The notes beneath the pieces are model-generated. The model did no database searches and had not been told where the DNA came from. It worked only from the letters and a program-made list of their open reading frames with translations. Below, piece by piece: positions 1 to 64,000 of a stretch of DNA of 64,000 bases (positions are counted from its first letter, which is position 1; every line of letters begins with the position of its first letter). Origin of the DNA: an uncultured Methanoregulaceae archaeon (GTDB lineage: Archaea; Halobacteriota; Methanomicrobia; Methanomicrobiales; Methanospirillaceae); contig CAVTTL010000001.1 of assembly GCA_963737635.1 (NCBI GenBank), positions 512,001 to 576,000 of the forward strand, given 5' to 3'. Position numbers and translations under genes: made by a program.

Positions 1-720
1 GTAATTCGCGATCTTTATCACTGCTTTCTGCAGGTGGCCTAGAGTTTCTGTTCCCCCCACGAGTTCAGCAATCTTTCCGTAGTAAGTATGCATTCCGGTC
101 GCGTACACCAGTGCATCGGTCTCCCCCTCCCGGATGATCGACCCCAAATAGAGAATCTCGTCAAGTTTCCGCTCAACTGGAAGAGACTCTCCGGTAAGAG
201 CTGACTGGTCTACTTCGACAGGTCCGTCTTCCAGGAGTTTTGAATCTGCAGGGACGATATCTCCCATGCGGACACGGATGATGTCCCCCGGCACAAGCTC
301 CCTCCCGGGCACCATGATCCATTCTCCGCTCCGCTTTACCCGTGCCTGGATCGCCAGTTTTCGTTTCAGCTCGTCAATGACGTTGCCTGCCTGATATTCC
401 TCCCGGAAGCCTACAATAGCATTCATCACCAAGAGGGCAAGAATGACGCAAAGGTCTTCCCAGTGCTGCAGGACTCCGGAGAGGAGCGCAGCAAGCATGA
501 TCATCCAGGGAATCGGTCCCCAGAAATAAGTCAGGAACTTAATAATTGGGCTGACGCGTTTTTCGGGGATCTCATTATATCCATATTTTTCCAAACGGGA
601 TACAACTTCTTCATGAGTGAGACCTTCGGAAGTAGTTTTCAGCTCCTTTTCAAGATCTCTAGTGGGAAGTGCCTCTTCCCGGATTTTCGTTGTTTGTTCC
701 TGTTGTTTTGGGCCGGTCAT
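1..720 (-). CDS. P-type H+-exporting ATPase (type IIIA), 5' part; runs off the window start
   Basis: Manual minus-strand translation from ATG 720: MTGPKQ...GYNEIPEK...YFWGPIPWMI...LVPGDII...GDIVPAD...VDQSALTGESLPV...GHLQKAV. These motifs are typical of plasma-membrane proton ATPases. Not in the ORF track because it is open-ended. Confidence 0.9.
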   Translation of the reverse strand, partial: MTGPKQQEQTTKIREEALPTRDLEKELKTTSEGLTHEEVVSRLEKYGYNEIPEKRVSPIIKFLTYFWGPIPWMIMLAALLSGVLQHWEDLCVILALLVMNAIVGFREEYQAGNVIDELKRKLAIQARVKRSGEWIMVPGRELVPGDIIRVRMGDIVPADSKLLEDGPVEVDQSALTGESLPVERKLDEILYLGSIIREGETDALVYATGMHTYYGKIAELVGGTETLGHLQKAVIKIANY

Positions 721-1002
721 CCTATCACTCACATGAAGATTTTAAGATAAATTATCGGAATCCATTCTTGCTCCTGCGTAAGGGTGGTCAACAGATGAAC
801 CGATCGTTTTCATAAACCCCTCTTCCAACATTTTTAGCATCACAGAGTAACAATGGTTCCAGTGGAATTACCATTTGAACACTCCAAATCGGCATTATCT
901 GAATCTGGTCATTCGTGGCATCACGCACCGGGATAAAAAAAACTATGACCCATTCCGGGACCCGGATCCAGAGTTCACATCACCCGGATTCAATATTCAA
1001 AC

Positions 1003-2010
1003 CTACATTCGACCCGCCATAAATGATGCGAGATCCAAAAGTCTCCGTGCGTATCCCCATTCGTTGTCGTACCAGATCATCACTTTAACCACATTTCCCC
1101 CGATAACCGCCGTAGAAGAAGCATCGACAATTGCAGATCTGGGATTCCCGACGATATCGGCCGATACCAGCTCTTCCGTAGAATACTCCAGAATGCCACT
1201 GAGTTCCTTTTCGGCCGCGTTTTTCAGAGCCGTATTTACCTCTTCTGCGGTAACCTGTCGTCCAAGGTGCGCGACAACGTCGGTGATCGATCCGTCCGGG
1301 ACGGGGACGCGGATCGCAATGGCATGCATTTTGTCTTTCAGTGCCGGGATGGTCAAAACGGTTGCCTCTGCCGCTCCTGTCGAAGAGGGGATTATCGATA
1401 CGGCGGCTGCACGACCCCGTCGTTTTTTACGGGCAGATTCGTCGACAAGGGCCTGGCTCGAGGTATATGCATGGACGGTTGTCATCATCAGATAATCGAT
1501 ACCGAAAGCATCGTTGAGGACTTTTGCGACCGGTGCAATGCTGTTTGTTGTACATGAAGCGTTTGAAACGACGTGATGCTTTTTGGGATCGAATGTCTTC
1601 TCATTTACTCCCATGACAAAGGTAGCATCAGATTCTGACGCTGGTGCACTGATAATGACTTTTTCAGCACCTGCCTGCAGATGCTTTGCCGCATCCTTTC
1701 GGTGCGTGAAAACCCCGGTGCATTCCAGCACGATATCGATATTATGCTTCTTCCACGGGATCAGGGCCGGGTCCCGGTTATTCACAATAGTGACCCGATG
1801 CGATCCCAGCATAAGAAAATCCGGACCGTAAGAGATGGGAAATGAGGCTTTTCCATGCACTGAATCATATTTGATCAGGTACGCGAGATCCTCCATGGCC
1901 GTCGAGGAATTTGCAGCAGTAAGCTGGATGTTTTCCGGCGGGTTTTCTATATAATGTCTCAGTACAAGCCGGCCAATCCGGCCAAGGCCATTGATAGCAA
2001 CTTTTTTCAT
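1003..2010 (-). CDS. gap: Class I (bacterial-type) glyceraldehyde-3-phosphate dehydrogenase
   Basis: VAINGLGRIGR, YDSVHG, ECTG, NASCTTNS, VHAYT and WYDNEWGY motifs; probable start MKKVAING at 2010. Confidence 0.95.
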   Translation of the reverse strand: MKKVAINGLGRIGRLVLRHYIENPPENIQLTAANSSTAMEDLAYLIKYDSVHGKASFPISYGPDFLMLGSHRVTIVNNRDPALIPWKKHNIDIVLECTGVFTHRKDAAKHLQAGAEKVIISAPASESDATFVMGVNEKTFDPKKHHVVSNASCTTNSIAPVAKVLNDAFGIDYLMMTTVHAYTSSQALVDESARKKRRGRAAAVSIIPSSTGAAEATVLTIPALKDKMHAIAIRVPVPDGSITDVVAHLGRQVTAEEVNTALKNAAEKELSGILEYSTEELVSADIVGNPRSAIVDASSTAVIGGNVVKVMIWYDNEWGYARRLLDLASFMAGRM

Positions 2011-2276
2011 AGCATGCCTTCCTTGAATTGCTGACGTTATCACCGCCTTTTTGGGGTATAGAGCCTTTTCCAAAAGCCAGATTTTGAAACAAAAACTGAA
2101 ACGATCAGGAAGTAAACCGGAAAGAAGTTTTCAGTCCTTGATTGTTGTTCACTGGAAAGTCAAGGGGCCCGAATTCAATTTTTTGGAGAAAATAACTTCT
2201 CCAAGATTATCAAACGTGAGAGAAAATCTAAATAAAGTGATTACGAGAAGTATGAACCGTGATCATCCTGAAACCA

Positions 2277-2912
2277 TCAGCCGAGCTTGCGTTTTGCGGC
2301 CAAGATCCGGTCTTTGAGGTCGCGAGCAGCTTCGGTAATATCCGGTTGCCCAACCACTGCTGAGATCACAGCAACCCCGTCGGCACCTGATGCTATAACC
2401 TCTCCCACATTATCGCGACTGATGCCGCCTATACCAATGACCGGTATCGACACTGCTGCCCGGATCTTCCGCAATGCTTCCAGGCCGTACCCTGGCCCGG
2501 CACCACTTTTGGACGATGTCGCAAAGACAGGGCTCACGGCAACATAGTCTGCCCCCCCTGATTCAGCTGCAATTGCTTCACCGACATTCCCGACGGAGAC
2601 GCCAATCACAAAAGGGCGGGGCGCAATCTGTCGTGCTACGTTTATCGGGAGATCCTCCTGCCCCAGATGAACCCCATCGGCCCCGCAGGCAAGCGCAATG
2701 TCCAACCGGTCGTTTACAATAAAGAGGGTTCCGGTCTTTTGGGTGATTATTCGGATCTCACGTCCGGTACTGCAAAATGCCCGTGTGCCGCAGCGTTTAT
2801 CCCGGAGCTGAATCGCATCTGCTCCCCCATCGCACGCAAGGCGTGCAATCTCCGCGTGGGTTCGTCCTGTGGCAATCACTTCATCCGTGATTACATAGAG
2901 ATCGAGATCCAT
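2277..2912 (-). CDS. thiE: Thiamine-phosphate synthase
   Basis: LYVITD, QLRDK, IVNDRLDIALA, GVHLGQED and IGIGGI motifs; adjacent to thiM. Confidence 0.95.
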   Translation of the reverse strand: MDLDLYVITDEVIATGRTHAEIARLACDGGADAIQLRDKRCGTRAFCSTGREIRIITQKTGTLFIVNDRLDIALACGADGVHLGQEDLPINVARQIAPRPFVIGVSVGNVGEAIAAESGGADYVAVSPVFATSSKSGAGPGYGLEALRKIRAAVSIPVIGIGGISRDNVGEVIASGADGVAVISAVVGQPDITEAARDLKDRILAAKRKLG

Positions 2913-2922
2913 AACCCCACGT

Positions 2923-3723
2923 TCAGCCGGATTTTACCCGCGCACCTGCCAGAACATCCTTTGGCGTGAGTGCCGCCATCTCATCGAAGAGTGCCACCTT
3001 AAAAGAGCCGGGACCCTGGCTTTTTTCTGCTGCCCGTTCTCCTGCAAGCCCAAAAGCGGTAAGAGCGGTTGCCGCTGCCGTCACCATATCCCCGTTTATC
3101 GCTGCGCAGACCCCGGTCACCGAGGTCGCCATGCACCCGGTTCCGGAGAGCGTACCCATCTTTGAATGGCCGTTTTCCACGAGGAGGACGCGTTTTCCGT
3201 CCGTGACTATATCGGTTGCACCGCTCATTACGATAGTGATTCCCGTATCGCGGGCAAATGTCCGGGTAACATCCACCGGATCGCCCTTTAACCCCGCCGA
3301 ATCGACGCCTCGCACCTTTGCATCCACACCGGCAAGCACTCCGATCTCCCCGGCGTTTCCCTTGACGATGGCAATGTTCAATTCGTCGAGAAGGCGCTTT
3401 GTACTCTCCGTCCGGAGCCGTGTGGCTCCCGCACCAACCGGATCGAGGATGATTGGGATCTTGCGTTCGTTCGCCATGTTCCCGGCGAGGATCATGCTCT
3501 CGATAATCCCCGGATTGAGCGTCCCGATGTTTAAGACGAGAGCACCCGCAAAGCCTGCCATCTCTCCTGCCTCTTCCCAGGCATCGGCCATCACCGGCGC
3601 CCCTCCGGCGCAGATAGTGATGTTTGCGCAGTCATTAACCGTCACGTAATTCGTTATATGGTGGACAAGGGGGTGATGCTCCCTTGCCCGGGAAAAGATA
3701 TCGGAAAAGACCTGGGAATCCAT
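2923..3723 (-). CDS. thiM: Hydroxyethylthiazole kinase
   Basis: [33 protein letters not shown] and GTGC motifs. Confidence 0.95.
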
Positions 3724-3753
3724 GCTGTTTCACCGATTTGTTCTTCCGTTCGG

Positions 3754-3770
3754 GTGTACGAACCGTACAC
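3754..3770. promoter_or_regulatory. Perfect inverted repeat GTGTACG-aac-CGTACAC upstream of thiM-thiE; candidate operator
   Basis: 7-bp arms lying about 20 nt downstream of a minus-strand TATA-like ATTTATT (3791-3797). Confidence 0.4.
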
Positions 3771-3842
3771 GATTATGGGACGGGAGGCGTAATAAATCGT
3801 GGCTGCAGGTAATAAAAATAACCGGCACATGCTCTTTTGGGG

Positions 3843-6485
3843 TTACCGCGTGAGCTCTTCCAGAGTGGCCACGAGCAGGTCGATTTCTTGCCGGGTGTTG
3901 TAATAGGCAAGACTTGCCCGCACCGTTCCGTCAGGGAGGCCGAGGCTTTCTACCAGCGGTTGGCAGCAGTGGTGGCCTGACCGCACCATAATATCTGCTG
4001 CCTCGTCGAGCTGCTGGGCCACTTCGTGAGGGTGGAACCCATCAACCGTGAAGGAGACCACCCCGATCCGGTGTGCCGGATCCTGCGGGGCATATACGTG
4101 AACACGATCGTTCCTGGCGAGAGCGGCGATCAGCCTATTGGTGAGATCCGTCTCGTACCGGTGGATCTGTTCCATCCCGATCAGATGGAGGTAGTCCACT
4201 GCAGCGCCAAGACCGATGCCACCCGCAATATTGGGTGTCCCCGCTTCGTACTGTTGGTAACCCTGCGCCGGTGTGAATCCATCAGAGGTGACCGCCTCGA
4301 CCATGCCACCGCCAAGCACGAGAGGTTCGATACAAGGCTCCTTCATCCAGAGTACACCCGTTCCGGTCGGCCCGGACATCTTATGGCCCGAGAAACAATA
4401 GAAATCACACCCGAGTTCCTGTACGTCCACCGGCAGGTGCGGGACAGCCTGCGCTCCATCGACAAGAAGGCGCACCCCATGATCATGGCAGATCCTCCCA
4501 ATCTCCTTCACGGGGGTAACCGTACCAAGTACGTTTGATGCCTGCGTAACAGCAACGAGACGCGTCGAATCGGTAATCGCTTTTTCCAGAGCAGTAATGT
4601 CGAGCGTATACTCCGGGGTGATGCCGACGATATCCGTGGCGACATCTTGACGGGCGAGACGGCGCCAGGGAAGGAGGTTCGAGTGGTGTTCGAGGATAGT
4701 GGTGATCACCCGGTCGCCGGGCTTCCAAGTGAGCCCCCGTGCAACCATATTAACTGATTCAGTCGTGTTCTTGGTGAAAACGGTGACCCCGTTTTTCCCG
4801 CCAATAAATTCTGCGATCTTCTCATGGGCATGCCAGTACCGCTGGCTTGCAATGCTGGTGAGCCGGTGGACCCCTCGCCCCACGTTTGCCCGGTACCGGT
4901 GCTCGAATTCGACCATCGCGGCTACAACAGGTTCCGGGGAGAAGCTGGTCGCCGCATTGTCGAGATAGATAATATCGCCGAGAATGGGAAAGTCGCGGCG
5001 GATAGCTTCCACGTTATATCTCCCGATCTCCTGTATTGCCATATCCGGTTCCATGATTCTTTTTCCTGCTATTTCAACCGTCTCTTCTCTTTCTGCGGGT
5101 GGTTCTGCCTGCAGGGTATAATCATCCCGTACTGGTATGCCCCGGTCACGGCAGAGCTCGCGCATCTTTGGCGGTAGGGCCCGCCAGCGCCAGAGACCCC
5201 ACTGGTGATAAGCGTCAGGCAACCCTCGTTTTTTTGCGTAGGCCACCAAAAACGCGTCCCAACGCTTGGCATAGTCCGGGTGCATAGATCTAAGCTCTTC
5301 GTACTCGCTTTCAAGCATGGATGGGCAGACATAGCACCCAATCCGTTCGATCCCCCGGTCGTAGAGCGAGTTTATTTCAGCCTTCTGCCACCAGAGGTAA
5401 AGAAAAACCTCAAGAGCTCTCCAGTTCCTTATCGGTGAGATATTAAGCTGGAGAGGGTTTGCCGGGTTCTGGCTCGTCTCTTCAAGCGCTGCCCGGTTCC
5501 AAGACTCATACCACCGGTTACCCTGCACTGTGACGCAGGGACCCACCTCGGCAAGATGAAGCTTGAGGGGCCGGAGTTTCAGGAGTTTGCAACACCACCG
5601 GTTATCCTTTCCCGGGGGCCCGGCTTTTTCTGCCGCTGAAAAGAAATCCCCTGCTTTTTCTATAACGGGAACTCCTTGCGATCTCACGAATGCAACCGTC
5701 TCAGGAAACTCAATGCCGGTATCGAGGAAGAACGCATCGGTTACCCCTGCTTTGCGTGCGAGCGTCAGTACAGCGGTACTGTCTTTTCCCCCCGAAAAAG
5801 AAACATTGCATACCGGCCGGTCGTGGATATGCTGTTTGATCATCCGGATCGCGTTCCGTTCAAGATTTTTTAAATGATACCGGTTCTGCCGGACAACCTC
5901 CGCCAAGTCCGGGTTCCTGCCAGTACGGAGATCAACCGGTGCCAGTTCCCTGACCCGGACATAACCGTCTTTGACAGTCCCGGTTCCGAACCGGTTTTTG
6001 AGTTGCACGATCGCCGTACCGTCAGGCACCGAGTGCAAGAGTCTGAACTTCTTGCCCCCCATGCGTCCTCCACCATGCCCCGGTTCGATACCGGTGCCAA
6101 GGTCGATCACCCCGGCAGTCACATGCTTGAGGATAAACGGCAGTGCCTCCGGGGAAAGATCGAACGAGAACTTCCGGGTAACCGGATCGAAGGAGAGCCA
6201 GCCGAAACGGTGACCGTGTGCGATCACGAGATCTGCCCGGTCCAAGCCGCCAGTCTTGTTGAGCAGGAGGACGGTCTGGACGGGTACGTTCCCGAACCGT
6301 TCCCGCACCAGCCTTTTTATGAGGGCCATGTCAGCCGCAAGCGCCGGGCGTACGTCGTACGGCTGAAGAAGTTCAATCTCCCGTCCCTCCGCACCGCAGG
6401 CACAGGTCCTGCCAATCAGCGGGACATTGCACCGGTCGCACCAGTAGAGAATCTTTTTTACCGGCGGCTCATGCGTCACACTCAC
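3843..6485 (-). CDS. Fusion of a PAPS/APS-reductase-fold [4Fe-4S] PP-loop domain and a SufS-type cysteine desulfurase
   Basis: N-terminal CxxC..CxC ribbon, SFSGGKDS, RWCCKLLK and RIGCYVCP; C-terminal IYLDNAATS, EHHSN, SGHKM (PLP lysine) and RSGHHCCQP. One 880-aa ORF. Confidence 0.9.
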   Translation of the reverse strand: MSVTHEPPVKKILYWCDRCNVPLIGRTCACGAEGREIELLQPYDVRPALAADMALIKRLVRERFGNVPVQTVLLLNKTGGLDRADLVIAHGHRFGWLSFDPVTRKFSFDLSPEALPFILKHVTAGVIDLGTGIEPGHGGGRMGGKKFRLLHSVPDGTAIVQLKNRFGTGTVKDGYVRVRELAPVDLRTGRNPDLAEVVRQNRYHLKNLERNAIRMIKQHIHDRPVCNVSFSGGKDSTAVLTLARKAGVTDAFFLDTGIEFPETVAFVRSQGVPVIEKAGDFFSAAEKAGPPGKDNRWCCKLLKLRPLKLHLAEVGPCVTVQGNRWYESWNRAALEETSQNPANPLQLNISPIRNWRALEVFLYLWWQKAEINSLYDRGIERIGCYVCPSMLESEYEELRSMHPDYAKRWDAFLVAYAKKRGLPDAYHQWGLWRWRALPPKMRELCRDRGIPVRDDYTLQAEPPAEREETVEIAGKRIMEPDMAIQEIGRYNVEAIRRDFPILGDIIYLDNAATSFSPEPVVAAMVEFEHRYRANVGRGVHRLTSIASQRYWHAHEKIAEFIGGKNGVTVFTKNTTESVNMVARGLTWKPGDRVITTILEHHSNLLPWRRLARQDVATDIVGITPEYTLDITALEKAITDSTRLVAVTQASNVLGTVTPVKEIGRICHDHGVRLLVDGAQAVPHLPVDVQELGCDFYCFSGHKMSGPTGTGVLWMKEPCIEPLVLGGGMVEAVTSDGFTPAQGYQQYEAGTPNIAGGIGLGAAVDYLHLIGMEQIHRYETDLTNRLIAALARNDRVHVYAPQDPAHRIGVVSFTVDGFHPHEVAQQLDEAADIMVRSGHHCCQPLVESLGLPDGTVRASLAYYNTRQEIDLLVATLEELTR

Positions 6486-6564
6486 ATGATTAGGGCGCGA
6501 GGAAGATAAGAGAAACGCTTCAGGAAATCAGATACAGCGAAAAAGATGCAGGAAAAAAGGGGGA

Positions 6565-6813
6565 TTATTCTTGACTCCCGGCCTCTGCAAGGGCTGAACG
6601 TATCTGTTCTTTGACATCATTTGAAATATCAAGGCTGTCCAGTGCCCGCAAGAGGAGAAGCCGAGCCATCTGCTGGCCCCCGGGAGTTGCGAGGTATGAG
6701 TCGATGGCCTCTTTTCCCTGATGAGAGGAGAGAAAGGATCGGATCGCATCCTGTCCTTTCGGAGAGGCAAGATATTCTGCAACCATTCCCTGAATGCCCT
6801 CAAGTACGCTCAT
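6565..6813 (-). CDS. Small hypothetical protein with short helical repeats (YLASPKGQ / FLSSHQGK / YLATPGGQ)
   Basis: 82-aa ORF with protein-like composition and a three-fold internal repeat. Confidence 0.65.
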   Translation of the reverse strand: MSVLEGIQGMVAEYLASPKGQDAIRSFLSSHQGKEAIDSYLATPGGQQMARLLLLRALDSLDISNDVKEQIRSALAEAGSQE

Positions 6814-6885
6814 CAGATGTCACCAAAGAATAGCAGGTACTGGAACAACCGAACAGATAAAGGTACCAGAATTTTTTTCAGCGTA

Positions 6886-7514
6886 TCAGGTAGGCAAAAA
6901 AACGTTGCCAGCCCCGTCAGTACTCTCCGGCACAGGTATACAAACTATTTTTTCGTTTTTAACCCGGGCGCGGTGCTCGGCTACCATCTCGCCGCAGACA
7001 GCACACGGGACCGATTTGGAGATCCGTGCTTTTTCAAGGATTTCCGACCTTGCTTCTCTCTCTATGAAAAGCGCGCCAATCGGGATCGTGAGGATCTTTT
7101 CGGTGATGGCAGCCTGGCGCTCGTTGAACTCTTGTATTTTGTCCGGCGTCGCTTTCCCGGCCATCACTCCTCCGCGCAATCCCGATATCACTGGATCGAT
7201 CCGTTCAGTCAGGGGATCACTAGACTGGACAAGCCGTAATGCCGCGCCGGTACTGAGGCTGATGAACGTGTATGCGTGTTTGCCCAAATCGGGGAGGATC
7301 AGGTTTCCCTTGCTAACAGAACATCCGGTGATAGCCTGCATGGCATCAATCCCGCACGCATCGTTCTCGACAATGGCAACTAAGTTCTCATTATCGGATC
7401 GTTCGCATGCAGGCAGTGAGAGCATGTCTGGCTGCCCGGACCTAATGCAAGACCGGGACAGGAATGGCCATGGAAGGCAACTGCATCGTCGTAAGTCTGA
7501 TAGTGGCACGTCAT
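6886..7514 (-). pseudogene. FmdE-family (formylmethanofuran dehydrogenase subunit E-like) gene, multiply frameshifted
   Basis: FHGHSCPGLALG in one frame; LVAIVENDACGIDAMQAITGC and C-terminal CAVCGE...CIP in another. Several indels at ~7410-7445 and a disrupted 3' end. Confidence 0.8.
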
Positions 7515-7674
7515 AATCTTCACGTAGATAGTCACTTGCCGGGAGGAGGGTAAAACCGTTTCGCCCATGCCGGTCTGCCGGAAGCGGACCGGGTTATCCG
7601 GGTGTACCGGTACACTTTTCTGACACTAAGGTATATACGAGCCGGGCGCAGAGGAAAAGATCGGTGCATTAACC

Positions 7675-8079
7675 ATGGCAAGATTGACAGAAGAGATGAA
7701 GGAAGCGTTCCAGAAGATGAAAATATTCCCGGTTGCGACCGCATCCAAGGACGGAACGCCAAACGTCATCCCGATCGGGATTGTCGAACTTATCAGCGAC
7801 GACACGATCTGGATCACAGACAATTTCATGAACAAGACACTCGATAATCTCAAGGCCAACCCGAAGATCGCACTCTATGTGTGGGGACCGGAGATCAAGG
7901 GGTGCTTCCAGATCAAGGGACATGTCACCATCAAAACAAGCGGCAAGGAGTATGATGAGATGAAAGCGAAGATTAACAAGAAGAACCCGGCGCTCCCTGC
8001 ACGGTCGCTCCTTATCGTGAAGATCACCGAAGTCTTTGAGTGCAAACCCGGGGCGACGGCTGGATCAAAACTCCTCTGA
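7675..8079 (+). CDS. Pyridoxamine 5'-phosphate oxidase-like FMN-binding protein
   Basis: VATASKDGTPNV, DNFMNKTLDNLKANPKIAL and FQIKG motifs. Confidence 0.85.
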   Translation: MARLTEEMKEAFQKMKIFPVATASKDGTPNVIPIGIVELISDDTIWITDNFMNKTLDNLKANPKIALYVWGPEIKGCFQIKGHVTIKTSGKEYDEMKAKINKKNPALPARSLLIVKITEVFECKPGATAGSKLL

Positions 8080-8150
8080 TACTCTTTTTTGAACTCTCGG
8101 ATCCGGATGATCCTGCATAAAGGAAAGAACCGGATCGTTGCGAAAAAAGA

Positions 8151-8456
8151 TTAATTTCCAAATTGCTCTACTGCATCTGGCAGAGAGTGAGCGACCCCCC
8201 GGATCCCTGATACGGTCACGGTCATGAGGATCGCATCGATGACCTCTTCCCGGCTCGCCCCCGCCGCCCGCGCCAAGGGTATATGGGCGTTTACCGCCGT
8301 GTCGTCACCCATCGCCACCTTCATTGCGATATAGATGAGCTGCTTGGTCTTTGCATCGAGTGCCGGTCTCTTTACGACTGCCATGATCAGGTTGTTGAAT
8401 GCTGCAGCGACTTCAGGGGCCTCTTCATTGAACAGTTCCATAGTGTTTTTTGCCAT
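8151..8456 (-). CDS. Carboxymuconolactone decarboxylase (CMD/AhpD-like) family protein
   Basis: LDAKTKQLIYIA...H...ARAAGASREEV pattern. Confidence 0.85.
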   Translation of the reverse strand: MAKNTMELFNEEAPEVAAAFNNLIMAVVKRPALDAKTKQLIYIAMKVAMGDDTAVNAHIPLARAAGASREEVIDAILMTVTVSGIRGVAHSLPDAVEQFGN

Positions 8457-8666
8457 ACTATGCGCCTCAGATACCCTAGTTGCCGGGCATTGGGTATATA
8501 TCTTTAAGAGAATCTGGCGTCAGGGAGATGCGAAAAAAGTAAGTGTGGCGGTTTTTATACCTCAATGTTGCCGGAAGAGAATGTTTATATGACAAAATGT
8601 TAAATAAACTATACAAGATGTTGGCAATAACATACCACATCTCTACGGAACAAGGAAGATCATACC

Positions 8667-9248
8667 ATGAGAGCACCACAAATTCTGACAGGAAGTATCG
8701 CATTACTTCTCTTTGCCCTCGTCATCTTGGGATTCGGGATAGGCCCTGTCAGTGCATCGGCGGTACAAGGACAGTACGGCAACTCTACCGCGGTGCACGG
8801 CCATGGGGGAGGGCACCATTTCGCCCGCAACAGTGCCCAGCGGAATACGATGACCGAAGCGTTCATCACTAAACTGCAGAACCAGGGAGTTGACGTGAGC
8901 ACAGTTCAGGCTGCATTCCAGAACAACGATACCACCGCGGTGAACGCGTGGTTTAAATCGTATAGCGAATCGCACCAAGGATCATTTGGCAATTTCACCC
9001 ACGTGGAGAGGGGAACCGGTTTTAAGGTTAATGCAACCGCACAACAGGTCCATCTCAAGTCATTCATCTCCAAGCTACAAAGCCAGGGAGTTGACGTAAG
9101 CTCAGTTCAGACCGCACTCCAGCACAACGACACCGCTACAGTAACTTCGTGGCTCAAATCGTTCTTTGAAGCCCATCCCAATACCATGACCAATTCGACC
9201 CGGCCGCACTGGCACCAATGGAACTCGACGGCCAGCAAATCATCATAA
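8667..9248 (+). CDS. Secreted hypothetical protein with a duplicated ~38-aa helical unit
   Basis: Signal peptide, two copies of FI(T/S)KLQxQGVDVSxVQxAxQxNDTxxVxxWxKS and several N-x-S/T sequons. Confidence 0.75.
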   Translation: MRAPQILTGSIALLLFALVILGFGIGPVSASAVQGQYGNSTAVHGHGGGHHFARNSAQRNTMTEAFITKLQNQGVDVSTVQAAFQNNDTTAVNAWFKSYSESHQGSFGNFTHVERGTGFKVNATAQQVHLKSFISKLQSQGVDVSSVQTALQHNDTATVTSWLKSFFEAHPNTMTNSTRPHWHQWNSTASKSS

Positions 9249-9391
9249 CCGGATCCATCTACCTATACTCTTTTCCACCGGCGGCCCGTTACAGATCAGC
9301 TAAACGATTATCGGTTCTCAGGGATGTCTTTTTTACATCACAAATTCTGGTATGTTCCCCCACCTTTTGCGAGAATACGGTGAACTAATTC

Positions 9392-10309
9392 TTACACGAG
9401 GAGGTACGCAAGGATCGGAATTGTCGCAAGGCACAGGAGTGTAGAAATAAAGACCCCCTGCGAGGCAAGTGTCGAGTCCACCTTGTATTCCTCCGAGAGC
9501 AGTACCGAATTTGCCGCAACTGGCATCGCAATTAGGAGAAGGGCGGCCCCGAGCAAGAGTTTGTCGGCGACAAAAGGTGAGAGCAGGAGAAATGCCATGA
9601 TCGGGAAGATAACGAGCCGGAGCGCTGCTACCAGATACACCCGCCAGTCCCCGGCAAGCCGTTTGGCGGGAAGGGTTGCAAGCAGCGCACCTACCACAAG
9701 CATGGCAAGCGGTGTGGTGGCCGATCCAACCAGTTCGAGACCGGCATCCACCGGTGCAGGGAGCATAATATGGGAGAGGAAGAAGGCGAGACCGGCAAAT
9801 GAGGCCACAAGACCCGGTGAAAGCAAAACTTTTGGGTCAAATTTTCCGGGCCGGCCCCGGGCAAGCAACCAGACCCCGAGGGTAAAGACAAGGAAATTGA
9901 ACGGGAGGTTGAAGAGGATCACATAGAAGAGCGAATCGGGGCCGAGTACCGCCTGTGCCACCGGGATCCCCATGAACATGGTATTAGGAAAGACCAGCAT
10001 AAATTGAAAGACCCCTTTCTCCGCTTGGGTTGAAGGAAGGAAACGGCAGATGAGAACGCTGACCAGAAACGCTGCAATGTAGTAACAGAAGGCGACGAAG
10101 AGCATGCTGTCAACGATCCCCATAGTCTTTGCCGTTTCCGGCACCTGCATGCTACTGATAGTAAGGGCAGGCAACGATATGTTGACAAGAATGTGGGAGA
10201 TCAGATGAACTCGGCCGCCATTGAGGATGCCGTACCCGCGTGCAGCAAACCCGATCCCGATAAGGACAAAAAGGGAGATAATTGCGGTAAGAATGGCGAA
10301 AGGTTCCAT
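9392..10309 (-). CDS. AEC-family (auxin efflux carrier/malate permease-like) transporter
   Basis: Multi-TM protein with NISLPAL, FPNTMFMGIP, TTPLAMLVVG and MPVAAN motifs. Confidence 0.9.
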   Translation of the reverse strand: MEPFAILTAIISLFVLIGIGFAARGYGILNGGRVHLISHILVNISLPALTISSMQVPETAKTMGIVDSMLFVAFCYYIAAFLVSVLICRFLPSTQAEKGVFQFMLVFPNTMFMGIPVAQAVLGPDSLFYVILFNLPFNFLVFTLGVWLLARGRPGKFDPKVLLSPGLVASFAGLAFFLSHIMLPAPVDAGLELVGSATTPLAMLVVGALLATLPAKRLAGDWRVYLVAALRLVIFPIMAFLLLSPFVADKLLLGAALLLIAMPVAANSVLLSEEYKVDSTLASQGVFISTLLCLATIPILAYLLV

Positions 10310-10550
10310 AGTTGAGACCCTTGACCTATGAGACTGCCAGACGCCACATACCAGAATTACACACACTTATCTGGATTGTGTGCGCTAATAGGACGCTCTG
10401 AGCGGTCTCTATCCGGCCGTGAAAAACCGCCGGCGCATGCAGGTAACAATGTTGATCTGATGCGGACTTATACATTGGGAAAGGAACAGGAGAGATCGGC
10501 GGACTGGAAAAAAGAAACAATGCGGCCGTCGCCGCAATTATCCGGCAGGT

Positions 10551-11291
10551 TCACGCTGCTGTAATTCTGTCATAAAAAAGCGCTGCGGTCACGGCTCCAC
10601 AGACGGGACCGATTACATAGATCGGAAAGTACTGCCAGAGGTTTGCACCGCTAAGCAGCCCTTCCATAAGGTACGGCCCGAACGTTCGTGCCGGGTTGAT
10701 AGATGAACCGGAGATATTACCGGCCATCGTGATCATCCCGGCGACAGTAAGCCCGATTATGAGCCCGGCAAATCCCGGCGTGGCCTGCCGGTCTACCGCG
10801 ACACCCATGATCACAAGCATGAGGACAAAGGTTGCCATGCCCTCGATAAGGATTGCCTGCCCGTACCCGATTCCCGGGAATGGTGCAGTGGCGCCAAGCC
10901 CGCCAACCGTGACCGCCTGTGGCCCGAGCGTCAAAAACAGGAGCAGGCTTCCTGCCGCGGCGCCGATGCACTGCGCAACCACATAGGCAACGGTATCACC
11001 GGCAGGAAACCGTTTTGTCGCCCATAATGCAATGGTCACCGCCGGGTTAATATGGGCACCGGAGACCCGGCCGAGCGCGTAGATCACGGCGGCGACCACG
11101 ATCCCGAACACAAGACCGATAGCAAGCCAGTCGCCAAGCCCCCCCAGCTGCCCTATCCCAACATTAAATGCCGTCGCGGGCTTGGTACCTGCTGCAATCA
11201 GCAGCGTGATCACCACCGATCCCGTCCCGAAATAGACCAAAAGAAGTGTGCCAACCCCTTCCGCAAGGCAGCGGGACGAGAGCGAGGCCAT
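10551..11291 (-). CDS. aqpM: MIP-family channel (archaeal aquaporin AqpM-like)
   Basis: Two NPA boxes (SGAHINPAVT, SSINPARTFGP) and six TM helices. Confidence 0.92.
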   Translation of the reverse strand: MASLSSRCLAEGVGTLLLVYFGTGSVVITLLIAAGTKPATAFNVGIGQLGGLGDWLAIGLVFGIVVAAVIYALGRVSGAHINPAVTIALWATKRFPAGDTVAYVVAQCIGAAAGSLLLFLTLGPQAVTVGGLGATAPFPGIGYGQAILIEGMATFVLMLVIMGVAVDRQATPGFAGLIIGLTVAGMITMAGNISGSSINPARTFGPYLMEGLLSGANLWQYFPIYVIGPVCGAVTAALFYDRITAA

Positions 11292-11503
11292 TACTTCCCC
11301 TCCTGGTACGCTTCACTGCAGTCAGGACAGAGCATCCGCGGCATCTTTTTGGGCAGCTTGCGGGAAGGGAGCGGATACCCGCCCTCCCAGACATCAATCT
11401 CTTTCCGGATTGTATGTTTCATGCAGGTGGCCATACCGCAAACTATGCAGACGGCCACAGCATCCGCATCCTTTCCCTCTCTCGCACATATATAACACTT
11501 CAT
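11291..11503 (-). CDS. DUF2180-family small Cys-rich protein
   Basis: MKCYIC...AVAVCIVCGMATCMKH...LCPDC; its stop overlaps the aqpM start; GGTGA RBS upstream. Confidence 0.8.
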   Translation of the reverse strand: MKCYICAREGKDADAVAVCIVCGMATCMKHTIRKEIDVWEGGYPLPSRKLPKKMPRMLCPDCSEAYQEGK

Positions 11504-11523
11504 TATCATCACCTTGTCTGGGA

Positions 11524-13024
11524 TCAGACCGCGTCTTTCCACTGGCAGGCGCAGTGCCGGAAGTCCATCAGAGCGGCAGATGCGCAATCCTTGCAGATCC
11601 GGGCGGGCGCGGCAGCGACAGTCTTGTTTAGGGCAATGATGTTTGTCATCAGAGTCGCAGTGACCGGCTCGCTCGTGAGCAGGCACGGATAGTCGGCAAG
11701 ACGCATCATTGCCGAGAACCGGACCGTCATCGCACAGGCCGGGTAAGCGTACCGCTGCGGGTTTGCAATGACCTCATTTTTTAGGATCGGTGAGAGATCC
11801 ACGTCAAACCCGCCAACTTTGGGCGTAAGTGCCCCGGGGGTTCCTGCCTTCATCCGGCGGGCTTTATCCACGAGTTTCCAGCCCCGGTACACCATGTCCA
11901 TGAAGTCACAGTTGTGCAGTTCGATGGCGGCCCCGCGCTTCGGGTACAGCTGGACATAGTTGTGATAGCGCTTGGTGAGCAGGTCCACAACCATGATCGC
12001 ATTGAACCCGTCGAGTTCGAGCAGGTACTCGGCAGCGCTCGCCGATGCCCCGGTCGCAAGCGAAAGCACTTCGGTCTCATTCTTGATCTTTGGCGCCGCA
12101 GCATGAAGGGTCGTGTCCATCACTTCAGTCACCGATTCAATCACTGCCATGATCACGTCGTCCTTGCACATGTTGTATGTAGACTGAGCGATATGATGAG
12201 CGATATCGCCAACGCAGTACGCCGGCACCGTGACAATGTTACCGTAGTGGACATCATCATCGATTGCAGCCCTGACTGTTCCTTTCATCTTCGTGCGGTA
12301 ATCCTTCATATACTTCCGGCAATCAAACGAGGACTGGCCCACGCTGTCCATGAGTTTTGCCTGAGCCTTGACCGGTGTCTCGTAGATGGACTGGATCATG
12401 GCGACCTCTTTTTTTACTGCGTCTGCAAGGGTCGCACCACTTTCGACTGCGTGGGCAAAGATATCCCCTATTCCGTAGGAGGTGTTCATGCCCCACGACT
12501 TTGCAGCAAGGATCGCCTGCTTGTGGGCGACCGGGATCTCCGTATTCTTCAGGATCTGGTTAACAATGTTGCTGCTGCTGCCCGGGATCAGGGCAAAGTC
12601 CACGACGCAGGTAGGGCCATAGAAGCCCGCATAGCGCCGGGCCGATTCTTTTCCTATCAGGGCTTCGGCTTTTCCCACAGCAACAACAAACGTATCCACG
12701 CTCTTCCTGAACGCCGGGTCCTCGTCACAGAGGAGCTCCATGATGACCGGCGTCTGGTAATGCTCGACAAAGGGATCGTCCTCGGGACGGATCGTTGTAG
12801 TGAGGCTTTTGAGGATCGCGTAGTGAGCGTTGACCGAGTCCATGTGAAGAGCAAAGACAGACTTTGCTCTGGGCGCCAGCCGGTTTCATACCTTTTATTG
12901 CATCAACATAGGCCTTTGTGTCATCAATGATAAATTCCTGTCCGCGCTTCTTTTTTATCTGGTTCACGTCGGCGTGCTGGGCAGCCATCGCCTCAGCGAT
13001 CATCTTTTTTACTATTTCCTGCAT
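11524..13024 (-). CDS. DUF2193-family protein (one frameshift near 12855, probably a sequence error)
   Basis: N-terminus (KKMIAEAMAAQHAD) in ORF 12725-13024 continues into ORF 11524-12843 (DDPFVEHYQTP, GFYGPTCVVDFA, YPACA, C-terminal CKDC). Confidence 0.8.
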
Positions 13025-13197
13025 ACGAATCAGACTCCCTGGCGCCCTCTTATGGGTGCCCCTATGGCAAGCATAGTGCGATCAGCTATAATATTTTTTC
13101 AGTTACGACACCTCCCGGGTCTACCCAAGGTGCAGGTAAAAAGGAACAATCTGGGACTACTATAGCATGGAGGAAGGTATATAAGCCCCGCGACCGG

Positions 13198-13907
13198 TCA
13201 AATCACCCGGTTGAGGCTGCAGGCAAGGCGCAACGAGCTGTGCACCATGTCGGTGAGGTCTTCCTGCGTGTACTGGTTTTTAGCGATCTGCTCCCAGTCC
13301 CTCGTGGTATCCTCGTTATTCTCTCCTACCCACGAAGCGATCGAGACCTCAGGGCTATGGAAGCCCAGCCAGGCAAAGAAATTTAAAAGGTTGCCTGCCA
13401 CATGTTGCATACCGTCTACGTGCCCGATAATGATGAGCCCCACGACATTATTTTTGATCATCCGGTTGCCGAACCACGAATACTGATTCTCGATACAGTT
13501 CATCCGTTCGATGAACTTCTGGACAAGCGCCGAGTGGTTGTTCCACCGGATGGGGGTGGCAAGGAAGAGGACGTCGCAATCGAGAATTGAGGTATAAACT
13601 GTGTCCATTTCGTCGTCTTTGTACTTCATCGAGGATTGGGAGGGGTAGGTGCAGTACTCCGGGTTCTCGGAGTAATTGCCTTCGCACTCGTAGATTTTGA
13701 GATCCTTAAGTCTGATAAACTTCGTTTCACAGCCGAGCGCCGTACACCGGTCGAGCGCTTCTATGAGCAGGCGTTCTGACTTGGACATACCCGGTTCCTC
13801 CAGCTTGACCCGGAGATCCCGACCACCCGGATACCCTTCACATTCGCGGTGTCCGGCGCGGGGATCGCGCCGACGCCGATTTTCCGTCCGACCAAGGGAG
13901 ATGGCAT
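13198..13907 (-). CDS. Flavodoxin-fold NADPH-dependent FMN reductase / iron-sulfur flavoprotein-like protein (frameshift near 13800)
   Basis: RVVGISGS in one frame joins SKSERLL...IYECEG...LATPIRW...KFIERM in the other; probable start MPSPLVG at 13907. Confidence 0.75.
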
Positions 13908-14233
13908 GAGGTACTCTCTTGCGCATGAAGGAATATGGGTTTGTCCCTTCGACCAAGGGAAACAGGAAGCGGATGGTCCCGGTCTGCAGGCTACTTCCTG
14001 CACATAAGAAGACCGCCACAAAGACCGGCATGATCTTGCAGCTGCGTTGCACCATCAGTCGAGGTATTGGGGGGATGATTCTTCCCGTAGTAGTCCCTGT
14101 TGTTCCAATCGGGATCTCATGATACATCCAAATCCGGATGCTTGCGTAACTTACTTCATGCAGATGGTAATTATGACCTCGATTCTGATAAATATAACTA
14201 TATATATAAAATAAGATCTAAAATTCCAACGGA

Positions 14234-14268
14234 TTTTAATGGCGTTAAAATTTTTAATGGCATTAAAA
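14234..14268. repeat. Two tandem 17-bp palindromic boxes TTTTAATGGC(G/A)TTAAAA at 18-bp period
   Basis: Boxes at 14234-14250 and 14252-14268, upstream of the UbiA-family gene. Confidence 0.75.
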
Positions 14269-14313
14269 AAAATCATACGTTTGAAATAATGAATGGTTAA
14301 GCAATTTTAATCT

Positions 14314-15171
14314 GTGAAACTTTTCGGCTCACCCACATTACATCTGCTCAATGCATCAACTATTGTAGCATGTGCCGGATGTTTTCGGATATTTGTTGCA
14401 ATTCTCCTCGCAGGAATCGCTCCGAAACCATCTGTGATAATTGCGTACGGATTGATCGTCTATTCAACCTATACACTTGACAGGGCAGTCGGCTGCGGGG
14501 AAGATGCGGTCAACCGGAGCGAACTCCTTGGCGCGAACCAGCGTATCGGGATCGGGGCAAGTATTTTCGCGTTTCTTATAGGCGCCGGACTCCTTGCTGC
14601 TGAACAAATCTACCTCGCCTCTCTCCTGCCTTTTGTCATCGGATATTTTTATTCAAAAGGATTATCCATCGGAGGATTTACCGTCAAATTGAAGGGCAGT
14701 ATGGGCAGCAAAAATATCGTGATCGGATTGACATGGGGGGGGAGCATTGCTCTTATTATCAGCCGGTATACTTCAGATATATTCACGATCGGTACGTTGT
14801 TTTTCTTCTTTGGGGTAAAGATGTTTATCAATTCAGCTCTTTATGATTTCAAGGATGTAAAAGGCGACCTTGCATCCGGTATCCGGACACTACCCGTTTG
14901 TCTTGGCCAAGCTGCGACAAAATGCCTGCTTCTCGGACTGTGCATTTCGCTGTACGCATCCATGATCTTCTCGACGTATGCAGGCTATTTACGATCTGAA
15001 TGGATCCTGCTCGCAGTAAGCTTCTTCTTTACCGCATCATTTATCAGCCTATATACTGTCGGTTTCGAGGAACGAGCACACGGTATTAAGAAGAAGTTTC
15101 GTCAATGGATGGTGATCGGCGAATGGCCGGTTGCACTTTTATTGCAATGGGCAGCCAGCCTAATTTTCTAA
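14314..15171 (+). CDS. UbiA-family prenyltransferase
   Basis: YTLDR..GCGEDAVN and INSALYDFKDVKGD..SGIRTLP aspartate-rich motifs; multi-TM. Confidence 0.85.
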   Translation: MKLFGSPTLHLLNASTIVACAGCFRIFVAILLAGIAPKPSVIIAYGLIVYSTYTLDRAVGCGEDAVNRSELLGANQRIGIGASIFAFLIGAGLLAAEQIYLASLLPFVIGYFYSKGLSIGGFTVKLKGSMGSKNIVIGLTWGGSIALIISRYTSDIFTIGTLFFFFGVKMFINSALYDFKDVKGDLASGIRTLPVCLGQAATKCLLLGLCISLYASMIFSTYAGYLRSEWILLAVSFFFTASFISLYTVGFEERAHGIKKKFRQWMVIGEWPVALLLQWAASLIF

Positions 15172-15948
15172 TTTCTTGATCCTCCGGGATCTCTTCTGGA
15201 AATACGTAAAAAGATCTTCTCCCCATTTTATTGCGGAAGGTTCGGTACTAATGAGATCCCGCTTCGTGTCAAATATCCCGTTGGAATAAAAGAGCGTAAG
15301 GGAGAGGTACATCTCGGTGGTGATATAGGAGAATTTTATTTCTCCATCAAAAACGTAAAGCTGCGCGTTGTCTAATTCCAGCCATTGGGAAATCTGTCGG
15401 GGGTAATTGGCTGCAACGATCTCAAATACGTTGCGTGTCAGGATCAGGGTCGTATCGATACCTTTTTTTCCAATCGACAAAAAGAGGTCCGGGTAGGTCG
15501 GGTGAACCATGTGCGTGATTCCCCTCACCTTGGAAGACTGTGCCAGGATATCCTGAAACTCCTTGTGGGATTCGTAAATTTCTTCATCCTTGCTCTCCAC
15601 GATCCGGATGTTCCCGAGTTCGCTAATGCGCAGGAGAAATTCCTTTGGGAGGGCGTTGATATTATGGTCCTGCCAGAATTTCTTCTCTTTCTCAAGTACT
15701 TCGAGTGTCCTGTTAAGAGGTTCCAGGAAATGGGCGACAAGCGCACCTAGCTCGGTGAGACCGTACTCTTTTCCCTTTCGGCAGATCAGTTTTTCATCTT
15801 CAAGGATTTTAATCTGGGGAAGCATCCCCGTAGAAGTGACATGAAGTGATGCCTTGATCTCCTCCCAGCTTTTCGGGCCATCTTTTAAAAGCATCAGGAG
15901 GTTTTTCCGTTTTTGTGAATAACAGATGGTACAGAGGAGATCCGCCAT
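15160..15948 (-). CDS. Winged-helix transcription regulator with C-terminal DUF1724-like domain
   Basis: SQKRKNLLMLL..GPK...LPQIKIL...YGLTELG wHTH; FWQDHNI..LP and SAIKWGEDLF motifs. Confidence 0.85.
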   Translation of the reverse strand: MADLLCTICYSQKRKNLLMLLKDGPKSWEEIKASLHVTSTGMLPQIKILEDEKLICRKGKEYGLTELGALVAHFLEPLNRTLEVLEKEKKFWQDHNINALPKEFLLRISELGNIRIVESKDEEIYESHKEFQDILAQSSKVRGITHMVHPTYPDLFLSIGKKGIDTTLILTRNVFEIVAANYPRQISQWLELDNAQLYVFDGEIKFSYITTEMYLSLTLFYSNGIFDTKRDLISTEPSAIKWGEDLFTYFQKRSRRIKKLEN

Positions 15949-16353
15949 AATTAGAATACCCTATGATCCATTTACCGTGAATTGAATTATAGGTAATGAA
16001 GCAGTATCTTCCATTCATGATTATAAAGGAAATGATCTGAGTATCTTCATCCTTCCAAAGGTTCTGCCGTTGCGATAAAAAACAGTCTAAGCGAGAGTCA
16101 TGTCGGATTCGGGAAGTATTCACCCGGCGTAGTCCACGGAAAAGTCACCCAACTCATTATCCGCATCTCTGCATCCACCCCTTAAAAAAGAGATATTATA
16201 ATTCATATAAATCTAAAATGTGCATAAAATAAGAAAGATTCCATTATTTATATCAAAAAATATTCATATATAATTATTGGATAAAAATGTGGAGAGGCCG
16301 GAATATATTACCTGGTAACGATTGGCCTGACAAAATATATAAAATTCTATAGA

Positions 16354-16388
16354 TTATAATGACGTTAAATTTTTTAATGGCGTTAAAA
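16354..16388. repeat. Second pair of 17-bp palindromic boxes (TTATAATGACGTTAAAT, TTTTAATGGCGTTAAAA) at 18-bp period
   Basis: Same motif and spacing as 14234-14268; lies between the divergent wHTH and PAS-kinase genes. Confidence 0.75.
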
Positions 16389-16704
16389 TCTTACAGACGG
16401 ATAATAATATACTTGCGTCGTCCGGATATGAAGTGTAATGTTGGATTTACTGCCCGAATAGATTGTGCGACAAAAGGCAGGATTAGCTTCCCTCCATTGG
16501 GGTTCATTTATGAGATTCGTCAAGAACATTGGAAAAAACTGGCATCTTTACAGAAAACGGTCTTCTCTTCCGAAGATAAAGTTTAGTATATGCCTGAACA
16601 AGCTCCGGCACTTGCTTACCCGAATTCAAGCCGCCCGCTTCATAGGCACACCCGGTTTGACGCTGATATCTTCAGATTACCTAAGAACAGGATCGAATTG
16701 AAGG

Positions 16705-17871
16705 ATGGATATGACCACGACAATCGATCCGGAAAAACGAGAGAGTGGCAAACACGTATCTGTTGCACTTCCTGCCGCAGATCTGTCGAAAGAGATTCTG
16801 GCAAGTATAGGCACCATCGTCCGGATGTCTTCGGCCCCCCAATTTTTAATTGATCGAAGCCATCGCGTCATCGCTTGGAGCCGGGCAATGGAAGACTTCA
16901 CCGGTATCCGAGATGAAGACGTCATCGGAACAACGCAGCATTGGAAAGCTTTCTACGATGTGAAGCGACCCTGTCTCGCTGATCTTGTGGTTGACGCTGC
17001 AGCAAGAGACCTTTCTTTCTGGTACCAGAAAAAATGGGCAGAGTCAGAGTGTGCTGATAAGGCATACGAAGCCATCGATTTTTTCCCGCGTATTGGAAAA
17101 AAGGGAAAATGGCTGCATTTCACTGCCGTTCCTATCAGGGATAACAGCGGGATTATTATAGGGACCGTTGAAAGTTTCGAAGATCTTACTCAAATGAAAC
17201 TAATGGAGCGTGCTTTACAACTCTCCGGCAAAAAGCTCCATCTCATGAATAGTATCACCTGGCATGAAATTGAAAATAAAATTACCAGTATACGGGGATA
17301 TATAGAAATTTCAAAAGAGATCACAAAAAACGAAGAATGCATGAAATGTTTCGAAGCGGAAGAGGTCCTCCTTAAAAAAATTCATGAACTTCTTAAATAC
17401 ACTGTAGATTACCAGAAGATAGGTATGCAACCCCCTCGGTGGTTGAATGTTGGGGAAACGATCCAGACGGTTCTGTCTCTGATGGATATGAGTTCACTGC
17501 GCATGAATATTAACGTTAATTCATTGGAATTATTCGGTGATCCGAGCATTGAGCTGATGTTTGCCCATCTATTGAAAAATACCCTCAACAATGGAAAGGA
17601 TGTACCAGAAATCCGGATCAACTTTGATAAAGTTCCGGAAGGTCTGCGGCTTTTATTCGAGGATAATAGTAAAGGGATTCCATTAAACAGGAAAAAAAGT
17701 TTGTTTAATGAACCCATCATCAATGCCAATAATTTTTACTTAAAGTTCATTCACGATATTCTGGAATTTTCCGGAATGAGTATCAGAGAAACCGGTGACC
17801 CCGACAAGGGTTTACGATTTGAGATACTTGTCCCGCATGGCGCATACCGAATCACCGGATCATCAGATTAA
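16705..17871 (+). CDS. PAS-domain sensor histidine kinase-like protein with a degenerate ATP lid
   Basis: PAS domain (VIAWSRAME..TG, RPCLADL), H-box-like SITWHEIENK and HATPase-like tail RFEILVP. Confidence 0.8.
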   Translation: MDMTTTIDPEKRESGKHVSVALPAADLSKEILASIGTIVRMSSAPQFLIDRSHRVIAWSRAMEDFTGIRDEDVIGTTQHWKAFYDVKRPCLADLVVDAAARDLSFWYQKKWAESECADKAYEAIDFFPRIGKKGKWLHFTAVPIRDNSGIIIGTVESFEDLTQMKLMERALQLSGKKLHLMNSITWHEIENKITSIRGYIEISKEITKNEECMKCFEAEEVLLKKIHELLKYTVDYQKIGMQPPRWLNVGETIQTVLSLMDMSSLRMNINVNSLELFGDPSIELMFAHLLKNTLNNGKDVPEIRINFDKVPEGLRLLFEDNSKGIPLNRKKSLFNEPIINANNFYLKFIHDILEFSGMSIRETGDPDKGLRFEILVPHGAYRITGSSD

Positions 17872-17987
17872 CCCGCGACTCAAGCTGATTCATGTAGTCA
17901 CCTCCTGCAAAATAATTTTGTCAAATTCGATCCTTCCCCATATGTCTAAAGCCAAACAGTATCACTATCTGAACATAAGGGGGAGAT

Positions 17988-18494
17988 ATGACCACCCTTC
18001 CGGATTCGCAGCCAGTAGAACCAACAAAAAAACCGGATAGTGAGATTCACCACGTCACGATTGCTCTCGTGGGACTTATTCTCTTCATAGTAGTGTTGAT
18101 AATTTTCTATGCAGGTTTAAGCGGGCAAGGCGGTTTAAACTCAGGAAATGCCCCCGGTATCGGACCTGCGGGAAGTACCAATGCCATGACCCCGGCAGCA
18201 ATGGAAATGCCCATCGCAGAGATCGCAACAAAGTCGGTAATATGTCAAGTGACCGGCATGTTAAGTATTTCTGGGACTGTCAAGAATAATGCCAATCATC
18301 CGCTCTCCGTAGAAATGGTTGGTGCCGGTTACGATAGTAATGATGTCGAAACAGGTACCGGATATGATACCGTCACTATCAATCTTCATGGCACCAGTCC
18401 CTCTATGATTAACGTTCTTGATGGCTGCCAGCTTGATGAAACCGGAACGTATGAGGTAAGGATAGTTGACATCAGCTGGAGACACACAACCTAA
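17988..18494 (+). CDS. Membrane-anchored hypothetical protein with a beta-rich (FxLYD-like) extracellular domain
   Basis: One TM helix, then ISGTVKNNA...GAGYDSNDVE. Confidence 0.6.
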   Translation: MTTLPDSQPVEPTKKPDSEIHHVTIALVGLILFIVVLIIFYAGLSGQGGLNSGNAPGIGPAGSTNAMTPAAMEMPIAEIATKSVICQVTGMLSISGTVKNNANHPLSVEMVGAGYDSNDVETGTGYDTVTINLHGTSPSMINVLDGCQLDETGTYEVRIVDISWRHTT

Positions 18495-18683
18495 AACACA
18501 CCGAGGAAAATCAGCTCAAAAAAGCATCTGATGGAAACCCGGGGTTTATCTTATATTTTTGTTTCTCCGCTATTCACTTCGAAGACACCCTTCTGTTTCA
18601 AGGTTGATTTGCTCAACCCAAAGTTGTCGTACCCTACTATGGGAATCCTCAAGGGGAATACTGGTCGTGATCCTGGAGATATA

Positions 18684-19817
18684 TTACACCGGGAGCGGCA
18701 TCTTCGTCGCCTCCATATTCTTTTCCATTTCAAGGATCTCAGCCAGATGAGCCTTTGTGGACGGCCCTTTTGGTACGGCCTTGCAACCGGTTGCTTTGCT
18801 CGTGGACTCCCCATAGGTACCTATCTCCCGGGCGATCGCTATCGCATCTGTCTTGTCAAACCCGATGAGAGGGCGGTAGACCGGGATTTCTGCCGAATCT
18901 GAGAGAACAACCAGATTATCGAGAGTTTGGCTTGCGACCTGTCCAAGTGATTCGCCGTTCACGATACCCTTAGCCCCGACTTTCTGTGCGACAGCCTGCG
19001 CAATACGGTACATCCGGCGTTTACAGAAGATGCAGGTGTACTTCTCCTGCCGGTTTGTGATCAGTTCCTTTTTTGCTGCCGCCAAGTATGGATCGCGTAT
19101 CACCCGGAGCCGGATATCGGGCTGGTACTTTCGCAGCACCTCCACTACCCGTTCGGCCCGGGCAAGCACGGTCTCGTCGAGGAAGGTGTCCAGCGCGACA
19201 AAGATCGGCACGATCCTGCAGCCCCGTTTCATCATCATCCACGCCGCGACCGGGGAATCGATACCTCCCGAGACAAGTGCAACGAGCGTCCCTTCGACCC
19301 CGAGCGGGAGGCCACCGGCTCCTTTTATCACCGTATCGTAGAGGTAGCACTCATCCTGCCGTATTTCGACATGGATCTCGACATCCGGGGCAGCAAGGTT
19401 CACCCTGATATGGGGGAATGCCTTCCGGACCACATCACCGAGCTCAATCGCTTTATCGTTTGATGAAAAATTGTGCTTTCCTACTCTTTTAATGCGCAGC
19501 GCAAACGTCTTTGCCTCGGGAATGCCATGTGCCCTGCTGTATTCGATAACCGCTGTTTCAAGCGGTACGTCACGAGGGACATGTTCGATTTCTGAAAATG
19601 AAACGATCCCAAAGACATGCCTGAGTTTTTCGGGATCGAGATCGCCGGTGATCCAGATTCTGCCGCGTTCGCTTTTTATCTTCAGGTCCGGGATTATCTC
19701 GCGGATGTTGTTTATCAGGACACATTCCCACTGCCGGCGCACCGGGTCCGATTTCAGGAAGATCTCCGAGTACCTGACCAGCCATTTCTTTGTCATGTTC
19801 ACATTCCTGTCCGACAC
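18684..19817 (-). CDS. thiI: tRNA 4-thiouridine synthase ThiI (THUMP + PP-loop)
   Basis: VRYSEIFLKS, GGLPLG, LVSGGIDSPVA, CIFCKR, GESLGQVASQT and RPLIG motifs. Confidence 0.93.
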   Translation of the reverse strand: MSDRNVNMTKKWLVRYSEIFLKSDPVRRQWECVLINNIREIIPDLKIKSERGRIWITGDLDPEKLRHVFGIVSFSEIEHVPRDVPLETAVIEYSRAHGIPEAKTFALRIKRVGKHNFSSNDKAIELGDVVRKAFPHIRVNLAAPDVEIHVEIRQDECYLYDTVIKGAGGLPLGVEGTLVALVSGGIDSPVAAWMMMKRGCRIVPIFVALDTFLDETVLARAERVVEVLRKYQPDIRLRVIRDPYLAAAKKELITNRQEKYTCIFCKRRMYRIAQAVAQKVGAKGIVNGESLGQVASQTLDNLVVLSDSAEIPVYRPLIGFDKTDAIAIAREIGTYGESTSKATGCKAVPKGPSTKAHLAEILEMEKNMEATKMPLPV

Positions 19818-19850
19818 TAACTCAGGCCTTTTTCCGAATTGGGGAGATTT

Positions 19851-21332
19851 TCATGGTGTCTGCCTCCCGACCAGGGTGCTGATAGCATCGCTCGTAATGA
19901 GCCCGATAACATGCTCTTCATCATCAATGACCGGCAGCGCCGAGATAGAATGAGCTTCCATCTTCCGGGCCGCCTCCTCAACAGGCTCCTTTTCGGTAGT
20001 TGTGACCACATCGCGGCTCATAATCTCATCGAGCCAGAGGAAGTTGGACGCAACCGCCTTTGCGATATCCCACGAAGTGACTATTCCCACGAGCTGGCCG
20101 GTGGCGGAAAGGACCGGGAGGTGGTTGACGCTGCAGTGGATCATCCGCCGGGCGGTGACCGCGATCGTAGTCCCCTCCTCGATGCACTCAACATCCTGGG
20201 TCATTACGTCGCCAACGACCGTATGGGAGAGGAACCTTGTGATCAGGTAATTGAGCTGACCGGATTCAAGAAGGAACGCGTCATGGCCGTAGTTGGAGCG
20301 GATTTCACAGTAATGCACCTCGCGCTCGTTTGCAGTGAGTGCCGTCACGATCTCCTGCGACTGGTAGGGAGGGTAGAGCCAGTCCGAAGTGACTGAGATA
20401 ATAAAGAACGCCGCTTTTGCAGCCGAAAGTCCGGTTGTGAGCGAACCATCCTTTGTCAGATCGAAGTAATCGATAGCTTTTGTGATATAGAGGTACGAGT
20501 TTGCATCAAATCGTTTGGTGAAAGTATCCCCTTGGTGGTGGAGGTAACTCTCCACGGCAAACTCAGTGGAGAAATCAAACCCGACATGGTCTTTTTCCTG
20601 AAGTGCCCTCCCGAACTTTGTGTGCATTGATTCATCGGATAGATACGTGATGTGGCCGACCATTCGTGCCAGCGCAAGGCCGTGCGTGGGAACCCGTTTC
20701 CCATAATAATCCCCGTTATTCCAGTCGGGGTCGGAAATGATGGCTTTCCTACCAACCTCGTTGAAAGCGATCTGCTGGGGTGTTGAGTAGCCGGTCGTGG
20801 CAATCACGATCGCCTTTTTGATCATCGACGGATACGAGATCGTCCATTGGAGCGTCTGCATCCCTCCCATCGACCCCCCGGCGACTGCGTAAAGTTCGGA
20901 AACGCTGAGATAGTCGAGAAGAAGTTTCTGAGCGTTGACCATGTCCCGGATGGTAATGACCGGAAAAGTCGTACCAAAAGGTTTGCCGGTCTCAGGGTTG
21001 AGTGACGAAGGGCCGGTTGATCCCTTGCACCCCCCCAAGACATTGCTGCAGATCACAAAATAGCGATCCGTGTCGAATGCCTTACCGGGCCCGACAACGG
21101 CGTCCCACCAGCCGGGCTTGTCTTCTCCGTCATGAAACCCGGCTATGTGGGCATCGCCAGACAGAGCATGGCAGATGAGGATTGCGTTGCTCTTTTCCTT
21201 GTTGAGCCTGCCGTAGGTCTCGTAGGCGATTGTCACGTGGGAGAGCACCTCGCCGCTTTCAAGGGTGAGTGGCCCTGCGAGGTCGGCGTGTTCTGTCCTG
21301 ACAATGCCTAGAGAGCCACGGAGCATATTCAT
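19851..21332 (-). CDS. metX: Homoserine O-acetyltransferase with a C-terminal CBS pair
   Basis: AYETYG, CHALSGD, GGSMGG and GHDAFL motifs, followed by two CBS domains. Confidence 0.93.
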
Positions 21333-21335
21333 ACT

Positions 21336-24160
<2,825 letters not shown>

Positions 24161-24174
24161 GGTAACAACCACAA

Positions 24175-24245
24175 AGCCAGAACCCGGAATCGAACCGGGA
24201 TACGCTGATCTGCAGTCAGCCGCGTAGCCTTTCCGCCATTCTGGC
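24175..24245 (-). tRNA. tRNA-Cys(GCA), canonical archaeal type (G1-C72, G37, U73)
   Basis: GCCAGAA-TG-GCGGAAAGGCTACGC-G-GCTGA-CTGCAGA-TCAGC-GTAT-CCCGG-TTCGATT-CCGGG-TTCTGGC-T folds into a full cloverleaf. Confidence 0.95.
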
Positions 24246-24254
24246 ACTAGTCGT

Positions 24255-24266
24255 TCACAATTGTGA
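24255..24266. promoter_or_regulatory. Palindromic operator-like box TCACAATTGTGA upstream of tRNA-Cys/pscS
   Basis: Perfect 12-bp palindrome between a TATA-like element (~24272-24278) and the tRNA 5' end; recurs four more times in the locus. Confidence 0.7.
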
Positions 24267-24345
24267 CTTGATATATTAGTATAGGTAAGGGGATTATTAA
24301 AGGATCATTTTTAGGCAAGATTTACCTTCATGACGAAGAGGTAGA

Positions 24346-24417
24346 AGCCAAGACCTGAATTCGAACTGGGCTGTAGCTGATCTGCAGTCAGCCGCGTAGC
24401 CACTCCGCCATCTTGGT
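24346..24417 (-). tRNA. Degenerate tRNA-Cys(GCA) (probable pseudo-tRNA)
   Basis: Anticodon arm identical to the first copy, but A1.C72 mismatch and T-stem CCCAG/TCAGG with two mismatches and U61. Confidence 0.8.
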
Positions 24418-24425
24418 AGGGACGT

Positions 24426-24437
24426 TCACTATAGTGA
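24426..24437. promoter_or_regulatory. Palindromic box TCACTATAGTGA upstream of the second tRNA-Cys
   Basis: Perfect palindrome with symmetric changes relative to TCACAATTGTGA, at nearly the same offset from the tRNA. Confidence 0.65.
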
Positions 24438-24964
24438 CATCGCATATTCCCGTATACCGGATTGTTATTAATAGCCTGATTTGAGGGCATTTTTTGCCGC
24501 AAAAATTGCATGACTGCAAAAGTCATAGAGAACCATTCACGGCAGATTTTGCTTAATTGTAGGGGTTCATGTATCCGGCTCTACCTAGCTGTACTGCGTC
24601 GTTACGGTCAATCTCCCGAAAATATACCCGCAGAACCGGTTATTCCAGCGACTCCTTATAGACAGGGACACGGTCTAATGCAAACAATGTTATTGTCACG
24701 ACCCCAGCCGGTGTTTGCATCAGGGAAACAGGTGAGGAGCGCCATAATAACCGGTAAAAAGAGCTCATAATTCAGCAAAATGCGCTGGAATAATGATTAT
24801 AAATAATCCTATGATTGTTGCGCATAGAGGAATTCAAATCCTGTATCGGGAAAAATAAGGTTATTCCTGCCTCAAATCACGAATATAACCTTATTTTATA
24901 AGATTTAACGTCTATAGGACACATGTATTTCATACACCGTATATATGCGTAGAAACGAAAGACT

Positions 24965-24976
24965 TAACAATTGTGA
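24965..24976. promoter_or_regulatory. Operator-like box TAACAATTGTGA upstream of the wHTH regulator
   Basis: One mismatch to TCACAATTGTGA, about 28 nt before the ATG at 25004. Confidence 0.6.
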
Positions 24977-25003
24977 ATTCCCACCTATGTGTGGTGATCC
25001 ACT

Positions 25004-25295
25004 ATGAGGGATCGTTTTTGTCGATCATAACCTAGGCGCGAATGGGGGATCATTCGCACGGATTGGGCACCTGCCACCATCGGCAAAGCTCGTGTATAAA
25101 GTGCTGGAAACGAACGGTAAGCTAACGCAGAAGGATCTCATCCGTGAGACTGCACTTCCGTCACGTACTGTTCGGTACGCATTGAACAGGCTCAAGAACG
25201 AAAAGTTCTTGATCGAACATTATTACTTCATTGATGCGCGGCAAAGCCTGTACGGCCTGAACACCAAACCGCAGGAAGAGGTGGTTGCTGTATGA
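25004..25295 (+). CDS. Small winged-helix (MarR-like) transcription regulator (extra T in a homopolymer near 25015-25019)
   Basis: LPPSAKLVYKVLE...LTQKDLIRETALPSRTVRYALNRL...DARQSLY. GGTGA RBS precedes ATG 25004, which is in frame if one T is removed. Confidence 0.8.
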
Positions 25296-25335
25296 TGCGT
25301 CCTATGTGTACAACTGGCACGTTCCTCATTTTTCC

Positions 25336-25378
25336 GGGACAGTGGTAATCCACCACCGTCCCCACTATAATTTTTTTT
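25336..25378 (+). terminator. Hairpin GGGACAGTGG/CCACCGTCCC followed by a T-tract
   Basis: Stem-loop and T8 run downstream of the wHTH gene. Confidence 0.45.
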
Positions 25379-25782
25379 GGTGATTGCTTAATTAAAGCCA
25401 CCAGGAATCAGTACTATTATGGAAAAAATTCAAAAAATCTCATTTATTTTCCGATATGGAGACGTTCATGGGGGCTTCTCCCCCGCCACTGGGGCTTCCC
25501 CTATGTTGCGATGATGCCGTATTACCTAATCTCATGAAATAATTTGAATTTTCTTGATCTGACTCATATTTCATGTGGAATATCAATCACATGAAAAATT
25601 TTAGTGGCACCAAATGATGAATCACCTTTTTTTATTTTCTCCGCTCCCGTGATGTTACGTTTCCTCGATGTATTTGGGCTCTTTTGAGGATTGGTTCCGG
25701 ATTTAAGAGGAATTTAAAAAAGGTAATAAGGCTTTGGAAAAGTCATCTCGTTAATCCGGCAGACTTATTTTCGAGAGACCCA

Positions 25783-27043
25783 TTAGAGCGGCTTATCAGT
25801 GATAGGTATTCCGGCGGCAACCATACGCTCGCGGATCAGGTCCGCAATGTCAAACTGTTTTTTTGCCCGCAGTTCTGCACGTATATCCTGCAGGACACTG
25901 AGCGGCGCACTTGTCTCACGCAGGAAATTGATGCCGAGAATCTCCCCGTTCTCCCGCAATGCCTCAAGATCGCCGCTTGCTGCAAGTGCCTGGATTGCTG
26001 CCATTGCCATGGGCGTGTTGAGATCAGATTCCATAGCATCGACAAACGCTTTCCGTCCCTTCGTATCTGGCCCCTTATCTTTGGTTGCAATAGCCCGGAT
26101 ATGGTCGAGCCCCCGGGCGGCGTTAGCAAACCCCTCATTAGTTGCCTGGAGCGGCGACCGGTAATGGGAGAGAAGGATGAAGTACCGGAGTATATCTTTA
26201 TTCCATGTTTTGAGAGTATCCCGGATCGTGACAAAGTTCCCCAGAGACTTGGACATCTTTTCGCCTTTTAGCGTAAGAAATCCCGTGTGCAACCAGTATC
26301 TCACCATCGGATGCCTTCCTTCCAAGGACTCCATCTGGGCGATTTCCGCCTCGTGGTGAGGGAAAATCAGAATCTAATCCCCCGCCGTGGATATCGTACT
26401 GCTGGCCGAAGTATTTCTCGGAGATCGCTGTGTCCTCGATATGCCAGCCGGGCCGTCCCCTGCCCCAGGGGGATTCCCAGGTGTACTCCCCGAATTCACC
26501 GAGTTTCCAGAGCACAAAATCCAGAGGGTTGTGCTTAGTTGCGTCGGTTATGCGGCTGACACGCTTTACCCGTTCCTGCCCTGAAAGTTCCCCGTTATGC
26601 CCGAATGTGTCGAGATTGAAATAAACGCCGGTGTCCGTGATATACGCCACATCTCTTTCGACGAGCCGCTGTACCTGGTTGATGATCTCGGGGATATGAG
26701 TGGTAGCCCGGGCATAGTAACTGACAGCGTTGATCCCAAGGGCGTGCATATCCCGGAGGTATTCAGTCTCAAACTTCCTTGCAAGGACACTCTGGGGCAT
26801 GCCCTCCTCTTTTGCACGGTTGATAATCTTGTCGTCAACATCCGTGATATTCTGGAGATAGAATACTTCTTTGCCGGTCGACCGGAGGTACTTTGCAAGG
26901 ACGTCAAAGACAACATATGTCCTAGCATGACCCAGATGCGCGTAATCATAAACGGTCGGACCGCAGACAAAAAGCGCGACCCTGTCCGGGTTGAGAGTCA
27001 CAAGCGGTTCAACGGTTCTTGACAACGTATTATACAGTTCCAT
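25783..27043 (-). CDS. cysS: Class I cysteinyl-tRNA synthetase, compact, WHIED variant (one-base insertion near 26372)
   Basis: VCGPTVYDYAHLGHAR, NITDVDDKII, DFVLWK, GRPGWHIEDTA, DIHGGG-[LDL]-IFPHHEAE across the frameshift, KMSKSLGN and ADLIR anticodon helix. Confidence 0.92.
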
Positions 27044-27064
27044 AGCAGTGATCCTCTTTTTTGA

Positions 27065-27137
27065 CGCCGGCGGAGGGAGTCGAACCCCCAGACATTCGCT
27101 TTGCAGGCGAAGGCATTTACCGCTCTGCCACACCGGC
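27065..27137 (-). tRNA. Divergent tRNA-Cys(GCA) with A37 and an apparent G73
   Basis: GCCGGTG-TG-GCAGAGCGGTAAATGC-C-TTCGC-CTGCAAA-GCGAA-TGTCT-GGGGG-TTCGACT-CCCTC-CGCCGGC-G; intact cloverleaf 21 nt upstream of cysS. Confidence 0.92.
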
Positions 27138-27184
27138 TTTTTTCCAAGGACTTGTGTTTCGGATTATTGAACATTTGTGTGAGT

Positions 27185-27196
27185 TCACAATTGTCA
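27185..27196. promoter_or_regulatory. Operator-like box TCACAATTGTCA upstream of tRNA-Cys/cysS
   Basis: One mismatch to TCACAATTGTGA, with the same GT 5' flank as the copies at 24255 and 24426. Confidence 0.65.
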
Positions 27197-27878
27197 ATAT
27201 TCGCGTAATGTCAAATATCAGAGATGACAATACCGATCTTTTGCTGCTCATTGGTGTCATCTTATCTTTTCTGACAGGAGATGTGCATGAAATGTGCGGC
27301 TCTGTCATGAAAAAGAATATTATCCCCGGGAAGGCTAACGAATCTCCCGGGCACCATGAAGGGAGGCGATGTAGTTGTGCTGGTGCATGAGGCTTTTTAA
27401 ATTCCGGTAGAGATATCGGCCATCACGGGCGAGATGCCGCCTATGACCCTTCCGGGTTGGGTGCGAGGACGTGAAATCAGGATATGGTGCTCGCCGACAC
27501 ATACCAGGGATCACAGGTCATCCACAGATTATAGTGAGTGCATCCAATCGTGAGACTTTATCGATCAACCTCCGAAGCGTACAATACTGCCCGGAGCTCC
27601 GGATACCGCTGAATCGTTCCACCGGCTTTACCGGTAGTATGTCAGCAAAGGCCCGGGTAGCGGGACCGGGTATATCCCGGCCTGCTGATGGTCCATCGAT
27701 ATTCGCGTGGTGTGCGTTCGTGGCTATTTTTCCCGTTCACCTTTGTGAACAACCAATATGGTCCGTGAAAAGTATTATACCCTGATTTTGCGTCATATTT
27801 TGCCGCCAAATTTATATTTTCCTGAAGAACAGTAGTTTTTTGCTGGAAACCAAGGTATAATATCTGGCTCTATACAAT

Positions 27879-27890
27879 TAACAATTGTGA
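27879..27890. promoter_or_regulatory. Operator-like box TAACAATTGTGA upstream of cysK
   Basis: TTAACAATTGTGAA is identical to the 24964 copy and lies about 16 nt downstream of TATAATAT (27856-27863). Confidence 0.7.
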
Positions 27891-27946
27891 ACTTCCGGAA
27901 CCTCGCCGGTTTGTGCGGGATGTTCCAGAGTCATAGAGGGAACAGT

Positions 27947-28879
27947 ATGACAAAAATTTATGAGAATATTACAGCAACAATAGGCAACACCCCGCTCGTA
28001 CGGCTGAACCGCCTTACCAGCGGTGCCGGCGCAACGGTGGTTGCCAAGCTTGAATCGTTCAACCCACTGAGCAGCGTCAAGGACCGGATCGGAGTTGCAA
28101 TGCTCGATGATGCTGAAAAGCGCGGGTTGATCAAAAAGGATACGATCATTCTCGAACCAACAAGCGGCAATACCGGGATTGCGCTTGCGTTCGTGAGTGC
28201 GGCCCGGGGATATAAACTCACGCTGGTGATGCCGGAGACCATGAGTGTCGAGCGGCGGAGACTGGCAAAAGCATTCGGTGCGGAGCTGGTGCTTACACCG
28301 GGTGCTGAAGGGATGAAAGGGGCTGTATCCAAGGCCGAGAAGATGGCAGCAGAGAACCCGAAGTACTTTTACATTCCCCAGCAGTTCAACAACCTGGCCA
28401 ACCCGGCAATCCACCGGAAGACTACTGCTGAAGAGATCTGGCGCGACACAGACGGAAAGGTCGATATTGTCATCGCCGGCGTGGGGACGGGAGGAACGAT
28501 CACTGGTATCGCAGACGTGATCAAGAAGAGAAAACCTTCGTTCCGTGCGATTGCCGTTGAACCCGATGCTTCCCCGGTACTCTCCGGAGGGTCTCCCGGT
28601 CCTCACCGCATCCAGGGAATCGGCGCAGGTTTTGTCCCGGAGGTACTCAAGCGCGAGCTAGTGGACGAGATTATTCGTGTCAAAAATGAGGATGCCTTTG
28701 AAATTACGCGGAGACTGGCAAAAGAGGAAGGTATCCTTGCCGGGATCTCCAGCGGCGCAGCGACCTATGCAGCACTTGCGGTCGCAGCGCGTCCGGAAAA
28801 CAAGGGCAAGCTCATTGTCGTTATCCTGCCCGACACCGGGGAACGCTACTTAAGTATCCCCGACCTGTTTGTGGAATAA
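27947..28879 (+). CDS. cysK: Cysteine synthase A (O-acetylserine sulfhydrylase)
   Basis: [34 protein letters not shown] and PDTGERYLS motifs. Confidence 0.97.
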
Positions 28880-28890
28880 GTGAGACGGTC

Positions 28891-29857
28891 ATGATTTTTG
28901 ATCGTCTCCGGGAGGATATCCGAGCTGATTTTCTCCAAGGATCCTGCTGCCCGCTCCACTCTTGAGGTCCTCTTCTGTTACCCGGGGCTTCACGCCCTCT
29001 GGTTCCACCGCAGGGCCCACTGGCTCTGGATCCACGACCTGAAATTCTGGGCCCGGTTCGTTTCCCATATAGGCAGGTTCCTCACCGGGATTGAGATCCA
29101 TCCCGGTGCCATAATCGGGCGGCGGGTGGTCATCGACCATGGTATGGGGGTCGTTATCGGCGAGACAGCCGAGATTGGGGATGATGTCCTCATCTACATG
29201 GGTGTGGTGCTCGGCGGCACGGCGCTCGAGAATGTCAAGCGCCACCCGACTGTCGAGGACGGTGTGATCCTTGGATCCGGCGCTATCGTCCTTGGTCCCA
29301 TCCGTATCGGTAAGGGCGCAAAGGTCGGTGCCGGGTCAGTTGTAGTCCGGTCCGTCCCGCCCGGTGCGACGGTTGTCGGTGTTCCGGGCAGGATCGCCGG
29401 CCCGGAGCCTGGTTCCCCAGATGAGACGATCGAAGAGGTGATGCCCGACCCGATGCTCCGGGTGGTGAGCCGGCTGCTGGACCGGCAGAACCAGCTCGAG
29501 GAACGGCTCCGCACTTTCGAGCAGGCGCAGCCAGGCCCAATCTCCCCCGCAACCCGGCAGGAGATCGTCTGCGAGAACGAGATCCGAGAAGCGTTAAAGG
29601 AAGTGATTGATCCCGAGGTAGGTATTGATATCGTTGACCTCGGGCTCATCAAGGAGATACGGGTGAAAGGCACCAGCGTAGAGATCGACATGGTCCTTAC
29701 CTGCAAAGCCTGCCCCCTCTCCGATCACCTCTCCGGGCAGGTGCAGCGCAAGGCGTTCGGAGTCTGCGGCATTGAGCACGTTACCGTGAACGTGCTTGAC
29801 GAGCCGTGGAACTGGGACCGGTTTGTGAAGCAACGGGGAAACTTCAGACAGATCTGA
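28891..29857 (+). CDS. cysE: Serine O-acetyltransferase fused to a C-terminal DUF59 (SufT/MIP18-like) domain (indel near 28927)
   Basis: [10 protein letters not shown] then [24 protein letters not shown]; C-terminal [19 protein letters not shown]...LTCKACP...PW. Confidence 0.9.
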
Positions 29858-30193
29858 GCCCTTGCCTAAGGTATGCCAGGATTTCTTTTTGATCCGCGGC
29901 AAAAACGCAGAGACCGAAGCAAGATAAATTACTTTATTTTTGATACATGGCAAATCCCACCATGAAGCATACCGGCACGTACTTACGCAACGCATCACGT
30001 TCGGATCCATTCCCTTCTGAATCCGTAATCCCCTAAGTAACCCGGCAAGTGGTTGCCCGGAAAAACACGAAAAATCCGGCCTATCGCCCCTCGAGAGTTG
30101 GCTTTTCTTTAAAGAGTATACTTTAAATGACAATAAGTAAAATCTATATTACATATTTCCTCTCGCGTTCTCTAAAAAATTTTTGAGGTTTCC

Positions 30194-30590
30194 ATGAAGA
30201 GACGACACGTAATTTTTAGTTTAATCCTGTTGTTGCTTGTAATATCGACAGCAGCCTATGCAAGACTCAGCTTCAAGCAGTTCTACCACTGCTTCGAGCA
30301 GTTCTGGCAGTTCAACGAGCAGCACGAGCAGTTCAACGATCAACCAGGCAGCATTGGTCACGGTCACAAACGTGACCATGGACCCGCAATCGTTCTTCCC
30401 CGGGGATCAGGGCACCGTTACCGTCACCCTCACAAACGACGGAACATCTGCCATGGGGCTTTCCCACCCGGACCTCATGAGTACTCACCTCAGTGTTCAG
30501 GATAACGACTGGGAGGACATGAGTTTTGTCGGTGCCGGATCGACTATCACGTACACGCTCATGTTCACGGTAAAACCACCGGACGAGTGA
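30194..30590 (+). pseudogene. Truncated COG1361-like S-layer/exported protein (5' part only)
   Basis: Signal peptide, Ser/Thr-rich linker and VTVTNVTMDPQSFFPGDQGTVTVTLTN, then an abrupt stop; also an indel near 30257. Confidence 0.65.
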
Positions 30591-30684
30591 AACGACGGGT
30601 CTTGTTGTGACCCATGAACCGGAGATCACAGAATTTGCCCACTTTACACTCATAAGGGGGGACGGGAGGATTGCAGGATCATGA
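30591..30684 (+). pseudogene. 3' remnant of an ABC-transporter ATP-binding subunit
   Basis: Translates as TTGLVVTHEPEITEFAHFTLIRGDGRIAGS*, matching the H-loop and DGxI tail of LolD/MacB-type ATPases; its TGA overlaps the permease ATG. Confidence 0.7.
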
Positions 30685-31906
30685 TCAAAGGGGACATTTT
30701 CTTTAGCCTTGCGGTCAGGAGCGTCAGGCTGAATTTCCTTCGATCGATGCTCGCTGCAATTGGCATCGTGATCGGCGTCGTTGCCATATCGTCCATGGGA
30801 ATGCTCGGCACCAACATGCAGCTGGAGGTAAAAGACCAGCTTCTTCCAGCGCAAACACCATCGTCGTCTCCTCGGATACGGTCAGGATGGGTCCGGTCGG
30901 ATTCAACCCGTCTTCATCCGCGGCTTCCGGGGTGACAAAAAGTGAGCTCACAAAGATCAACATTGTTGTAGGATCTAATGGCACAGTAATCCCGATTTAT
31001 TCCACAAACACCGAGTTTACCATCAATTCAATCCCGGGCAGGGGTTCAGTCTACGGCCTCAACCCCATAGATATCCCCAAGTTCCTGTCCCTGAACCAAT
31101 CGTATGGTAACGGGACGACAGATCTCGGATTAAGTCAGGTTCTGGTCGGGGCAGATATTGCAGAAAATTTTAACCTCAAAGTCGGGAGTCGCATCAGGAT
31201 CGGATCGTTCTCATCGGCATCGCGGCCCGAGCTTCGCATAGCCGGGGTCCTTCAACCCCGGGGGACTGTTGCTGACGGCGTCTCTACGGACAACGGGATC
31301 GTTGTGAACGACAATTGGTTTACTAACCAGTACGGCGGAGAAGACGAGTGGAATCAGGTCAACGTTATTGTCAACGATATTGATAATATCAGTGACATAG
31401 AATCGGCGATCAGTTCAAAAATCAACATCAATGCAAAATCCCCGGTTATCCGGATCCGGGATGCTACCTCGCAGCTAGCGACAGAGACCTCCGCATTGAG
31501 TACGGTGACGACATTTATCATGGCTATCGGTGGGATCTCGCTCCTTGTTGCCGCCGTGAGTATCTTCAATGTGATGATGATGTCCGTAAGTGAGCGGATA
31601 CAGGAAATCGGTATCCTGCTCTCCATCGGAACCGAGAAAAACGAGGTGCGCCGGATGTTCCTGTACGAGGCATTTATCCTGGGGCTCTTGGGTGCAGGTG
31701 TCGGTGGAATCTGCAGCTTGGCTATTGGTTACACCGTAGTGGAAGCTATGATTGGAACAACGGCGTATTTCTTCCAGCCGGCAAGTATCATGTACGTCCC
31801 GGCAGCCATGCTTATTGGTGTGGTGGTCTGCGTCATCTCCGGGATGTACCCCGCCTGGAGGGCATCCAATATGGATCCCATTGATGCGATCAGGAGCGAA
31901 GAGTGA
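30681..31906 (+). CDS. MacB/FtsX-type ABC transporter permease (frameshift near 30841)
   Basis: RSMLAAIGIVIGV N-terminus; IGGISLLVA..SIFNVMMMSV.ER..EIG and YPAWRAS..DPIDAIR. Confidence 0.88.
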
Positions 31907-32008
31907 GCGTCCCCCCAGATCCTGTAATAAGAGGCGATTGAGTCATAATCCCCGGTTTTTAAAAATTTCAACCCACTGATTTTTCCGACGTCCCGAAGAA
32001 ACAGTCTC

Positions 32009-32350
32009 TCAGATCCCGACAAGCAGCCGGTTCATTACAAGTACTGCAGCAAGCCAGACACCGTATGCCCCACCGAAACTGGGGATAAGAGGATAACGGG
32101 AAAGGAGGATATAGAGTGCGAGGAGGAAGAGAAGAGTTGGAATGGCAAACCAGAATGATCCCATAATCAGTTGCCTTGTTGTTACTTGACCGGCCTCTGA
32201 ATAGGTAAAGAGGAAAGCAAGCGTTGTCGTGATAGGGGCTGCCGCAAGAATGGCCCCGTACTTCGGATCGGCATGCTCTGCAAGAAATGTTACTCCTACA
32301 ATGACTCCGCCGCCAATGAGGAATTTCAAGGCAAGGTAAGAATAATCCAT
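32009..32350 (-). CDS. DUF3147-like small membrane protein
   Basis: Four hydrophobic segments; KFLIGG...GAILAAAP pattern. Confidence 0.65.
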   Translation of the reverse strand: MDYSYLALKFLIGGGVIVGVTFLAEHADPKYGAILAAAPITTTLAFLFTYSEAGQVTTRQLIMGSFWFAIPTLLFLLALYILLSRYPLIPSFGGAYGVWLAAVLVMNRLLVGI

Positions 32351-32516
32351 AGCTCATACCAACATTGCCGTGGGAAGGTAATATATATCCGGTGTGATGG
32401 CCGCATCTCCAATACTATGCCTGAAGATGGACATGTATAAACCACAATAACGTGAAACCTGAGGGATAAGAACAAAACCGCGGACACTTACCAATCCCGC
32501 CCCATCGGTGACCCGC

Positions 32517-33729
32517 ATGCAGATAAGCTTCTTGCAAAAAAATATACCGGTATGAAACCCAGCGGGCAGTCCCGCTCGCAGAGACCCTCGCACGCATCGA
32601 ACCAAAAGTCCCGGCGGCCGGCATAACCCGGGTCGCTGATATTACCCATCTTGATCGGATCGGCATTCCTGTCTTTTCCTGCATCCGCCCGACTGCTGAG
32701 GACGGAGCGATTACGGTCTATAACGGAAAGGGGGCAACTGTCGAGGAATCGCGGATCTCCGGGATTATGGAGGGAATCGAACGGTATTCATCGGAGATTC
32801 ACGACCGGAAGATCCGATTGGACACCTACGAAATGATTTCCGGGAGTGAACCAGTGGTAAACCCAAAGGACCTCATCCTCCCTGCAGACACGGAACCCGG
32901 CCATGTGCTCCCCTGGGTCGAAGGTTGGGATATCGCAAACGATGCACCGGTCCTTGTGCCGGCGCAGGCCGTCTTTCACCCCCTCCCACGTAACTTCCGG
33001 CAGATCTTCCGGACTTCTACAAACGGCCTCGCCTCAGGAAACACAAAAGAGGAGGCGATTTTCCATGCACTCTGCGAAGTGATCGAGCGGGATGCATGGT
33101 CTCTTGTTGAGGCCACTCGTGACACTGGCCCGGCAGTAACCGGCATTGATGATCCGATGCTTGCGGAGATGCAGAAGAAATTTGCCGATGCGCAAGTAGA
33201 TGTCATTGTTAGGGACATTACCAGCGATGTCGGTATACCTACTATGGCGGCAGTGGCCGATGACGTGCTCCTGAAAGATCCCTCACTGCTTACAATTGGG
33301 ATCGGGACCCACACAAATGCACGCATCGCAGTGATGCGGGCGCTCACCGAGGTGGCACAGAGCAGACTTACCCAGATCCATGGTGCTCGGGAAGATACGG
33401 TGACCGCTGACCTCCGGAAAAAGATGGGCTATGACAGAGTCAAACGGATCAACGGGTACTGGTTTAAGGATAACGGGACAGTGGATTACGGAACCCTCCG
33501 GTCGTTTGACAGCGATGACTTTGCAAGCGATATCCGGTTTATTATTGATGCGCTCAAAAGACAGGAGATCGACCGGGTGATCGTTGTGGATTTGACAAGG
33601 GAAGAAATCGGTGTACCGGTGGCGAGGGTGATCGTACCGGGCCTTGAGGTCTACGCGATGGATCCGGAACGAAGAGGAGCACGATTGAAACATGCAAAAG
33701 ATCATCGTCTTTCTCGGGCCAAGTCTTGA
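32517..33729 (+). CDS. ycaO: YcaO-family McrA glycine thioamidation protein (indel just after the start)
   Basis: GITRVADIT.LDRIGIPV, YNGKG, MEGIER, STNGLASGN, EVIERD, RALTEVAQSR and VIVPGLE motifs; overlaps tfuA. Confidence 0.93.
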
Positions 33730-34345
33730 TCTGGCATCTGCACAGAGAATACTGGAGGCAGAGTACCGGCCGCCCGCAAAACGGGGTGATATCCTTGCAG
33801 CAGTCCATGATGGTGCAAATATCATCGGCCTTATCGACGGCGTCTTTCACCAAGACTCAGCTGTTGCCCATCGGGAAGTTCTTTCTGCTGTAAAAAAAGG
33901 AATAGCAATAATCGGCGCATCGAGCATGGGGGCGCTCCGGGCAGCCGAGATGGATACGCTGGGAATGATCGGTATCGGGAAGATTTACCGGATGTATAAA
34001 GACGGTACACTCACATCCGACGATGAGGTAGCACTTGTTTTTGATCCCGTCTCAGGATATGCACTTTCCGAGCCGCTCATCAATATCCGTTGCACACTCA
34101 AAACAGCAGAGGCCGCAGGTATAATCACACCGGCCGACCACGAGGTCCTGCTCACTGCTGCCCGTTCGGTCTTCTATCCGCAACGCACCTATCAGAGGAT
34201 CGTAACCGTCGTCGGTGACGCTGTTGATACAATCACAAAAGAGCGGTTCCTCGGCTTTGCTACAGCCACCCCGGCCGATCAAAAGCGGGAAGACGCGGTT
34301 GCGGCATTAAAATATATTAGGGATCTTGAAAAGAAAGACACGTGA
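33692..34345 (+). CDS. tfuA: TfuA-related McrA thioamidation protein
   Basis: VFLGPSL, PPAKRGD, IDGVF, HREV, GASSMGALRAAE, DDEVAL and DQKREDA motifs. Confidence 0.93.
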   Translation: MQKIIVFLGPSLDLASAQRILEAEYRPPAKRGDILAAVHDGANIIGLIDGVFHQDSAVAHREVLSAVKKGIAIIGASSMGALRAAEMDTLGMIGIGKIYRMYKDGTLTSDDEVALVFDPVSGYALSEPLINIRCTLKTAEAAGIITPADHEVLLTAARSVFYPQRTYQRIVTVVGDAVDTITKERFLGFATATPADQKREDAVAALKYIRDLEKKDT

Positions 34346-34382
34346 AACATCACGTTTCTCAGGATTTTTAAAAGCGGAAAGA

Positions 34383-34979
34383 TTACTCCATCTTTCTCCA
34401 AACATAAGCGAACCGCTGGAACGCGGTGATATGGCCGAAAACACCGAAGAGGAGAAGGAGCCAGCCTAGCCAGTTCAGGGTGTATATTGTTAGCGGGACG
34501 AGGATAGTTGCGATCCCGGCCAGCATTATCAACACGAGGCGGTCGGCCCTGCCCAACACCCCGCCGTAGTACCTTCCCACACCGACGGCCTGAGCCTGTG
34601 TCCCCAGGTACGACGACATCAGGACCCCGGTGAGCGCAAGCACACCGATCGGCCAGGGAACCAGACCACTTGCGAAGATACCGGTGATGATGAAGATGTC
34701 TGCGTACCGGTCGACCGCGTGGTCGAGAAAGTCTCCCCGGAGACTCTGGCTTTTTGTCTCCCGGGCAACAGCGCCGTCCATCGCATCGCAGAACGCGTTT
34801 ATAGCGACCGCAAGAACCGCCCAGAGTTCCAGCCGGAAAAAGAAGAGCAGGCCGGCAACAGCGGATGCCACAAACGCTGCGATAGTGAGGATATTCGGGG
34901 TGATCCTGCACCGGATAGCAAACCGGACAAGCGGGTCGAAATAGACCTTGACATGCGGGCGGAACTGGTCGAGCGTCAA
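34383..34979 (-). CDS. CDP-alcohol phosphatidyltransferase (archaetidylinositol-phosphate synthase-like)
   Basis: TPN and DAMDGAVAR...GDFLDHAVDRYAD signature. Confidence 0.9.
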   Translation of the reverse strand: MTLDQFRPHVKVYFDPLVRFAIRCRITPNILTIAAFVASAVAGLLFFFRLELWAVLAVAINAFCDAMDGAVARETKSQSLRGDFLDHAVDRYADIFIITGIFASGLVPWPIGVLALTGVLMSSYLGTQAQAVGVGRYYGGVLGRADRLVLIMLAGIATILVPLTIYTLNWLGWLLLLFGVFGHITAFQRFAYVWRKME

Positions 34980-35488
34980 GGCGACACCCCGGCATACGCT
35001 GACCAGTCTATGGAACCAAACGATGCGCGAATTTCTCCCCGGTAAAATCGTTCAATGGTGTCGGCACATTCAGCCGGGCTTTTTGCTGTCGTGTCCAGTT
35101 CGAAGACCTGAAACGGCTCATATTGCGCTACTGTTTCGATCAGGCATACGTCAAGCGCTTCGGCATCCCGGTTCTCAGCGATCTTGTCCGGTGAATAGCC
35201 GCGGGCTGCAAGGCGGGACGAAAGCTCGTCGGGACGAAGACGCAATACAATCATACGGTCGCAAGTAAGCAGGTGGGCAAAATGGCCTTCGACAAAGCCG
35301 TCAAAAGGTACGAATTCGTCGACCATCCGGTCGGTATCGATGATTTGCGTATCCCGCTCCGGGTCCTTGCCCAGTACATAAGGTTGTATTATACGGGTAA
35401 TATGGACTACCCCGTACCCACGGCGGGCTAGTTCATCTGCAACAGTAGATTTGCCAGTCCCCGGTGTCCCGGTGATACCGCACATCAT
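34976..35488 (-). CDS. Archaeal adenylate kinase (AK6/Fap7-type)
   Basis: ITGTPGTGKST, VEGHFAH and RLAARGYS..KIAEN..AE motifs. Confidence 0.9.
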   Translation of the reverse strand: MMCGITGTPGTGKSTVADELARRGYGVVHITRIIQPYVLGKDPERDTQIIDTDRMVDEFVPFDGFVEGHFAHLLTCDRMIVLRLRPDELSSRLAARGYSPDKIAENRDAEALDVCLIETVAQYEPFQVFELDTTAKSPAECADTIERFYRGEIRASFGSIDWSAYAGVSP

Positions 35489-36537
35489 AGAGCATTTAAC
35501 TCCCGGACAAACCGTTCGTTCTCCCAGTCCTCTCCAACGCTCACCCGGATATAATGGTCGGCAAGTCCTGTAAAACTTCTGCAGGAGCGCACGAGCACAC
35601 CTTTTGCGGCCAACTTCTCCACAATCTCATCTCCGGTGTACGGCATTACGTCGACCATAACGAAGTTGGCATCCGAAGGCAGGACCGGATAATTCAGCGC
35701 TGCACTAAAACGCTTACGCCAAGTGACGACCTGCGCAATGTACCGGGCCGCGTGCTCCTTGTCCGTTAGTGCAGCTGCAGCCGCTGCCGCCGAGACCGAG
35801 TTTACGGTAAAGGGTGTACCAGCCCGAAGGTAGAACGGCTGGAGCCAGGCAGGAACAAACGCGTACCCAATCCGGAAACCGGCGAGTGAATGCACCTTCG
35901 AAAATGTCCGACCGACAACAAGGTTTTCGTACTTTCTCATGAGAGGGAGATAATCAATACCTGAAAACTCGACATACGCATTATCGAGAAAGAGCACCCC
36001 ACCGATCTCTTCAAGTACCCTTTGGATATCCTCAACAGAAGTTGAATTTCCAGTTGGGTTGTTTGGAGTGCAGAGGACTACAATCTTGGCGTCCTTTCCG
36101 GCCCGGATAAGCGCATCAGGATCAACTGAAAAATCAGCAAGTCGTCGGACTGTGACGACCTTTGCTCCCTGTGCCTGCGCGGCGATCCCATAGAAGGAGA
36201 AGGTCGGGGTTGATACTATCACTGTCTCGCCAGGGTCCACAAGCGTGCGCGTCAGGGTCTCGATCACTCCATCCATACCGACACCAGCAACAAACGTATA
36301 GTCGCCGTAATATGCGCAAAGGGCAGAAACCAGAATATCCACCCGCTCGTCAGGGTACCGGTTCGCGGTGAGAACCGCTTCGTGCGCTGCTGCTACCACT
36401 GCCGGTGACGGGCCCTCAGGATTCTCGTTGCTCGCCAGCCGGGCAATACGATTGTCGCCTTCGCTATTCGCACGGCTTCCCTTCTTTGCAAAAACATATC
36501 CGCCTTGCCTATAGCATGACCTTACCAAGCGCTCCAT
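35485..36537 (-). CDS. hisC: Histidinol-phosphate aminotransferase
   Basis: LASNENP, RYPD, PNNPTG, DNAYVEF and RTFSKVHSLAGFRIGY motifs. Confidence 0.93.
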   Translation of the reverse strand: MERLVRSCYRQGGYVFAKKGSRANSEGDNRIARLASNENPEGPSPAVVAAAHEAVLTANRYPDERVDILVSALCAYYGDYTFVAGVGMDGVIETLTRTLVDPGETVIVSTPTFSFYGIAAQAQGAKVVTVRRLADFSVDPDALIRAGKDAKIVVLCTPNNPTGNSTSVEDIQRVLEEIGGVLFLDNAYVEFSGIDYLPLMRKYENLVVGRTFSKVHSLAGFRIGYAFVPAWLQPFYLRAGTPFTVNSVSAAAAAAALTDKEHAARYIAQVVTWRKRFSAALNYPVLPSDANFVMVDVMPYTGDEIVEKLAAKGVLVRSCRSFTGLADHYIRVSVGEDWENERFVRELNAL

Positions 36538-37661
36538 CGATCACCTTCACCGCACGGTCGATCTCGGCATCCGAGATCACGAGCGGCGGAACGAGCCGCA
36601 GATTCCCATCCGCCGCACAGTTAACAATCACGCCATTCTCGGCGCATTCCTTTTGGACATCAGGACATTTGTCTCCGACCTTGATACCAATCATCAAGCC
36701 GCGTACCCGGGGGTGGTATTTCGCAAGGCCTTTCCGGAAACGTTCGCCTTTGCGGGCAACCTCAGGCAGGAGTGGTTCGAGAACGCCAATTGTCGCAAGG
36801 CCTGCAGCACAGGCAAGAGGACCACCCGCAAAAGTGCTCCCGTGCTCGCCTTTCGTAAACTCAAGACCGTCGCGGGCAACAAGAGCACCCATTGGAAAAC
36901 CACTTGCGATACCCTTTGCAAGCGTCACGATATCCGGTTCCACTTTAGTATGCTGGATCGCAAGCCACTTCCCGGTCCGGCCCATCCCGGTCTGGACTTC
37001 GTCGACTATCATAAACGTCCCGGTCGCATCACAGATCTCACGAATCCCCGCAAGGAAACTGTCCGGGGGAATGATGACTCCGGCTTCACCTTGAATGGGC
37101 TCGACGATAACAGCGGCAGTATCTCTGTCCACTGCCTTCTTAACGGCGTCAAGGTTCCCGTATTCAACAAATGTGGTAGGGAGACCAAGGGGTTCGAAGG
37201 GTTCGCGGGCCGCCGGCTTATGCGTTACCGCAAGCGATCCGATCGTCCGGCCATGGAAGCCATGAGTAAAGGCAACAAATTTTTTCTTTTTGGTCCTGAC
37301 CCGGGCAAGTTTTAAGGCACCATCGCTTGCCTCAGCTCCCGAGTTGGAGAAGAAGGTTTTTTTGAGACCCGTAATCTCCACAATCTTTTTTGCAGAGCTC
37401 ACCCTGATGAGGGACATAGTAGAGGTTTGAGCAATGGATGAGTTCATGTGCCTGGTCGCAGATCGCCTTTACTACGGCCGGGTGGCAGTGCCCGGTACTG
37501 CAGACAGCAATACCGGCCACACAATCGATGTATTCCTTTCCGGTGCCATCCCAGACGGTGGAGCCCTTTCCGCGGACAATCGCCATGCTCCGCGAGAAGG
37601 CAGGCATAAAATACTGATCGTCCAGCGCCTTGTACATGCTTGTAACATCGGTATTTTTCAT
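36509..37661 (-). CDS. argD: Acetylornithine aminotransferase (frameshift near 37400)
   Basis: [19 protein letters not shown] joins [26 protein letters not shown] and LAKG. Confidence 0.9.
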
Positions 37662-37740
37662 TCTTACCACGTAATTTCAAATTTTCTATCTTTGGTCTCT
37701 GCGTATATTCTCAAATTCCCTGTTTTGATAGAACGAGGGT

Positions 37741-38658
37741 TTATTCATACTCGATCGTTGCCGGAGGTTTCGGGGTGATGTCGTACACCACGCGGGAGAC
37801 ACTCGGGATCTCTGCGGTAATTCTGGCACCAATTCTCATGAGATCGGCAAACGGGATGTCGAGCGGGTCGGCAGTCATACCGTCACGTGAGTTCACGGCC
37901 CGAATTGCCACGATCCAACCATGAATCCTGTTGTCACCTTTAACACCTGTCCCAAGGCCCAACAGAGCCGCAAAGCACTGCCAGGGGCGGTATTGCTCAA
38001 CAATCTCGGACTCTGCGATCCAGTTAGCCTCCCGGATCACTGCAACCTTCTCCCGCGTGACCTCCCCGACAATGCGGACAGCAAGGCCCGGTCCGGGAAA
38101 GGGCATCCGGTGCTGGATCTCCGTGGGCAGGCCAAGCGCTCCGGCGATTTCCCTCACCTCGTCCTTATATAGGTCCCTGATGGGTTCGATCACGTTTTTG
38201 AATGCCATTTCTAAGGGCATACCCCCGACATTGTGGTGGCTTTTGATGCCCCCTTCGCTCTCGATCCGGTCCGGGTAGATCGTTCCCTGGAGCAGACAGG
38301 TTGCCCCCGACTTTTTTGCTTCCCTCTCGAAAACCCGGATGAACCGTTCGCCGATAGCCTTGCGTTTCTTTTCGGGATCCGTGATCCCGGCAAGTGCGGC
38401 AAGGAACTCATCGCCGGCATCAACTACCTGAAGCCGGATCTCTCCGAAGAGGGTTTTTATTCTTTCAGTCTCTCCTTTCCGCATCAGGCCGGTATCGATA
38501 TAGATCGGAATCAACTGGTCGCCGATTGCGCGGGCTGCAAGTGCTGCACAGACCGAGCTGTCGACGCCGCCCGAGAGAGCTACAACAACCTTTTCGCTAC
38601 CAGCGGCTTTTTTGATCTCCTCGATTGCCTCATGGATGAACTTTTCTGGTTTGACCAT
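37741..38658 (-). CDS. guaAB: GMP synthase, ATP-pyrophosphatase subunit B
   Basis: [33 protein letters not shown] and KPPATIEYE motifs. Confidence 0.95.
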
Positions 38659-38672
38659 GATAACCTCCCCGC

Positions 38673-40253
38673 CTATTTTGTGCGCTTGGTGGCTCCGCAC
38701 GCCTCAACAAACCCGAGATATGGAGGGGAAGGGCGTGTTGGCCGTGACCGGAACTCGGGGTGGAATTGCGTTGCAAAGAAGAACGGATGACCGGGGAGTT
38801 CAAGGCATTCCATCCGGTTCTTGTTTGTGGCCGAGAAAACTAATCCCCCATTTTCCAGTTTTTCGATATAGTTGGGGTTGACTTCATACCGGTGCCGGTG
38901 ACGTTCGACAATCTGGTTCTGCCCATAGAGTTTCATTGCGAGGGTGTTATCCCGGATATCCGAGGTATAGTCTCCAAGGCGCATCGTACCACCCAGTTCA
39001 GTGACACTTTCCTGTTCGGGAAGGAGCGCAATCACGTGCGACCCTTCCCCAAATTCTTCGCTGGTTGCATCAGTAATTCCACATCTATTCCGGGCAAATT
39101 CGACGGTCGCCAGCTGGAACCCCAGGCAGAGACCAAGAAACGGCACGTTGTTTTCGCGGGCAAATTTAATTGCCTCGATCTTGTCTTCGATGCCCCGTTT
39201 CCCAAACCCTCCAGGGATGAGAATGCCATCGTAATCCTTGAGCTGGTTGCGTTCGTATCGTTCCGCATCCAGCCATACGATCTTCACCTCGGTAGAAAGT
39301 GCCCTTCCCGCATGTTTGAGCGCTTCCTTAATACTGATGTAAACATCTTCGATCCCATATTTACTTACAATCGCAACCGTGACCCGGTTCGTGTACTCTT
39401 TAGTGACGAGCCGATACCATGAGGGATCTGTCTCTTTCTTCTCAAGGCCAAGAATCAAAGAGAGGACATCGGCTATCCCCTCTTTTTCCATCTCCATCGG
39501 CACTTCATAGGTGTCATTAGCGGTCGCTGCAGATATGACAGCGTTTAAGGGGAGATCGCAGAATGCCGAAATCTTGCGTTTGGTGTTGGCACCGATCACA
39601 CGCTCGCACCTGCCGACGATAATATCTGCATGGAGCCCAAGTTCCCGAAGTGCCTTGACAGAGTGCTGGGTGGGTTTTGTCTTTAAGTCACCCATCGCAT
39701 CCTCCGGAACGAGCGTTACATGGATCAGGACATAGTTATGGGCAGGAAGTTCGCCCCGCATCTGCCGGACTGCCTCTAGGAACGGCATGCTTTCGATATC
39801 TCCGACAGTACCGCCCACTTCCACTAAGCAGACCTCAGCTTTAGTACTGTCAGGGAACTCCTCTTCTGCCGCCTGGCGGATGCAGGCCTTTATCTGATCG
39901 GTGATGTGGGGAATGATCTGTACAGTTTCGCCAAGGAAATCACCCCGGCGTTCTTTATCGATGACTGTACGATATACCTTACCGGTGGTAATGTTGTGGG
40001 AAGAGGTAAGCTCGATATCAAGAAACCGCTCATAGTTACCGAGATCGAGATCGACTTCGCTCCCATCCTTTAAGACAAAAACTTCACCATGTTGGGCCGG
40101 GTTCATGGTTCCCGCATCAATATTCAGGTACGGGTCAATTTTCACAGCTGTGACCTGATATCCGCGGTTTTTCAGGATCCGTCCGACTGAGGCAGCTGTG
40201 ATCCCTTTTCCCAGGCCGCTCATAACACCACCGGTGATAAAAATGTACTTCAC
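38673..40253 (-). CDS. pyrG: CTP synthase
   Basis: [34 protein letters not shown] and QFHPE motifs. Confidence 0.97.
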
Positions 40254-40545
40254 GTGATCTCCCCGATTGCTTTACCATTTAAGCCGCATTCCCTATTATT
40301 ATTATCTTAACGACGGGATAGAACGGCCGGTCCTGATTGGTGACCACCTGACGACCCAGACTACGTTTTTCAGGAAGAAACTATTCAACACCCTCCGTTG
40401 TTACAACCGCCGTACTCTTCTTTCAGGGTATATTGTAGATCTCTTATCCCATTCGTATGATACCGCCATCGATCCGCCGGGTGCGTCCGGATCAATGGGA
40501 TTACAAAAGCAAGATTGATGTCTGGATAGTACCCATATTAACGGC

Positions 40546-41283
40546 ATGAAACATGGGGCGATCCTTCTAATTCTGGCACTTTTTCTGGTATGTGCCATAG
40601 CCGTCAATCCCGCCTTGGCAGAAAATATGACTGTTACTACTTCTCACGATGCTGCTACGGATTACTATAACTATGCCGAGCTTGCATTGGAAGCCGGGAA
40701 CTATACAGGGGCGATTGCCCTCTACGACCAGGCACTCGGATCGAATACGACCATGATTAAACTGGATGGTGTGCTCCTCTATGTCTACCATGATAAATCC
40801 TATGCACAAATCCAGCAGGGTAATTATACCGGCGCGATAACAACTCTTGATACCGGCCTCTCTGTGTACCCTGGCGACGAGAACCTCCTGAATAACAAAG
40901 GCTACGCCCAGTACAATCTCGGGAACTATGCAGATGCCGTGAATTCTTACGATCAGGCGCTTGCAAGTGACGCAAATTTTACAACAGCCCTGATCAACAA
41001 GGGGGACGCTCTGGAAAAATTGGGGAACTACCAAGACGCGGTAACAGCGTATAAAACAGCAATCGCAAGCGATCCCGGCAATGCAGCTGCGACCGCAAAA
41101 CTTGCCGGGGCAGAAAAATCTGTCGCTGCCAAGTTCCCGGTCACGTTGATCGTCATTATTATCGTTGTGATTATCGCTGGAGCCGGTATCGCGTTTTATA
41201 TCATCAAAAAGGCCCCCTCCGACAAAAAGGCGGCAGATACTCCTGACAAAAAAACCGATACAAGGAAGAAGAGAAGTGAATAA
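40546..41283 (+). CDS. Exported TPR protein with a C-terminal membrane anchor
   Basis: Signal peptide, TPR helices (NKG...LGNY.DA...YD.AL), C-terminal TM helix and basic tail. Confidence 0.85.
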   Translation: MKHGAILLILALFLVCAIAVNPALAENMTVTTSHDAATDYYNYAELALEAGNYTGAIALYDQALGSNTTMIKLDGVLLYVYHDKSYAQIQQGNYTGAITTLDTGLSVYPGDENLLNNKGYAQYNLGNYADAVNSYDQALASDANFTTALINKGDALEKLGNYQDAVTAYKTAIASDPGNAAATAKLAGAEKSVAAKFPVTLIVIIIVVIIAGAGIAFYIIKKAPSDKKAADTPDKKTDTRKKRSE

Positions 41284-41299
41284 ATTCTTTTTTTTTATG

Positions 41300-41716
41300 T
41301 TACGTGAGAGCAGTAACAGCAAATGAGGCAGTGGTTCTTGAGAGCAGGGTTTTTTCCGCATTATCGATCCTGACTTCTCCCTCACAGAACGCGACCCGTC
41401 GCCCTTTCCTGAGCACCCGGGCCTCGGCTACGATTATACCGTCCCGCACTCCCTTGATAAAACTCGTGGATTCAGATATGGTGGCTATTCCCTCGGTCTT
41501 TTCGAGCATCGGATAGAGCGCAAGCGCCATCGCTTCATCGGCAAGTGCAACAAGCAGTCCTCCTTGCAACCAGCCAACACCATTGTGCATATCAGAACGG
41601 ATAGTCATTTTCAGAATTGCCCGGCCTTCCTCTATATGGACAACCTCAATCCCTGCAAGGCAGAAAAAAGGGTTGGCATATTTCCCGTCTTTTCGAAGAT
41701 TATCCAGATAAGTCAT
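41300..41716 (-). CDS. PaaI-family thioesterase
   Basis: MHNGVGWLQGG...LADEAM and AEARVLRKGRR motifs. Confidence 0.88.
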   Translation of the reverse strand: MTYLDNLRKDGKYANPFFCLAGIEVVHIEEGRAILKMTIRSDMHNGVGWLQGGLLVALADEAMALALYPMLEKTEGIATISESTSFIKGVRDGIIVAEARVLRKGRRVAFCEGEVRIDNAEKTLLSRTTASFAVTALT

Positions 41717-41838
41717 GAAACTCCGGGGAAGATGTCTGGAATGAAAGGGTATTAAGGTTCCCGTCACAGAGAGAAGGCGTTCTGCTCCCAAAATATATGA
41801 ATCCGGAATGGTAATCGGTGAATGGAGGCTTTTTGATT

Positions 41839-42096
41839 ATGCCGCTTTCAACAAATGAATTCGAAAAAGGGACCTGCGGGACAAATGCGATTGAGAGCCT
41901 GCTTATGGCCCATCCCGGTATGGCGTACTCGCTTCACGAGATTGAAGAGGCACTTATCGGACCCGGTATGAACCGAACAAAACATCTTGATGTATTTATC
42001 GCTTACCTGACACTGCTTGGCCCGCTGTTGTTTAAAGAAAACAAGATCGAGTACCGGGTGGTCGATGGCATCCCGTACTTTCGGTGGCGGGAATAA
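41839..42096 (+). CDS. Small hypothetical protein (possible wHTH-like fold)
   Basis: GGAGG RBS upstream; AYSLHEIEE...IEYRVVDGIPYF. Confidence 0.55.
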   Translation: MPLSTNEFEKGTCGTNAIESLLMAHPGMAYSLHEIEEALIGPGMNRTKHLDVFIAYLTLLGPLLFKENKIEYRVVDGIPYFRWRE

Positions 42097-42172
42097 AGCA
42101 GCCATATTTTTCGGTCTTCAGGGGCAGGCATATCTGGAAGTACACTTACCTTAAATACACGATTCTCCTGAA

Positions 42173-42412
42173 ATGTGTACCATGGAAGATGCAGAAATTA
42201 AAGAAATGCTCGCCGATCTGGCCTGGCTCAATGCGCTGATCGCGACAGAACTCATTCAAGTAACCGAGAATACCTCAGCTATCCTGCGGAAATCCCCACC
42301 TCCCGAAAGTTGTCTCAGGGATCACCAGGAGCTCCGCGCAACTGCCCTTGCGATTGCAGAGAAATATCATAAAGATGCAGCTCTTGCCCGGCACTTGGGA
42401 AAACACCAGTAA
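42173..42412 (+). CDS. Small hypothetical protein
   Basis: Helical 79-aa ORF (WLNALIATELIQVTEN). Confidence 0.6.
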   Translation: MCTMEDAEIKEMLADLAWLNALIATELIQVTENTSAILRKSPPPESCLRDHQELRATALAIAEKYHKDAALARHLGKHQ

Positions 42413-42756
42413 TATTATTTTGTTCTTTCTGAAGCAGAACGTAGGGGGTGTCGATATCACTGTAGTGGTAATAGATTCCTTTAATGAGATATGAAGAGAG
42501 AAAGATCCTGATGTCCTAGTGGCATGCCTTTGGGAGACCCTCTCGACATCCTGAGCTTCTTGATGCCCCGCTGCAAGCAATAACGACACGCACTCTGGCA
42601 CAGCGGCCGCTCTCGCAGTTATATCGATAACCAGATCTGCCCATAAAACCTTTTTTAACGCCTGTTGAAACTTTCGGTCACACGGATGTTCATTTTTATT
42701 CAGATTGGGCAACCCGGGTCTGCCGGTCCGTTTGTAAATTGTATTTTACATTTATA

Positions 42757-42809
42757 TTTTAAAAAGACTAAAATTTATAATAGTATTATAAATTTTAATG
42801 TTGTTAAAA
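42757..42809. repeat. Three 17-bp TTWTAA-N5-YTAWAA boxes at 18-bp period
   Basis: TTTTAAAAAGACTAAAA (42757), TTATAATAGTATTATAA (42775) and TTTTAATGTTGTTAAAA (42793). Confidence 0.55.
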
Positions 42810-42837
42810 TATTATGAACGCGGTAGTGAAAGTAGTT

Positions 42838-43704
42838 TCAGTCCGTGTCGGGGGTGCGTTCCCTCCTTGCGAACAGATGAACCTGCGACAACGATGTAGG
42901 GGATCCACCATAAAATAAAACAGGAGCCCGGTCTGCACCATCTTGGATCCAGAGCGTGTAACTTTTATCACTGAGGAAATCAAGTATTGAAGATATCCCA
43001 TAACCGCGGTGCTGTAGTTCCGGCAAGTGGATCTCTATGTTTAAACCCGGATGCATTTCCAGGATTTTAGATGCGCCTCTCAGCACATCAACTTCAAACC
43101 CTTCGACGTCTATTTTAATGAAGTTTGGATGACAGCCCGAATAGGCATCAAGCGTTGTCATGCTGACAGAAGTGAGGTAACTTGTTCTCTCAACTACCAC
43201 TGAATTGTGCTCATCCCTTAACGAAACGATTCCCTCAAACGCACCGACTGCCTTATTTATTGCGATCACATTCGATAAATGGTTGAGTTCAATATTTTTT
43301 TCAAGTATTTTGAAATTGTGGATTGATGGTTCAAATGCAACTACTTTACCACTTTTCCCGACCCATTGTGCCATCAGGATTGAAAAGAAGCCGTGATGCG
43401 CTCCAACGTCAAAAACAGTGTCGCCTTCACGCACCATCTGTTTGGCGAATTCCCATTCTGGAGACAGGGAAGCGCAATCATTCCCACCATACCATTCTTC
43501 CCCGGTGGTGTCCCCTATTAGGAAGTTGAATGTGAGGCCACCAATAGTTTTTTTGATGACGTATTGCACGAATGAGTCTTTGTAAAGGTACCTCTTCAGA
43601 ACACACCGCACCCTCAAGGGCAAAACGCGATGGGCAAGAGATATTACTGCATATTCCATTTTTTTCATCATATAAACCTTCAGGTTCGGATATATATGCT
43701 TCAT
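42838..43704 (-). CDS. FkbM-family methyltransferase
   Basis: VFDVGAHHG, VAFEPS and FIKIDVEGFEVDVLRGA motifs; lower GC than the flanks. Confidence 0.9.
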   Translation of the reverse strand: MKHIYPNLKVYMMKKMEYAVISLAHRVLPLRVRCVLKRYLYKDSFVQYVIKKTIGGLTFNFLIGDTTGEEWYGGNDCASLSPEWEFAKQMVREGDTVFDVGAHHGFFSILMAQWVGKSGKVVAFEPSIHNFKILEKNIELNHLSNVIAINKAVGAFEGIVSLRDEHNSVVVERTSYLTSVSMTTLDAYSGCHPNFIKIDVEGFEVDVLRGASKILEMHPGLNIEIHLPELQHRGYGISSILDFLSDKSYTLWIQDGADRAPVLFYGGSPTSLSQVHLFARRERTPDTD

Positions 43705-43706
43705 TT

Positions 43707-44281
43707 TTATTTCTTTTTATTCTCGATCTCTTTCATGCGCATTTCCATTAGGGTGATCCGGCCGACGGACCGGCTCGAGATCTTGTTTCTCCCGCCGTAA
43801 TGTCTCGATCTCACTCTTTGTAAGCCGCTGATCCGCACAGATGAGATACAGGGAGTTCCCCAGCCTGGCACCCGGTGCTGACCAGAAACGACAGGATCGC
43901 CCGGGAATGCGCGTTGCCACTGTTCATCATTTTCTCCAGGGAGACACCAGAGGCTTGTCTCTCCGAGTTTCATCAGCCCTGATGTTAACGGCATTGTATC
44001 CCAGCTCGTCGGACTCTACAGCGTTCAGCACCATACATCGCTGTAGCACGGTGAGATGGTTTTTCTGGCTCGCTTTGGCTGTACCGGTCCGGCTGTCGGA
44101 ATACGCGAGCAGGTGTTGACAGATAGATGTTTATGGATCTCATCGAGCGGCACGCCCCGGGAATCGCGCATACTCGACAAGGATCTGCCGGTAACTTTTG
44201 ATAGTTTTATCAGATCGCCTGGCTTTTTTTAAAAGAGCGAGATAGACCTGCACAGTCCATCTCTTCTTTTGTTGGTGCCAT
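43707..44281 (-). pseudogene. Degraded site-specific (tyrosine) integrase remnant
   Basis: Fragments across frames: MAPTKEE, YLALLKKARRSDKTIKSYRQILVEYARF, VPLDEIH, and RRDKPL. They resemble the N-terminal SAM-like region of integrases and are broken by indels and stops. Confidence 0.5.
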
Positions 44282-44408
44282 GAAAAAAGAATTGACATTA
44301 CTGATTCGACAAAGTTTATTGACATTCTTCACCAAATGGTATAGGATTGCTCCGCTACCGGATCTACGACTTTTGGACTGGAAATGGAACATCGAGTACC
44401 TGTATGCC

Positions 44409-45117
44409 ATGTCGCCTGTCTCATCTCCCAGGTACAGCCTGGTCATTCCTGCCTACAACGAGGAAAAACGAATTGCGAGCCTGTTTGAGTCCATCAGGCA
44501 GTTTGACGGGGAGCTCATCGTTGTTTGCGATGGAAATGACGGGACTGCTGATGTAGTTGAGACTATAGCTGAAAAGCCATCCTTCACTCTCTATCCGCTG
44601 CCTGCGTTTCCCCGGTCGCCTTGGAAAAGGTGGGGGCATCATCGCCGGGCTTGCCGTGGCACAGGCGCCACTCATCGGGTATGTTGATGCAGATGGTTCC
44701 ACCGAAATCGACGAGATGTGCAGGCTCTTTGGAAAATTATCCTCTTTTGATGCCGTAATTGGTTCACGCTGGGTACCGGGCTCTTCTCCGGCGATCCGAC
44801 AGGGTTGGATGCGCCGGCTGGAAAGCAGGGGATTCAACCTGATTATACGATCTCTTTTTGGTCTCTCTTTCCATGATACCCAGTGCGGCGCAAAAGTCTT
44901 TAAAAAATCCGCGGTTGATGCTGTATTACCCGTTCTCATTGCCCGGGGTTTCGAATTTGACGTCGAATTGATCTGGAGACTGCTTCGCGCCGGATACCGG
45001 ATCGAGGAGGTTCCTGTCGCATGGCAGAACAGGGGGGATTCACGGGTCAGAAGGGGAGATATGATAAGGATGCTCGCGGGCCTCCTTCGTGTCCGGCTTC
45101 ACTCGGAACAGTCATGA
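44409..45117 (+). CDS. GT2 glycosyltransferase (dolichyl-phosphate glucosyl/mannosyltransferase-like; frameshift near 44575)
   Basis: SLVIPAYNEEKRI, VCDGNDGT, GKGG, YVDADGS, IGSR, DTQCGAK and FDVELI motifs. Confidence 0.88.
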
Positions 45118-46930
45118 TGCCTGCAACAACAGATGATAAAAAAAAGGAAGCATTCGAACTGTACAACACCGGGAATTATTCAGAATCTCTGATGCTGTGC
45201 AATCAGTTAATAGAGACCGTACGTGACCCCGCTCTTGAGATTCTCGCGGCAACTAACCTGTTTTCCCTGGGAAAACTTGAGGACGCTGAAGTATATTTCC
45301 GGGATCTTGTCCGAAGGATGCCCGAATCGTCCCATATTCACAGTTACCTTGCAAAGGTACTCGAACAGGAAGGTGATGATAGTGCTATTGCCGAATATGC
45401 GGCAGCAGTCCGGCTCGATCCCGGCAACCAGGATGCACTGCGCAGTTATGCAGCCGGTCTGGTTATTCGAAATGACGAACGTGGTGCTCTTTCGTCATTA
45501 AAACGGCTTTACAAGATAGGAAAACGGCCCGATGATCTCAGGAATCTTACCGCTGCACTCACCCGTTCAGGTTTTGCCGACGAGGCTTGTGTCCTCTGCG
45601 AGTCTCATGGAGCAGGAAAAATAACGAGCCATGAATATGCCCTCGCTCTCTATGCAGCCGGAAAGGTACCAGGAAGCTGAACGTGAGGCATGGGGACTTT
45701 ATAATGAGACTCATGATCCTGCTATCCTTCGGGTGTATCTTGCCTCACTTGCCCGGGCTGACGCGGCCGCCGTTCCTGAGGCTTATACATCGTTTCTCAG
45801 GGAAGTTCCGGACCCCGGGATTTATCTGGATTATACGCGCCTTTTGCGGGATCGGGGAGAATACCTCCGGGCACTTTCAACAGTAAAAAAATTGATTGCA
45901 CTTGATAACACACCCCAGTACCGGCTGATCGCATGCGAGCTTTCTGCGGTGCTGGGCGATCATATAAATGCCCTCGCCGAATATGAAAACCTCATCCGGG
46001 ATGAACTGGATGCATCCCTCGCGTCAGAACTCTTTCGGGAGATCCTTGGATCCTACCGCCGGTATATCAACACACAGTTTCCGCCGGCGGAAGCTCTGAA
46101 ACGGTTTCTCGCTCTTGTGCCAGGCGACACAAACGTTGTCTGTCTTGAAGAGACCGCCCGGATGTATCTTGAGATGGAGGAAGTCGATGAGGCACGATCC
46201 TGGTATTACCGGGCGTATCGTGCTGATTATCTGAACGGTGGTCTTCCCTATGCGGGGTTCCTTGCCTTTTGCGGTGATGATCGTGAGTGTGAAAAGGTGC
46301 TGCTTCATATCCTTGCAAATGTCAGGAAACCAGCTGATCTCAACAGGGTAGCTGCAGCGGTTACTGAATGTGATGGGAAGTTGCAGTGTATGAGACGCAT
46401 TACCCGGCAGTTGATCCGGCGCATGGAGGAGCGGCGGCAGACACTCCGATCTGAGGACCGGGAGTATCTCGCTGAAGCGTTCCGGCGCGAAGCCGCCGAT
46501 GCACTCTCGCGGGATAACTATGCTGCATGCATATACAACTGTCTCTGCGGAATCGATGTACTTCCGGCGTATTCCCGTTCCTGTCATACAGATGACTTTC
46601 TCAATCTGATAAATCATTCAAAAGAGCTGATGCTCACAGACACCCCGGTCATGACTTTGCCTCCTGAAGTCAAAAGAGCAGAATCCGGGCAGACGATTCA
46701 AGAGATGATAGATAATCTGGGGCTATCCGGTCCAGAGCAAAAGATTGTGATATTCCTTGCCACACACAAAAGGGCAAGCGAAAGCGACCTGCGCCGGTCT
46801 GCTGTGCACCCGAAGGATTACCGGGATCGTAAATATCCTGATCCGGAAAGCGAAAGCACGGGGGATTATGCTTATAGAGAAAAAAGGTATGAGTGCTGAA
46901 GGGGAGGTCTATGAATACTGCGGACCCTGA
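45114..46930 (+). CDS. Large TPR/helical-repeat protein with a C-terminal winged-helix-like domain (frameshifts near 45662 and 46797)
   Basis: ORFs 45021-45680 and 45631-46899 join. The corrected end reads ...ASESDLRR.LCTRRITGIVNILIRKA...LIEKKG...EVYEYCGP* and overlaps the next gene. Confidence 0.7.
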
Positions 46931-48212
46931 ACAGAAAGAACAACGCCGGCATGAAAGTCTCAACATCATCAATGCGCTTAGAAGAGGAACTGTTCCGGCG
47001 GACGGTCTGGAAAGGATCGTGGTCGGACTCGATATGGAAGAAAGTGTAATCAGCAGGCAGCTGGACTATGTAGCTGAAGGGGGAGGCGACCTCAAGTTTA
47101 TCCGGGGGGATTTCGGAAGTGGTAAGACGTTTTTTGTCGCCCGGGCCCTTGAGATTGCGGGCAGTAAAGGATTTGCAACCGCACACATTTTTGTCTCATC
47201 ATCAGCCCCGCTCTCGAAACCAACGGCACTCTACCAGCAGATTTGCTCTCATCTCAAAACAAGTGAAGCGGAACATGCACTCAAAACCATTGTAGATAAC
47301 TGGATTTTCGCAATCGAGGAGCGGTTGATCTCATCGGGCAGGGGTGATGAGGGGGATGCCGTTCTCGAGGCGGCGGCAGAAAAGGAGATCGAAGCGGCAC
47401 TGGCCGGTATCAGTGAGACCAACACCGGCCTTGCCGCGGCGCTGCGAACCTATTATGAGGCCAACAATGCCGGGGATTTCCCGACAGCGCAGGCGGCCAT
47501 CGGTTGGATCGCGGCAGAGCCTACCATAGGACGTGATTTCAAACAGAAAGCGGGAATTAAAGGTGAAGTCGGCGATACTACGGCATTCTCATTCCTCCTT
47601 GGGCTCGTGGAGATCATTCATGGTGCCGGATACCGGGGGCTTGCAATCGCGATCGATGAACTCGAGACCACGCAGGGACTCCAGCGGAACCAGCGGGAGA
47701 GAAGTTACCAGACACTTGCCCGGATAATCGATGCGCTTGATGGGGGGCGGATGCCACATTGTTACTTTTTGTTCACCGGAACCCCTGCGTTTTTCGACAG
47801 CTCACGGGGAATACGATCAGTAACACCACTCTACGACCGGATCAGCGTAGTAGGAACAGACACCTTTAAAAATCCCCGCCAGCCCCAGATCCATCTCTCC
47901 AGATTCGACAATGGCAAACTGGAATTGGTGGCCCTTAAGGTGATTGACGTATACTCGCAGGCTTACCGTGAGGTGGACCGGGAGCGGGTTTCCCACCGGT
48001 TTATCCGGGCCATGATTAAAAAACTCACCGGGCGGTTTGGCGGCAGGGTAGACGTCATCCCGAGAATATTCCTCAAGGAGTTTATTGATATCTTGGACAA
48101 ATGTGAGATTTACGAAGACTACAACCCTGCCGATGCCTACGAATTCGATGTCGGACACTTGAAAGGAGAACTCAAAGCCGAAGAGGAAGCGGTTATGATT
48201 GTGGAGTTTTAA
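46911..48212 (+). CDS. DUF2791 / BrxD-like P-loop ATPase
   Basis: IINALRRGTVP..GL...VG, GDFGSGKTF Walker A, GYRGLAIAIDELE Walker B, FTGTPAFF and NPRQPQIHL motifs. Confidence 0.85.
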   Translation: MNTADPEQKEQRRHESLNIINALRRGTVPADGLERIVVGLDMEESVISRQLDYVAEGGGDLKFIRGDFGSGKTFFVARALEIAGSKGFATAHIFVSSSAPLSKPTALYQQICSHLKTSEAEHALKTIVDNWIFAIEERLISSGRGDEGDAVLEAAAEKEIEAALAGISETNTGLAAALRTYYEANNAGDFPTAQAAIGWIAAEPTIGRDFKQKAGIKGEVGDTTAFSFLLGLVEIIHGAGYRGLAIAIDELETTQGLQRNQRERSYQTLARIIDALDGGRMPHCYFLFTGTPAFFDSSRGIRSVTPLYDRISVVGTDTFKNPRQPQIHLSRFDNGKLELVALKVIDVYSQAYREVDRERVSHRFIRAMIKKLTGRFGGRVDVIPRIFLKEFIDILDKCEIYEDYNPADAYEFDVGHLKGELKAEEEAVMIVEF

Positions 48213-48364
48213 AAAAAAGACCCGAATAGACTGCTATTCAATCCAACACACTCTTCAATAGTGTGTCAAAAAATGATTCCAGACCCAAATATTATTACCT
48301 AATATTGCGATAAGCCGTTGTCAATATCTATCAGAATAGATCAAATCGCGTTCTGGTGAGAGAG

Positions 48365-49255
48365 ATGGGACAAAATTATCCATATGGGAAAGGCGACGGG
48401 ACTGTAGAGTGGGTATCTACTGAATGGTTGGGGAATCACCTCCATGATAAGGGACTTCTTGTCATTGACTGTCAACCAAATGTCCATGAGTATATCCAGG
48501 ATCACATTCCCGGGGCACTGTATGCACATGAGAACTTATTCCGGATTCATGATGGTGCGATTCCGACACGATGGATTCCTGCTGATTCAGCTGAGATCCT
48601 TTTCCGGACTTTGGGATTAGAACCGAAAAAACCGGCAGTGATATATTCAAGCAGTGGTCCTCTGACCACGTGTGGTAACTTTATTGGCGACGGTCTTGAA
48701 CAGACCATGGTTGCATATACACTCGCACGCTACGGTCACCAGAATGTATATCTCCTTGACGGCGGGCTTGAAAAATGGAAGGAAGAAAAACGCCCTCTCA
48801 CGCGTCAGTTCGATCTTGCGAAACCTTCGTCGTTCACGGTAAATCTTCAGAAAGATTTTTTCATAGATTATTACGAATTTATCAGGATGAAGGATCAAAC
48901 TGGTGTTGTCCTGCTGGATGCACGCCCCTCTCCGGTTTATGAAGGTCAGGGTCCATGGATCAGGCCCGGTCACATTCCTGGAGCAATCAGTCTGCCCTGG
49001 AAAAGCCTCATGGACGATAAAAACAAAAAACTCATGAAACCTGATGACCAGATCCAGAAACTGGTGCAAACTGCCGGAGCAACGCCGGACAAGACCATCA
49101 TCTGCTCCTGTGGGACGGGGAGAGAAGCTACCAATGAGTTCCTGCTTTTCAAATATTATCTGGGTTATAAAAACGTCGTTCTCTATGAAGGTGGATTCAC
49201 CGAATGGTCATCGTATCCGGACAATCAGATAGTGACCGGTAAAAACCCCCGGTAA
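48365..49255 (+). CDS. Tandem-domain sulfurtransferase (rhodanese/MST family)
   Basis: WVSTEWL, HIPGA (twice), LDGG, LDARP, CGTGREA active loop and LYEGGFTEWS. Confidence 0.92.
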   Translation: MGQNYPYGKGDGTVEWVSTEWLGNHLHDKGLLVIDCQPNVHEYIQDHIPGALYAHENLFRIHDGAIPTRWIPADSAEILFRTLGLEPKKPAVIYSSSGPLTTCGNFIGDGLEQTMVAYTLARYGHQNVYLLDGGLEKWKEEKRPLTRQFDLAKPSSFTVNLQKDFFIDYYEFIRMKDQTGVVLLDARPSPVYEGQGPWIRPGHIPGAISLPWKSLMDDKNKKLMKPDDQIQKLVQTAGATPDKTIICSCGTGREATNEFLLFKYYLGYKNVVLYEGGFTEWSSYPDNQIVTGKNPR

Positions 49256-49360
49256 CCTGATATTTTTTTTATTGTTTAGATCCAGGGAGTTGCGGACTTG
49301 AACAGGTATCCAAAAGCATGTGTTTTCATTCGGACTTAACACACGATGGTGGACTTCGAT

Positions 49361-50729
49361 ATGTGGTTTGAGCGCATCGTCGCAGAGGGATTAGCTCACA
49401 ACTCATACGTGATCGGATCTGGCGGAAAAGCGGGAGTAATAGACCCACGAAGGGATTGTGAAATCTACGTTGACCTCGCAAACCGGCACGATGCCGTAAT
49501 TACACATATTTTCGAAACTCACCGCAACGAGGATTACGTATCCGGTGGGCTGGAGCTTGCGCACCAGTGCAACGCACAGATCTATCACGGCCCCCGGATG
49601 GACTTTGCATATGGGAACCACGTCCGCGAAGGCGACCGATTTACATTAGGAACGTTGGAACTCTCTGTTCTTGAAACTCCCGGGCACACGGAAGAAAGCC
49701 TTACGTTTGTCCTCAAGGACACCGAAGTCCCGCATGAGCCGTATATGGTCTTTTCAGGAGATACGCTCTTTGCCGGTGATATTGCGCGGACCGACTTTTT
49801 CGGACCGGAAAGAAAAGCAGAAATGGCAGAAAAGATCTATGCAAGCATTGCCCGCAAGATCCTCCCGCTCGGGGATGGCGTAATCCTTTGCCCGGCGCAT
49901 GGCGCTGGTTCCGCATGCGGGAGCGAAATCGCCGATCATCCTTTCTCTACTATTGGATACGAGAAGCGCACCAATCCAGTCCTGGCACTCGGGAACGATG
50001 CGTTTGTCGCCCAGCGCACCACTGAGTCTCCGTATTTGCCGCCGTACTTCCAGCAAATGGAAAAGATCAACAAGGAAGGGCCAGCGCTCCTCCACGAACT
50101 CCCCCAGACCCACCCGCTTCCGGTATCCGCAGTGGCCTCCCTTATCGCATCTGGCTGCCAAATCGTAGACATACGTTCCCCCACGGCTTTTGCCGCAGGC
50201 CATATCTACAGTAGTCTTTCGATCTGGCGCGACGGAATCGCATCGTTTGCCGGTCTGGTTTCTAGACTACAAACAACCGATCGTTCTCGTCGACGATTTC
50301 TCCCTCAATCTCAAACCCGTACTCCTGCAGTTCATGCGGCTCGGCTACGACAATACGACGGGCTGGCTTGCCGGCGGTTTTCCCGCATGGTTCCGGGCCG
50401 CACAGCCGGTCGGGATGACCGGGACCTGCACGGTACAGGCCCTTAACGATCTCCTTTCCCGCGAAAAACCGTTCCTGCTTGACGTCCGTGACCAGAAAAA
50501 CCGGGAACACGTCGGGTATATATCAGGTTCAACACAGGTGTATATCGGAGAGCTTTCACAGCACATCGCAGATATCCCAAAAGACCGTCCTATTTTCGTA
50601 TATTGCGATTCCGGGTACAAAGGCAGCCTTGCGGCAAGCGTTCTTGCAATGCACGGGTTTACGGACGTGACAAATATTCTTGGAGGGATGCAGGCATGGG
50701 TGCATGCGGGGTATCCAATCGAACACTGA
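49361..50729 (+). CDS. MBL-fold hydrolase fused to two rhodanese domains (frameshift near 50255)
   Basis: IDPRRD, ETHRNEDY, TPGHT, FSGDTLF and PAHGAGS; C-terminal YCDSGYKG...LGGMQAW. Confidence 0.88.
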
Positions 50730-50799
50730 CGTACTATGAGCGTGGTGCGCAGTATCAGGTATAATCCAGAACGCGCTTGCGCCAAACCGTCCCGACCTG

Positions 50800-52083
50800 T
50801 CAGCAGCCAGGATGGTTCTTCCGGTTAAGTTTGGGACTCTTCAGCCGAATATTCACCGATTGAGCGTGAGCAGCAAGACCTTCGGCGGTGGCAAGAGTTT
50901 CGATGATTTCACCTATACTTTCAAGGCCATCCCGGGTAAGAAGCTGGACCGAGGATGTCTTACAGAAGTGATGTACATCGAGACCGGAATACTGCCGGGC
51001 AAAGCCGGCGGTCGGGAGCACATGGTTGGTACCTGAAGCATAATCCCCACAGGCGACCGGTGTGTAAGACCCGACAAAGATCGCGCCAGCGTTCCGGATG
51101 CTGCCGAGAACCGGGAGGGGATCGGCTACCTGAAGGGAGAGATGCTCCGGTGCGATTGCATTTGAAATCGCTACAGATTCAGAAAGATCTTCTACGACAA
51201 TATAGCCGGAATTTTTGAGCGCCTGATCGATGATCTCTTTACGCGGAGCATGTTCTGCCTGCTTTATTATCTCAGCGCCGACACGATCGGCAAGAGTGGC
51301 AGAAGTGGTGATGAGGATGCAGGCTGCATGAGGGTCATGTTCCGCCTGCGCCAGAATGTCAGCTGCGACATACGACGGTACAGCGCTTTCATCAGCGATG
51401 ACGGCGATTTCGCTTGGTCCAGCGGGAAAATCAATCTCGGCATAGTCACGCAGCATCATCTTTGCCGCGGTAACGTATACATTTCCCGGCCCTACAATCT
51501 TATCTACCGACGCGATGGTCTCGGTGCCAAGAGCCATTGCGGCAATCGCCTGCGCCCCCCCGCACTGGTAGATTTCTTTTACTCCGGCAATATCGAGAGC
51601 GACAAGCGTGAGCGGTTGAATCGGCGGTGGTGAACAGCAGCAGATTTCCGGAACTCCGGCGATCCTTGCGGGAATCGTGCACATAAGAGCCGTTGAAGGA
51701 TATGCGGCACGTCCTCCGGGAACGTACGCACCGACCCGGGAAAGCGGCGTAGTCTTCACGCCGAGGGTAATACCGGGCTCAATCTCGGAGAGCCAGAGAC
51801 CACGGGGCAGCTGGAGCTCATGGAAGCGACTGATCCGGACCTCAGCCTCTACAAGGCATTCAGTGACCCGGGGATCGACCTGCTCATAGGCAGCTAGCCG
51901 GGCATCTTCGTCAACAGCGATTGTATCCAAGTGCACCTTATCGAATCTTTCGGAAAGCTCGATCAGGGCCGCATCTCCCCCCGTTCTTACTTTCTCGATA
52001 ATTTCCTGGACAGGGCCGTGCACTTCATCCAACCGGGAAGTACGCCGTGAGACCCAGGTTTCGATATCTACCGCGCTCCACAT
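50800..52083 (-). CDS. hisD: Histidinol dehydrogenase
   Basis: YVPGG, GGAQAIAA, GPGNVYV, PAGPSE, QAEHD, APEHL and GDYASGTNHVLPT motifs. Confidence 0.97.
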   Translation of the reverse strand: MWSAVDIETWVSRRTSRLDEVHGPVQEIIEKVRTGGDAALIELSERFDKVHLDTIAVDEDARLAAYEQVDPRVTECLVEAEVRISRFHELQLPRGLWLSEIEPGITLGVKTTPLSRVGAYVPGGRAAYPSTALMCTIPARIAGVPEICCCSPPPIQPLTLVALDIAGVKEIYQCGGAQAIAAMALGTETIASVDKIVGPGNVYVTAAKMMLRDYAEIDFPAGPSEIAVIADESAVPSYVAADILAQAEHDPHAACILITTSATLADRVGAEIIKQAEHAPRKEIIDQALKNSGYIVVEDLSESVAISNAIAPEHLSLQVADPLPVLGSIRNAGAIFVGSYTPVACGDYASGTNHVLPTAGFARQYSGLDVHHFCKTSSVQLLTRDGLESIGEIIETLATAEGLAAHAQSVNIRLKSPKLNRKNHPGC

Positions 52084-52178
52084 AACAGGAAAAATCGGCA
52101 GGATAGATTGTTAAAGTTTCGTTATCCGGGCCTATTCAGCTCATGAATCTGCCACGAACCACACGTAGGTTCTAAGTT

Positions 52179-53312
52179 TCAAGACGTATTTTGCATGGGC
52201 CTCTTTTTTACCCACGCAAGAAGATACGCTGCCACAAGACCGATGATAAATGCTACCGTCATGGACGCCGCGAGTGCAAGAAGCCCAATGACACCGGTGA
52301 TGACTAATGAATCTGTTTTTAGGCTGTATCGGCCCATCTCAATCCCGACAAAGACAAGGAGCGCCCCAAGCACTCCGACCGCCACTATGGAGAGTACCTG
52401 CGGGGAGGAGAAGAATAGAGCGAGGACGATAAAGATCAGGCCGGCAATAATGCTCGCCCCACCGGTCCTGGCCCCATAACGGTACTGGCCGGCAAGTCCT
52501 CCTGCTCCGTGGCACATCGGAAAACCACCGAAAGGAACTGATATCAGATTCATAAGGCCAATCGTTGTTGAGAGTTTTTTTGGAGGAACCTCTTTTTCGA
52601 ACAAATCCTTAGTCAAAAGTGAGGTCGCAAGGATGGCATTTGCGATGGTAAGAACCACCTGCGGAAGTACGAGTGTGGAGAGGGCGGATGGGAAATCCGA
52701 AGGAAGCGGAATCACAAGCTCGAGGTGCCGGGATCAAACTGGTCGGTGGAATACCGTGCAGTACTATTCCGCCAATTACACCTACTGCAATAACGCAGAC
52801 AGATGAAAGGTCCGGGACGTCCCGGTAACGGACAAGCAGAATAAATGCCAAAATCATCGCGATTCCGACAATAAAAAAAGAGAATCCTTGATCACAAAAT
52901 CAACTGAGGCTTTAAAAAGGAGCAAGGCAAGGCCGAGCTGGATCCCCCGAACAACGCTTTCCGGTACCCATTTCCCGATAATAGAAAAACTTCTTCCATA
53001 ACCCAGCAAAAGAAAGAGAACCCCGATGATAAGACCAGCAGCGGCTATTTCTCCATTTCCAATCCCGCCGGCGATAACGATAACGGCGATAGCCTTCATC
53101 GGTTCGAGAGGGATAGGTAACCGATAATAGAACCCGGTCAGGATGAACCAAATCCCGAAAAAAAGGAGAATGTAACGTGGATTGACATTAGACACCAATG
53201 CGACAGCGAGGATAAGCGGGATGATCGTCCCAAAGTCCCCCAAGGACCCGGCAAACTCTGAGAGTGTGAATCGCAGGGGAATGAGTTCTTCATCGCTCAC
53301 AAATAGACACAC
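52179..53312 (-). CDS. Putative sulfate/molybdate transporter (MOT1 family; two frameshifts at ~52720 and ~52865)
   Basis: EFAGSLGDFGT, PLEPMKAIA, VVRGIQLG and PMCHGAGGLAGQYRYGARTG motifs. Confidence 0.88.
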
Positions 53313-53579
53313 CCTGAACTACAATCCATGCGTATAACGATACCAACGTTTTTGGCATTAATGATCTTTTCTATGAATTTTTCGAGGATCCCATTAAACA
53401 CCATCAACCCAAAAGAGAGCCTCCAATTTCATCTTTCATGCATCTGCGTAATTCAGTATTTATGAAGTCAATTATCCCGGGAAATGCCGGCCACAGGGAT
53501 CGTCTGGCAACATCAGAATGCTTATGTGTATAAGGTGGAAAGTAATCTTTACTTATCTTATCCAGGACCCTGTGTCCCC

Positions 53580-55189
53580 ATGATCTCAGCCCTCTACGTC
53601 GATGATGACCCCTTCCTGTTAGAGGTCAGTAAGCTGTTTCTGGAAAGGTCGGGTCGTATCCGCATCGATACCGCCGAATCAGCGGAAGAGGGGTTAACGA
53701 AGCTCAGTGAAACAGCATACGATATCGTCATCTCGGATTACCAGATGCCCGGAATGGACGGGATCGGGTTTTTAAAGATCGTTCGTGCCCGCTTTCCCGA
53801 CCTTCCCTTCATTATCTTCACCGGTCGCGGGCGGGAGGAGGTCGTCATCGAGGCTCTCAACTGCGGGGCGGATCACTATATCCAGAAAGGCGGCGACCCC
53901 CGGGCGCAATTCACTGAACTGATCCATACTATCCGGAGACTCTGTTGAGAAGAGACGAGCCCTTGAAACGATCTTCCACCTCAACCGACTGTACTCGGTC
54001 ATCTCCCGGACCAATCGGGCGATCATCCATCTCCGGGACCGGCAGGCACTCCTCGAAGAGGCCTGCAAAATTGCCGTTGAGGAGGGAAAATTTCTGATGG
54101 CCTGGGTCGGCATCACGAATCCGGCGACCCGCGAGGTCTGCCCGATCGCGGCATACGGGTACGAAGCGGGGTACCTGAGGTATGCTCTCCATCACCGTAG
54201 ATAACGTACCGCAAGGGATGGGCCTAACCGGCTCAAGCATTCGGGAGGGACGCCCGATGGTCTGCAACGACATCCAATCTGATCCAAGGATGGAGAAATA
54301 CCGGGAGGAGGCGTCCCGGCGCGGGTACTGTTCATCTGCAGCGTTCCCGCTCAGGAATGGGAGCACAGTCGTCGGAGCAATGCGATTTTACTCGAACGAG
54401 AATAATTTCTTCAATGACCGGGAACTGGCATTGCTGACAGAGCTTACCGATGATATTTCGTTTGCTCTTGAAATGATGGAACGCGATAACACGCTCACCG
54501 AGCTCCGGAGGGTAACCGATGCACTTCAGAACTCCAACCGGAAACTCAATCTGCTCAACAATCTTATCCGGCACGATATTCTCAATACGATCACCGGGCT
54601 CCTGGGCCTTGAGGACATGGCCCTCACCCGGATTCCCGACCGGGTAGGAAACGGGCTCCTTCTTGAGATCAAGGACAGTACCCGTAGGATCCAACAGCAG
54701 ATCACTTTCACCCGAGATTACCAGAATGTTGGCGTACATGCCCCGCAATGGCAGAATGTGCAGGCGGTCGTGTCTTTGGCGGCAAAGTCTGTAAGCCCCG
54801 GATCCGTGCGCCTCTCGGTGATGCCCGATGAGGGATTCGAGATTTTTGCCGATGCGATGCTTGAGAAGGTATTCTACAATCTGATCGATAACGCCCTCCG
54901 GTATGGTGGGAAGCTCTCCGAAGTCACTCTCACTCTAAAACAGGCAGGTTCCTGTCTTGCCATTACCTGTAGGGACGATGGCCTGGGCATCGTGAATGCT
55001 GATAAGGAGAAAATTTTCTGTTCGGGTTTCGGGACAAATACCGGTCAGGGCCTCTTTCTTGCAAGGGAAATTCTTGGGATCTCTGGCATCACCATCAAAG
55101 AGACCGGACTTTTCGGGCAGGGTGCCCGCTTCGAGATCACCGTGCCGGAGGGTGCGTGGCGGCTCGCTGAGGACCATAAGATACCATGA
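53580..55189 (+). CDS. Hybrid receiver-GAF-histidine kinase (frameshifts near 53935 and 54181)
   Basis: REC domain (VDDD, SDYQMP, FTG), GAF domain (SSAAFPL), H-box RHDILN, FYNLIDNA, DDGLGI and GQGLFL. Confidence 0.85.
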
Positions 55190-55260
55190 AAACTGCAGGC
55201 CAAGTGGGTTGCCGGGCCAGGATTCAGGATAATCTGCCGGATAGAGAAAAGGTAAATGGT

Positions 55261-55796
55261 TCACCGGCGCAGGATGAGTGACAGGAAAGAGATTCCGAAG
55301 ATAATAGTGACAGCCATGAGACCGATAGTGATCCGGCCAAGCCAGCGGTGGCACAGCCGAATGATTTTTTTTGACGCATTAACGCGCTTGATGCTATAGC
55401 CAAGAGCTATACACTGCAATAACTAACGTCCCTGTAGTGATACCCAATATTTCGTGAATATTGTGCAATTGAGGAAAACCGGAGAGCGCAACCATGTAGA
55501 TGCCGACAAAAATGCCGGCAATTATACAGGCACCTCCGATTCCTCCGAGAATTAAATGGGTTCTATACCAATGCCCGGTTTTGTGATATCTTGCGATGAT
55601 TAAACCGGTAACGAGAAGGATAAATCCTGCTGACATAAGAAGAACATGGTAAGGCCAGTATACCGCAATCCCTTGGTCAAAATTTCCGGCGCCTGTATCT
55701 TGTTGCGCCGACGGGAGCGCAACAGCTGAACCGCATAATACTGTCAAAATAATGGATATAAAGAGGACTAATAAAAACCATTTTTTCGCCGTGCAT
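55261..55796 (-). CDS. Cytochrome b561-like four-His membrane protein (frameshift near 55410; start uncertain)
   Basis: WPYHVLLM..GF...IARY...WYRTH...NIHEILG, and after the frameshift IALGY...LCHRWLGR; four core TM helices. Confidence 0.65.
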
Positions 55797-56171
55797 ATTC
55801 CGCGGCTAACCTCCGGTCAGCTGGTTGGGATTTTTCCGGGGGATCTTATTCTGATGGGACATTCACTGATGCATTATACAATATACCGGTATTTATCTCT
55901 TAAGAAAAGGTAGTTATCGGAAGATCAACGACAGGACCCTCACCATCAGAAACTAAATGTTAATTTTCTTAAAACGTTTTTATATGATAGTAGTTGCAGT
56001 TTCATTTAAGACATCTGACAGGTTAGGTTAATTGGCCACTACGTAAAATACGGCATTTTTCTTGTGGAGTGAGTTCTCCGCAAAAACTGACTCTCTCTCT
56101 GCAATCATCCGCAGCGCATCTTATTCAATAAATTTATCAGCATCCTACAGTAACAGTCAATGTGGTTCACT

Positions 56172-56360
56172 ATGGCTGACCTGTTCACGGATCTGCTCAT
56201 CTACGTTGGTTTTGGGATCATCATGTTTGCTATCGGAATGATAATCGGGTACCAGCTCCTGACAATGCATTATTCGAAACGTTTTATGATCCTTGCAAAA
56301 GACTGTTCCGATGCTGATTCCGTGGTTCCACTCATTGACGAACTCGAACGTGAGGCTTAA
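56172..56360 (+). CDS. Small single-TM protein (paralog of the next gene)
   Basis: TM helix followed by YQ..HYSKRFMIL...PLIDELE. Confidence 0.6.
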   Translation: MADLFTDLLIYVGFGIIMFAIGMIIGYQLLTMHYSKRFMILAKDCSDADSVVPLIDELEREA

Positions 56361-56372
56361 GGGTGGATTTGT

Positions 56373-56558
56373 ATGGTTGACATTTCAAGCTATTCCCTTA
56401 TCGGCGTCACCTGTCTCTGCTTCGGCCTTATTGTAAGTTTCCAGATCGCTCATATCAAGTATTGCCGAAAGCTGACGATCCTCGTCCGGCGCTCCATCTC
56501 TACAAAAACAATTGCCCCAGTACTTGCTGAATATGAAGCAAAAAAGGCAAAAAAATAG
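56373..56558 (+). CDS. Small single-TM protein (paralog of the previous gene)
   Basis: TM helix followed by FQ..KYCRKLTIL...PVLAEYE; GGTGG RBS upstream. Confidence 0.6.
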   Translation: MVDISSYSLIGVTCLCFGLIVSFQIAHIKYCRKLTILVRRSISTKTIAPVLAEYEAKKAKK

Positions 56559-56635
56559 CACAAGTCTCTTTTTTCACCCTTCAGTATAGGAAAAGGAAAG
56601 CTGGTTAATACAATCACAACCCAATTTAGTAAGAC

Positions 56636-57424
56636 ATGCGGTGTACGATACTCGCGAGCGGGAGCAAAGGCAACTGCACGTATATCGCAGGTGATAACGG
56701 TGCTATCCTTATTGATGCGGGCTTAAGTGCAAAAGAGACCCTGTCCCGGATGCAGCAGAACGGATGTGCTGCCGATGTAATTGAAGCGATCATCGTGACC
56801 CATGAGCATACGGATCATATCAAGGGACTGGACGTACTTGCACGAAAGCTTGCCTGCCCCCTCTATGCCACCGGTGGCACGCTTGCAGATTTTTTTAATT
56901 GCAGGCGTACTTCAAATAAACCGATTCCGGCACACGCATGCAGGTATAACAATTCTTTCATTGCTGGAGGATTTTCGATCTTGCCGTTTGCGACTTCCCA
57001 TGATGCGGCGGAACCATGTGGATTTGTCGTAAAGGAGAAGGGGCACATGCTCGGGTACTGCACCGACACAGGTATAATCACCCTGCACATGCTCGATCTG
57101 CTCCGGCACTGTGATGCGGTTATTCTTGAAAGTAACCATTGCCCTGAGATGCTCGCACACGGGCCTTATCCCGAGTCACTGAAACGGCGGATACGCTCGG
57201 CCCGGGGACATCTTTCAAATCAGGCTGCCGCTGCAGCGCTTCAGTCTTGGGGAAAAGACGTATCTCAGATTATACTCTCCCACCTGAGCGAGATCAATAA
57301 TACACCTGAGCGAGCCCGGGCAAGTGCACGCGATGGGATGGGGCTCTTTTTTGATGAGAAAAACCTGATCGTGGCGACGCAGGGGGGTTCGTCCCCGGCG
57401 TTACCTCAGGAAATTCGGTTATAA
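56636..57424 (+). CDS. MBL-fold metallo-hydrolase, YycJ/WalJ-like
   Basis: LASGSKGN, THEHTDH, SHDA, TDTG, ESNH, GHLSN and HLSEINN motifs. Confidence 0.9.
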   Translation: MRCTILASGSKGNCTYIAGDNGAILIDAGLSAKETLSRMQQNGCAADVIEAIIVTHEHTDHIKGLDVLARKLACPLYATGGTLADFFNCRRTSNKPIPAHACRYNNSFIAGGFSILPFATSHDAAEPCGFVVKEKGHMLGYCTDTGIITLHMLDLLRHCDAVILESNHCPEMLAHGPYPESLKRRIRSARGHLSNQAAAAALQSWGKDVSQIILSHLSEINNTPERARASARDGMGLFFDEKNLIVATQGGSSPALPQEIRL

Positions 57425-58505
57425 TCTTTTATGATCTGATGCCTGTGCAATAGACTCCTCAAGTTCCTTGAACCCATACGGTTTGATGAGGGCGGCGGCA
57501 AATCCACTGGTCGCAAAACTGATCAGCAGGGGATGAGTGGCATATCCACTCGAAATAATTGCCCGCACCTCGGGATCAATCTCCCGGAGCAGGGGCAGGG
57601 CTTCCTCTGCACCGATCCCACCCGGCACGGTAATATCGAGAATAACGGCATCAAACGGTAGCGCCTCGGATTGTGCTTTTCTGTAAAACTCGATTGCTTC
57701 ATCTCCACTTTTGGCAGTGGTAACTTTATGACCCAGAAACGAGAGCATATCGCTTGTGGCCGAGAGGATTGCATCCTCGTCATCCATCAGGAGGATCCGG
57801 CATCCCGTCGCGGCGGTACCTTCCTTTCGATTGGCGGTTCTGTGCGGGGCCATTTTCGGGACCTGAACCTCTTGAATTGCACCGGCTATTTTCTCAGGGC
57901 CTTCTGATCTCATAAGCAGTCTGATGGGACTGATCTCGGGCTCGCAGCACACTTTTCTCGGCGTCATCCAAGCGCCGGCAGAAGTCTTCTTCATAAAGAG
58001 ATGACCGACGTGCCAGTTGGATATTGGCAAGCGCTGAGTCAGCGAGTTATTAATGTCGTGGGCAACCTTTCGTTCCTCCGGGCCTGAGTAGATCCTTTTC
58101 CTGCCATCGGATCCCCTGTTTCCTTGTTCAAGAGAGTGCCGGTAAACCGCTGCCTCAACTACCTGCTTGAACAGCTCGGTGGCCAAACGGTTGGACCAGA
58201 AAACCGTAAGGAAGATCTGAGTTATGGCTCATGATCGGGAGATCATTATCAGTATCAGCGACAAAGACAACCGGAATGCCTCCATCTGTCTGTATTCTCT
58301 CTAACGCCTCAGTTATTTCTCCGATCCCGCCAAGATGCGTTTCCATCAGCACAAGATTTGGGTGCCGGGACTCAGCCAGTGCAATGGACTCATTTACTGA
58401 ATACGCCTGTGCCACTGCCTGGTATCCAGCAGATTCTACCCGGGCCGCAAGCTCATCGGAAACTGCCGCTTCACGTGCGGCGATAAGAACCTTCACCCTT
58501 GTCAT
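57419..58505 (-). CDS. Response regulator with an N-terminal degenerate and a C-terminal intact receiver domain (frameshift near 58180)
   Basis: N-terminal REC-like domain (PNLVLME, PYGFLVQPF) and C-terminal REC (LMDDE, ILDIT, SSGY, KPY). Confidence 0.75.
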
Positions 58506-58575
58506 CAAGAATCCTCCTGAAATCCTTTACAACCTTTTCTGTCCTTAAGTGCACCCGATATTGTCGATTGTGCCA

Positions 58576-59766
58576 TTATAACGCCTCAATTTTAAGTAGT
58601 TTCACACAGTACTGGTCGATGGCATCGAAGATTGCCTTTTTTGACCGTTTGACTTTTCGTGCATCCTCAGAATAAAAATCGTGCGCTACATACTCAAGCA
58701 GAGTTACAAAAAAGTGTTGAGGTCCGAAGCGTTTTTTGATCTCATCCATGCATGCAGCCGCATCGGCCTGTTTACCGCTCGTTACCTCAAATGAATAGTC
58801 CAACAGGAGAAGCGCCTGGAGCGGAACGTTTTTTCCTGCGGCGAGTTTCCTGAACCGGAAATACGTATCTATGCGGCTGGTGATAATCGAGAGTTTGAGA
58901 CCATAGTAGACCGGCTCGATCTCATCAGGATATTGCTGGGTCATCTGCTTGACGACCCCGGCAACGCCGGCGTCCCGGTTCTCGAGCTTAAGTTTGTAGA
59001 GCTCGCGCAGGAAGAACATATCATTATAGAACCGCTCGATTGCGATATTGAGAAGTTCTTCTTTAAGGTCGCGTCTTCCATCACGCGATGCTTTTTCGAT
59101 CCCGATGCGGAGGAACTCCCGCTCACTGGGGAACCAGTCGATCGCCTGCTTGATCATGAACCAGAAGATCTTGTTAATCCTTGGATCCTCGGCGATCTCA
59201 AGATCCTGAAGCCGGTTTATCGGCGGGTTGAGCCGGACAAGCTCGATCATCTGTTCCCGTGCGGCAAGCGACATATCTTTGAGACGCTGGTGCTCACCAC
59301 TTCTCTCGACGGGAGTCTGCTGTGTGGATAAGACGAAATAACAGTACGCAATCGCGGGGCAGATAATGACATCCACAGACCGGTACTTCCTGAGCTGCTC
59401 AGCACCTTCTGCATATTTCCCGGTGTTGATCATCTTCATGCCAAGGAGAATATCGTAAACTGCACGGTTACGGTTCCCGCGCTTGTTGCGCATAGCATAA
59501 TCAAAGAGTTTCTCGACAAAAGGGATGTCTTCTGACCGTTTCGATGCATCAAGAACGGCAAAAGCCATCGCATCTATGAATTGGTCAAAGAGCTCATCGC
59601 TTATTCCAGCGAGAGATTTATCAAGGGATGCGATAACCTGGCCGAAAAAAACCGGGAGATTAGCATCTATTTTTTCACTGTTGACACTTATATAATCGAC
59701 AAATTCCTTTTTAAGACGTTCCAGTCTCTGCCGGACAACGGCTTCGGGCTGCCATTCGTCACCCAT
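58576..59766 (-). CDS. Hypothetical alpha-helical (TPR-like) protein
   Basis: 396-aa intact ORF with no recognisable catalytic motif. Confidence 0.75.
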   Translation of the reverse strand: MGDEWQPEAVVRQRLERLKKEFVDYISVNSEKIDANLPVFFGQVIASLDKSLAGISDELFDQFIDAMAFAVLDASKRSEDIPFVEKLFDYAMRNKRGNRNRAVYDILLGMKMINTGKYAEGAEQLRKYRSVDVIICPAIAYCYFVLSTQQTPVERSGEHQRLKDMSLAAREQMIELVRLNPPINRLQDLEIAEDPRINKIFWFMIKQAIDWFPSEREFLRIGIEKASRDGRRDLKEELLNIAIERFYNDMFFLRELYKLKLENRDAGVAGVVKQMTQQYPDEIEPVYYGLKLSIITSRIDTYFRFRKLAAGKNVPLQALLLLDYSFEVTSGKQADAAACMDEIKKRFGPQHFFVTLLEYVAHDFYSEDARKVKRSKKAIFDAIDQYCVKLLKIEAL

Positions 59767-59927
59767 AAGAATATTTCACTATCTCCTTTGTATGAATTAT
59801 CGACAGGAAATTAAAAATACTTTTACATTTGCAACGGAGCGCAAAAAAAAGGTATTCGTGATTCACACGATGCAAAATACAGTAAAATGTTAATGCTCAG
59901 GTCGCTAACGCACACAACAGATACCAT

Positions 59928-61580
59928 ATGCTATTCTCAGAATTCTCACGGTGCTGCGAAGAGATCGAGCATCTCACCGGCCGCCTTGAAATAACCGATG
60001 TGATCAGCAAGGTGCTGCCGGGGCTATCATCCGGGGAACTCCCGGTTTTTGTCCGGTTCATTATGGGGAGGATCTTTCCCGATTGGAGTGCCCAGAAACT
60101 CGGCATCGGCCCGAACCTTCTTTATGAGTCTATAGGATATGTCGCCGGTATACAGAAAGACCGTGTAATTGAGAGGATCAATAAACAAGGAGACGTCGGA
60201 AAAGCAGTTGAAGAGCTTCTGTCGAAAAAGTCACAGATATCGTTATCCTCCCAAGATCTCGACATTGTCGACGTTTATAATAAGCTCATCGCTATAGCGG
60301 CCCGGGGCGGGGCCACCTCCCAGAAAGAGAAAGTGCGTATGGTAAAACAGCTGCTCGGAGATGCCAGCCCTCTTGAAGGACGGTACCTCACCAGGATCAT
60401 GCTTGAAGAGCTCCGTATAGGTGTAGGTGAAGGGACCGTCCGTGATGCAATTGCAAAGGCTTTCTCTGTCAAGCCGGCGCTTGTCGACCACGCAATGCAG
60501 GCTATTAATGATCTGGGTGAAGTAGCACGGCTCGCGAAATTGGGGCCAGCAGCCCTTCAAGATGTTCACATCACGCTTTTCCATCCGGTGCGGATGATGC
60601 TCGCCCAGCAGGGCACCATTGCCGGAATGGTGGAAGATCATGGAGATGTGGCAGCGGAGTTCAAATACGACGGATCGAGGTTCCAGTTTCACAAGGAAGG
60701 TGGGAGGGCCATGATGTACTCGCGCCGGCTTGAAGATGTAAGTGCAGCCCTTCCCGATGTGATTGCTCTCCTGCAATCTGCAACAACCCACGATCTGATC
60801 CTTGACGGGGAAGTAATTGCAATTAAAGATGGCAAGCCTATGCCGTTCCAGTCTGTTTTAAGGAGATTCCGGCGCAGGCATAATGTGGCAGGAGCGCAGG
60901 AGGAGATCAGGATGGAGCCTATTGTTTTCGATATTCTTTATCTTGATGGCAGGACCCTGATCGATCTTCCATTCATTGAACGGCGTAAGATCCTTATGGA
61001 GGTAGTAACGCAATATCTTGCACCGCAGGTGGTAAGTGCAAATACGCAGGTCATCGAACAAACATATCATGAGGCACTTGCCGCTGGGCACGAGGGAATT
61101 ATGCTCAAGGTGCCAGGTTCGCCTTATACCCCGGGCCAGCGGGGAAAGAACTGGATTAAGATCAAGCCGGAAGTGGACACGCTCGACCTCGCTGTCATAG
61201 GCGCGGAATGGGGTGAGGGGAAACGTGCACATGTATTTGGCTCGTTTTTAGTCGCCTGTCAGGACCAGGGAAAACTTATCCCGCTGTCCCGGGTGGCGAC
61301 TGGCTTCTCCGATGAGCAGCTCGGAGAGGTTTACGATCTTCTTAAGGATACCATCATCTCTAGCGCGGGAAAAGAGGTGCGCTTCGAGCCGGGACTGGTC
61401 TTTGAAGTCGGGTATGCGGAACTTCAGGTCAGCCCCACCTACGAGGCAGGATTTGCCCTCAGATTCCCCCGGTTCATACGAATCAGGGACGACAAAGACA
61501 CGACCGAAGTTGAAACTCTTGAAAGCTTGAAAGATCGGTACCGCCTTCAATCGAAATCAGCACAGGCTTATACGGGATAA
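59928..61580 (+). CDS. lig: ATP-dependent DNA ligase
   Basis: EFKYDGSR (motif I), LDGE, FDILY, EGIMLK, WIKIK and LRFPRF motifs. Confidence 0.97.
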
Positions 61581-61584
61581 TTGA

Positions 61585-62727
61585 TCAGAACGAGAAAAGT
61601 CGACGCTGGGTGCGCATCTCAGGGATGAGCTTGCTGTGTTGCTGCCAATAGTCAAACCCAATTCTCTCGGAGGCGGAAGTCACAGCAGCATCCAGTGATT
61701 CACTTATGACCGGGGGAGTGGCCATAGCCTTCCTTGCTGCCTCCCGTATCACCCAGGTCCCGAGTGGCGCCCAGTACGCCCCGGACACATGGCGCAACAC
61801 GACAACCCGGGCTGATCTCCGGATACATGCAAGGTATTCACACACCGCAAGCCGGGCTGAATAGTATGCACCGGCAATGGGGGAATATCCTTGTTTTTTT
61901 ATCCCCTCGCTATCCTGCACAATTGCTTCCGTATTACCGGCCCAGAGTGTCTGTTTCCCCCAGATCTCGATCATCTCATATTTCCAATCACCCGGGACAA
62001 GGATGCAGACAATACGATTTGCAAAAATTTCCCCGGTAAAAACCCGGTATTCTTCGATGGGTGGGAATCGTGCGATCTCTTTTTTTAATGCTGTGGAGAC
62101 CGTATCATCGACCGCTGTGATAGCCCAGCGGGTGGGGACAAAGCGCCTGTATCGACCCAAGAGACCTGAAGCCATGAGTTTTGTGATATCGTAGACGTCA
62201 GTTCCCTCGCGGGACAGTTCAATGCAGGCTTCATTCGCCCCGAGATCAGTATCCGAGGTGACCCTGTCAACGAGACGTTCGACGCGGGCACTGCCAACTA
62301 CATCGAGCCGCCGGACCTCTCCAGAAAACCCCACCGGCGCCACTGTCCCATCAAAAGTCATCCCGAACGAGACCGGGCGTGAAAATACAACGTCTACATC
62401 AAGCGGTTTTGATGAGAGGGCAATCTCATGCAGGCCACCGGTGAATTGCCGTACCGGGGATTTTCCACGGATAGTCTGAGCACGAATGGCCACAATGTCA
62501 TCGATCCCAAGATTTCGATTCAGCCAATCCGGAGGATGATCGCTATCCTCGATAAGCAGCGGGCCACCCTGAACATCCGGATACCCGAAGCTGCCGATAA
62601 AGACCGACGGGGCGCTACCCTGATAACTGGCAAGGGGTTTAATCTTTACCTGAGCGAGGAACCTGCTGGTGACAGGACACTGCGGTAGACCGCACATCCC
62701 TTTTCCCTTGCACCGGATACACTGCAT
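61585..62727 (-). CDS. nreA: Nre-family DNA repair protein with a C-terminal PCNA-interacting motif
   Basis: CIRCKGKGMCG..CP, PSVFIG, VPTRWAITAVD, GAYYSARL, PLGTWVIRE and a terminal QRRLFSF PIP box. Confidence 0.9.
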   Translation of the reverse strand: MQCIRCKGKGMCGLPQCPVTSRFLAQVKIKPLASYQGSAPSVFIGSFGYPDVQGGPLLIEDSDHPPDWLNRNLGIDDIVAIRAQTIRGKSPVRQFTGGLHEIALSSKPLDVDVVFSRPVSFGMTFDGTVAPVGFSGEVRRLDVVGSARVERLVDRVTSDTDLGANEACIELSREGTDVYDITKLMASGLLGRYRRFVPTRWAITAVDDTVSTALKKEIARFPPIEEYRVFTGEIFANRIVCILVPGDWKYEMIEIWGKQTLWAGNTEAIVQDSEGIKKQGYSPIAGAYYSARLAVCEYLACIRRSARVVVLRHVSGAYWAPLGTWVIREAARKAMATPPVISESLDAAVTSASERIGFDYWQQHSKLIPEMRTQRRLFSF

Positions 62728-62744
62728 CTAACCTCCCTTAACCC

Positions 62745-63023
62745 TTAACGCTGGATACCCGTCGCCCTGAAAACACCGTTCTTCTCATCGCAGAACGAGA
62801 TCCTCCATCCCACATCGAATCTTGCCCCGCACTCAGGACAGATAAGGATCACCCGGTAGAGATTCCCGGTAGATTTCACCGGACTATCCTTTCCTTCTTT
62901 CGTGGCATTGATGCTGACATAGGAGATATGAAACCCGTACTCATACCCGCACGACAGGCAGACATGCAGTTCCTCCCCCGGCTTTATTGATTTGATCTCC
63001 TCAGAAATTCCCATACTCTTCAC
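62745..63023 (-). CDS. Small zinc-ribbon protein
   Basis: CLSCGY..GFH...LICPECGARFDVGW. Confidence 0.75.
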   Translation of the reverse strand: MKSMGISEEIKSIKPGEELHVCLSCGYEYGFHISYVSINATKEGKDSPVKSTGNLYRVILICPECGARFDVGWRISFCDEKNGVFRATGIQR

Positions 63024-64000
63024 CGCTCGCCTTGTTTAGGGAATGTATCTTTACCCTCTTCTTTGGCCGTACCGCGGGCAATCGATTCAATGATCGCGGC
63101 GGCATTCTTTCTCCCATTCACTGTTGCGAGATCACTGCCGGAAATTTGTGGGACAAGCGCAAGTGTTTCTGCAATTTTCTGTTCGAGAATCTCCGCCGTA
63201 GCGGTCCGGCCGTCAACAACAGTTCCTGCACCTATATCAACGATTTTTTTTGCATTGTTTTGTTGCTCGGGGTGACCTGGATCCATGATGATGAGGACCG
63301 GTTTGGTAAAGAGTAATGCTTCATGCAAGGTAGTCAGCCCCCCATGCACTATGGCAATCCGTGCTTCAGCAAGATGCTCATAAAGATTAGGCACGTATCC
63401 ATGGGAAAGGTAATTATCTGAAGATTCCGGAAGAATGGCGCCGGTATAGAATACGTCAAAAACCAGATCCTTTCTTTTGTCGGCGATTGTCCTGAGCAAC
63501 GTGTAGAGCGGAAGCTTGTAGGGTTCGCCACCAAAACTGGTAAAGATTGTTTTTTGCCCGAAGTGATACCGGGAGGGATCCACCTCCAGAAACGGTCCGG
63601 TAAAATGATAGTGGTTTCTTTCCCGTTCAGGGATGAAAAGGTTATATTCGCTTACAGTCAGGGGGGCGGGGTAATCGGGTATGATAACTGTATCGGCGAG
63701 CTTAAGGTACCTCCGGATCAAAACGTTGAGGATACTCCAGACCGGGTTCTTTTTACCTCCTGGTCCACTGAACCGATTCTGATTGGTAATAAAGACAACC
63801 GGAACCTTCTGGAGACGTGCCGCAACAACCCCTCCATACATCGTATCGCAAACCACACAGTCAATCTGGAGGTCCCGGATCAGCCGCCGGACACGAAGCC
63901 CGGATCGGATCATATTAAATGTAATCCATCGCGAACACCAGAGGGTTTTTTTCAGGGAGAAAAAACCGTTCTCCCCTTCGAGGCATACTTCACGCTTGCC
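63020..64000 (-). CDS. MurG-like (GT28/MJ1255-type) glycosyltransferase; 5' end lies beyond the window
   Basis: VFITNQ, IPDYP, FTGP, VHGGLTTLHEA and HPEQQNNA motifs. Confidence 0.85.
   Translation of the reverse strand, partial: GKREVCLEGENGFFSLKKTLWCSRWITFNMIRSGLRVRRLIRDLQIDCVVCDTMYGGVVAARLQKVPVVFITNQNRFSGPGGKKNPVWSILNVLIRRYLKLADTVIIPDYPAPLTVSEYNLFIPERERNHYHFTGPFLEVDPSRYHFGQKTIFTSFGGEPYKLPLYTLLRTIADKRKDLVFDVFYTGAILPESSDNYLSHGYVPNLYEHLAEARIAIVHGGLTTLHEALLFTKPVLIIMDPGHPEQQNNAKKIVDIGAGTVVDGRTATAEILEQKIAETLALVPQISGSDLATVNGRKNAAAIIESIARGTAKEEGKDTFPKQGER

Follow-up and report, generated by a model that had tools for sequence, protein, structure and literature searches.

A conserved fusion of a PAPS-reductase-fold ATPase with a SufS-type cysteine desulfurase in Methanomicrobiales: a candidate RNA sulfur insertase

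A gene of an uncultured Methanoregulaceae archaeon encodes a PAPS-reductase-fold ATPase and a cysteine desulfurase in one polypeptide, which raises the question of what substrate such an enzyme acts on and what it does with the sulfur. The gene lies in a 64,000-nucleotide stretch of DNA (the window). The original prediction, made from its sequence alone, was that the protein might resemble DndC joined to DndA and insert cysteine-derived sulfur into a nucleic acid or a cofactor instead of reducing sulfate. The fusion has been catalogued before: a 2024 fusion survey, in the part of its text available to us, lists it as "CysH-SufS" under sulfate assimilation (PMC11237513). Database names for the fused protein are PAPS reductase or aminotransferase. 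We located the following features, with residue numbers referring to the encoded protein.

3843..6485, minus strand: whole open reading frame, 880 aa, GTG start, stop codon included
6372..6452, minus strand: zinc ribbon, residues 12-38 (C16xxC19...C28xC30), from motif positions and modelled beta strands
6120..6359, minus strand: pre-PUA alpha/beta domain, residues 43-122, from the AF2 model (pLDDT 93)
5928..6119, minus strand: PUA-like domain, residues 123-186, from VIA-align fold matches and PUA profiles in relatives
5286..5909, minus strand: PAPS-reductase-fold PP-loop ATP-pyrophosphatase domain, residues 193-400, from Pfam, VIA-align and Foldseek
5778..5795, minus strand: PP-loop SGGKDS, residues 231-236, from motif position and family alignment
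5589..5594, minus strand: C298-C299 of RWCC (296-299), predicted [4Fe-4S] ligands, aligned with the CC of 2goy
5325..5336, minus strand: C384-x-x-C387 of GCYVC (383-387), predicted [4Fe-4S] ligands, aligned with the CxxC of 2goy
5121..5285, minus strand: C-terminal helical subdomain of the N-terminal part, residues 401-455, with a conserved GLWRW, from the AF2 model and alignment
5019..5120, minus strand: flexible, poorly conserved linker, residues 456-489, from low pLDDT and variable alignment
3846..5018, minus strand: group II (SufS/CsdA-type) cysteine desulfurase domain, residues 490-880, from TIGR01979 and PDB matches
4380..4382, minus strand: K702, PLP-binding lysine in SGHK (699-702), invariant in 34/34 fused orthologues
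3966..3968, minus strand: C840, persulfide-forming catalytic cysteine in RSGHHC (835-840), invariant in 34/34 fused orthologues and aligned with the HHC of 5b7s

The PAPS_reduct and SufS parts share one frame, in which a second GTG lies two codons 3' of the first, and every motif named in the original prediction could be placed by position within this single ORF. Pfam matched PAPS_reduct at residues 226-389 (E 1.6e-31) and Aminotran_5 at residues 506-871 (E 1.2e-122). Fused relatives were found on contigs as long as 1.7 Mb. All of the best 120 90%-identity clusters listed are 876-913 aa long, match no less than 99% of the query length and contain PAPS_reduct as well as Aminotran_5; the fusion is thus neither a chance event nor an assembly artefact, a possibility that the original prediction had left open and that is now ruled out. 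It is a real, conserved methanogen gene and the usual form of the gene in Methanomicrobiales. The Methanomicrobiales orthologues make up one clade in the tree (44 rows, SH-aLRT 100), fused forms are present across six families of the order, and the catalytic residues of both halves are conserved in 34/34 fused orthologues. Judged by these comparisons, the fusion is old and retained. With a match in 201/201 sampled genomes of the class, the gene is a core gene of the order, unlike a defence gene.

The affiliation of the N-terminal 455 residues, as indicated by profile and tree, is with the pan-archaeal PRK13795 family and not with CysH. Residues 11-455 match positions 36-511 of the 667 positions of the NCBIfam model (E 4e-116), and the protein branches within the family. 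It shares with other members the zinc ribbon, a putative PUA domain and a PP-loop core with CC...CxxC, but the family's C-terminal segment and ferredoxin are missing and replaced by SufS, which accounts for a score of only 389 bits against the PRK13795 cut-off of 745. Members outside Methanomicrobiales have a 2x[4Fe-4S] ferredoxin at the C-terminus where SufS stands here; ferredoxin motifs occurred in 48/97 rows scanned, all 48 of them from outside Methanomicrobiales. The family, named 'hypothetical protein' in NCBIfam, ranges from methanogens to Asgard archaea and has two deep paralogous branches, one member of each being present in this genome. A wider SufS search listed 24 rows whose open frames span 376-584 aa. 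No fewer than 17 of them are free SufS paralogues (~60-63% identity), which come from at least 17 genomes, many of them also carrying the fusion. An earlier impression from five genomes, that SufS exists in Methanomicrobiales only as a fused domain, was rejected in light of these paralogues. The 'self-contained' enzyme that had been predicted is thus only partly borne out, given the free paralogues and the survival of the N-terminal part without any SufS orthologue in several lineages (genomes G029, G099, G116, G074 and G010).

The central domain of the N-terminal part aligned with the PAPS domain of FAD synthase and with APS/PAPS reductases at VIA-align Z scores of 13-14, with a Foldseek E of ~3e-9. 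In the family alignment the S, G, G and S of SGGKDS are kept in 129/129 rows and its K and D in 128/129. The putative cluster ligands C298 and C384 are present in 129/129 rows, C387 in 128/129 and C299 in 116/129, and R296, K303, R324, E327 and S328 are each found in all 129. The helical subdomain that follows (residues 401-455) can also be aligned with BrxP.

Preceding the core are the zinc ribbon, whose cysteines C16, C19, C28 and C30 are kept in 119-124 of the 129 rows and which is modelled as beta strands across residues 12-38, and a region in which we looked for a PUA or other RNA-binding fold, as had been suggested. Nine PUA-containing PDB entries, among them Nip7, MCT-1 and a Ta PUA protein, aligned to model residues ~38-185 with VIA-align Z scores from 8.1 (1q7h; 8.0 for 2p38) down to 5.3, a Z of ~8 for this fold being, according to the tool, near the level that unrelated models can reach. 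A PUA call based on the fold score alone was rejected, and the assignment was retained only jointly with sequence matches in relatives. The genome's own paralogue has a PUA domain by sequence (TIGR00451, 7e-12), PUA is also detected by sequence in homologues, and 82-97% of the members of Atlas sister clusters carry it. The expected module is thus supported by fold matches and by profiles in the paralogue and homologues, but the 880-aa protein itself gave no Pfam PUA match at E <= 0.01. The PUA-type fold matches (Nip7, MCT-1, eIF2D, RsmF and YebU) are all RNA-associated, and the domain contains a loop, R141-x-GGK145, that is invariant in the columns of the 34 fused orthologues.

Over their full length, the C-terminal 390 residues can be aligned with SufS/CsdA group II desulfurases, the PLP lysine and the cysteine of RxGHHC being in register, with PDB matches to 5b7s (3e-103), B. 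subtilis SufS 5xt5 (8e-99) and E. coli SufS 1jf9 (3e-87). They differ from these enzymes in being fused to a presumed acceptor and in scoring 417 bits with TIGR01979, below its cut-off of 475.1. The alignments suggest that this half works like SufS, yet belongs to a divergent subfamily. The linker that precedes it varies in length and sequence among the 34 fused orthologues, and its residues 463-488 have a pLDDT below 50 in the full-length AF2 model, whose whole-chain pTM of 0.55 means that no domain docking can be read from it. A prediction of the complex of two SufS domains (490-880) with the PAPS core (195-402) gave a score of 0.00 and the verdict 'no answer', which speaks neither for nor against their contact.

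We compared the protein with characterised sulfur-inserting enzymes. PADLOC models scored 119 bits for BrxP, 35 for SspD and 23 for DndC, the DndC models giving 22.9 and 18.6 bits with no single stretch passing alone. The BrxP model aligned through PAPS-domain positions 98-371 only. Among the best plasmid matches is the brxP of a locus annotated as brxP/large hypothetical gene/pglZ/brxL, and this BrxP is 31% identical to our protein over 271 aa (E 7e-30). On sequence grounds, the characterised protein closest to the core is thus BrxP, which phosphorothioates DNA in BREX type 4; according to the available part of a recent article, BrxP, BrxC and a SufS together make DNA phosphorothioate (PMC12914056). 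The two proteins have in common VSFSGGKDS, RWC, GxRxxES, GCxxCP and the helical tail, and both work or are joined with a cysteine desulfurase. BrxP also carries a dicluster ferredoxin C-terminal to its PAPS domain, as do the PRK13795 members outside Methanomicrobiales. It differs in having a single Cys where the fusion protein has CC, a C-terminal DUF4007 instead of the N-terminal zinc ribbon and PUA, and a desulfurase that is not covalently attached; its locus lies on mobile DNA with pglZ and brxL, whereas the fusion gene is a chromosomal core gene without such partners. Pfam DUF4007 (SspB-like) was present in the plasmid BrxP and gave no match in the 880-aa protein, and a genome-wide DUF4007 search likewise gave no match, but neither did its control. 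DndC and SspD, which also insert sulfur with a cysteine desulfurase, are more distant relatives of the core, and the DndA and SspA models match the SufS half (E ~1e-54). The proposed DndC+DndA likeness therefore holds in the sense that, of the characterised proteins, the one nearest to the core inserts sulfur into a nucleic acid, but DndC itself is a weak match.

The tRNA thiolases were found among the fold matches as well (TtuA, Foldseek E 2e-7; NcsA 6scy, Z 9.6). TtuA, NcsA and TtcA resemble the fusion protein in their PP-loop ATP pyrophosphatase fold, catalytic [4Fe-4S] cluster and zinc fingers, and act on tRNA, but they belong to the ATP_bind_3 (PF01171) family, have another cysteine pattern and lack a PUA domain or fused desulfurase. 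The likeness is at the level of the fold only, as PF01171 had no match in the 880-aa protein at E <= 0.01.

The 15 neighbouring ORFs scanned are housekeeping genes, and none is a DndB/D/E, SspB/C, BrxC, PglZ or BrxL-like gene, in agreement with the absence of dndBDE noted in the original prediction. A survey of 100 loci (1173 ORFs) revealed no neighbour conserved family-wide, the largest neighbour family occurring in 13/100, and no RNA-modification gene as a conserved neighbour. Within Methanomicrobiales, the recurrent neighbours are further proteins that accept sulfur, namely FdhD (13 loci), NifS-NifU (6) and ThiI (3), so the SufS domain may be a general rather than a dedicated donor. Over all 100 loci, ThiM is near the gene in 12 and ThiI in 6. 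Here and in other Methanoregula thiM-thiE lies directly downstream, a link confined to Methanoregula and a few relatives; co-transcription is not evident, since the 119-bp gap to thiM contains a T-run and an AT-rich box.

We propose, with a probability of about 0.5, that the fusion inserts sulfur into RNA in an ATP-dependent, [4Fe-4S]-mediated reaction and itself supplies the sulfur, which it derives from cysteine. A BrxP-type core is here combined with an RNA-type PUA module, and the covalently attached SufS is the clearest clue to the chemistry of the family: because the same core ends in a ferredoxin elsewhere and in SufS here, the fusion may serve as a 'Rosetta stone' from which sulfur insertion can be read as the common activity. 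In archaea of the ferredoxin type, the sulfur would presumably come from sulfide or a free desulfurase. Of the two outcomes foreseen at the outset, RNA thiolation or phosphorothioation, the relation to BrxP favors insertion of sulfur into a nucleic acid in general, but DNA phosphorothioation is disfavored, as a core gene of the order without Dnd, Ssp or BREX partners argues against DNA and for RNA. The target is most likely a structured RNA and probably a tRNA, and the orphan archaeal tRNA thiolations s2C17 and s2U33/39 are candidates.

What we observe directly are sequence and fold features, from which we infer all steps of the following mechanism. The zinc ribbon and the pre-PUA/PUA module would dock the RNA, and the intact SGGKDS PP-loop would then spend ATP to adenylate the atom to be replaced, which could belong to a base carbonyl or be a phosphate oxygen of the backbone. 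A [4Fe-4S] cluster on C298/(C299)/C384/C387 would bring the incoming sulfide beside the activated site. The SufS domain would form a persulfide on C840 from free cysteine via PLP on K702 and, on its disordered linker of ~35 residues, could pass it to the cluster site. Counted against the RNA insertase are precedents that are confined to DNA, the lack of a conserved RNA-modification neighbour, the recurrence of other sulfur acceptors nearby, the missing Pfam PUA match together with a PUA fold Z near the level of unrelated models, the N-terminal parts that occur without SufS, the free SufS paralogues, and the pTM of 0.55. To our knowledge, the characterised nucleic-acid enzymes of the PAPS-reductase family all act on DNA and none on RNA.

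Alternatively, the core may, in a LarE-like manner, adenylate and thiolate a carboxylate or carbonyl group on a protein, a metabolite or a cofactor, with the PUA module serving oligomerisation or regulation; such a pathway could link to thiamine, the Mo/W cofactor or methanogen cofactors. PUA domains are also present in enzymes that do not act on RNA, for example glutamate 5-kinase, LarE and a [4Fe-4S]-LarE are among the fold matches (Z 8-9), and the neighbourhood provides thiM-thiE, ThiI and the Mo-cofactor sulfurtransferase FdhD. We nevertheless find this explanation doubtful, as these neighbours are conserved neither family-wide nor order-wide, the thiM gap speaks against evident co-transcription, the PUA-type matches are all RNA-associated and the nearest characterised homologue acts on a nucleic acid. 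It is also conceivable, though rather unlikely, that the protein modifies RNA without inserting sulfur, by ATP-dependent amination or ferredoxin-fed reduction, and that SufS only builds or repairs the protein's own Fe-S cluster. Such a role would fit the electron carrier ferredoxin that most family members have in the place of SufS, as well as the aminating PP-loop enzymes (TilS, GMP synthetase and NAD synthetase) among the fold matches, and DndA reportedly assembles the Fe-S cluster of DndC, going by the title of a reference. However, BrxP inserts sulfur in partnership with a cysteine desulfurase, as do the more distant DndC and SspD, and a general NifS-NifU pair is already encoded here for cluster assembly.

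Sulfate reduction and DNA phosphorothioation defence are both unlikely roles. That the protein joins an assimilatory APS/PAPS reductase (CysH) to an enzyme of cysteine metabolism is suggested by the Pfam PAPS_reduct match, by the listing of the fusion under sulfate assimilation in the available survey text, and by the P. aeruginosa APS reductase 2goy, which is the best match of solved structure (sequence 2.4e-6, fold Z 13.7) and in which the CC...CxxC ligands of the [4Fe-4S] cluster and the lysine after CC are aligned with ours. Yet 2goy has the degenerate P-loop SFSGAED in place of the intact SGGKDS, and APS reductase carries a C-terminal catalytic ECGLH cysteine and lacks the PUA, zinc ribbon and desulfurase, domains of which the first two have no role in sulfate reduction. 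A motif scan found neither ECG nor CG[LI]H anywhere in the 880 aa, the N-terminal part ending in the helical subdomain followed by the linker. The CysH/APS-reductase models remained far below their cut-offs (TIGR02055, 52.6 vs 235.3 bits; PRK02090, 52.5 vs 154), and BrxP scored about twice as high. We therefore consider a CysH function very improbable, in accordance with the prediction that this is not a thioredoxin-type reductase, and the evidence shifts the protein from sulfate assimilation to an uncharacterised archaeal family. We give equally little credence to a DNA phosphorothioation enzyme, whether a DndC+DndA-like or a BREX-4-like epigenetic or defence module, despite the kinship to BrxP and the DndA/SspA matches of the SufS half. 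None of the partner genes was among the 15 neighbours, the BrxP match is limited to the PAPS domain, and a PUA module takes the place of the DNA-side DUF4007. Furthermore, the gene was matched in every sampled genome of the class, as compared with 0.6-4.3% of genomes for dnd, ssp and brx clusters, a figure given in the available part of the source (PMC12914056).

If the fusion is an RNA sulfur insertase, it provides a testable candidate for the orphan archaeal tRNA thiolations or for the disputed RNA phosphorothioate, as well as an evolutionary source for a phage-defence enzyme. It would also show how, in methanogens lacking SufE/SufU, direct coupling of a group II desulfurase to its acceptor might be achieved. 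A broader and more tentative possibility is that the PRK13795-type family writes those sulfur marks of archaeal RNA for which no enzyme is known. In one version, the family would make the orphan s2C17, s2U33 and s2U39, for which the enzyme is given as 'unknown' in Supplementary Table S2 of PMC7668247; a search of the open-access literature found neither an enzyme for these thiolations nor a characterised PRK13795 member. A bolder version, by homology to the BrxP core, is that the product may be a housekeeping RNA backbone phosphorothioate, in which case BrxP would have branched off from an ancient enzyme of RNA modification and turned to DNA. Since this genome also encodes ThiI (two copies) and an NcsA-type thiolase, the PRK13795-type family would represent an additional activity.

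The fused protein is encoded by one open reading frame of 880 aa with a GTG start (3843..6485, minus strand), in which all the motifs named in the original prediction were located. Its motifs and Pfam domains, all encoded on the minus strand, are as follows (residues of the 880-aa protein):

C16xxC19...C28xC30, minus strand, zinc ribbon
226-389, minus strand, PAPS_reduct (Pfam, 1.6e-31)
231-236, minus strand, PP-loop SGGKDS
296-299, minus strand, cluster motif RWCC
383-387, minus strand, cluster motif GCYVC
506-871, minus strand, Aminotran_5 (Pfam, 1.2e-122)
699-702, minus strand, desulfurase motif SGHK
835-840, minus strand, desulfurase motif RSGHHC

A search of the whole fused protein found neither ECG nor CGLH, bearing out the lack of a C-terminal ECGLH noted in the original prediction. 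A fused orthologue (L035:7995-10619, in genome G150) lacks two of the four zinc-ribbon cysteines (WCVEEN...CAAG), and because of this loss the ribbon is not indispensable.

The fusion is not an artefact. An assembly artefact had been named as a possible undoing of the original prediction, and the outcome was against it: with the fused protein as query, all 120 best clusters listed were full-length matches of 876-913 aa at 70-87% identity, all 120 had both PAPS_reduct and Aminotran_5, and the contigs bearing them, labelled Methanoregula or Methanomicrobiales, reached 1.7 Mb. In our sample of 201 genomes of the class, from six families, every genome had a match at E <= 1e-20. Among the matches listed, a single alignment spanned both halves in about 135 genomes (our own count), 7 further genomes carried the two halves within a single open frame of 929-997 aa, and 4 (G029, G099, G116, and G074) had the N-terminal part alone in frames of 471-529 aa. 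No SufS orthologue was found in these 4 genomes or in G010, the best match having 30-37% identity. With the SufS half as sole query, 173 of the 201 genomes were matched at E <= 1e-90; 24 of the matches listed lay in frames of 376-584 aa and the remaining ones in frames of 843-1120 aa. Some of those 24 are fusions broken by contig ends or an internal stop (G081, G017, G189). Stand-alone SufS paralogues with 60-63% identity make up at least 17, frequently in a genome that has the fusion as well. The halves are unlinked in G030 and G056, and at G013:C2:317395-319946 they are separate neighbouring genes on the same strand with 48 bp between them, either a natural split version of the fusion or a frameshift. 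One in-frame TAG interrupts the fused gene at G189:C62:20262-22895 and one TGA interrupts a second copy at G064:C45:9178-11733; either case may reflect pseudogenisation, sequencing error, or recoding. A CysH-SufS fusion cluster "exclusively composed of Methanomicrobiales proteins" is already in print, in a paper whose passage on it places it under sulfate assimilation and presents no functional work (PMC11237513).

The SufS half aligned over its full length with group II desulfurases of solved structure (5b7s, 3e-103; B. subtilis SufS 5xt5, 8e-99; E. coli SufS 1jf9, 3e-87), and K702 and C840 are kept in 34 of 34 fused orthologues; its TIGR01979 score was 417 bits, under the cut-off of 475. Fused orthologues differ in the length and sequence of the linker (residues 456-489), which the full-length model shows as disordered (pLDDT < 50 at 463-488; whole-chain pTM 0.55), as would suit two rigid bodies joined by a tether.

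The best NCBIfam match of the N-terminal part (residues 11-455) was PRK13795.1-1, "hypothetical protein" (4e-116), with a score under the cut-off because the last 150 profile positions are missing from this part. Residues 1-470 were run as the query of an exhaustive HMMER search, which retrieved 2334 representatives at E <= 1e-3, of which 266 reached E <= 1e-30; most of the best 150 were 600-700 aa long. Pfam scans of 18 of these 150 found PAPS_reduct in all 18, PUA in 2 (7e-16 and 4e-4), and C-terminal 4Fe-4S dicluster domains in 11 of the 14 with at least 600 aa. The family is archaeal and wide, extending over Methanosarcinales, Methanotrichaceae, Methanoperedens, Methanomassiliicoccales, other Thermoplasmata, Thermoproteota, Nitrososphaerota, Nezhaarchaeota, Thorarchaeota, and Promethearchaeota; Atlas neighbours were archaeal PAPS_reduct clusters without exception, and PUA is on 82-97% of members of the sister clusters. 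The sole non-archaeal record among 80 loci, a ferredoxin-type member on a long branch (L103:3391-5316), is on a contig labelled Campylobacterales bacterium (MAG); contamination or gene transfer may account for it. A Methanomethylophilaceae member of 1039 aa (L090:3938-7057) has about 400 extra residues past the ferredoxin domain, with no Pfam match.

The AlphaFold2 model of residues 1-470 (129-row alignment) was confident (pLDDT 93.1, pTM 0.93). Residues 200-395 resemble the PAPS-reductase-fold domains 8rom, 4bwv, 7lhr, and 2goy (VIA-align Z 13-14; Foldseek E about 3e-9). The PUA or other RNA-binding fold that the original prediction proposed to look for in the N-terminus is probably a PUA-type fold at about residues 38-185, which matched nine PUA-containing entries, led by the Thermoplasma PUA protein 1q7h (Z 8.1, 122 residues) and the Nip7 homologue 2p38 (Z 8.0), a Z of 8 being, taken singly, close to the tool's stated noise level. 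The other matches include 2cx1, RsmF, YebU, MCT-1, and eIF2D; they are mutually consistent, and PUA is also detected by sequence in relatives. The same genome encodes a 470-aa paralogue of the N-terminal part (G000:C1:1868777-1870189; L001:778-2190, plus strand), followed by a hisH-like gene, which has the same zinc-ribbon/PUA/PP-loop/CC..CxxC build, ends without ferredoxin or SufS, and scores 7e-12 with TIGR00451 and 1e-13 with the universal archaeal PUA protein model. From the model's fold matches and the PUA sequence hits in relatives and paralogue, the predicted build is therefore zinc ribbon, pre-PUA, PUA, PP-loop core, and helical subdomain.

A quick IQ-TREE analysis of 97 N-terminal parts (rows with PP-loop and W[CS]C motifs, longer than 380 aa; loci such as L043, L082, and L083 were left out for want of such an ORF) gave two deep branches. 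The 470-aa paralogue belongs to the one that does not hold the fused gene, a branch of 17 rows with Thermoproteota, Asgard archaea, and some Thermoplasmata. The 44 rows that are orthologues of the fused gene group in a single Methanomicrobiales clade (SH-aLRT 100); 35 of them carry SufS by motif test, and L030 and L072, at 880 and 912 aa, are plainly fusions too. The 7 unfused rows mostly nest among the fused, suggesting secondary loss. Ferredoxin is present in all clades adjoining the 44-row clade, and SufS therefore replaced it once, early in the order.

A CysH identity would accord with the likeness to the P. aeruginosa APS reductase 2goy, with whose [4Fe-4S] ligands RWCC and GCxxC align. 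We rejected it, and consider it very improbable, on the canonical invariant PP-loop (S231, G232, G233, and S236 in 129 of 129 rows), whereas 2goy reads SFSGAED, on the lack of an ECGLH tail, and on the scores with CysH and APS-reductase models, which stop at 52-53 bits where the cut-offs are 154-235. Of the cluster cysteines, C298 and C384 occur in all 129 rows and C387 in 128. Position 299 is Cys in 116 rows and T, S, or N in the others, so some family members, like BrxP, have three cysteines only. This is the pattern of clusters bearing a sulfide on their free iron.

BrxP is the nearest characterised relative: among defence-protein models, it scored 119 bits (residues 193-435), SspD 35, and DndC 23. 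Searching plasmids with the core (tblastn) gave 13 records; the matches highest in query coverage x identity include one on a Methanosphaera plasmid, in an annotated BREX-4 locus with brxP first, then a 1186-aa "hypothetical" gene, judged by position to be probably brxC, then pglZ and brxL. This BrxP is 31% identical to the fused protein over 271 aa (E 7e-30) and shares VSFSGGKDS, RWC, GxRxxES, PIxxW, GCxxCP, and the helical tail. Its Pfam order is PAPS_reduct, Fer4 dicluster, DUF4007, and because of this architecture BrxP and the archaeal family have a PAPS-plus-ferredoxin core in common with different targeting modules, DUF4007 versus zinc ribbon plus PUA. DUF4007 is described as an SspB-type domain, and brxP plus brxC, in a host with SufS, as enough for DNA phosphorothioation (PMC12914056); a ferredoxin-like region in BrxP and a cysteine desulfurase in BREX-4 are also described (PMC12839542). 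DNA phosphorothioation by the fused protein is nevertheless very unlikely, given that different targeting module: the 15 ORFs neighbouring its gene are housekeeping, and none is Dnd-, Ssp-, or BREX-like, in line with the lack of dndBDE noted in the original prediction.

Domain logic, the invariant catalytic residues, homology to BrxP, and a desulfurase replacing ferredoxin argue for sulfur insertion that uses ATP and proceeds through the cluster; the PUA module suggests RNA as the target. Read from its sequence, the fused protein would be an RNA sulfur insertase, with a probability of roughly 0.5; we infer the target, and even the target class. Thiolation of a non-nucleic-acid target, for which sulfur-using neighbours might speak and the PUA module does not, is unlikely, and an RNA reaction not involving sulfur is slightly less likely again. 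The report of a phosphorothioate in the RNA backbone has since been contested. A review mentions that report, with the writers given as unknown (PMC8341892). Archaeal tRNA thiolations with enzyme "unknown" do exist, namely s2C17 in M. maripaludis, P. furiosus, and T. kodakarensis and s2U33 and s2U39 in M. maripaludis (PMC7668247, Supplemental Table S2). Because the window's genome has two ThiI genes and an NcsA-type thiolase, besides NifS-NifU and another desulfurase, the known thiolases are accounted for and both PUA-PAPS paralogues are extra.

The genes near the fusion gene, and a sulfur-metabolism run (18684-24247, minus strand) about 12 kb from it, are:

2277..2912, minus strand, thiE, downstream of the fusion gene
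2923..3723, minus strand, thiM, directly downstream of the fusion gene
6565..6813, minus strand, 82-aa ORF with no Pfam hit, upstream
6886..7509, minus strand, FmdE-family protein with DksA/TraR-type zinc finger, upstream
18684..19817, minus strand, ThiI, in the run
19851..21332, minus strand, MetX-like hydrolase with CBS domains, in the run
21336..22742, minus strand, Cys_Met_Meta_PP enzyme, O-acetylhomoserine sulfhydrylase type, in the run
22796..24247, minus strand, SepSecS/SepCysS-like protein, in the run

A T-rich stretch comes after the 82-aa ORF, so a separate promoter for the fusion gene is probable. The 119 bp separating the fusion gene from thiM include a T-run and an AT-rich box. 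The thiM-thiE adjacency is restricted to Methanoregula with a small number of relatives and is absent from the other families sampled; thiM is nearby in one further genus (g12). No family-wide conserved neighbour was found across 100 loci. The neighbours that recur in Methanomicrobiales also use sulfur: ThiM (12 loci), ThiE (7), the NifS-NifU pair (6), and ThiI (3), together with FdhD (13 loci, in varying orientation and several families). FdhD, the formate-dehydrogenase sulfurtransferase, adjoins the fused gene in L025, L027, L028, L032, L033, L042, L061, L066, L069, and L071; that of the window's own genome (G000:C1:436293-436964) is between NifS-NifU and the NcsA-type thiolase, and FdhD seems to travel with whatever cysteine desulfurase is to hand. 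Elsewhere in the window, an overlapping gene pair (11291-12843, minus strand) beside an aquaporin-type MIP gene encodes two uncharacterised domains specific to archaea, DUF2193 (439 aa) and DUF2180 (131 aa).

Follow-up and report, generated by a model that had tools for sequence, protein, structure and literature searches.

The window, by which we mean the whole 64,000-nucleotide stretch of DNA that was analysed, belongs to an assembly of 4 contigs that is 90% complete. On its minus strand lie cysS and the gene of SepCysS, each preceded by a tRNA-Cys gene; genes for cysteine synthesis diverge from the first of these pairs. The features concerned are as follows.

27065..27137, minus strand: tRNA-Cys(GCA) with G73 and A37 (ARAGORN; RF00005 62.1 bits, cut-off 29; model R1 83.9 bits)
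27044..27064, minus strand: tRNA–cysS spacer of 21 nt, with a purine-rich stretch, GAGGA, ahead of the cysS ATG
25783..27043, minus strand: cysS, cysteine–tRNA ligase of the Asp-type clade (ATG at 27043; GRPGWHIEDTA, HLGH and KMSKS)
26371, minus strand: spurious inserted base disrupting the reading frame of cysS (GAT[T]CTG on the minus strand, the bracketed T being in excess)
24346..24417, minus strand: degenerate tRNA-Cys(GCA) with U73 (RF00005 31.4 bits; model R1 65.2 bits)
24175..24245, minus strand: tRNA-Cys(GCA) with U73 and G37 (ARAGORN; RF00005 57.6 bits; model R1 85.3 bits)
22796..24160, minus strand: SepCysS (NF006810 628.1 bits, cut-off 301; TIGR02539 384.3 bits, cut-off 365.25)
27183..27194, minus strand: operator-like 12-mer, ACAATTGTGAAC, 46–57 nt upstream of the G73 tRNA
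24253–24264, minus strand, and 27881–27892, plus strand: further copies of the operator-like 12-mer
27887..28879, plus strand: CysK, cysteine synthase A, divergent from the tRNA–cysS cassette (TIGR01139 464.9 bits, cut-off 350.95)
28898..29857, plus strand: CysE, serine O-acetyltransferase (TIGR01172 230.5 bits, cut-off 210.65)
G000:C1:591021–591092, outside the window: fourth tRNA-Cys, with U73

Two cysteine tRNAs and the genes beside them

What kind of tRNA precedes cysS? It forms a canonical 7/5 cloverleaf with a GCA anticodon, the CCA not being encoded. The acceptor stem is GCCGGUG/CGCCGGC, and the Rfam alignment shows A at position 37 and G at position 73. The preliminary description of this DNA had placed a tRNA(GCA) with A37 and G73 so as to end 21 nt ahead of cysS; ARAGORN, RF00005 and the ATG at 27043 bear this out. 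In an alignment of six loci the tRNA–cysS spacers share a conserved GGATCAC...ATG. A scan for terminators and sigma-70-type promoters, with a model not meant for archaeal promoters, listed no terminator-like site in the 21-nt spacer, and its counts were at the level of shuffled sequence.

The U73 tRNA (24175–24245) ends 14 nt ahead of the ATG of SepCysS at 24160. Here too the Rfam alignment and the start codon agree with the preliminary description, which had reported a second tRNA-Cys with G37 and U73 at that distance from pscS, the SepCysS gene. The G73 and U73 tRNAs of the window are identical at 40 of 73 aligned positions. The degenerate copy at 24346–24417 is mismatched at A1*C72, and its T stem is broken; relatives carry intact copies. 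SepRS is encoded in the same genome as two adjoining pieces, in two frames, that score 406 and 247.4 bits against TIGR00470. With SepRS and SepCysS both present, the genes of the indirect route are complete.

The tRNA–cysS unit is flanked by CysK and CysE, with metX and a gene for O-acetylhomoserine sulfhydrylase in the vicinity. CysE is fused to a C-terminal FeS_assembly_P/SUF-associated domain (PF01883, residues 227–299). CysK occurs in 30 of the 31 genomes of the genus that bear cysS, compared with 14 of the 77 others. The operator-like 12-mer gave four matches where 0.26 were expected, and its exact form occurs three times in the 2.46-Mb genome, always at this locus. The palindrome TCACAATTGTGA stands ahead of tRNA–cysS, of the tRNA–SepCysS unit and of cysK, and a small winged-helix gene, which lies at 25092–25295 and encodes a protein of 67 aa, adjoins.

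A G73 tRNA–cysS cassette in Methanoregula

Is the G at position 73 genuine? It had earlier been cautioned that this base might be a spurious insertion whose deletion gives U73, and a read check around 27065 and a survey of N73 in orthologs had been proposed. Contigs from four public runs that cover the site show no difference at 27065; no RNA run was found among those listed for this stretch. All 31 orthologous tRNAs of the genus Methanoregula have G73; the U73 expected of a tRNA-Cys is found neither in the cysS-linked tRNA of the window nor in any of these orthologs. The base that follows is T in 27 of them, C in three and G in one, so deletion of the G would not yield U73 throughout, and that caveat falls. 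The 6:67 pair covaries (U.G, C-G, U-A), so that the acceptor stem can be read in one register only. We conclude that G73 is not an assembly error. The same orthologs disqualify A37 as an insulating feature: eight of the 31 have G37.

The cysS frame of the window, on the other hand, is broken by an extra base at 26371. Contigs of all four runs (X1, X2, X4 and X7) lack this base, which is therefore an assembly error; at the point where the frame splits, GGGLDLIFPHHEAEIAQ runs on uninterrupted in five orthologs. The two pieces score 274.1 and 112.1 bits against TIGR00435 (cut-off 340), each falling short because of the artefactual frameshift alone. The intact ortholog P0003, which stands in for the CysRS of the window and is 92% identical to it over its first 220 residues, reaches 420.8 bits against this cysS equivalog, well within the cut-off, and 371.6 bits against PF01406. 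A CysRS that NCBI lists for M. formicica, a cultured species with the cassette, is 87% identical to P0003. The class I signatures HIGH (as HLGH) and KMSKS are present in the CysRS translations. An uninterrupted frame, matching the whole or nearly the whole query, was found in 26 of the 31 genomes; the five exceptions are G000, G100 and G102 (assemblies of one to four contigs, with split frames), G046 (two pieces at contig ends) and G002 (a stretch read as XX). The best explanation is that the gene encodes what appears to be a genuine, cysteine-specific class I CysRS.

Might the pair be an artefact or a remnant, with a spurious base at 73 or with a cysS pseudogene and a relic tRNA? The frameshift in cysS, the two frames of SepRS in the same assembly and the incompleteness of that assembly would suit such a reading. 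We give it next to no credence in view of the invariant G73 with its varied following base, the agreement of the four runs at 27065 and their common lack of the base at 26371, and the 26 unbroken frames. Indel errors, not gene losses, account for the two genes, cysS and SepRS, that are split in this long-contig assembly, a reminder for annotation. A distant CysRS-like gene was also seen in G025 (locus L007); it is 34% identical, reads WNVQD and has no tRNA nearby.

How regularly do the tRNA and cysS occur together? Among 108 genomes of the genus, both were found in an identical set of 31, and in all 31 loci the tRNA lies directly ahead of cysS. The genomes compared, here and below, are for the most part incomplete MAGs, and relatives among them do not count as independent observations. 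Of the 30 loci of the genus examined, 29 have a U73 tRNA-Cys gene ahead of long SepCysS, and the tRNA-Cys genes beside long SepCysS at these 30 loci are U73 in 38 cases out of 38. The proposal that each route to Cys-tRNA has its own upstream tRNA is upheld by these counts. The co-occurrence of tRNA and cysS could simply reflect linkage, one deletion removing both genes. The pair is best explained as a two-gene cassette that about a third of Methanoregula genomes have inherited whole.

The Asp-type CysRS and the discriminator base in other archaea

What is the significance of the Asp in GRPGWHIEDTA? We take the zinc ligands of E. coli CysRS to be C28, C209, H234 and E238. In the HMMER alignment to chain 1li5_A the Asp, residue 204 of the archaeal enzyme, falls on residue 209, so that the zinc-ligand Cys is indeed absent, as had been noted earlier, while C28, H234 and E238 have their counterparts in C27, H229 and E233. 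The Asp motif is present in all 120 of the close homologs; 37 of 149 cluster representatives have it, as do at least 120 genome stretches. Asp is a usual zinc ligand in proteins. The Asp-type CysRS is also present in seven genomes in which no SepRS was found; those organisms must therefore make their Cys-tRNA with it. It pairs with U73, C73, A73 or G73 tRNAs. The alignments indicate that a large archaeal/CPR clade of CysRS, which includes Methanobrevibacter, Methanosphaera and Thermoplasmatota genomes, is characterised by the Asp. This residue appears to give no sign of a changed amino acid and to have no link to N73, and the earlier view that it points to an altered specificity, for the amino acid or for the discriminator, is not supported. 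The literature covered, which lay mostly outside subscription papers and supplements, yielded nothing relevant on a natural Cys209-to-Asp variant of CysRS.

The same observations bear on the idea that loss of the zinc-ligand Cys lets the enzyme place homocysteine, phosphoserine or some other residue on the G73 tRNA. The replacement of E. coli Cys209 by Asp and the nearby metX and O-acetylhomoserine sulfhydrylase genes might point that way. Yet the Asp is universal among close homologs and serves in genomes without detected SepRS, the other three ligand positions are kept, Asp itself commonly binds zinc, P0003 passes the cysS equivalog cut-off, and the genes that flank the cassette are CysK and CysE, not methionine genes. 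We regard this idea as very improbable.

If the Asp does not track the discriminator, how does N73 vary? Ten other genomes share the tRNA–cysS arrangement. Three of them (Methanobacteriaceae/Methanobacterium) have SepRS, a C73 tRNA ahead of cysS and a second, U73, tRNA-Cys elsewhere. Four (Methanobrevibacter/Methanosphaera/Methanobacteriota), in which SepRS was not found, have a single tRNA-Cys, with U73. The remaining three (Thermoplasmatota/Methanomassiliicoccales) have an A73 tRNA ahead of an Asp-type cysS, and neither SepRS nor any other tRNA-Cys was found in them. A non-U73 discriminator can thus arise in this clade where there is no need for insulation. The CysRS of the Asp-type clade may be merely tolerant at N73.

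In an alignment of 24 CysRS sequences, of which 12 (out of 31) come from G73 loci, six from U73 loci and three each from A73 and C73 loci, no column distinguishes the N73 groups except by phylogeny. Position 210 was considered as a tracker of N73, being K, E, Y and A-T in the G, C, U and A groups, and was rejected: the E. coli enzyme, with U73, also has K. With model R1 at E ≤ 1e-11, neither two CPR genomes (top matches tRNA-Arg and tRNA-Phe) nor the genomes G142 and G143 yielded a tRNA-Cys; the N73 comparison omits these genomes, together with a Micrarchaeota genome whose 89-nt match was not resolved by ARAGORN. The Methanoregula CysRS stands on a long stem branch (0.85, FastTree).

These results might be read as relaxed recognition, in which the Asp-type CysRS is not strict at position 73, so that N73 of the linked tRNA drifts to U, C, A or G by lineage. 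The Methanoregula enzyme would then charge both G73 and U73 tRNAs, and insulation would either be lacking or work in one direction at the most, keeping SepRS off the G73 tRNA. Such a reading accommodates all four discriminators on cysS-linked tRNAs within one CysRS clade, A73 on the sole tRNA-Cys found in three genomes without detected SepRS, and the lack of a CysRS residue that tracks N73; the available passage of PMC8762117 adds that in Methanosarcina the two enzymes use tRNAs in common or differ in no more than their preferred isoacceptors. However, a CysRS able to use the U73 tRNAs would have no need of the private tRNA, which is nonetheless retained in 31 of 31 cysS loci with G73 invariant. 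In Methanobacteriales, moreover, the combination of a non-U73 tRNA with a second, U73, tRNA is confined to the three SepRS-bearing genomes, and the long stem branch is, if weakly, compatible with adaptation. On balance we think relaxed recognition unlikely.

Two probable charging routes and their relation to known systems

The reading that we consider probable, on gene order and sequence, is that tRNA and cysS make up a direct-charging cassette whose private G73 tRNA is shielded from SepRS and SepCysS. CysE and CysK would make free cysteine, which CysRS would charge onto this tRNA; the ancestral indirect route, SepRS and then SepCysS, would act on the separate U73 tRNA-Cys genes. G73 most likely bars the private tRNA from the SepRS/SepCysS route, which requires U73, and the discriminator preference of CysRS has probably shifted to G73. 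Both routes would decode UGU and UGC as Cys, from different sulfur pools. We infer co-transcription of tRNA and cysS, rejection of the G73 tRNA by SepRS and a preference of CysRS for G73 over U73; insulation of the cysS pair from SepRS is plausible. In the passages available, U73 is a determinant common to SepRS and CysRS (PMC8762117; PMC9976931), and SepCysS is stringent for U73 in vitro (PMC8762117). According to the same passage of PMC8762117, SepCysS accepts a G73 Sep-tRNA(Sec) in vivo, and G73 is therefore no absolute block downstream of SepRS.

A broader proposal would join these elements. Two fully insulated channels, one a G73-switched CysRS that rejects U73 and is fed by CysE and CysK, the other a U73-only SepRS/SepCysS, would answer to one sulfur-responsive operator, TCACAATTGTGA, and the Asp-type clade would have re-set its identity base to U, C, A or G. 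We put this forward tentatively, as quite possible but short of probable. If it is true, the rule of a universal U73 for cysteine would break down in whole archaeal lineages, and these would hold ready-made orthogonal CysRS/tRNA pairs.

U73 is treated as a near-universal mark of cysteine tRNAs, and here a natural G73 pair stands beside a U73-dependent SepRS route. The pair would be a clean case of two charging systems for one amino acid kept apart in a cell, and suggests that discriminator identity can be re-set in evolution. Should it be orthogonal, the engineering of cysteine or selenocysteine coding could usefully begin from the G73 pair and from its relatives with C73 and A73; in a recent study an E. 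coli CysRS/tRNA pair had to be evolved by hand (PMC13449415).

How does the cassette compare with what is known? A G73 tRNA-Cys with a co-varying CysRS has been noted in Methanoregula and Methanospirillum, and orthogonality suggested (Perona et al. 2018, cited in Mukai et al. 2022, PMC8762117). The Methanoregula pair and the orthogonality idea are thus already in print: as that passage gives it, the earlier account concerns the same genus, the same discriminator and the same idea of CysRS/SepRS orthogonality. What is added here, relative to the passage, is the adjacency in 31 of 31 loci, the co-occurrence in 31 of 108 genomes, the variable A37, the Asp as a clade trait and the comparison of SepRS with N73.

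With the E. coli CysRS/tRNA-Cys pair (PDB 1li5, 1u0b) our pair has in common the class I fold, HIGH, KMSKS and the GCA anticodon, the match to 1li5_A having an E-value of 1.3e-93. Three of the four zinc-ligand positions are kept, whereas Asp replaces Cys209 and G73 replaces U73. At 419 residues versus 461, the protein is the smaller by about 40, most of the difference lying between helical bundle and C-terminal domain, and the tRNA gene is joined into what is presumably a co-transcribed cysS operon. Bacterial selC*-type non-standard tRNA-Cys genes, reportedly described by Mukai et al. in 2016, are said to be encoded with a dedicated CysRS paralog and to have 8/4 or 9/3 acceptor/T arms. In both cases the tRNA has its own CysRS alongside, but the G73 tRNA is a normal 7/5 cloverleaf.

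In Methanosarcina mazei, too, SepRS and CysRS coexist and prefer different isoacceptors (Hauenstein and Perona 2008, as reported in passages of PMC8762117 and PMC9976931). Those isoacceptors all have U73, and according to these passages the preference comes from the tRNA core and m1G37; in Methanoregula, by contrast, the discriminator itself differs. A parallel in principle is that of two PylRS/tRNA-Pyl pairs (PMC9071458), described in a passage of PMC9499178 as mutually orthogonal by G73 versus A73, on biochemical evidence. In both cases one organism has two charging systems for one codon set, with the discriminator as the separator. The PylRS pairs, however, involve two paralogous synthetases, whereas the Methanoregula case would set apart a class I CysRS and an unrelated class II SepRS.

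The tRNA-Cys genes and the cysS gene of the window

ARAGORN places three tRNA-Cys(GCA) genes in the 64-kb window, every one on the minus strand. With the two enzyme genes that follow them, they are:

27065-27137, minus: tRNA-Cys(GCA) with G73 and A37 (ARAGORN; Rfam tRNA model, 62.1 bits)
27043 (ATG) to 25783, minus: cysS, cysteinyl-tRNA synthetase (translation, profile match)
24346-24417, minus: tRNA-Cys(GCA) with U73 and G37, degenerate (ARAGORN; Rfam tRNA model, 31.4 bits)
24175-24245, minus: tRNA-Cys(GCA) with U73 and G37 (ARAGORN; Rfam tRNA model, 57.6 bits)
22796-24160 (ATG 24160), minus: SepCysS, long form (NF006810, 628.1 bits)

The Rfam alignment gives the first tRNA a GCCGGUG/CGCCGGC acceptor stem, A37 and, as its discriminator base (N73), G73. 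Its 3′ end lies 21 nt from the ATG (27043) of cysS; 14 nt separate the U73 tRNA at 24175-24245 from the ATG (24160) of SepCysS. Since none of the tRNA genes of the host genome encodes CCA, the TCA after G73 is 3′ trailer. Each element of the preliminary description, that is the G73/A37 tRNA, the G37/U73 tRNA, the spacers and the synthetase motif GRPGWHIEDTA, is present in the sequence. In the tRNA at 24346-24417, A1 and C72 are mismatched and the T stem is broken, and intact copies stand near the same place in relatives; because its differences are substitutions, it is probably a duplicate in decay and not the result of an assembly indel. Outside the window, ARAGORN calls on contig 1 of the host assembly (G000:C1) a tRNA-SeC(tca) at G000:C1:623973-624068, an odd tRNA-Gln(ttg) at G000:C1:677379-677456 and a tRNA-His(atg) at G000:C1:1924866-1924940. 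All have poor acceptor stems and are probably false positives.

Might G73 be a spurious insertion, the deletion of which would yield U73? That suspicion does not survive comparison. All 31 orthologous tRNAs, from 31 genomes of the genus, read ...CCGGC-G. The acceptor-stem register is fixed by variation of the pair 6:67 (mostly U·G, C–G in three, U–A in one). Deleting the G would bring T into position 73 in 27 of the tRNAs, but C in 3 and G in 1, and so would not yield U73 throughout. Furthermore, position 27065 shows no difference in the Logan contigs of four public runs covering the site, which come from four studies, one possibly that of the source sample. We conclude that G73 is real. Position 37, the A of which had been stressed at the outset, is variable: 8 of the 31 orthologs have G37.

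The window cysS is a different matter, for here the suspected insertion was found. The gene is presented as two reading frames joining near 26383-26371; five cysS orthologs have GGGLDLIFPHHEAEIAQ there in one unbroken frame. One letter at 26371, the extra T of GAT[T]CTG, is missing from the contigs of all four runs, so that the frameshift is an assembly error. The SepRS gene of the host assembly, outside the window, is likewise split over two adjoining frames (G000:C1:1128217-1129792; 406 and 247.4 bits), probably by another such indel, and completeness of the genome is only 90% despite its 4 contigs. Split cysS frames recur in two other genomes of the genus, both single-contig, while the gene is whole or nearly whole in one frame in 26 of 31; the split frames fit indel errors of long-contig assemblies. 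No second cysS was found in the host genome.

The G73 tRNA and cysS occur in an identical set of 31 of the 108 genomes of the genus, and adjoin one another in all 31. The tRNA-Cys(G73)–cysS pair is a real, conserved cassette. The U73 tRNA before the long SepCysS is present in genomes with and without cysS alike: among the best 30 loci of the genus, 29 have at least one tRNA-Cys just upstream, with U73 in 38 of 38 of these tRNAs and G37 in 37 of 38. The genus has two SepCysS paralogs, about 60% identical to one another. The long form, of about 454 residues, has an N-terminal extension of about 60 residues and the U73 tRNA in front; the short form (G000:C1:2195754-2196908) has about 405.

The Asp-type synthetase and the discriminator base

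What does the Asp of GRPGWHIEDTA signify? To answer this, we used P0003, an intact CysRS ortholog from the genus, as a stand-in for the frameshifted product, with which it shares 92% identity across the first 220 residues. P0003 scores 420.8 bits against the cysS equivalog cut-off of 340 and has HLGH and KMSKS. In the HMMER alignment its Asp204 falls on E. coli Cys209, and its C27, H229 and E233 on C28, H234 and E238; these four E. coli residues we take to be the zinc ligands. Asp occupies this position in 120 of 120 close homologs, and among 149 representatives clustered at 50% identity 37 have Asp, 107 have Cys and 5 match neither pattern. In the species-genome collection, a DNA pattern for PGWHIEDTA has hits in at least 120 stretches. 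The 80 loci listed are from Thermoplasmatota, Methanomassiliicoccales, Methanobrevibacter, Methanosphaera, Methanobacterium, Methanothrix, Nitrososphaerota, DPANN archaea, Patescibacteria and two Streptomyces records. Asp is not peculiar to Methanoregula.

A FastTree of 94 rows held 72 of these 80 loci (8 were shorter than 380 residues or not found), 8 Methanoregula orthologs and 14 Cys-type sequences, each fifth locus of a Cys-type list. In this quick tree all Asp-type rows, picked by the motif itself, share the same side of a branch that has a support of 99, and the Methanoregula group is sister to a Methanobacteriales group (support 93). The Streptomyces records (L155, L213) have PGWHIEDTA and lie inside the otherwise archaeal/CPR Asp-type clade, possibly as a CysRS-family gene gained by transfer or present as a second one. 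A distant CysRS-like protein from another family of the same order (L007, genome G025; 34% identity) has GRPSWNVQD and HAGGIDNLYRHHDYN, with changes at several zinc-site and catalytic-motif positions. No tRNA was found near its gene, and it may be a paralog of other function.

A tRNA-Cys is present in 14 of the 80 Asp-type loci listed, and in 13 of these it stands upstream of cysS on the same strand, with its 3′ end 614–728 nt before the motif.

Table. Discriminator base of the tRNA-Cys before Asp-type cysS.
A73: 3 loci; Methanomassiliicoccales, Thermoplasmata, Thermoplasmatota
G73: 1 locus; Methanoregula
C73: 3 loci; Methanobacteriaceae, Methanobacterium
U73: 6 loci; Methanobrevibacter, Methanosphaera, Methanobacteriota

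Elsewhere in Asp-type genomes the tRNA-Cys covariance model gives U73 in Nitrososphaerota, a Thermoplasmatales archaeon, Woesearchaeota and Zestosphaera, and C73 in a Methanothrix MAG; in a MAG titled Methanosaeta (L356, G141) with Asp-type CysRS, the sole tRNA-Cys detected is C73. Asp goes with all four bases, and its proposed link to an unusual discriminator or amino acid is not borne out. SepRS (TIGR00470) is present in all three C73 genomes; it was found in none of the three A73 genomes and none of the four U73 Methanobacteriales genomes. Organisms in which no SepRS was found would depend on the Asp-type enzyme for Cys-tRNA. We therefore read Asp as ordinary variation within functional CysRS enzymes, and homocysteine or phosphoserine charging as its meaning is very unlikely. 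Judged by its sequence, the enzyme of the cassette is an ordinary cysteine-specific synthetase.

Among the genomes compared, the three having both SepRS and the cysS cassette contain a C73 tRNA-Cys before cysS and, at another place, a second kind with U73. The four Methanobacteriales genomes in which no SepRS was found contain a single tRNA-Cys, U73, before cysS. This is the pattern expected if a base other than U73 separates the direct (CysRS) route from the U73-dependent indirect (SepRS, then SepCysS) route, and the Methanoregula cassette is probably insulated from SepRS. Another observation speaks against so simple a picture: in three MAGs (L139, L148, L207; G124–G126) of Methanomassiliicoccales, Thermoplasmata and Thermoplasmatota, an A73 tRNA-Cys directly precedes Asp-type cysS, and neither SepRS nor a second tRNA-Cys was found at the sensitivity used. 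The Asp-type clade thus appears able to change the discriminator without pressure from SepRS, and these genomes may use A73 alone as cysteine discriminator. The G73 tRNA matches Thermoplasmatota A73 tRNAs at 53–56 of 73 positions and the U73 tRNA of its own genome, in the window, at only 40 of 73 aligned, which suggests that tRNA and CysRS travelled together.

A sulfur amino-acid island and a putative operator

The cassette lies within a sulfur amino-acid island, together with sites of a 12-mer, ACAATTGTGAAC, with the palindromic core TCACAATTGTGA (4 matches against 0.26 expected):

Minus strand: ThiI; MetX with CBS domains; O-acetylhomoserine sulfhydrylase; SepCysS and its tRNAs; cysS and its tRNA
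Plus strand: CysK, divergent from the cassette (464.9 bits; cut-off 350.95)
28898-29857, plus: CysE (230.5 bits; cut-off 210.65)
24253-24264, minus: 12-mer before tRNA-Cys/SepCysS
24967-24978, plus: 12-mer with 1 mismatch
25092-25295, plus: 67-residue ORF between SepCysS and cysS
27183-27194, minus: 12-mer before tRNA-Cys/cysS
27881-27892, plus: 12-mer at the start of cysK

CysE, a serine O-acetyltransferase, carries a C-terminal FeS_assembly_P/SUF-associated domain (residues 227–299), an unusual fusion that links cysteine synthesis with Fe-S assembly. Within the genus, 30 of 31 genomes with cysS have a CysK ortholog (E ≤ 1e-90), against 14 of the 77 others. Since CysK and CysE adjoin the cassette, and CysK co-occurs with cysS, the arrangement fits a module that would make free cysteine and charge it directly.

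The 2.46-Mb genome has just 3 exact copies of the 12-mer, all inside the window. A double site at G000:C1:434936 and 434963 has a cysteine-desulfurase-like gene on one side and PP-loop/FdhD genes on the other. With at most one mismatch, all 30 loci of the long SepCysS in the genus have the site; where positions were compared, as at the window locus, it stands some 10 nt upstream of the U73 tRNA. In 25 of 25 other cysS loci, the roughly 100 nt upstream of the G73 tRNA yielded no site. The 12-mer looks like the operator of a sulfur/cysteine regulon. The 67-residue ORF matches the winged-helix family HTH_24 (E 5.2e-6), has no NCBIfam match and follows one copy of the palindrome by about 115 nt. 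Its product is a candidate regulator acting at these sites.

Relation to the published record

The core finding is already in print as a bioinformatic observation: Mukai et al. 2022 (PMC8762117) report, in their Discussion, G73 tRNA-Cys in some Methanospirillum and Methanoregula species, and C73 in some Methanobacterium species. They also note that CysRS co-varies with the G73 tRNA and suggest orthogonality. We found no other relevant literature on CysRS or tRNACys in Methanoregula or Methanospirillum and, in the literature searched, no charging experiment on the G73 tRNA-Cys/CysRS pair. Added here are the finding that tRNA and cysS are strictly linked and occur together, the spread of Asp through a whole CysRS clade, the variability of position 37, the setting of SepRS presence against N73 and the correction of the cysS frameshift. 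Citing Perona et al. 2018, the same paper lists A73 only for Methanolobus and Methanocella, whereas here it is also seen in MAGs of Methanomassiliicoccales, Thermoplasmata and Thermoplasmatota.
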